Of a DNA stretch of 31,257 nucleotides, positions 1-31,257 are shown in pieces; position 1 is the first letter of the stretch, and each line of letters starts with the position of its first letter. The position numbers and the translations under genes are program-made. This DNA is from Promethearchaeota archaeon. GTDB lineage: Archaea > Asgardarchaeota > Lokiarchaeia > Sigyniarchaeales > SOKP01. The stretch covers positions 3,027 through 34,283 of the forward strand of contig SHMW01000044.1 of NCBI GenBank assembly GCA_008080735.1. The letters run 5' to 3'. The notes beneath the pieces were generated by a model that was not told the DNA's origin, searched no databases, and worked only from the letters and a program-made list of their open reading frames with translations.

Positions 1-75
1 TTCTTAAAGGAAATTTATTAGTTCCTATTTTTATTAATATAATAGTTGTAAAATATATACTTAGAGATATTTATA

Positions 76-819
76 ATGAGTTTTGAGATATTTAATGAAT
101 TAGAGATCTTGCAAAAAAGTTTAAATTTGGTTTTTATTGTCATATCACTTATAATTGGATTTCTCATTATATATAGATATTTTCAATATAAATCTCCCGT
201 GTTCATCACAGTTGGTTTAGCATGGGTTTTTATGAGCTCATCTTGGTGGCCCATTTCCATCAATTTCCTCCTTATCGGGTTTCTTGATGTTTCTCTTCCA
301 CCTTTTTGGTATCTTTTTGTTGAGAGAGCTTTCATTATGCCTGCACTCATATTCTGGTTTTATTCATTTACAGAATTAGCCGTAGTTTCCTATAAAAAAG
401 AAATCCGATATGTATCGATTATTTTCTTTATTATTTTGGAATTAATAACTATCTCAATTCTTATAATCGATTATGAATTGATTGGTTCTCCGATCCCCGG
501 AAAATCTTATGAATATAGTCATACTACGCTAAATTTGGTCGTAGATTTGATTGCCTTAGTTTTAGTTTTAATCACTGGTATACTATTTTCTCATCAATCA
601 ATGTTGTCTGAAAATATTAAAATCAAGTGGAAGGGGAGATTTCTGTTAATTTCTTTTATTTCTTTTACTATAGGATCCATTATGAATGGTTTACTTCACA
701 TTATAATCCCAATGAATGCCTTAAGCATCATTTTAATACGCATAATATTGATTTCCAGTGCTATTGAATATTATCTAGGATTTTTCTTGCCTGATGTTAT
801 CTTAAAATATCTTAAATAA
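76..819 (+). CDS. Polytopic (about 7 TM) membrane protein of unknown function
   Basis: 247 aa ORF with about seven hydrophobic segments and no soluble catalytic domain. Confidence 0.8.
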   Translation: MSFEIFNELEILQKSLNLVFIVISLIIGFLIIYRYFQYKSPVFITVGLAWVFMSSSWWPISINFLLIGFLDVSLPPFWYLFVERAFIMPALIFWFYSFTELAVVSYKKEIRYVSIIFFIILELITISILIIDYELIGSPIPGKSYEYSHTTLNLVVDLIALVLVLITGILFSHQSMLSENIKIKWKGRFLLISFISFTIGSIMNGLLHIIIPMNALSIILIRIILISSAIEYYLGFFLPDVILKYLK

Positions 820-939
820 ACTATTGAGGATTTATTCAATTTTCGCACATATCTTACCATTCCTATTTTTTCTTATAACTAAAAACTTTTAATAAACTCT
901 AGATCATATTTAGATATACTAAAAACTGATAAGTATATT

Positions 940-1461
940 ATGAACAAATTTGGATTCATCTCGGGAATATTAGCAAGCATAGTCTTATTATTACCATTTC
1001 TTCCAATAGGAATTTATTTTGGAAGTGCGTCAAATCCATGGTTAGGATTCAATTTTTATGTGCAATTTCCCGTCTCTATCGTAAGATATGGGAATATGGA
1101 GGTGTTCTTATGGGGCACTTTAACCAATTCTTCGATTAACTTCTGGGTTTTGTCGAATATCATTACATTTATCTTTTTGACCATAATTGGCATTTTATCT
1201 GTAATATTTTCATTCGTGGGATGTTTTAAAGAAGATAAATTAGGAAAGAGATTCATGAATTTTGTGTTACTTGCCAATTTGTTTTTGATTTTATATATTT
1301 TGATTGGATTTACTATATATAGCAGAGAGATCTTTGGAACAACATTTGGGTTAGTGGATATTTATTATCATTTAGATTATGGCTTCTATATAATCGTGCT
1401 AAATCTAATAATTTCTATCGCTGCCTTCATAACTCATCCCATCAAAGAGGTGACTTTTTAA
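940..1461 (+). CDS. Four-TM membrane protein, probable paralog of the next gene
   Basis: TM1, loop containing FLWG, TM2-TM3, then LDYGFY before TM4; GAGGTG near its 3' end serves as the SD for the next gene. Confidence 0.75.
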   Translation: MNKFGFISGILASIVLLLPFLPIGIYFGSASNPWLGFNFYVQFPVSIVRYGNMEVFLWGTLTNSSINFWVLSNIITFIFLTIIGILSVIFSFVGCFKEDKLGKRFMNFVLLANLFLILYILIGFTIYSREIFGTTFGLVDIYYHLDYGFYIIVLNLIISIAAFITHPIKEVTF

Positions 1462-1462
1462 A

Positions 1463-1945
1463 ATGGCTCGTAAAACAGGTATATTAGGGGGAATTCTGGC
1501 TTTACTTATCGCGTTCATTGCTAATATCCCGATTTATCCCCCCGCCAATATAGAGATAAATTTTCTAATCTTTACTAACAATAATACCGCATATTATATT
1601 TGGGGCTATCTGAGTAATAACCTTTTGAGCTTCTCCCCCTTGATTGCTCAGTTCCCAGAGAATTTAATAGGTATCTTTATATGGGGTTTAATGGTTTTTC
1701 TTGGTCTAAGTTCAATAATGGCATCCGTGAAAAAGGCAAACTTTGAAAATTCGATGAAACTTTATTGGTTAAATATTTTATGTTCGATTTTTGTATCGGT
1801 AGTATACACCATAATCATCATCTTAACTATTTGGGAAAATTTAATACTATTCTTCTATACTGCGGGCATAGGATATTATCTTCTCATCATTATTTTGGGA
1901 TTAAATATAATAGCTTTACACTACTTGAAAAAAAGTGAAATATAA
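1463..1945 (+). CDS. Four-TM membrane protein, probable paralog of the previous gene
   Basis: Same layout (TGILGGILA vs FGFISGILA; YIWG; AGIGYY before TM4); 1 nt gap after the upstream stop. Confidence 0.75.
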   Translation: MARKTGILGGILALLIAFIANIPIYPPANIEINFLIFTNNNTAYYIWGYLSNNLLSFSPLIAQFPENLIGIFIWGLMVFLGLSSIMASVKKANFENSMKLYWLNILCSIFVSVVYTIIIILTIWENLILFFYTAGIGYYLLIIILGLNIIALHYLKKSEI

Positions 1946-1967
1946 AATATAGATAACTTAGATCCAA

Positions 1968-2345
1968 TCAGGGCTCTAAATCTTTATGTTCATACTGAAA
2001 TTTGGTATAAGCAGCTCGAGTCAACCCTACATAATTATCTGAAAGCTTATAATACATCTTACCATTCACTTGTTTCCTTTCTAAATAGTCATTTTTAAGC
2101 ACATGGTTTAATGAATTCACCATCGTCCCTAAGGTGACCGAACCGATATAATTTTCTTGTTTTCTGGCAATTCTAATGAGTTCTAATTCAGAATGCCACG
2201 CCCCGTCCAATAACGCCCGCAAAAGCTTATTTTTAACCGGGGTTTTAATGTTTTTAATCTTGTTAAATAACTTTGAATAGTCTGGTTTATAATATTTTTT
2301 CATCAGGTTGATAGTCTCAGAATCTCTCATTTTGAATCCTTCCAT
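1968..2345 (-). CDS. Putative winged-helix DNA-binding protein
   Basis: LLRALLDGAWHSELEL...GTMVNSL...YLERKQVNGKMYYKL fits a wHTH helix/wing pattern; GAGG upstream of the ATG. Confidence 0.6.
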   Translation of the reverse strand: MEGFKMRDSETINLMKKYYKPDYSKLFNKIKNIKTPVKNKLLRALLDGAWHSELELIRIARKQENYIGSVTLGTMVNSLNHVLKNDYLERKQVNGKMYYKLSDNYVGLTRAAYTKFQYEHKDLEP

Positions 2346-2543
2346 TATATATCCTCAATAAATTTAATAATGTGTTATGGGGATATAACAAACTCAATTT
2401 TAAATTAGAATATAATACGAGGGTAATATGATGCGGTTGCAACCAAATTGTAACCTATCTAAATAGGTGATAAGATTCCTAATATTCTGTGATATTTGTA
2501 AAACTTAGTACTTAAAAGGAATTATAAAAATTGATTAGATTAC

Positions 2544-3659
2544 TTAAAGCAAATCCTCCGGTATTCCATCTCTGAAATATTCAGCTCTTGTGATCCAATT
2601 CTCAGAAAATTCTGGGATCATGGTAAGAATTGATCCTCCCACCCAAACCGAAAATGTTCGCTCACGTGGAGCCACGATCTTAATTGTTTGATCTTGCTTT
2701 TTCCTTCTAGCGAGTTCTAACTCCAGCTCTTGGTATAGTCTCGCTTTAAGATTAGGAAACATTGACGATCCACCCGAGATAAAGATATTATCTAAGAGCT
2801 CTTGACGAATATCGAGATCACACTTTTGAATTACATCCATTATGGCCTTGTGTAGTGGTTTATGTTCGGATTCTTGAGTGGGAGTGAATAAGAGCTCAGG
2901 TACCATAAAGCGTTCTTTACTTAAAGTAATGGTTGAACCATCAGGTAAAGAATATTCCTTCTTGTATTGCTCTTTACGCTTTAAGTCTTCTTTATAATCT
3001 AACGAGATAAAGCACGCCTTTTCTTTAATTGCGCGAACGAGTTCTTTGCGAATAGAGGAGTCTACGTTGAAACCAGTGGTGTTTTTTAGTGTTTCTCCCA
3101 TATAGCGGGTAAGTATACGCCCTCCTATTTCAAGCGTTTCTATGGCGTGATCTAATTTAAAACTTTCATAAATGGGTGTGATTCTCGTTCCACTATCTCC
3201 TATCTCAACCACAAGCCCTGTTTGGAACCCTCCTGAATAAAGCGTGAGCATCGGATCGAGCACTGGATAAAACGCCATACATTGATAATTTTCCAAAAAA
3301 AGTTCAAAGAGCCGCTCGAGTTCTGCCCTCGGAAATAACGGATGCACCGCGAACAATACGTTCACCACTGTGGGGTCCACTCGCAAATTGTAAAACACGT
3401 AATCCATAATACGCTCAAAATAATTCCAATCAGTAATTCTCCCTTGTTCGATAGGACGATAAATCTTGTATAATCCCAGCGATTGAATCTCATCGCCCAC
3501 ATAAAGCTCTTGTTTCTGTTTCGTAAACTGTCCTTCGAAATCGGTATACTTTGGTTTGCCCACAATAGTGAAAAAGACCATTGATGGATTATCTTCACCA
3601 GAAAAGCCTACCTTACTGCTAAATTGACCTATATCCATTACTACGGTTAGATTTGGCAT
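2544..3659 (-). CDS. Divergent Asgard actin / actin-related protein (371 aa)
   Basis: Actin signatures DIGQFSSKVGF, YVGDE, PIEQGRITDW, TGLVVEIGD, IKEKACFI, YSLPDG, ERFMVPELLF, ISGGSSMFP, VWVGGSIL; start moved to ATG 3659 (MPNLTVVMD) to match the actin N-terminus. Confidence 0.93.
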   Translation of the reverse strand: MPNLTVVMDIGQFSSKVGFSGEDNPSMVFFTIVGKPKYTDFEGQFTKQKQELYVGDEIQSLGLYKIYRPIEQGRITDWNYFERIMDYVFYNLRVDPTVVNVLFAVHPLFPRAELERLFELFLENYQCMAFYPVLDPMLTLYSGGFQTGLVVEIGDSGTRITPIYESFKLDHAIETLEIGGRILTRYMGETLKNTTGFNVDSSIRKELVRAIKEKACFISLDYKEDLKRKEQYKKEYSLPDGSTITLSKERFMVPELLFTPTQESEHKPLHKAIMDVIQKCDLDIRQELLDNIFISGGSSMFPNLKARLYQELELELARRKKQDQTIKIVAPRERTFSVWVGGSILTMIPEFSENWITRAEYFRDGIPEDLL

Positions 3660-3710
3660 TTGATTGAAGCTCGATTTTTCCTTCAAATAAACGATATTGA
3701 TTAATAAATA
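3633..3710. repeat. Direct repeat copy 1 (att-like): actin codons 1-9 plus upstream region
   Basis: atccattactacggttagatttggcatttga...gattaataaata matches 5926-6002; first 31 bp identical, then 2 substitutions and 1 indel. Confidence 0.95.
3701..3710 (-). promoter_or_regulatory. Putative TATA box of the actin gene
   Basis: TATTTATTAA on the minus strand 42-51 nt upstream of ATG 3659, conserved in both repeat copies; AT-rich background weakens the call. Confidence 0.4.
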
Positions 3711-4046
3711 TATCAAAGATTAAAAAAGTTTTATTCATTTTCGCTCTATTTAAACTGCAGGGGAATATTGGTATAACCCCTTTCTTGAATCCTCAGAGAT
3801 TCTAATGATGGCAGAACTGCACTTATAAAAGGAATTGTCAGTACCTTAGTAGGTGCTGATTAATTATTTCTTGATTGGTGATAGTATTCATTGAAGCGAA
3901 CATCTTTGTTAATCTCTCATTTCTCTTCTTTTATTATGATTGAGGGGAGGGAAATTAAGCCATCTTTGTGGAGTTATTGAAATGCTTTCCTTTTTCTTAT
4001 TACTTTACAAATCTCTAGGTAATAAGCTCAATCAAAAACATAGTAG

Positions 4047-4195
4047 TAATCCAAAGACTAACTTGGTCTATGCTTGGGGAAAAAATATTCTTTTAAAAGG
4101 GGAAGGAAGGGGAGTATATCATTCTCATAACTTTAATTGCTTGTAAAGAAAGAGGATTATAGATTGTATTCGCAGCAAAATAAGAAAAAAAGAAA
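4047..4195. repeat. Degenerate internal direct repeat R1
   Basis: Shares ordered blocks agactaact, gaaaaa, ttctttt, aaagggga, aggaagggg, tatat, ataactttaa, aaagaaag, ataagaa with 5144-5306. Confidence 0.75.
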
Positions 4196-4288
4196 GGAAT
4201 CTCTTTTCCCCAAATATAAGAGTAATATCAATCTTATTAAATGATATCAATAATTATATATCTTAGCATTGCTATAGTATTAATGATT

Positions 4289-4810
4289 ATGGTAAAATTA
4301 TTTTTTGATGCATGTTCTCTAATTTATATAACAAAGATCAATTTGAAAGAGCATCTTCCCGCATTAGGAAAAATTTATGTAAGTCAGAGTGTAAAAGAAG
4401 AATTAATAAGTGATTTGGAAAGATTTGATGATGCAAAGGTTCTCAATGAGAATATTAACCACAAACTAATAAATATTAGGAATTTTAAACGCACTAATCG
4501 ATTTTCGAATCGAAATTTAGGACTTGGAGAAAAAGATACGATTGAGTTATGTTTAAAAGAGGATGGAGTTTTAGTAACAGATGATCATAAAGCTCTTAAC
4601 TTAGCTTTAGGTATTGGTTTAAAACCTAAGACTTCAGAAATAATTCTTTTAGATTTTCTCAAGAATTCAATCATATCATACGAAAATTTTAAAAATTCAT
4701 TTTGGGAACTTGCTCGAATAAAAACTTTAAATCCAGAAATAATAGCTTTTTTATTTGATAAAGCAAAAGAAATGATTAAACCCAGAAATCAAAATAAAGG
4801 AGAAAAATAA
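4289..4810 (+). CDS. PIN-domain protein (VapC/DUF3368-like toxin)
   Basis: FFDACSLI, VKEEL, LGLGEKDTI, LVTDD PIN acidic motifs; ATG 4289 preferred over 4241. Confidence 0.85.
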   Translation: MVKLFFDACSLIYITKINLKEHLPALGKIYVSQSVKEELISDLERFDDAKVLNENINHKLINIRNFKRTNRFSNRNLGLGEKDTIELCLKEDGVLVTDDHKALNLALGIGLKPKTSEIILLDFLKNSIISYENFKNSFWELARIKTLNPEIIAFLFDKAKEMIKPRNQNKGEK

Positions 4811-4813
4811 TAT

Positions 4814-5101
4814 ATGACTAAACAGATGAATTTAAGGTTGGATGAGGATCTAATCAGAGAATTTGAGGAGCTAGCTGAAGAAGAAAACTTAGATCGTTCA
4901 GCTCTGGTAAAAAAAATTCTAGTTGAGGGTTTACAACAAGAACGGTTGAACTTTGCTATTCAAAAATATATGACCAAGGATATTTCAATCGAACGAGCTG
5001 CTGAAATCGCAAAACTTTCGATTCATGAGCTCATTTCAAACCTCTCGAAATTAGGTGTTCCATCGAATTTAACACCAGAAGATATTGAAAGAATTATCTA
5101 A
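4814..5101 (+). CDS. RHH + HTH antitoxin (UPF0175-like)
   Basis: N-terminal RHH pattern (QMNLRLDEDL...DRSALVKKIL) and C-terminal ISIERAAEIAKLS; GGAG SD; 3 nt after the PIN gene. Confidence 0.85.
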   Translation: MTKQMNLRLDEDLIREFEELAEEENLDRSALVKKILVEGLQQERLNFAIQKYMTKDISIERAAEIAKLSIHELISNLSKLGVPSNLTPEDIERII

Positions 5102-5143
5102 ATCTTGTGAGGTTTGCTTTTAAGTAAAGCTTGAATATTTTCT

Positions 5144-5306
5144 TAATTCACAGACTAACTGAGTCTCCGCGTTTAGAAAAAGATTTCTTTTCTCAAAGGG
5201 GAGAGAAAGGAAGGGGGCTATATACCGTCAAAATAACTTTAAATGTTAAAAAAGAAAGCGGAGTATGAAATTATATTCTCAAATAGAAATATAAGAAGAA
5301 AAAGAA
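5144..5306. repeat. Degenerate internal direct repeat R2
   Basis: Collinear similarity to 4047-4195. Confidence 0.75.
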
Positions 5307-5335
5307 TTAATTTACAAAAATCTAAAATCTCTGCT

Positions 5336-5835
5336 TTACCGCTCAAGAATGTTTTTATAAGGATTCCATGTGTCCTAAAAATGGGTGTAATCCGCATAAT
5401 TCAGCTTGACTTAGCAATTAAAGTTCACATCGCTGACTTTATGGCAGAATAAAATCTTCCGATCCTCTTTCGGACAGCCCATCCGTTTATATAATGTGTT
5501 CAAGGTTCTGCGGAAGGTGTGATATGAGGTCCACTTACTGATCTCAAAGTGGAGCATCGTTTTTCTGATGTAATGATTGATGATGCGGAGTACATACCGT
5601 TTATTTCGCGTGGATAAAAATGATGCATCATTATCCGTAATCTTATGCTTCTGCTCTTGCATGTAAGATTTCAAAACAGTCTGCCAGATTTTCGGAAAAA
5701 TAGTAGATCTTCCTGCCCATTTTTCCCTACGCCTCTATGTAGTGTTTTTTTAGAGTTAAATCGACAAAATCTATACTAATCAGTTCGCCGATCCGCATCC
5801 CCGTTTCAGAAAGAGTAATATCCACTTTAAAAGAG
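5336..5835 (-). pseudogene. Tyrosine recombinase/integrase catalytic domain, pseudogene
   Basis: Manual translation: LSETGMRIGEL...EA*GKMG...(frameshift near 5675)...HTFRRTLN...ILFCH...VNFNC*VKLNY...F*DTWNPY; three in-frame stops, one frameshift, no N-terminal domain. Confidence 0.88.
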
Positions 5836-5925
5836 AAATAACACGTTTAAATTTATCATATATCGACTGATGGACTAATAATACAACAACAAAGATAGAT
5901 ACACAATATCGCATAAGGAAAGGTA

Positions 5926-6002
5926 ATCCATTACTACGGTTAGATTTGGCATTTGAATGAAGCTCGATTTTTCATCAAATAAACGATATTGATTAATAAA
6001 TA
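5926..6002. repeat. Direct repeat copy 2 (att-like): displaced actin 5' end
   Basis: Encodes MPNLTVVMD on the minus strand from ATG 5952, then diverges and stops after 25 codons. Confidence 0.95.
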
Positions 6003-6087
6003 AATTATTGACTAAAAAATTTTGATATAAAATCTAGAGATATCGACATTATCTTTCTCTATAGATTTTTGATTCTGATTATTTTAA

Positions 6088-6837
6088 TTATCCTAACAAT
6101 ATTTTAAGAGGGGTATAGGTGGTCTCGGGTATGAACGCTTCACCAAATTTCGTATTGATTTCATTTCCACGTAAAACAGCGGTATCTTCTGCCCAATCGA
6201 TCACTCGTTTCAGCACTTCCTTTTGTGATTTGTAGATTCGGGAAAAAATTTCCTTTTTTTCCTTCCAATAATCTTCAATATCAACGATGACAAACACCGA
6301 CCCTTCAATATATTGGAACTTACACGATGGCGATTCATAATAATAAACCCCTAAGGGCGTCCAACTTCTACTATGTCCGCCGTAGGCTTTGCCAGTTGCG
6401 CAATGATAGATACTTTCGCGCACAATTAATGAAAGGTTTCGATGGACCCTATGGAAATCAGAAAAATGAGGCAGCATTACTACATGCGGTCGTAGATCTC
6501 TAATCAAATTAGTAATCTTCGAGACCTTATCGCGATTAATCTGTAAATCTTGATATCCAAGTTCGATAACATCGGCATTTAAAATTTCACTCACATCTTC
6601 CAACTCTTCTTCCCGTGTGGTCGCGATATTGTGCTTCTCCTCCTGTTTCGCATAACCGCCAAGACCAGGGGTGGCAATGATAATAGAGATTTCAGAACCG
6701 AGGGCGTTATATTTGAGAATCGTCCCTCCACACGAGATTAATTCGTCATCGGGATGAGGTGCAAAGATCATTAAGCGTTTGGGAATTACAATTGGAACTT
6801 CGTGATCTTCACAGATAATATGCTTTTTGTTTAACAT
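6088..6837 (-). CDS. PIG-L/LmbE family deacetylase
   Basis: APHPDDE metal motif, REEEL, PHFSDFHRVH, C-terminal GEAF. Confidence 0.92.
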   Translation of the reverse strand: MLNKKHIICEDHEVPIVIPKRLMIFAPHPDDELISCGGTILKYNALGSEISIIIATPGLGGYAKQEEKHNIATTREEELEDVSEILNADVIELGYQDLQINRDKVSKITNLIRDLRPHVVMLPHFSDFHRVHRNLSLIVRESIYHCATGKAYGGHSRSWTPLGVYYYESPSCKFQYIEGSVFVIVDIEDYWKEKKEIFSRIYKSQKEVLKRVIDWAEDTAVLRGNEINTKFGEAFIPETTYTPLKILLG

Positions 6838-6961
6838 TCTATTTAAAAGATTGAATACACTCTATAAAAGTATAAGCTTTTCGGACAGACCAGATTCCAT
6901 AGAAAAAGAATACTGAAAGTGAAATTATGAGAAAAGAGAGATTTAATAATAAAATGCTTGA

Positions 6962-7765
6962 CTATTCGCCACGCATTATTTTCTTTAGGCGGTTTAATTC
7001 ATCCAACATTTCATCTCGTAATGAACTTAGCCCGCCACCTGCTTTAGGTGCGCCAGGTTGTCCGCCTCCTCCCGGAGCTGAACTTGGTGGACCTCCCCCT
7101 CCGGATGGTGCTTTTGGGGGGCCTGAACTTGGTGCCTTTGGTTGACCTGATGATGGAGCCTTAGGCGGGCCACCTCCTCCGGTTGGTGCTTTTGGGGGTC
7201 CTGAACTTGGTGCCTTTGGTGGACCTGATGATGGAGCCTTAGGCGGGCCACCTCCTCCAGATGGTGCTTTTGGTGGTCCCGAACTTGGTGCCTTTGGTGG
7301 ACCTCCAGCTCCAGATGGTGGTGAGGGTAAATTCGATTTTTTAGGTGGTCCCGAACTTGGTGCTTTCGGAGGACCTGATGATGGAGCCTTAGGTGGGCCA
7401 CCCCCTCCGGATGATGCTTTTGGAGGGCCTCCACCTGAAGACGGTGGTGTAGGTGCATTTGCCCCGGCGGATGCCGCGGGTGCTGAGCTGGCTGGAGCCG
7501 CTTGCTTGCCGCTTAATAAACTAAATAAGGTATTTGCAGCTGTCGATTTCGCATCTCCAGCGGGAGCGACTACTTTCTGAGATGAAGTACTCACTGTTTT
7601 AACCTTTTCAACCTTAATTCCCTTCAGATCCTTCTCAGCCTTTTGGAGGGAATCAATGAAATCATTTATATTTTTTACTGTCCCTTCTAATTCGTCAGCT
7701 AAGTTGGTCAAGCCTTTTTTCATAAAATCGATAACTCTACTGATTTTCTTCTTATCGGATGCCAC
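6962..7765 (-). CDS. Pro/Gly/Ser-rich repeat protein with N-terminal coiled coil and C-terminal helix
   Basis: GTG start with GAGGA upstream; about 12 GPPKAPSS-type units whose DNA varies mostly at synonymous positions in this frame. Confidence 0.85.
   Translation of the reverse strand: MASDKKKISRVIDFMKKGLTNLADELEGTVKNINDFIDSLQKAEKDLKGIKVEKVKTVSTSSQKVVAPAGDAKSTAANTLFSLLSGKQAAPASSAPAASAGANAPTPPSSGGGPPKASSGGGGPPKAPSSGPPKAPSSGPPKKSNLPSPPSGAGGPPKAPSSGPPKAPSGGGGPPKAPSSGPPKAPSSGPPKAPTGGGGPPKAPSSGQPKAPSSGPPKAPSGGGGPPSSAPGGGGQPGAPKAGGGLSSLRDEMLDELNRLKKIMRGE
7085..7435. repeat. Coding tandem repeat: 24-30 bp units within a 78 bp higher-order unit
   Basis: gacctgatgatggagccttagg recurs at 7144, 7222 and 7372. 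Confidence 0.85.
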
Positions 7766-8056
7766 TATAATCGATCCTCAAAATATTTAGGAATAATTGT
7801 AATTTTTCAAACTTTACTTGTATTATGTTATTTAATAATAATAAAACTATTTAATATTTATTACTACTTTTAGTATTTTCAATATTTTACATCCCCAAGT
7901 GTTAGATTTTGAATTTTTTTTAATGCCATTGGAATTGCTTCAAAAGTAATATGAAGAAATGGAAAAAATTTGTTAATCAAACGATTTTATCACATAAAGA
8001 TAATTTTTTTGTTATAATATACTTTTAATAGAATGTAAAAACTATGGAAATTAACA

Positions 8057-8962
8057 ATGCTAGAGTTTGAAAAAGAACAAAAAGTTATTGAAATTGCCGA
8101 CGTGAAAATTGGTGGTCAACCGGGAGAAAATTCAGTGGTTGCCGTTGGATCAGTGTTTTATTCAAAGCATGACGCCCTCAAGAATGAAAAGACGGGTGAA
8201 TTTGACAAAGATATGGTTGAGGAAGAAATCAATGAATTTATGACAATTGTGGATGAAACCAATCTTCAAGCGATCATTGATGTTGTTGGTGCTAATCCAG
8301 ACGCACTCATAAAGGAATGTAAATTTGTCGCGGATTTAGTCGATATTCCCTTCTTAGTGGACGGATTAAACGATGAAATTCGTATTCCTGCGATGGAAGG
8401 GATGAAAGAAGCGGGTTTGTTGGATAGAGCAATTTTAAACAGTATTGATGATAACACAAATGAAGAAGACGTAGGAAAATTGAAGGAAATTGGAGTTAAA
8501 AACGCTGTATTGCTGACTTTTGGGACACGCTACATCTTTCCAGAGCAAAAATTATCTTTCTTAAAAGATGATCTCATTCCGAAAGCTGAAAGAGCGGGAA
8601 TTAAGAACATTATTGTTGATACAGCTGTACTTGATTTGGCATCGCTTTCACTTAATTATGAGACTACTCGATTAGTAAAGAATGAATTGGGACTTCCAGC
8701 AGGGTATGCCCCTTCGAATGGAGTGTACGGATGGGATTTTGTAAAACAATATGGGGATGAAACGAGAGCCGCGGGAATCGCTGCAGCAATGGTAAACGCC
8801 TTAGATGCGGGAAGTGATTTCATCCTCTACGGTCCAATTAAGTTCTCCAAATGGATTATCCCATCTTTGGCACTTATAGAAGCAACTAACTCGTACTACA
8901 GAAAACGAATATTAAGGAAAAACGTGTCTGATAAAACTCCACTAAACAAGATATTTAAATAA
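8057..8962 (+). CDS. mtrH: Tetrahydromethanopterin S-methyltransferase subunit H family methyltransferase
   Basis: KIGGQPGE, GSVFY, AILNSI, IVDTAV, LPAGYAPSN, DFILYGPI are typical of MtrH/MtxH/MtgA. Confidence 0.88.
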   Translation: MLEFEKEQKVIEIADVKIGGQPGENSVVAVGSVFYSKHDALKNEKTGEFDKDMVEEEINEFMTIVDETNLQAIIDVVGANPDALIKECKFVADLVDIPFLVDGLNDEIRIPAMEGMKEAGLLDRAILNSIDDNTNEEDVGKLKEIGVKNAVLLTFGTRYIFPEQKLSFLKDDLIPKAERAGIKNIIVDTAVLDLASLSLNYETTRLVKNELGLPAGYAPSNGVYGWDFVKQYGDETRAAGIAAAMVNALDAGSDFILYGPIKFSKWIIPSLALIEATNSYYRKRILRKNVSDKTPLNKIFK

Positions 8963-9323
8963 CAAGAGCTAGAAGTGATTAATTCTTTATTGATTAATAT
9001 TTTCTTTTTATTTTCAAAACTCTTTACTTTAAGTATTCCATTCTTGCGAGAAATGAAATATTGGTTGAATTTATCCAAATATGTAAAAGGTCTATTGCTC
9101 GATCTTTTTAATACCATAATTCATTCGATTTCTCTTGAATGAGACGGAACAATTTAAAAAACATCAATTCTTAAAAAGGCTAATTTATATATTTTATTAT
9201 AATAATTTGCATAATTAGTATTAAAGGAAAAAGTTCTTAATACTTAATTAATCAAGATTATTAGACTTTAAATTATAATTGAATTATTAATATAGACAAT
9301 ACAACACTGTAAGTGGGAAAAAA

Positions 9324-9590
9324 ATGGCTAAAAATGAATTGTTCGTCAAGAGAGTTTACGAAATTGTTAACGAACTAAAGATCCCCCTTGTTGATGAGCG
9401 GGTATATGAAAAGGCAGATTTAATGGGAAAAAACGCACTTGCGAGAGTGATATTTAAGTTTGAAGAGGATGAATCTGTAATACGGGGTTTTTTAGGCTTA
9501 GCGGAATATTTTCATACAATAATCGTCAAAGATGATGATGAGTTTTATATCCCTCATAGCTCGATCCTATTTAAGCTTGTAAGCGATTAA
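9324..9590 (+). CDS. Hypothetical protein (88 aa)
   Basis: Isolated ORF with globular protein-like composition between AT-rich spacers. Confidence 0.7.
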   Translation: MAKNELFVKRVYEIVNELKIPLVDERVYEKADLMGKNALARVIFKFEEDESVIRGFLGLAEYFHTIIVKDDDEFYIPHSSILFKLVSD

Positions 9591-9767
9591 TATAATTTTT
9601 CTTTTATTCCTTTTACTTTTTCTAATCTCACAAATTATTATACCTTTAGAAGATATTTGAATCTAATCTTCTTTGGATATAAATCTATTTCACTAATCAA
9701 ATCCAGTTTAATTTATCGATGACTATAAATACCAAAAAGACCAAATTTAAGGTAAAGTGAATGAAAT

Positions 9768-10895
9768 ATGGATATTGATAATATAAAAATAGGTACTGAA
9801 GCGACATTCATTACTCCCATGAAAGATGGGATTAAGACGATTAAACGAATAGAAAATAGTGGATATGATTCGGCGTGGCTTTCTGACCATATTATGGGTT
9901 GGACGCCTGAGAGTATTTGGGATCCTGAAATAATAAAGGCGGCAAGTTTTAATAAATATCCCCATCATTTTTATGAAGTATTTTCTACTTTAGCTGTAGC
10001 CGGGTGGGAAACTTCAAAAATCAGTTTGGGAACAAGCGTAACGGAGGTATTTAGGCGGCATCCTGCGGTTTTAGCTCAAATCGCCCTCACTCAAGATAAT
10101 ATTTCAAAAGGAAGATTTATTTTGGGTATTGGAGCAGGAGAAGGGGAAAATGTAGTCCCATACGGAATTGAATGGAAAAAACCCGTCTCTAGACTCGAAG
10201 AAGCTTTGCATATAATAAAATTACTATGGGAAAACGAGGAAAAAGTAAGTTATGAGGGGAAATTTTGGAAGTTAAAGGATGCTATTTTACAATTGCATCC
10301 GTTTAAAAAGAGGAGATACCCCCCAATATGGATAGCTGCCCATGGACCGAAGATGCTTGAGATAACGGGACGTTTAGGCGATGGATGGCTCCCCGCATAT
10401 TCCTCTCCAGATTCTTATAAAAAACGGCTAAGCATAATTCATGATGCTGCAAAAAAGGAAGGAAGAGATCCAACTTCGATTACTCCCGCTCTATTTTGTT
10501 ATTTAGTCATTGATGATGAGCATAATGAATGCGATTCGCTTTTAACATCTCCTATTGCAAAAAATCAATTGCTTACGCTTCCAAATTCCTTATTTGAGGA
10601 ATATGGTACTTGCCACCCTTTAGGTAAGGACTTTTATGGCTTATTAGAATATATTCCAACTCACTATGATCGAAAAACAGTGCTCGAAGCGATCGACCAA
10701 ATCCCCGATAAAATGTGCCAAGATATTTATTTGCATGGGACCGTGGACGAGATTATAGGGGAGATTGAAACCTATGCTAAAGCAGGACTTCGTCATGCTG
10801 TACTTTATAACACTACATATCTGGCAGATCCGACAAAGATTAAAAGCTCTTTTGGATGTATGAAACGCGTGTTGGAATATTTTAAAGATACATAA
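9768..10895 (+). CDS. LLM-class (likely F420-dependent) oxidoreductase
   Basis: GYDSAWLSDH, LGTSVT, RHPAVLAQ, GRFILGIGAG, PPIWIAAHGPKML, DGWLP. Confidence 0.92.
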   Translation: MDIDNIKIGTEATFITPMKDGIKTIKRIENSGYDSAWLSDHIMGWTPESIWDPEIIKAASFNKYPHHFYEVFSTLAVAGWETSKISLGTSVTEVFRRHPAVLAQIALTQDNISKGRFILGIGAGEGENVVPYGIEWKKPVSRLEEALHIIKLLWENEEKVSYEGKFWKLKDAILQLHPFKKRRYPPIWIAAHGPKMLEITGRLGDGWLPAYSSPDSYKKRLSIIHDAAKKEGRDPTSITPALFCYLVIDDEHNECDSLLTSPIAKNQLLTLPNSLFEEYGTCHPLGKDFYGLLEYIPTHYDRKTVLEAIDQIPDKMCQDIYLHGTVDEIIGEIETYAKAGLRHAVLYNTTYLADPTKIKSSFGCMKRVLEYFKDT

Positions 10896-10898
10896 AAT

Positions 10899-11606
10899 CT
10901 ATATATCATTGATGTAATGCTCAGAATTAGTTATTATTTCTAAAACTTCGGATTTGGAAACATCATACCAATTTTTATATGCACTTGCAACAGAGAACCT
11001 CATTACCCTTTTGATATTGGGACAAAAGATTTGAGCCACTTCACTCTTTATTCGTACTACCGTTCGTTGTGGTGCGGTGGGCACTGCAATATAGATCTTC
11101 GCGGGGGAATATTTTTTTATCATTTTAATCGCGGCTAACATAGTAAAACCCGAAGCGAGTCCATCATCTATTAAGATTATTTGTTTTTTCTGAATCTGGT
11201 TTTGATATTGCTCAGAAAGATCTTTCGGTTTATTATAGAATTCCAAGCGTTCCCGGATTTCTGATTTGGTAAGCTCTATTGACTTGTTTATCTCATCCTT
11301 TGAAAGATTTAGACGTTCTAAGAGCGGCTCATTAATTAGCACAGTTCCGTCGGTGGTGATGGATCCGAAACCTGCTTCTGGATTATAAGGAATTTTGATT
11401 TTTCGAACAATAAGCATATCATATTGGATATTGGTTTCCGCGCAGAAACCTTCAGCTACAGGTATGCCTCCATTCGGAATTGCAAAACAAAAAAAATCAG
11501 CAAGAGTATTTTTCATTTTTGAAAGCATTTCGGGTTGGTTATTCTCAATGAAATCAACCAAGATTCTACCCGCCTCGTTTCTGGATTCATATTTTCGAAA
11601 GCTCAT
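10899..11606 (-). CDS. Type I phosphoribosyltransferase family protein
   Basis: PRPP-binding IILIDDGLASGFTM; AIPNGGIPVA; VRKI..P.NPE. Confidence 0.9.
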   Translation of the reverse strand: MSFRKYESRNEAGRILVDFIENNQPEMLSKMKNTLADFFCFAIPNGGIPVAEGFCAETNIQYDMLIVRKIKIPYNPEAGFGSITTDGTVLINEPLLERLNLSKDEINKSIELTKSEIRERLEFYNKPKDLSEQYQNQIQKKQIILIDDGLASGFTMLAAIKMIKKYSPAKIYIAVPTAPQRTVVRIKSEVAQIFCPNIKRVMRFSVASAYKNWYDVSKSEVLEIITNSEHYINDI

Positions 11607-11872
11607 CGCTGGATTGTAATATCCAACCTAAAATTTAAATTTTGAATTTAAAAATTATAATTCATCTATTCAATAGAATTTGAAAATTTTACAATTTGAG
11701 CTTAAAATTGTTTTTATTTTGTGATAATAGGTATAATCTAGTTCTATTTGAGAAAGAATATAGTCTATATAGATAAAACTTGGATAGCTTTTTATAGATT
11801 GGAGGTTATTAATGTTATAATATTTTTATTTTATAATTTCGTAAAAGGAATTATTTAATAATGTGAAATCTT

Positions 11873-14284
11873 ATGAAAAAAATTAAAAATTATAAATCTA
11901 AAATACTGGTATGCTTAATCTTGCTTCAGAGTTTTCTTGCCTTTGGAATCTATTTAATTCCCGCACACGGGGATGAAAATATACCAGAAGATAGTCCCAA
12001 TAACGATTGGTACTGGGATATTAATGTGGGAGAGAAGCTGATATTTGAAATAGAGCGCACTATGAGAAATTCGACGAATCAAAATTTTATAAATGCGACA
12101 AAACTTCTTCAGATCTACAATATTACATCCTTTTCTAATGTAACATTCAATCAACCCCATTATGATGGTTCACAGTCAATGTCTAAAATAAATGCTAGTG
12201 AATGTTTTTGGAATGCATCTTCTCTTGAATTAGTTCCGTTCAGATCAGAAGAATTTTTTGCATATTTTGGTTACAATGAATCATCATCCATTCCAGAAAA
12301 ATATTATACTCAGAATTCATTTTATGTTCCCTTCATCTTACCCATCAACGGTACCTCTAAAGGCTTACAAATTGATCTCATGGCAGATATTCTCAATAGA
12401 AGTCAAATATATCCAATGTTTCAAGCAGGGTACCTTAATCGTTTTGACAATATTACCACAATTTCTGGAACGAATAATCACAAGATGATATTTAAAAATA
12501 CAACGGATGGATATTATTATAATTTGACTTTTTATAATAATGGGACTCTTAAATCAGCAGATATCAAAATTAGAATTTATTATGGTCCTTCTTTAGGATA
12601 TGTAATCATTGAACAAAAAATGACTCAGGTATTTTCAATGGATGATACTGATAATGTTGAATGGGCATACGACATAGGGGAAAGCTATTTTTATGATACT
12701 TATGGAGAAGAAGATGCTTTTAGGACGAAAGTTGAAGTTGATTCTATATCTAATATTACTGAGTCCTTCATTCTCGATACAAAAACTTATTACAGAAATT
12801 TTGAAATTATATTTGGAGATATATATCAGTGGAATGGAACGGAATATTCGCTTGAGGTGGAAAATGTAACTTTAGGAGCAGCAAATAATTTTTATCCCGC
12901 CAATCCATCTGTATTATCGGAATGTTTTACTTTATTCCCCGACTATACGGATAAGAAAACCTTAGAATTTATATTCAATGAGCATATTAATAAAATTTTC
13001 CCTGGGGATTATAAAACAGCTTCTGTAACTGAACTTGGTGAAGAATTAATAATATTCTTGAAAGCCTCAGATGATGACATAATAAATATTACAATTGATA
13101 AGAACAGTGATGTTGTGAGTGATTTAATAGTAATTAATAGTACTGGGGGGCTCGAATTTTATCTCACCGAAGTAGAATCGGATGTTGACTGGGGCTATGA
13201 GGCGGGAAATGTTTTGTATGTTAAAATCAACGATGATGATGGTAACATAAACAAAAAAATTCTGATTGAAGGGTGGAAATTGATCTTATATAATCTAACG
13301 TATCTTCAAGAACAGAGTGGGGGACTTTTCATTCCACCAAGCGGTCAACCCGAATTGCAGTTTTTAAATGTTTTATTCGGTGATTTTTATGATAACATGA
13401 AAACACTTAACGGTGAAAATGATATCCCAATCGGAGTAGCAAATTCTTACTGGCCATTTTTTCCCGTAGGCTTAATGGACTATGCCAATCCATATTATCC
13501 TTTTGTCTTACCAGTTGGTACGACCCCAGAATCGTTAGAGTGTCTTAATTCATTTGCGGATCAATTATATGGAAAAACAACCATTACCAACGAATATATC
13601 GAATTCAGTAACTCAACTGGTGGAAAAGAATATTTAAAAATATGTATAGACTCTGATAAAAATCTTATAAAATATATGTCAGGATGGGTTATAGGAGAAT
13701 CTGGGAATTGGAGATATTTCTCAACCTACTTAAAAACAAATCAAACACTAAACTCGGGTATGCAAACATATCAATTGATTTCAGATCAATCTAATGAAGC
13801 AGTCTACAAAAGCACCACAAATGTAACTACCAGTGGAAGTTCTCTTTATTATAGCATTCTAAAGAATAATCCTACTAATGAAACGATAGGAAATGGAACA
13901 ATTTTAAATTATCTGGACTTATTTATTGATGATACAAACGATATAACTTCATTTACCTTTTCTATTGAGTTTAATACAATTAATCCTTTTGAAGATACTA
14001 TTTACTTCTACGCATTTGATATGAGTGGTAATAAGGAGTGGAATATGCCACCACCAGGAGAATTAGAGAAGATTATCTTAGAGAAGACTTCGAATTCGAT
14101 AAAGTTGAATTTCTCAAGTATGAATATAGATTCTGGGTTTATATTTGCCATTACTTATGAATTAGCACCCGATCCTGACGGTCAAATACCTGGATTTCCA
14201 TTATTCATCTTGATTTTCGCTTTTATGGGAACCTTCGCACTAATTGGAATTATAAATCATAGAAAAATTATAATTGAGAAATAG
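11873..14284 (+). CDS. Secreted surface glycoprotein with C-terminal IPGF-TM-basic sorting signal
   Basis: N-terminal signal peptide, many N-x-S/T sequons, ends in IPGF + TM + HRK. Confidence 0.82.
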   Translation: MKKIKNYKSKILVCLILLQSFLAFGIYLIPAHGDENIPEDSPNNDWYWDINVGEKLIFEIERTMRNSTNQNFINATKLLQIYNITSFSNVTFNQPHYDGSQSMSKINASECFWNASSLELVPFRSEEFFAYFGYNESSSIPEKYYTQNSFYVPFILPINGTSKGLQIDLMADILNRSQIYPMFQAGYLNRFDNITTISGTNNHKMIFKNTTDGYYYNLTFYNNGTLKSADIKIRIYYGPSLGYVIIEQKMTQVFSMDDTDNVEWAYDIGESYFYDTYGEEDAFRTKVEVDSISNITESFILDTKTYYRNFEIIFGDIYQWNGTEYSLEVENVTLGAANNFYPANPSVLSECFTLFPDYTDKKTLEFIFNEHINKIFPGDYKTASVTELGEELIIFLKASDDDIINITIDKNSDVVSDLIVINSTGGLEFYLTEVESDVDWGYEAGNVLYVKINDDDGNINKKILIEGWKLILYNLTYLQEQSGGLFIPPSGQPELQFLNVLFGDFYDNMKTLNGENDIPIGVANSYWPFFPVGLMDYANPYYPFVLPVGTTPESLECLNSFADQLYGKTTITNEYIEFSNSTGGKEYLKICIDSDKNLIKYMSGWVIGESGNWRYFSTYLKTNQTLNSGMQTYQLISDQSNEAVYKSTTNVTTSGSSLYYSILKNNPTNETIGNGTILNYLDLFIDDTNDITSFTFSIEFNTINPFEDTIYFYAFDMSGNKEWNMPPPGELEKIILEKTSNSIKLNFSSMNIDSGFIFAITYELAPDPDGQIPGFPLFILIFAFMGTFALIGIINHRKIIIEK

Positions 14285-14593
14285 AGTGAGTCTTTTAATT
14301 TAGTAAATTTAATAAACCCTTTTTTTTCTAACCTTATTTCATTTTTAATAATCTAAGTAATGATCTAATAAAATTAGAGCAAAGGGGGATGATTTTAATA
14401 TATTCACCATGAACCTTTCTCTCAATCAAGATCTTTTCTTCCCTGTTAAATTAATCTAAATTAGAATGCAAAAATTAGATAATAGAATAAGAAATGTTTA
14501 GATATTTTTTTATGGAGTATTAAATTTAAAAAATTAAATAAGAATAGAGAAACACGATCACCAAATTATACCAATAATGACGGGCGCTGAACT

Positions 14594-15148
14594 ATGGAGT
14601 CAATTAGTACAAGATTTCGGATTATTAAGGAGACATTCCCCTCGGAACTTATCTCAATAATCGGGTCCATCTTGGCGGGTATAATATTATCCATCCTCAT
14701 CCTTCCATTTAAAAGTTTTCCGGTCCTTATATTAATCATTCCCGCCTTGCTTTCGTTACGTGGGAATATTAGCGGTCCTTTTATCGCACGTACCTCACGA
14801 GACCTTATCTTGGGAGAGTTTGGCATTAAATCTTGGGGTGAAAATGTATTAGCTACCTATGTTTTAGCAATTGTTACCTCAATTCTAATAGGGATTATCA
14901 CAGTGCTTATGAATTTATTTATTTTCCGTTTATACATCTTAGATATTGGTATAATTATTATCATCCCTACAATTTCCATGCTCTTTAGCCTTTCTATTTC
15001 AATTCCCATATCGACGATCCTGAACTATGCCGCGTTTAAATTGGGGTTTGACCCCAATAATGTTGTTGGCCCTACCATGACCGCGATTGATGATTTCTTT
15101 TCTGTGGTAAGTTTTTATTTGACTTTAATCCTAATGGGGGTGCCTTAA
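14594..15148 (+). CDS. MgtE/SLC41-type membrane domain protein, subunit 1
   Basis: LRGNISG and DPNNVVGPTMTAIDD motifs; five TM segments. Confidence 0.85.
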   Translation: MESISTRFRIIKETFPSELISIIGSILAGIILSILILPFKSFPVLILIIPALLSLRGNISGPFIARTSRDLILGEFGIKSWGENVLATYVLAIVTSILIGIITVLMNLFIFRLYILDIGIIIIIPTISMLFSLSISIPISTILNYAAFKLGFDPNNVVGPTMTAIDDFFSVVSFYLTLILMGVP

Positions 15149-15739
15149 TTGAAACCTTTAAAACAAATTTTTGACGATTTCCCCCGGTTCGAATATTTTA
15201 AAAAAATTGTTAAGGAATCTATTATCATTGTAGTCCTTTCCTCTTTGATGGGTATGATTTCTGGCACTATCCTTTCGCTAAATGAGGATATTTTGTATAG
15301 CATTCCGGTTATTCTTTTATTAATTCCTTCCCTAAACTCTCTAATTGGGGATATCTCGACTGTGCTAATTTCACGCTTAACAACTCAATTATATATAGGT
15401 ATTATCCCCCCAAAAATTACAAAATCCGAAAGTTTGAAAGAAAATTTCATTGGTTTATTAATAACCACTTTATTAGGTCTCGGGGCTTTATTAGGAATCG
15501 GCTATGGTACAGCAGCATTGACGAGTGTCCCGATTGTAAACCCATTATTTATGATCTCAATATTATTAATAACGATGTTGATACTGTTTTTTATTATGTT
15601 TGTTACTCTCTTTATTAGTTCAATTTACCTATTTAAAAAGGGTAAAGACCCAAATAATTATCTTATTCCCGCCATAACTTCATTATTAGATTTCCTAAAT
15701 CCCTTCTTTATAATTCTCTTTATAACAATATTTTTATAA
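15149..15739 (+). CDS. MgtE/SLC41-type membrane domain protein, subunit 2
   Basis: LIGDIST and DPNNYLIPAITSLLD; TTG start abutting the upstream TAA, with a GGGGTG SD. Confidence 0.82.
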   Translation: MKPLKQIFDDFPRFEYFKKIVKESIIIVVLSSLMGMISGTILSLNEDILYSIPVILLLIPSLNSLIGDISTVLISRLTTQLYIGIIPPKITKSESLKENFIGLLITTLLGLGALLGIGYGTAALTSVPIVNPLFMISILLITMLILFFIMFVTLFISSIYLFKKGKDPNNYLIPAITSLLDFLNPFFIILFITIFL

Positions 15740-15779
15740 AATCAAAAAATAGTAGATTATTAGTGAATGAAAAACAAAA

Positions 15780-17027
15780 ATGACGGCAATCAAAAAGAAA
15801 TTTAAGTATAAGCCAATCTCCTTGAAAGATATATTACGCCAAATGAAACAAAACATCGATCTAATGATTGATCTTGCATACAGCGCCATCAAATTCGGAA
15901 GTAAAGAAATCGCTGATGAGGCATATAAAATTGAACAAAGAATCCATGAACTCACCTTTCTTTTAAATTTCCAAATAATCCAAACCCAACCAGGTGGAAT
16001 AAAAAAGGCTAAAAAATTAGAACCCATCGTTGTTATGGGGTACTCTATTGATAAGATTTCTGATGCTTTATCCGATATTGCGAGAATCGTTTATATCAAT
16101 AGCGATATTGCTGATTTTACTCAAGTAATGTGGGATTATGTACCTGAACCCATAGTGAAAATTAAAGTCAACAAAGAGTGCGACTTTATCGGGAAATTTC
16201 GAAAAAATGTCCATTTCCGTTCCCAACATGGCGTGGACCTTATCGCAATACGTAGGGATGATAAATGGCTTCTAAGCAAGGATGAAAAGGTCTTAGAGGG
16301 AGATATCCTCATAGTAAAAGGAGAAAAGGATCCTATCATGGCATTAAAAAAAGAATGTTATGATACCGAGCCTATTTCTTTCGATTTAGAAAAACGCTTA
16401 AAAGAATCGACTTTCAATATTGACGATCCAGACATTCAAGAGCTATTTGCCGAGGTTAAGAAGGATTATGTACAAATTACAGACATATCGGAGACAATGA
16501 CCGAATTAGCCTTAGCTGCGCTTTTCTTTAATAATTATGAGGTCGCAGAGGATGTTTTGGAGATGGAAGAACTTATGGATGGTTTAAATATCAATTTTGA
16601 AAAGGATTTATTGGAATTGTCAAATCAAATTGATAACCCTCGAGATTTGGTGGGTATTTTAAGAATTGTCTTTTCTTGTGAATTAATTGCTGATGCTGCA
16701 GGGAACATAGCAGAGAGCATAGTAAAAGGTTTTGAACCTCATAAAATTTTGAAAAAAGCCATTTCGGAGACCTCCGAGATAGTTGTGAGAGAAACTCTAT
16801 CCGAAGATTCATATTTTAAGGATAAGACTTATAAAGACGTTCAAGACAGTCGATACAAACGGGGCTTCCATATTATTGCTCTCAAACGTGAAGATAAATG
16901 GATTTATAGCTTTAAACCAGATTTTACTTTTCAAGTGGGTGATTTAGTAATCGGTTTAGGACCGAAAGAATCGGTTCAAGAGTGGCGAAGATGTGTCAAT
17001 CCCGAGAAATTTAAAGAAGAAGATTAA
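15780..17027 (+). CDS. Tandem PhoU + TrkA-C (RCK_C) domain protein
   Basis: Two repeats of a PhoU-like bundle (MIDLAYSA...KISDA; MTELALAA...LIADA), each followed by TrkA-C (LIAIRR...GDILIVKG; IIALKR...GDLVIGLG). Confidence 0.85.
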   Translation: MTAIKKKFKYKPISLKDILRQMKQNIDLMIDLAYSAIKFGSKEIADEAYKIEQRIHELTFLLNFQIIQTQPGGIKKAKKLEPIVVMGYSIDKISDALSDIARIVYINSDIADFTQVMWDYVPEPIVKIKVNKECDFIGKFRKNVHFRSQHGVDLIAIRRDDKWLLSKDEKVLEGDILIVKGEKDPIMALKKECYDTEPISFDLEKRLKESTFNIDDPDIQELFAEVKKDYVQITDISETMTELALAALFFNNYEVAEDVLEMEELMDGLNINFEKDLLELSNQIDNPRDLVGILRIVFSCELIADAAGNIAESIVKGFEPHKILKKAISETSEIVVRETLSEDSYFKDKTYKDVQDSRYKRGFHIIALKREDKWIYSFKPDFTFQVGDLVIGLGPKESVQEWRRCVNPEKFKEED

Positions 17028-17039
17028 TTGAAATTATAC

Positions 17040-17633
17040 ATGAGATCAGAAAAAGAAAATATCATCAATAAATTTACAGCTACTCTTGAAGAGATCTCTG
17101 ATCAAATACTCAAGAACGCAAACAATGTCGATACAGACTCGATTTTGGAATTAATAAAGCTTATTTTAGATACTCATCAGTTCAATAATCGTGTTTTCGT
17201 ATACGGAGCAGGAAGATCAGGATTTATGGGTCGCGCTTTCGCCCAACGTTTAATGCATCTAAAAATTAACTCGTGTTTTGTTTCAGACGCAGTAACGTAT
17301 CGATATACAGATAAGGATCTACTAATTATAATTAGTGGAAGTGGTGAGACAACTTCTCCCGCCGCAATTGCTCGAAAAGCAAAAGATATTGGAGGGAAGC
17401 TCATATTACTTACTACTAGACCAAAGAGTACTATTGGAAATCTTTGTGATTTGATTATCGAAATTGAAGGAAAAAGTAAGGATAAAGCGACTTCTCAACA
17501 ATCTCTTGCACCCTATACCAGTTTATTCGATATTTCAACACTTTCGGTTTTAGATGCCATTGGAGGGATCCTTATGAAGGAATTAGGAATTACGGAAAAA
17601 GATATCGATAATACTCATGCCTCTATAGAATAA
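17040..17633 (+). CDS. hxlB: 6-phospho-3-hexuloisomerase (SIS domain)
   Basis: VYGAGRSG, FAQRLMHL, ISGSGET, C-terminal HASIE; start may instead be TTG 17028. Confidence 0.85.
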   Translation: MRSEKENIINKFTATLEEISDQILKNANNVDTDSILELIKLILDTHQFNNRVFVYGAGRSGFMGRAFAQRLMHLKINSCFVSDAVTYRYTDKDLLIIISGSGETTSPAAIARKAKDIGGKLILLTTRPKSTIGNLCDLIIEIEGKSKDKATSQQSLAPYTSLFDISTLSVLDAIGGILMKELGITEKDIDNTHASIE

Positions 17634-17902
17634 GACTAATCGCGGTTTGGGATAACACTTTTCAATACATTCTTAGACTCCACCAGATCGCCATTTTACA
17701 GCTATTAGCTTTACGTTTTGCTTAACCATAGTTTTAAATAGCAAATTCTTTACTATTTTGATAGGAAAAATAAGGTTTGCCTTAATTCAACAAACTTTAC
17801 GATTAGTTTTCTCAAACACTAAATATTTTTGTTGATATGATTTTATGTGTTTAAATTAATAATAAACCAATAAACTCAATATTGTAAGATTACGCTTTGA
17901 AA

Positions 17903-19549
17903 ATGGATAAGTTTGAATTTCTGAAGAAAAATACTTCTGATATTTTTATCGAGCTAGATGATGATCTCATCATTAGAGATGCTAATATACGATTCTACGA
18001 CTTTATGGGTTGTTTTTCTTACGATATTTTAAATAATTCCTTGGGTACATTTATCCAGCAAGATGAAATAGAGCAAATTAGACAAGCGGTCAAAAAACTA
18101 AAGAATTCACATAATTCAATATCCCTACCTTTTCACTTAAGAGATGAACAAGGCTATCACAAAAAAGTAATTGGTATTCTCAAATTGATAGATACGGATA
18201 CAGGGAATAAAATTTGTATCTTTATTAAAAAAAAGAGATCGGTCTATAAAGAAAGATTACTTGAAAGTAAACTAGAATTTGAAAGAGTAGTTTCGAGAAT
18301 ATCTTCTCGATTTGTTGGGATATATGATCTTGATGAAGCTATAAATATATCATTAGAAGAAATAGGAAAATTTAGTGGAGCTGATCGAGCATATTTTTTC
18401 ATATTCTCAGAGGAGAGCGAGACAATGTCAAATACCCATGAATGGTGCGCTGAGGAAGTAAAATCCCAGATGGAAATCCTACAAGATATTCCAAAAAAAA
18501 GCCTACCTTGGTGGATGAAAAAGTTACAGAACGGAGAGACCATTCATATTAAAGACGTTTCGAAGTTGCCAAATGAGGCTATCGCGGTTCAAAAACTACT
18601 TGAGATGCAAGAAATTAAATCACTGCTCGCATTTCCTATATTTATCAAAAATGACCTAAAAGCATTTATTGGGTTTGACAATATCAGAGAAATTGGAGAA
18701 TGGGAATATGAGAATTTCAAATTATTAAAAATCATCTCTGAAATTATTGGAAACGCTTTAGAAAGAAAATATATTCAAGAAAAATTGAAGAAATCCCAAG
18801 AAGAGTTAGGTAGAGTAAATGAATTAAAAACAGAATTAATGAGGAGAGCAACACATGAATTAAAAACTCCTCTTATTGCTATTAAAGGATTTGCCGATCT
18901 TTTATTAGAAGTTCATAGAAATAAGTTAGATAATGATATCATATCTATTGTAAAAGAAATAAAAATGGGGAGCAATCGATTAGAAAATCTAGTCAAAGAT
19001 CTTCTAAAAAGTTCTAAATTAGATTCCGATAAGATTAAATTGGATAAAAATATCGAAGACTTAGCTAAAATAATTCGAGCCGCCAAAAAAGAGGTTGAAA
19101 GTCTAGCTGAAAAACGCAATATTACTTTAAATCTTCAAATTCATGATGAAATGGTTACAGAATTAGAAGAAGAAAGAATACATGAAGTCTTGATTAACCT
19201 TCTTGGTAATGCGATTAAATATACACCTCCTAAGGGAAAAGTTGAGGTAATTAGTGAAATTGAAAATAATAAATATAGGGTATCGGTGAAGGACTCGGGA
19301 ATAGGGTTTACTAAGGAGGAGAAAGAAAAAGTCTTCCAACAATTTGGAAAAATTAAAAGGAACGAAGAAGAAGGTTTAGTATCAGAAGGCAGTGGTCTTG
19401 GATTATTTATAACCAGACGAATTCTAGAGCTCCATGGGGGAAAGATCACTCTGGAATCAGAAGGAAGAAATAAGGGCTCAATCTTTTCTTTTACGCTTCC
19501 GATTTACAAAAATCTTGACTTAGATGATCTCAATAATAAAGATCAATAG
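17903..19549 (+). CDS. PAS-GAF sensor histidine kinase
   Basis: N-terminal PAS-like region, GAF (ADRAY, THEWC), H-box THELKTPL, NLLGNAIKY, DSGIG, GSGLGL. Confidence 0.93.
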   Translation: MDKFEFLKKNTSDIFIELDDDLIIRDANIRFYDFMGCFSYDILNNSLGTFIQQDEIEQIRQAVKKLKNSHNSISLPFHLRDEQGYHKKVIGILKLIDTDTGNKICIFIKKKRSVYKERLLESKLEFERVVSRISSRFVGIYDLDEAINISLEEIGKFSGADRAYFFIFSEESETMSNTHEWCAEEVKSQMEILQDIPKKSLPWWMKKLQNGETIHIKDVSKLPNEAIAVQKLLEMQEIKSLLAFPIFIKNDLKAFIGFDNIREIGEWEYENFKLLKIISEIIGNALERKYIQEKLKKSQEELGRVNELKTELMRRATHELKTPLIAIKGFADLLLEVHRNKLDNDIISIVKEIKMGSNRLENLVKDLLKSSKLDSDKIKLDKNIEDLAKIIRAAKKEVESLAEKRNITLNLQIHDEMVTELEEERIHEVLINLLGNAIKYTPPKGKVEVISEIENNKYRVSVKDSGIGFTKEEKEKVFQQFGKIKRNEEEGLVSEGSGLGLFITRRILELHGGKITLESEGRNKGSIFSFTLPIYKNLDLDDLNNKDQ

Positions 19550-19580
19550 AATATCCCAAATTCTTATTTAATGAATTTAA

Positions 19581-20426
19581 TCATTTTCTTAGATTTTTCA
19601 GTTTACGTAAGTTTTCTTCGTACTTTTCAATTCCATCGGGTGTTTCCAATATTCCGGGATGTTCGGAGAATTTCTCATCATTAACAAAAAATGAAAATAC
19701 TTTTAACCCAATTTCCCCTTGACCGATATGCTCATGCCTGTCAACTCGAGATCCTAATTCATTAGCCGCATCATTTAAATGAAAAGCATACAAATATTCT
19801 AAACCTACAATTTCTTCAAAATTATTCCATAATTGATCATATTTATCTTGCGTAGTGAAGTCATATCCTGCCGCAAATGAATGACACGTATCGAATGTTA
19901 TACCTATTCGATTCTTATTTTCAATATTCTCAATAATTTTTGCCATATGTTCAAAGCTGTATCCGACATCATTTCCTTGACCAGCGGTAGTTTCTAACAC
20001 GATTTTAACCTTAGAATTATTTGTCTCATCAAATAACTTATTAAGTTGAGATGCGATTCGGAGTAAGGCATCCTCCTCTTTCTCGTCTTCATTTTTATTA
20101 CCGGGATGCATATTAATATAGTCTAATTTTAATTGCTCAGCCTTAGTTAACTCGTCTAGCATAGCATTAAAAGATTTGTTCAATTTCTCCTCATCTGTGC
20201 CTGCAAGATTAATTAAATAACTATTATGAGATAATATTGGCCATATCTCTTTATGTTTTGTTTTAAACTCTAAGAAATCTTTAATATCTTGCTCTTCCAA
20301 AGGTTTTGATGTCCAAGCCCTTACGTTTCGGATAAATATTTGAAGAGCTTCACATTTTATTTTGGCACCACGTTCGATTGCTTTATATTTGCCACCAGCA
20401 ACACTCACATGAGCCCCTAACCTCAT
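19581..20426 (-). CDS. nfo: Endonuclease IV
   Basis: GAHVS, HNSYLINL, HPG, LETTAGQG, FDTCH, HLND, DRHEHIG, ILETP. Confidence 0.96.
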   Translation of the reverse strand: MRLGAHVSVAGGKYKAIERGAKIKCEALQIFIRNVRAWTSKPLEEQDIKDFLEFKTKHKEIWPILSHNSYLINLAGTDEEKLNKSFNAMLDELTKAEQLKLDYINMHPGNKNEDEKEEDALLRIASQLNKLFDETNNSKVKIVLETTAGQGNDVGYSFEHMAKIIENIENKNRIGITFDTCHSFAAGYDFTTQDKYDQLWNNFEEIVGLEYLYAFHLNDAANELGSRVDRHEHIGQGEIGLKVFSFFVNDEKFSEHPGILETPDGIEKYEENLRKLKNLRK

Positions 20427-20506
20427 ATCTTATCACTCCAATTCTCTATTTGAAAATCAATTAATTTAAAATTCAATATGATAAAAAGGAAAAAATTAAG
20501 AAAATA

Positions 20507-21673
20507 TTAATTTGATCTAGGAACAATTTCTATTTGATCTAAAATCTCTACTAAATCAATTACTTCTAATCCCATATCAAATTTGTTATTGGCATCCGAA
20601 AGATTAGTTCTACAAAATGGACATGTGGATGAAAGTATCGTTGCTCCTGTTTCCTTGGCCTCCTCTAATCGTTCCTTCGAGATTTCTAATGCCCAATCAG
20701 GATATCCTATTTTAACTCCCCCTCCCGCACCGCAACACCATGAATTCTCTTTAATTCTTTCCATTTCCACGAATTCAATACCGGGAATGGTTTTATAAAC
20801 TTCTCGGGGAATGTCATATAATCCACTATGTCTTCCTAAATGGCACGGATCATGATAAGTTATTTTTTTCTTGTATTCAGTTTTAAACTCTATTTTATTT
20901 TCCACTAAAAGTTGATTTATCAATTCGGTAATGTGATATACTTTAATATCCATATTGATGCCTTGTTTTTCAAAATCCACTTTAAGTGTGCGATAACATC
21001 CTGCGCAAGATGTGACAACTTTCGTTGCTCCCGTTTCCTTGATTTTTTCAATATTGTAGTTCATAAAATCCTTTACAGGTTCTATTTGTCCTGTTCTTAA
21101 AAGAGGACTGGTGCAACAATGTTCATCAATTAATGTAAAATTGACACCTGCATTTTTTAAAAATCGAATTGTCGAATCTCTCAAATCTTTTTGACGATAA
21201 TTAGAAGTACAACCTATATAGTAGACATATTCTGCTTTATCGGGTAAATCATATTTATTCTTTAGTTCTTCATTATCAGAATTGGATTCTCCATAGGGAT
21301 TATAGAATTCTGGATTTGTTGTTCTCTCTAGTAAAACTTTTTGATTTTCTGGACAATATCCATTTTTAACTGCTTCAGCTCTGGCGCACTCAATAATATC
21401 AACTAGAAAATCGTTAAATTTGTCAAATCGGCAATTTTCCATACAATTACCGCATGTAGGACACGCATATAATATATTTGCTAACTTTTCACTCCATTTT
21501 AGTTGGTCAGACATTAAAGCATAGATGAGCCACATTCTTCCCCCAGTACTGAAACTCTCAAATTGAAACCTCTTATAGCTCGGGCAGTTAAAATCCGAAT
21601 AATCATACGTAAATTTACAATAGCCGCATCTAAAGCACCTGTGAATAATGCCGTCAAATTCTTTTAGTTCCAT
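20507..21673 (-). CDS. Fe-S oxidoreductase with two CCG domains (GlcF/GlpC/HdrD-like)
   Basis: CFRCGYC...CP, CPTCGNCMENC, CC, SCAGC, HDPCHLGR, CCGAGGG, CPFC. Confidence 0.92.
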   Translation of the reverse strand: MELKEFDGIIHRCFRCGYCKFTYDYSDFNCPSYKRFQFESFSTGGRMWLIYALMSDQLKWSEKLANILYACPTCGNCMENCRFDKFNDFLVDIIECARAEAVKNGYCPENQKVLLERTTNPEFYNPYGESNSDNEELKNKYDLPDKAEYVYYIGCTSNYRQKDLRDSTIRFLKNAGVNFTLIDEHCCTSPLLRTGQIEPVKDFMNYNIEKIKETGATKVVTSCAGCYRTLKVDFEKQGINMDIKVYHITELINQLLVENKIEFKTEYKKKITYHDPCHLGRHSGLYDIPREVYKTIPGIEFVEMERIKENSWCCGAGGGVKIGYPDWALEISKERLEEAKETGATILSSTCPFCRTNLSDANNKFDMGLEVIDLVEILDQIEIVPRSN

Positions 21674-23044
21674 TTATTTCACCTCCCAGTTGCCTGGATT
21701 CATTATCCCATGGGGATCTAATTGATTTCGGATGGTTTCTAATAGATATTTGTAATTAGGATCCATTCTCTCTAAGATTAATTGTTGCGCTCCCAATTCT
21801 CCTTTCCACGGGATACCGCCTAATTCTAAAGACATGACGTTCGTATCGTGTAAAGCGTTTCGAGCATTTTGCATATCTTCGGAATCCGCTCTATTGAATG
21901 AATAGGAGAAAAAGACCATTACATTATGAGCTCTATCTATTACTCGTGCCCCTAACGTAGGTATTATTCCATACTTTTCAGAAATTTCTATTCCACGTTT
22001 AATTGCTTCAGGGGCTTGACTTAAAGGAAAGAAACTTCCTACGTATTCAAAACCACCACCTTTTCGAAAATCAGCAGCCTTTGCGGCAAATTGAGGTTTT
22101 TCCAGAAACACCTCTCGAATTCTTGGAGGGGCTTTCATATATCGCGCTCCATTTTTCCTATAAATTCGTTTTAGTTTCTTTTCTTTCTTATCTAATTCAT
22201 CTTGGTTTTTTCCCGTGATATACGTAATAATAAATACATACCCCGCCATCCAATCGGGCTTTCCTTGTACTCCTAGTAAAATATCTTCTGCTAGCTCTGT
22301 TTGAGTTACATTCCAAATTAATTGGGTGCTCAATTCTGGCTCTTTGTAAATTCCAAACACAAGATCCCTCATTTTTGGCTTGGGATAGAGCTTAATCGAT
22401 AATTTTGTAGCAACTCCCATTGTTCCAAAAGAACTTGTAAAGAGCCCGATAAAATCTGGAATAGGGCCTCTGGTAAACCAATGGTCGGAAACGGCGCAAG
22501 AACCCATTCTGCATACCTCTCCATTGGGAAGGACCACTTCCAACCCATTTAGCATATCGCCATGATTTCCATATTTTTGGGATAAAAATCCAGAACCATG
22601 AATCAAGGTGTTCCCTGCTATGGTTACTGAAGGTGGAGCGTCTGGAATGGATACCTCCAGATTGGGATAGTTTTTTTCCAGATAGGAAAACAATTTTCCG
22701 GCGCTTACTCCCGCTTCAATTTTCGCGTACCGATTTGTCTCGTCAATTTCCAAGATTTTATTCATTCGCTTCATATCCAATACAATCCCACTATTTACGG
22801 GGATAACTAAGCCGCTTAAAGTTAGCCCACCACCCATCGGTATTATTGGTATCTTTTCTTCGTTGGCTAACCGAACAATGTTTTGAACTTGCTCTACAGA
22901 CTCAGGCATCGCAACAAAATCTACTGAGCGTGGTTCTGAGGCACCTGGATCCATTGAATAAATAAACAATTCCTCTTGATCATCCGATACGTAATCTTTT
23001 CCGACGATTTCTTGTAATTTGTTAAAAATCTTTTTTTTATTCAT
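21674..23044 (-). CDS. FAD-binding oxidoreductase (GlcD/D-lactate dehydrogenase family)
   Basis: PMGGG, LDMKRMNKI, EAGV, GLEVVLPNG, SFGTMGV, DPHGIMNPG; abuts the Fe-S gene. Confidence 0.92.
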   Translation of the reverse strand: MNKKKIFNKLQEIVGKDYVSDDQEELFIYSMDPGASEPRSVDFVAMPESVEQVQNIVRLANEEKIPIIPMGGGLTLSGLVIPVNSGIVLDMKRMNKILEIDETNRYAKIEAGVSAGKLFSYLEKNYPNLEVSIPDAPPSVTIAGNTLIHGSGFLSQKYGNHGDMLNGLEVVLPNGEVCRMGSCAVSDHWFTRGPIPDFIGLFTSSFGTMGVATKLSIKLYPKPKMRDLVFGIYKEPELSTQLIWNVTQTELAEDILLGVQGKPDWMAGYVFIITYITGKNQDELDKKEKKLKRIYRKNGARYMKAPPRIREVFLEKPQFAAKAADFRKGGGFEYVGSFFPLSQAPEAIKRGIEISEKYGIIPTLGARVIDRAHNVMVFFSYSFNRADSEDMQNARNALHDTNVMSLELGGIPWKGELGAQQLILERMDPNYKYLLETIRNQLDPHGIMNPGNWEVK

Positions 23045-23313
23045 TTAAATTACTCTCCTAATACTTTATGAATCAAAGTCATGAGTTTGAATGAATTAGT
23101 TTAATATTAATTTTGAAAAATATAATATTAATTGTTAAGATAGAAAAGAGGGTAAGGAAATTTCGAAATATCCAAAATATTAATCACCCAGTAACTTAAA
23201 ATACTATCTTCATATAGTTAAATAAAAGGTGATCTTGATAATAATGCACTATTTAGTATTACTGCTCCATGGAAAGAGCCAAATAACTAATTATCTTAAA
23301 CAAGGATCTTACA

Positions 23314-23868
23314 ATGAGTATAAGAGGTAAAACCTATTTTTCTCTCCGATTAATTGGGATGTTAATACTATTTTTAATTTCTTTGGTCCAATTCATCGCA
23401 GATTTATTATGGATTAATGGAATTTTAGGAAAAATTTCCCTAATATTATTATGTTTACCTTGGTTTATCGTTTACATTGTTATTAAAGTCGAGCTATCTC
23501 CTTTTTCAACTCATAAATTACACATTTTCTCAATACTAATTCTTTATTGGCTTATGTTAAATCTCTTGATAAGTATCAAATTAATCCCCTTCCCTCAAGG
23601 AAATTATGTTATATTGCGAGGGACCAATATCATATTTATTCTTACGTCGTGGAATTTTTCTCTAAGTATTTATAAGACTAAAAAACTGATATTTGTTTGT
23701 TCTAGTGCAATTTCAATAGTGTTTGGGATTATAACTCAAATCTACTATCCCCCCCTCTATAGTTGGGTTTTTACTATGTTTAACCTCATGGGTCTTTTTA
23801 TCGGGATTTTCTTAATATTATTAACTGAATATTTATTGAGAAAAAAAGGACTTTTGACTTATATATAA
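23314..23868 (+). CDS. Hypothetical membrane protein (about 6 TM)
   Basis: Hydrophobic 184 aa ORF. Confidence 0.7.
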   Translation: MSIRGKTYFSLRLIGMLILFLISLVQFIADLLWINGILGKISLILLCLPWFIVYIVIKVELSPFSTHKLHIFSILILYWLMLNLLISIKLIPFPQGNYVILRGTNIIFILTSWNFSLSIYKTKKLIFVCSSAISIVFGIITQIYYPPLYSWVFTMFNLMGLFIGIFLILLTEYLLRKKGLLTYI

Positions 23869-23876
23869 TTATTACT

Positions 23877-25589
23877 CTATAGATTTTTCCAGAAATCTCT
23901 CAAACTGTCTTCTTGAAGACTGACCGTAAGTTCTACGGGCTCTGAAGCCTCCCTACGAAAGAACTCAGGTAATTTATTCATATCTTCTTCAATTCCAGCT
24001 TTTCGATTAAATTCAAGCTCATTCCTTAATATTTGCTTTCCAAGATCAATAACATTATCTCGAGTAAGGTCTAAGTCATACATCGCATTCAAAGCATCCG
24101 CGATCAATCCCATAGTTTCGTAGCTCGGTCCAATAAAGTAGCAACAACCCATAGAATCAAGTACCGTTGTGTATATCTGTAATTCATATGATAAATCTAA
24201 TTTATGCCCGTTATCGGTAAGTTCTCCATAATCTCTGTCTTGTCGTGCCGCTCTGCCCGCTATTGCCGCTCCAGCGGTATGATCAGCTCCCATCGGAGAG
24301 GTCGCAAATGTCACGCTCATACCCTTAAATACTCGTGGATCATATGCAGACATACCTTGTCCTTTTACATGAGGAACCCTGTCATGATCGACTTCCTCTG
24401 CCAAATGACAGACTCCATTCCCATATAACTTTCCTTTTTCCGAGCCTTTTTTAATCTCTTCAAGAATCTCAAAGACTGCCTCTGCATCTCCCCATTCAAT
24501 CTCTCCTGAGTCCATCGCAACTCCCATCGTACATCCGAATTCAATCGTATCTATTCCAATATTATCGCACATATGATCTATTCTCGCGATTTTATCCAGA
24601 TCGTCAATCATCAGATTGGATCCGTTCATCGCAATCGTTTCATATTCTAAACTGGAAGTGATATGCTTCCCTTCTGCATCCTTTACTAGATTTGAGCAAC
24701 GAATAACGCATGTCGGACTACAAGCTAACCTATTTTTTCCCCCGCGATTTACTACCAATTCATGCAGTTTTTCCCCAGAAATTTGGTCTGCGCTCTCGTA
24801 TGACCCCATCGTAAAGTTCTTGGTCGGTAATCCCCCATATTCGCTCATAGCTTTTATCATTAAGGGAGTTCCGAAAATAGAAAATGTTTCTTTCGATGTA
24901 GCCAGATTTTTCGTGAAAGGTTTTGTAATTTCGCGGAATTTTTTAATGTTGCCTATTTTTACCTTCGATTTTTGAGGTGGTATTATGACCACCGCTTTAA
25001 TTTTTTTTGAGCCCATTATGGAACCGAGCCCTCCACGAGCAGCATGGCGTGATGGATAACCTTCTAAATCATTGGATGCAACAGTAGAAGACCTCATAAG
25101 GTTTTCTCCCGCGGGGCCAATAGAATAAATGCCTATTCTCTCGCCATATTTTTCATATAGTTTTTCACAGAGCTCGTAATTTCCTAATCCCACAAAACCT
25201 TCGGCACTTTCAAGATGAACCTCCTCCTGATCGATTAATACATATTTCCATTCATCCGATTGATCTTCTAACACTATTCCACGGATACCGTTTTGCGCCA
25301 AGAGCATGGAGCCTCTACCTCCCACGTTAGCTTCTTTAATACCACCAGTAAGAGGACTCTTACCGCCCACTGAGGTTCGAGCCGAGTTGGGAAAGGGACT
25401 TCCGGTTAATAGGCCGTTAGAGATGATTAATTTATTTTCTGGACCATAAGGGTCGCATTTTGGAGGGACTTCATCATTCACTATTTTGGATGTAAGCCCT
25501 CGTGATCCGTATAAAAAATATTCTGAATCCTTCGTTATTTCAGTAGAATTTATTATATTTGTCTTTGTGTTAATCCTTATAAGATTCAT
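23877..25589 (-). CDS. Aldehyde:ferredoxin oxidoreductase family (W/Mo-pterin)
   Basis: KSPLTGGIKEAN, GPAGE, RGGLGSIMGSKKIKA, C..TC...C, EYET, CDNIGIDTI, GADH. Confidence 0.93.
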   Translation of the reverse strand: MNLIRINTKTNIINSTEITKDSEYFLYGSRGLTSKIVNDEVPPKCDPYGPENKLIISNGLLTGSPFPNSARTSVGGKSPLTGGIKEANVGGRGSMLLAQNGIRGIVLEDQSDEWKYVLIDQEEVHLESAEGFVGLGNYELCEKLYEKYGERIGIYSIGPAGENLMRSSTVASNDLEGYPSRHAARGGLGSIMGSKKIKAVVIIPPQKSKVKIGNIKKFREITKPFTKNLATSKETFSIFGTPLMIKAMSEYGGLPTKNFTMGSYESADQISGEKLHELVVNRGGKNRLACSPTCVIRCSNLVKDAEGKHITSSLEYETIAMNGSNLMIDDLDKIARIDHMCDNIGIDTIEFGCTMGVAMDSGEIEWGDAEAVFEILEEIKKGSEKGKLYGNGVCHLAEEVDHDRVPHVKGQGMSAYDPRVFKGMSVTFATSPMGADHTAGAAIAGRAARQDRDYGELTDNGHKLDLSYELQIYTTVLDSMGCCYFIGPSYETMGLIADALNAMYDLDLTRDNVIDLGKQILRNELEFNRKAGIEEDMNKLPEFFRREASEPVELTVSLQEDSLRDFWKNL

Positions 25590-25750
25590 ATTTGAGATTG
25601 TAATTCTAGGTAATTATTCTACTTATGATAAATTATTTCTTTATTTATTTTTCACTATTAGAAAATTTAATGCGATCTAGGTATGAGATTCTTATCCCCG
25701 TTATGTTCTTTTATACATTATGAAAAAACATGAATAAAGCGTTGAAAAAA

Positions 25751-26266
25751 TTAAAATTTTTCTTTGTGGATTAAATTATCTAAGGATTTTCTATCTTTAA
25801 CAGCTCCTTTTTCCTTCTTAGGGTATCCTAGTGGAGTCAACCCCAATACTTTGTATTTTTGGGGGATTTTAAGAATCTCTTTAATTTTTTCCTCATTAAA
25901 CCATCCAATCCAGCAAGTACCCAATCCTTCAGCAGTCGCTGCTAAGATCAGATGCTCAAAGCAAATACCAAAATCCACGCCATAATATTGCTCATCATTC
26001 ATATTTTTACCCGAATCCGAAGGAGATATTATACCTACAACAAACATAGGAGCAGATTCAAATTTATTTTTCTGTCCTATAGCTTTCCAAATTCTGCTAA
26101 CATTATCGGGCTCTTGAACTATTATGTATTCAACTCCTTGAAAATTTGCCCAAGTAGGTGCTAAACGAGCTGCATCTATTATTCGCTCGATTGTTTCCTG
26201 CTCTGGCATTTTTGGCTCATAGAATCTATAACTCCTCCTATTCTTTATAACATCATAAAAATCCAT
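25751..26266 (-). CDS. Nitroreductase family protein
   Basis: RRSYR, ARLAPTWANFQ, LAATAEGLGTCWIG, LGYP. Confidence 0.93.
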   Translation of the reverse strand: MDFYDVIKNRRSYRFYEPKMPEQETIERIIDAARLAPTWANFQGVEYIIVQEPDNVSRIWKAIGQKNKFESAPMFVVGIISPSDSGKNMNDEQYYGVDFGICFEHLILAATAEGLGTCWIGWFNEEKIKEILKIPQKYKVLGLTPLGYPKKEKGAVKDRKSLDNLIHKEKF

Positions 26267-26363
26267 AATTTTCTTAACCCTTTTTCTGTTTTATTACTTT
26301 ATTAGATATTTAATTATTAAAAGATTTCATATTTCCAATTAAATCAAGGAAAACTGATTAATC

Positions 26364-26969
26364 TTATTGTAATATTTTTGATTGATCAGTTTTTAACTCC
26401 TTCTTAGATTTTTCCTCTTTCTCTTGAACAGAAAGCCAATAAAGGCCAATTGCGCCCATCACAATCCCAACCATAATTCTATAACAATCGCAGATGGGTA
26501 ATATACGCCACATGTAATAAGTATAGATTGGAGTAAAATTGAAATCTAAAAGCGCTTGTTCAAAACCGATTTGAGTATTATCTAATATTAATATTCCTCT
26601 CTCTATCAGATAAAGCATATAAAGCTTGATGAATGTAAGGGTTATTAAGATTGCTCCAATTAAAAATAGATGTTTTGAATAGTTCTTGGAATCTAATGGA
26701 TTTTTAGCAAATTTAAGAAAATAAAATCCTAGTATCCAAAAAAACATTATTAGAACGAGTAAAAAAAACCATATCATCAAACTAAATGCAGGTCCATACT
26801 CGTAATAAAGTAATATGTTTATTATTTTTGTTGTCGAACCATTGATTTTAAAATCTGAGAATAATACAAAGATGAAATTTATCAATTCTAGAGGAACTAT
26901 TGCAATGAAAAATACTCCTCCGAAAATCCTAATATTTTCAGATACGATCTCTCTTTTTATTTTTCGCAT
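26364..26969 (-). CDS. Hypothetical membrane protein (about 4 TM)
   Basis: Hydrophobic segments and a charged C-terminal tail. Confidence 0.7.
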   Translation of the reverse strand: MRKIKREIVSENIRIFGGVFFIAIVPLELINFIFVLFSDFKINGSTTKIINILLYYEYGPAFSLMIWFFLLVLIMFFWILGFYFLKFAKNPLDSKNYSKHLFLIGAILITLTFIKLYMLYLIERGILILDNTQIGFEQALLDFNFTPIYTYYMWRILPICDCYRIMVGIVMGAIGLYWLSVQEKEEKSKKELKTDQSKILQ

Positions 26970-27116
26970 TTATATCAAATCCTTAAAATTTTTTCTCTAT
27001 TGCGAATAAATGGGAATTATTAGAGTTAATTTCTTATTATCTAAACATTTAAATAAAATTTTTGGTTCATTTTTTTTGTATTCCAAAAATTGTATAGAGG
27101 ATATAATTAATTTAGA

Positions 27117-28115
27117 TTGGATTATTTCGTGAACGATAAAAATCATAGTGATCTTGAGAACATTTTAGAATGTCCGCATAATAATGTGAAACAAGAGGGA
27201 GGGTATCTTGTTTGTCAAGATTGCGGGCTGATTTTAGATGAGAATGTGGAATTTGAAAATAACACAAAACAATTCGATTATTTCGATCAATCTCAAAAAG
27301 ATTATGAACGCCGAATACGAATACGGGATTCACGCGCAAAACAAGATCCTAAAATAAAACAAAAATATGAGAAAATCAAAGAAATTGATAAATGGTTTAA
27401 GGATTATGAGACCAGCTTCATTGAACAGAAAAAAACGATCGACTTGCTTAAAGGTTACGGGATTGGCCTCAATATTGATCAAGTAAAGCAGCAGCGAATA
27501 AAAGACCGTTATATTCGGTATGTGAAAAAATTTAAAAAGTCTTATCAAAATATGGTCATTATCTTCCTCGCTATTTTATGGATGGAGATAAAAGATACTA
27601 CAAATGTTCGCTTAGAAGAATATATTGATGTATGCAATGAGCTGGGACATAAAATAAATAAAAAAATGCTCAATAATGCGATGCTCAAAATCTTAAAATC
27701 CGAAAACCGTTGGAAAAGAACCTCTATAAGTAAAGCTGAATTAGAAGAACAAATCAAGCGAAAAATTAAGATCCTATTTCAAAAAAATATCAATGATATC
27801 CCTTTCGGGGAGATAAAAGAATACTTTGAAGATAAGCAAGAATTTAATAAACTTAAAATTAATATGCTACTCAGGCTCGATAAATTATTGAAACTTATCC
27901 CCTATAGTCAAATAAAAAATCTTAATTATAAAGCCTTCACAGCTGGATTGCTCTATTATATTGGCCAATCTTTAGAAAAAAAATACCGAAGTGTTTTCAT
28001 CCAGAAGAAAGTGGAAGAGGTAACCAACTTTTCTTCCACCACCATTAGAAAGAAACATCATCTACTCTTGTCTCTATTGGGAGAACCAGATAAGATAGTC
28101 GAAAAAATAAATTGA
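27117..28115 (+). CDS. Divergent TFB/TFIIB-like protein
   Basis: Zn ribbon CPH...LVCQDCGLI; cyclin-like helical repeats; C-terminal IQKKVEEVTNFSSTTIRK resembles the TFB HTH. Confidence 0.7.
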   Translation: MDYFVNDKNHSDLENILECPHNNVKQEGGYLVCQDCGLILDENVEFENNTKQFDYFDQSQKDYERRIRIRDSRAKQDPKIKQKYEKIKEIDKWFKDYETSFIEQKKTIDLLKGYGIGLNIDQVKQQRIKDRYIRYVKKFKKSYQNMVIIFLAILWMEIKDTTNVRLEEYIDVCNELGHKINKKMLNNAMLKILKSENRWKRTSISKAELEEQIKRKIKILFQKNINDIPFGEIKEYFEDKQEFNKLKINMLLRLDKLLKLIPYSQIKNLNYKAFTAGLLYYIGQSLEKKYRSVFIQKKVEEVTNFSSTTIRKKHHLLLSLLGEPDKIVEKIN

Positions 28116-28265
28116 TTAGATAGGTTTAATAATCTTTTTTAAATTGGATCGATTCAGTTAGGAAATGTTTCCAAGCTATATTTTAAAATATGACAATTCT
28201 CAATATTTTTAAATCTGAATTTTGAACTTAATAATTATAGGATAATTTAATTAAGCCGAAAGAAG

Positions 28266-31121
28266 ATGGATCAAAATAGACTTGAGAATTATCATTATTA
28301 TGCTAAACCGATTGAGAAATTACTTCGTGAATTTGACACAGATCCTTATACTGGCTTAACTGAACAAAATATAATAGAGAAGCGTGAAAAATATGGATAT
28401 AATGAACTTCCTGATGTGAAACGTAACCTTTGGAGGATTTATTTAGCACCAATTTTCAATTTTCTAATTCTAATTCTTATTATTTCAGGGATTATAATTG
28501 TAATTCTCGGTTCCCCCGAGGAAACTATAATAACTTTCACAGTTATATTTATTAATTCAATAACGGCAATAATCCAGCAATATAGGGCGCAAAAAGCACT
28601 GGATTCCCTCAAGAAAATAACTGCATTGAATAGTATAGTAATCAGAAATGAAGAACAAAAAACAATTCCTTCAAGAGAAATAGTCCCAGGCGATATTATT
28701 TTGCTGAATCAAGGTTCAAAAATTCCCGCCGATGGAAGATTGTTAGATTCTGTGGATTTATCGGTTAGTGAAGCTCCCTTGAGCGGCGAAAGTGAACCAA
28801 TTGAAAAAAAGACAAGTCTTCTGGAAAATCAAGCTTTGGCAATACAACAACAAGATAATATGGTTTTTATGGGAACCTACGTCCTTACTGGGAGGGCGAA
28901 AGTTCTAGTCACAGAAATAGGCGAAAATACAGAAATAGGGAAAATCTCAGAATCGCTGAATGAGATGGGTTCCATAGAGAAAATTCCTTTAACTAAAAAA
29001 CTCAATAGGTTAGGGTACATATTAGGCATAATCGTATTAATAAATCTCTCTATTTTGATTTTCTATAAAATTTTATATTTAGCCATACCCATTTCTACAG
29101 CACTTACAGATTCAATTTTGCGGGCTATGAATATTATCCCCATAAATCTCCCACTTTTGGTTACTCTAGTTTTGATTACAGGTATATTAAATATGGCTCA
29201 AAGTGGGGTTATCATTAAAAATTTATCTGCTATTGAATCACTTGGAAGGGTCTCGGTTATATGTTCGGACAAAACTGGAACTATAACCAAAAATGAAATG
29301 ACTGTAGAGGAATTTTGGATAAATGACCATGATTTAAAGGTCACGGGGTCGGGTTATGATTCAGATGGCCATATAATCAAAAAAGACTCATTTATCAACC
29401 TAAAAAAAAATCCAACATATTCACACTTTATTGATTCAATGGTTCTTAATAATAATGCTAAATTAGTTTTTGAAGATGTAAAAATTAAGAAACAAAATAT
29501 TAAATCAAAGGCTGTCAGAAAGGCATTAGGTTCCCCTACAGAAGCTGCATTATTAGTTTTAGCGGAAAAATTGGGTGTTATTGTTTATGATGTTAAAAGC
29601 AAATACGAAATCTTAGTTGAATACCCTTTTAATTCAGAAATTAAGAGAATGACGACTGTTTGTAGAAATAAAGAAGAGGAATCTAAAATTTACGCATTCA
29701 GTAAAGGCGCTCCAGAAGTGATACTTAACCTTTCTGACTGCCTCGAAATTAATGGAGAGAAGAAAAAACTTGATGAAGAACTTAGGAAAAACATCTTACA
29801 TAAAGTTACCCTTAAAGGAGAAGATGGTTATAGAAATTTAGCTATTGCCTATCGAAGCCTTAATTCTTATGGAAATCCACATATACAAGAAAGAGATGAG
29901 ATTGAAAGCGATTTGGTTTTTTTAGGATTTGTCTCAATCATCGATCCTCCCAGGGAAGATGTGAAAAATGCGGTGGAAGAATGTAAATCTGCGAAGATTA
30001 AAGTAGCGATAATCACGGGAGATCATCCATCTACCGCGAAAACTGTAGCTTCTGAAGTAGGAATATTTAATAAAGATGAACTTGTAATTGAGGGAAATCA
30101 ATTGGAAAACCTTAATGATATAAAATTCGAAAAAGTTAGTGTATTTGCTCGAGTGCAGCCATCAGATAAAGAAATCATTGTAAAAGAATATCAAAAAGAT
30201 AAGAAAGTTGTAGCCATGACAGGAGACGGAGTTAACGATTCTCTTGCTTTAAAATTGGCAAACTGCGGAATAGCGATGGGAATAACTGGAACAGACGTCG
30301 CAAAAGACGTCTCTGATATGGTTATTTCAGATGATAATTTTTCATCCATTAAAAGTGGGGTAGAAATTGGACGGGGATTATTCTCACGCATCAGAACAAT
30401 AATATACTTTTTTATATGTCTTAATTTAATGGAAGGGCTCATCTTCTTCTCTTATGAATTCCTTCCATTTTTCGAATTATTCAGCTCTAATTGGCAACAT
30501 ATCTACATTTTCGGAATAGTTCATTCTTTACCCTCACTCGCACTAGTACTTGACAGGTTCCCTAAAGATATAATGAATGAACCTCCACGAAATAATGAAC
30601 AGATTTTAAATAAGAATATATGGAAGATGCTAATAATCCAAGCATTTCTTATGGGGTTAGGATTAGTTTTAATATTACAACTCACTTTAGCGGGTTCAGT
30701 ACCTTTAAATGAATTGAATCTTAATCCCTCTCTGAGTTATATTCCTGTAGGCTCGACCTCAAAACAAGTACTTTCCCAAAAAGCGCGGACGATGTTTATC
30801 ACTACCCTATACATCGCTGAACTTACATTTATATGGACGATAAGACGCCCCAATAAATCCATTTTCAAGAGTGTACAAGAAGAATTCTCCCTAATTCTAT
30901 TTGTTGTCGGATCCTTTACTTTAATGATCCATATCCTTGTAATTATGTTTTCTTATCCCTTGAATTATTTTCTTAATGATTATATGGGAATAAACTTGCA
31001 ACTCAACTTTATGTTTCTTTCTTTTGGCGATTGGGTTATATGTATTTTATTTGCTTTACCTGGTGTTATTGGAATTGAAGTTTATAAATATTATTTCCGG
31101 AGAGCGGGAAATTTTTTCTAA
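28266..31121 (+). CDS. P-type ATPase, type II-like scaffold with atypical transport site
   Basis: VPGDI, PADGR, SGES, CSDKTGT, KGAPE, DPPR, TGDH, TGDGVND. Confidence 0.93.
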   Translation: MDQNRLENYHYYAKPIEKLLREFDTDPYTGLTEQNIIEKREKYGYNELPDVKRNLWRIYLAPIFNFLILILIISGIIIVILGSPEETIITFTVIFINSITAIIQQYRAQKALDSLKKITALNSIVIRNEEQKTIPSREIVPGDIILLNQGSKIPADGRLLDSVDLSVSEAPLSGESEPIEKKTSLLENQALAIQQQDNMVFMGTYVLTGRAKVLVTEIGENTEIGKISESLNEMGSIEKIPLTKKLNRLGYILGIIVLINLSILIFYKILYLAIPISTALTDSILRAMNIIPINLPLLVTLVLITGILNMAQSGVIIKNLSAIESLGRVSVICSDKTGTITKNEMTVEEFWINDHDLKVTGSGYDSDGHIIKKDSFINLKKNPTYSHFIDSMVLNNNAKLVFEDVKIKKQNIKSKAVRKALGSPTEAALLVLAEKLGVIVYDVKSKYEILVEYPFNSEIKRMTTVCRNKEEESKIYAFSKGAPEVILNLSDCLEINGEKKKLDEELRKNILHKVTLKGEDGYRNLAIAYRSLNSYGNPHIQERDEIESDLVFLGFVSIIDPPREDVKNAVEECKSAKIKVAIITGDHPSTAKTVASEVGIFNKDELVIEGNQLENLNDIKFEKVSVFARVQPSDKEIIVKEYQKDKKVVAMTGDGVNDSLALKLANCGIAMGITGTDVAKDVSDMVISDDNFSSIKSGVEIGRGLFSRIRTIIYFFICLNLMEGLIFFSYEFLPFFELFSSNWQHIYIFGIVHSLPSLALVLDRFPKDIMNEPPRNNEQILNKNIWKMLIIQAFLMGLGLVLILQLTLAGSVPLNELNLNPSLSYIPVGSTSKQVLSQKARTMFITTLYIAELTFIWTIRRPNKSIFKSVQEEFSLILFVVGSFTLMIHILVIMFSYPLNYFLNDYMGINLQLNFMFLSFGDWVICILFALPGVIGIEVYKYYFRRAGNFF

Positions 31122-31257
31122 TCCTTTCACTTTCATTTAGGAAGAATATTCATAATTATTTACCATATAAACAATAATATCTTATTTATTAACTTCCTCA
31201 AATTATAATACAATCAAAAACAACTATCTAAAATTATATAAACATATTCTATTATAA

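Follow-up and report, generated by a model that had tools for sequence, protein, structure and literature searches.

The actin-related gene and its duplicated start region

The window analyzed here is a 31,257-nt stretch of contig SHMW01000044.1 (GCA_008080735.1) from a Promethearchaeota archaeon. It contains an intact gene of the actin family, a PIG-L deacetylase gene and, between the two, an insert of 2.2 kb flanked by copies of the actin-family start region. The features of the locus are as follows.

2544..3659, minus: intact actin-related protein (ARP-like paralog, 371 aa; Pfam Actin, E 2.5e-88)
3633..3734, minus: functional copy of the duplicated start region, with codons 1-9 and 75 bp upstream; 3711-3734 diverged
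3735..3840, minus: 106-bp segment, the fixed right end of the insert, about 90% identical in the sister species
3841..3904, minus: end of the accessory ORF172 (last bases), then the first 17 codons of another integrase copy, truncated (3891-3841), by family comparison
3905..4046, minus: DNA flanking repeat R, 73% like its counterpart within an R-TA-R unit in a different genome (L362)
4047..4194, minus: repeat R, copy 2 (a non-coding family repeat of about 160 bp, normally after the integrase gene), by repeat alignment
4241..4810, plus: PIN-domain (DUF3368) toxin of a toxin-antitoxin (TA) pair, probable start 4289, by domain match
4814..5101, plus: RHH / UPF0175 antitoxin, by domain match
5143..5306, minus: repeat R, copy 1, directly after the integrase stop as in intact relatives, by repeat alignment
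5339..5813, minus: dead C-terminal half of an integrase, residues 145-302 of a 302-aa family protein (Pfam Phage_integrase, E 5e-5)
5814..5915, minus: about 100 bp in which an arm search found no left-end arm
5916..5925, minus: family core motif TACCTTTCCT, starting exactly at the end of the actin stub, by motif scan
5926..6026, minus: stranded original start region with codons 1-9 (the stub), decaying, by repeat alignment
6088..6837, minus: PIG-L deacetylase gene, the normal upstream neighbor, by domain match and orthologous loci

The gene at 2544-3659 had been described simply as an actin gene. The Pfam match upholds its place in the actin family, but on sequence comparison it is a divergent actin-related paralog. 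Its product is 40% identical to that of the lokiactin-like gene on contig C109 of the same genome, and its matches to solved actins, 263-290 bits compared with 532-633 for the C109 gene, set it apart from lokiactin, the genome's most conserved, eukaryote-like actin (PMC9834061). A single ortholog is present in 115 of 134 family genomes. PIG-L or the Pro-rich gene lies within 350 bp in 87 of 109 orthologous loci, and the PIG-L-actin junction is supported as a conserved site into which the insertion occurred.

The preliminary description reported a 78/77-bp direct repeat, and alignment of 3633-3710 with 5926-6002 confirmed it, with a perfect block of 31 bp at 3633-3663 and two substitutions and one indel in 3664-3710. 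Weaker identity extends to 3734/6026 (102 bp, 90%). The repeat comprises codons 1-9 of the minus-strand gene (ATG at 3659) together with 50-75 bp upstream; it is unique within the 4.1-Mb genome, and about 2e-9 perfect 31-mer pairs would be expected by chance in the window. The gene's promoter probably lies in the functional copy, as suggested by a conserved AT-rich block. That the insertion preserved the gene was likewise borne out: the 371-aa frame is intact and a spare start region is carried on the far end of the insert. The upstream part of this spare copy is closer to L357 and looks donor-derived. The stub differs from the working copy at three places, and it carries its own species' allele at codon 6.

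Misassembly has next to no probability as a source of these junctions. The 31-bp core does collapse in k=31 graphs (run X1), but the repeat copies differ from each other, a contig of run X2 bridges the actin-side copy, run X1 shows all four arms, and an independent assembly, L352, refutes the idea, being 98.9% identical over the whole locus with additional changes of its own in the stub. Runs X3 to X5, with small word shares, were used only through their contigs.

A stack of cassette units between the repeats

The tyrosine recombinase remnant and TA pair noted earlier between the repeats were both recovered as domain matches, but two features had been overlooked. A second direct repeat of about 160 bp, R (4047-4194 and 5144-5306, 70% identical, with no match in Rfam), brackets the TA pair, and the integrase is present in two pieces, residues 145-302 (5813-5339) and residues 1-17 (3891-3841). 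The larger piece is 71-77% identical to the family proteins P0001 and P0002, with a frameshift near 5670 and three stops, one of them at the catalytic tyrosine codon (5413). Split and disrupted in this way, an intact cognate integrase beside an attachment site is absent at the locus. In the family the 302-aa integrase is followed directly by R, an order that the remnant fits, and in the sister species an S site, a left-end arm and an ORF172 pseudogene precede the equivalent of the second integrase start. An R-TA block matching that of the window at 89% lies away from actin in another genome (G003). The right-end segment, 3735-3840, had no further match in 154 genomes, and the approximately 100 bp after the left junction (5814-5915) had no informative match. 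A captured gene end at 3748-3850 was considered and rejected, as no homolog was found in the loci, in the genome itself or in the 154 genomes. The insert is a dead stack of Promethearchaeota (Loki) tyrosine-recombinase cassette units, consisting of the C-terminal half of an integrase, R, the TA pair, R and a second integrase start.

S sites were found in 109 of the 134 family genomes, in arrays of up to nine in 12 kb, with gene-sized cassettes and the repeated site in one orientation. Most arrays of the family are bounded by S sites, not host duplications, and internal deletions are common. Contig C31 of this genome is matched at 99.3% identity by a contig from the L352 sample, which carries an intact relative of the integrase, P0002, 2.8 kb beyond the point where C31 stops. 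A single tRNA-Ala adjoins family loci, and tRNA genes were rejected as a general target. We could not find this S/R cassette system, with its 302-aa non-IntI integrase and accessory ORF, in the literature searched, which lay for the most part outside the subscription journals; it is widespread in Promethearchaeota and apparently undescribed.

No full S site was found in the window. The family's own end sequences (S and R) are absent at the actin-side junction, where the check for a family-unit end gave S-arm scores of -35 and -54, compared with a median of +49. The core motif at 5925, which is followed by no left-end arm, ranks second among 62,494 window positions and at 1e-5 of genome positions, a value that by our estimate weakens to about 1e-3 to 1e-4 since the motif was chosen after inspecting relatives. 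Junctions that start at the core motif and lack an S arm are also seen in relatives such as L319. The left junction falls exactly on the core motif, so a single cut by the integrase, at a secondary site in codon 9/10, is probable. The motif is absent from the sister-species and PIG-L junctions described below (scores -14 and -27), and the argument for integrase action is therefore confined to one junction. In actin codons 10-13 the plus strand has a 9-mer resembling the core, which was rejected as an attB site: its orientation is wrong, and 8-mers of this kind number 539 in the genome (6.5e-5 per position).

Alleles in related strains and the origin of the insert

In the sister species (L353/L360) the insert has the same right end but a different left junction. 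The duplication there is at least 233 bp and reaches codon 60, compared with 78-102 bp and codon 9/10 in the window. Over nt 81-179, where the window's species differs at 14 positions and a 97%-identical strain at 8, the stub of the sister species and the gene of the strain that carries it are 100% identical. The shared right end is about 10% diverged between the two species, and host genes are 87-89% identical. A search for an empty allele, proposed in the preliminary description, succeeded in the sister strain L351, with the predicted 136-bp gap between PIG-L and the ATG, and in other relatives. The empty actin site of L358 was left out, since the insert contig L360 comes from the same sample and shares 99 bp with it at each end, so that the site may be a collapsed repeat. 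L358, of the sister species, does carry a duplication of the PIG-L start region around debris of the same family (97% identical copies, 95-bp deletion), and this junction is also present in run X4. L136 is a possible third case (411 bp, 88%, with an integrase remnant inside). In the scanned orthologous loci, start-region duplications occurred only with family debris inside. Among the contigs and alleles compared there was neither a circle nor a precursor without a stub.

The alleles show that a duplicate of the DNA upstream of the actin-related gene was once joined to the far end of the stack, an end common to two sister species; the fusion junction has no signature of the family. We consider it probable, with some reserve, that the stack, with its captured upstream region, re-inserted by homology and was stabilized by the TA pair. 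The far end would act as a homology anchor that makes the stack re-insertable at the gene start. Recombination between a point in the stack and a point in the working gene could give a circle or, alternatively, an unequal crossover between chromosome copies, and homologous recombination into an empty copy would then leave the gene intact downstream and, upstream of it, a newly made stub that matches the host. How long the stub is would depend on where the one-off junction fell, at different codons in the two species. The window junction was probably cut in trans by an intact family integrase, in a single strand exchange between the core motif and a secondary site in actin that would be resolved by replication or repair. 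Survivors would be only those outcomes that keep the gene's promoter, and the TA pair would counter pop-out between the repeats.

Re-insertion is favored because the right end is constant while stub length and left junction differ in the two species, because the stubs match the host gene (nt 81-179 and the codon 6 allele), and because the family has its own anatomy and end repeats, with no S arm at the actin-side end. The presence of P0002 in the L352 sample and the second start-region duplication, at PIG-L in L358, argue in the same direction, and the motif at the window junction, with the similar S-arm-free junctions of relatives (L319), argues for its formation by the integrase. The alleles hint at the point where this integrase may cut, and suggest that it can form junctions at secondary sites. 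Against re-insertion stand the negative result on circles and stubless precursors and the fact that the host-matched stubs would be explained equally well by gene conversion and deletions.

The latter processes belong to the next explanation, possible though rather unlikely, in which a single old insertion with a duplication of at least 60 codons in the common ancestor was followed by vertical descent, gene conversion and separate deletions; in the window's species, a deletion, probably by the integrase, would have run from codon 9/10 to the core motif inside the stack. The right end has diverged about as much as host genes, internal deletions are common in the family, and re-insertion becomes unnecessary. 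However, this history needs complete and recent conversion over 233 bp, whereas the PIG-L duplication in the same assembly is at 97% with a 95-bp deletion; furthermore, the window stub is decaying and the sister strain L351 is empty.

We regard it as doubtful that this lokiarchaeial tyrosine-recombinase cassette system, so far undescribed, enters the starts of conserved genes as a matter of routine. On that reading, strand exchange on one side only, at a secondary site, would be repaired by homology and give long, variable, host-copied duplications of promoter and 5' end, letting stacks settle harmlessly inside conserved operons. Two adjacent genes (actin-related and PIG-L) with three duplication lengths, the possible case in L136, and the restriction of scanned start-region duplications to loci with family debris are consistent with it. 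Both firm cases, however, belong to a single operon in two sister species, the L136 copy may be a paralog stub, the core motif is at one junction only, and most arrays end in S sites. If true, a routine gene-start route would let TA and other cassettes enter core operons harmlessly, including that of the actin-related protein, and duplication of start regions as a regular way into operons would be an unusual insertion route.

The preliminary description took the actin 5' end to be the element's attachment site. By analogy with dusA islands, an integrase, either this remnant or a lost one, would recognize that end as attB, and attP would carry a replacement start. This is very improbable. The direct repeat, with identity highest beside the junction, the precise empty site, the insert in two species and the donor-like upstream part of the spare copy would fit, but neither repeat length nor junction is fixed, and the 233-bp allele largely refutes the model. 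The family ends in different sequences, which are missing at the actin side, and the stubs are host-matched, not element-borne. No actin homolog was found in 162 partly overlapping integrase-family loci (1.26 Mb), and none of the 109 orthologous actin-related loci was occupied by a duplication, integrase or R repeat. This removes the claim that a cytoskeletal gene of Asgard archaea is the target of a mobile family. What stands of an integrative element is an insertion of tyrosine-recombinase-family DNA with the core motif at one junction; neither the attachment site nor the targeting of actin is supported. On the re-insertion reading, the actin 5' end served as an anchor for homology and, on one occasion, as a secondary site, and is no attachment site of the family. 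As actin is not the family's target and the length of the duplication differs from strain to strain, the insert is a chance event of this lineage that selection has retained; it does not mark a dedicated landing site. In every occupied allele the actin-related paralog keeps one undamaged copy together with its upstream region, which fits selection for expression.

Comparison with known systems

In SSV-type elements the att site splits the integrase gene. Here too the N- and C-terminal parts of the integrase are permuted, with one towards each end of the insert. An SSV-type split was nevertheless rejected: residues 18-144 are missing and joining across the repeat fails to rebuild the gene, the DNA adjoining the repeats has no integrase similarity, and the N-terminal piece comes from another unit in tandem, which has an S site and an ORF172 to itself.

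The family resembles archaeal integrons and CALINs (Ghaly et al. 2022, PMC9668308) in its gene-sized units, many TA pairs and one repeated site, and CALIN arrays too are often distant from a tyrosine recombinase. Unlike in integrons, the integrase is not IntI (P0001 scores 48.7 bits against TIGR02249, with a cut-off of 265), the consensus of 127 S sites lacks, by eye, the attC cores RYYYAAC and GTTRRRY, and the integrase lies in its own unit with an accessory ORF. Aloposons and HeimV1/V2 (PMC8813620), like Yucahu-i and other Atabeyarchaeia elements (PMC11529989), are, in the available portions of these accounts, also tyrosine-integrase mobile DNA of Asgard genomes, located at tRNA genes or an 11-bp motif. 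The same portions describe neither S/R-type arrays nor duplication of gene starts, and "actin" has no match in that of PMC11529989.

Repair of a gene from its 5' side, thought in the preliminary description to be undescribed, is already known from dusA islands (Farrugia et al. 2015, PMC4482086), where an insertion at the 5' end cuts off the old start but brings a replacement, and the gene survives as it does here. Those islands are served by an integrase family of their own, share an attL/attR consensus of 21 bp (94 islands) and occupy a single target in more than 200 genomes (PMC4482086); here, in contrast, the duplication is 78 to at least 233 bp and host-copied, and the integrase family is not at actin. 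Of the features that mark dusA and prfC-type insertions, the locus has a replacement 5' end and an empty site, but not a fixed core or crossover or a consistent target. SXT/R391 elements enter the 5' end of prfC with a replacement start, and the gene survives. In specialised transduction and F-prime formation, aberrant excision captures flanking DNA that re-integrates by homology. Unlike these, the present case, inferred from alleles, involves a few kb of dead cassettes and no phage or plasmid; as in these, the unit would carry host DNA and re-enter by homology, with a duplication equal to the captured length.

The duplicated start region and its empty counterpart

The preliminary description reported a direct repeat at the start of an actin gene, and comparison of the window sequence with itself bore this out in coordinates, perfect block, substitutions and indel alike. 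The elements concerned are:

3633-3710: repeat copy at the working gene, an actin-family gene (minus strand, ATG 3659), comprising codons 1-9 and upstream region
4047-4194 and 5143-5306: repeat R, flanking a PIN/RHH toxin-antitoxin (TA) pair
5926-6002: second repeat copy, within the stub (5926-6026), the stranded original start region on the PIG-L side of the insert
6962-7765, minus strand: proline-rich coiled-coil protein gene, second gene upstream from the actin-related one, in conserved synteny across most family genomes

A 31-bp perfect block adjoins the junction; two substitutions and one indel lie beyond it, and weaker similarity extends as far as 3734/6026. The repeat far exceeds its computed chance expectation, and a search of the genome found no third copy elsewhere. 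The DNA between the copies contains a tyrosine-recombinase remnant and the TA pair. The gene is 40% identical to the genome's own lokiactin-like gene and scores about half as high against solved actins; judged by these comparisons, it is one of the genome's actin-related paralogues. Lokiarchaea have one lokiactin and several such paralogues per genome (PMC9834061).

Misassembly is effectively excluded by an independent assembly (L352), which has this allele too (98.9% identical) with stub changes of its own, and by read-derived contigs, one of which bridges the actin-side repeat copy; all four arms are present in another run. The empty site sought in related genomes was found in a sister species (L351, 87% nucleotide identity in the gene), where the gap is 136 bp, exactly the length expected once the insert is taken out. 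The PIG-L or proline-rich gene ends at most 350 bp from the start codon in 87 of 109 orthologous loci, and in none of the 109 is there a 5' duplication (exact matches reach 15, versus 31 in the window), an integrase or repeat R. PIG-L, the usual upstream neighbour of the actin-related gene, is replaced by a 1,312-1,318-aa ORF in two genomes of one genus (L038 and L041; G005 and G004), and in each of about ten further genomes the gap is occupied by a single unrelated gene.

The insert and its cassette family

From the stub side, the insert consists of a core motif, about 100 bp of unassigned origin, integrase residues 145-302, the TA pair between two R copies, and residues 1-17 from a second integrase. 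The integrase C-half contains a frameshift and three stops, one at the catalytic tyrosine; from its reading frame, this integrase is dead. The permuted order is not that of an SSV-type split integrase, because the N piece in the sister species follows an S site of its own (see below) and an ORF172 pseudogene. The remnant shares 71-77% identity with a 302-aa integrase, and the close relatives of that integrase, among those found, are confined to Asgard records, nearly all Promethearchaeota. The proposed tyrosine-recombinase element family stands as an Asgard integrase family; its proposed targeting of actin is not supported, as none of 162 fetched family loci contains an actin homologue.

Intact members have a fixed layout: an S site (~50 bp) ending in the core motif, a left-end arm, a 172-aa accessory ORF (ORF172), the integrase and repeat R (~160 bp). 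R and the S arm share their last few bases. R flanks different TA pairs in different genomes (besides the window, L362:6793-7871, L098 and L090) and has no match in Rfam; it may be a second end or a recombination site. In another genome, G003, the window's R-TA block recurs away from actin, as does a unit of the form R-other TA-R that has the window's flank. S sites also occur without integrase, in one orientation, separating gene-sized units, and are far commoner (109 of 134 family genomes, against 21 with integrase). Arrays reach 9 sites in 12 kb (L331-L350, L081-L112), and the window's own genome has them at C31:1794 and 2406 and at C66:13400 and 16062 (L217, L218). They work like an integron array, but the S/R family is without IntI and attC cores; no description of it was found in the literature searched.

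Several further arrangements were observed. An XerA-like tyrosine recombinase (C66:16827-17750, 307 aa, 27% against the family integrase) follows closely downstream of an S site; the right flank of that S site belongs to a second recurring type. In two genomes S arrays stop ~100 bp before, or surround, tRNA-Ala(GGC), with no duplication (L088:11856-12025; L343:6557-10957). Lone S sites lie 0.8-1 kb upstream of the actin-related gene in L233/L234. In the own genome, a 297-bp, 92% duplication of a small-GTPase-like gene 3' end surrounds a PIN/RHH pair (C2:99219-99514 and 101639-101935); no S or R site was found there.

Junctions and origin of the duplication

At the left junction, near 5925, the ten bases following the stub match the family core motif (rank 2 of 62,494 window positions; 1e-5 in the genome). 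Relatives also have junctions that start at the core motif without an S arm, and the arm is absent from the actin-side end of the window insert. An intact family integrase with an RHH-PemK pair and R after it (L101:10001-11809) lies 2.8 kb past the end of own contig C31, at its start, in a 99.3% identical contig; action of the family integrase in trans at the left junction is therefore plausible. That unit is near an S pair and a histone gene, and family unit L091 likewise adjoins a histone gene. A tyrosine recombinase cleaves its overlap at each of the two edges, consistent with one strand exchange at the near edge of the core motif; conservation spans the motif, so the cut position within it is only approximate.

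The sister-species insert was recovered from two data sets, identical where they overlap (L353 and L360). Both begin inside the actin-related gene, with nucleotides up to 179, and the duplication covers at least -54 to +179. The right end (near 3735-3840 in the window) is shared at ~90% and the TA-R block at 95%; the integrase C-half is absent, and the left junction, which differs from the window's, lacks a core motif. Over a 99-nt stretch the stub matches its own strain's gene exactly; there the window's species differs at 14 of 99 positions and a close strain at 8 of 99.

The features established here (the insert's descent from the family, its dead integrase, a right end common to both species, stubs that vary and match their hosts, and the core motif at one of the junctions) are somewhat more likely than not explained by capture and recombination. 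The stack's far end would carry a captured upstream region of the actin-related gene, and a junction would form between stack and working gene. Homologous recombination into an empty copy would then renew the stub, selection would retain only alleles in which the promoter precedes the gene, and the TA pair would resist pop-out. One old, long duplication, followed by gene conversion and separate deletions, is a distinctly less likely reading of the same shared right end and host-matched stubs.

Other start regions are also duplicated. In a sister-species sample that also gave the L360 insert (L358), the neighbouring PIG-L gene is duplicated from -105 to ~+185 around a different, 5.4-kb insert; the copies (3431-3624 and 9010-9300) hold promoter region and 5' end at 97%, with a 95-bp deletion in the stub. 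A left-end remnant, an ORF172 stub and a TA pair stand at the beginning of that insert, whose first 1.07 kb is 98.6% identical to a G003 locus. A weaker third case is L136, where a gene for a 545-aa membrane protein has its start region duplicated over 411 bp (88%) around an integrase remnant (2014-2424, 8355-8765), with a third copy of the gene's 45-bp upstream block at 4753-4797; this case may be a paralogue stub. That variable start-region duplication is the family's regular entry route seems improbable.

The account first proposed, an integrative element using the actin 5' end as its attachment site and repairing the gene from the 5' side, is very improbable for this insert. The crossover varies between species and the stubs are host-matched; the repeat is very unlikely to be an attachment site, because there is neither a fixed crossover nor an element-borne replacement. 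The initial observation is thus confirmed and its interpretation partly supported. Gene 5' ends are already known to take insertions that bring a replacement start: the dusA islands do so, with a 21-bp consensus and a single target (PMC4482086). In outcome the window locus resembles these islands, but it does not qualify as one of them, and it differs also from the described Asgard elements, whose sites are tRNA genes or an 11-bp motif.
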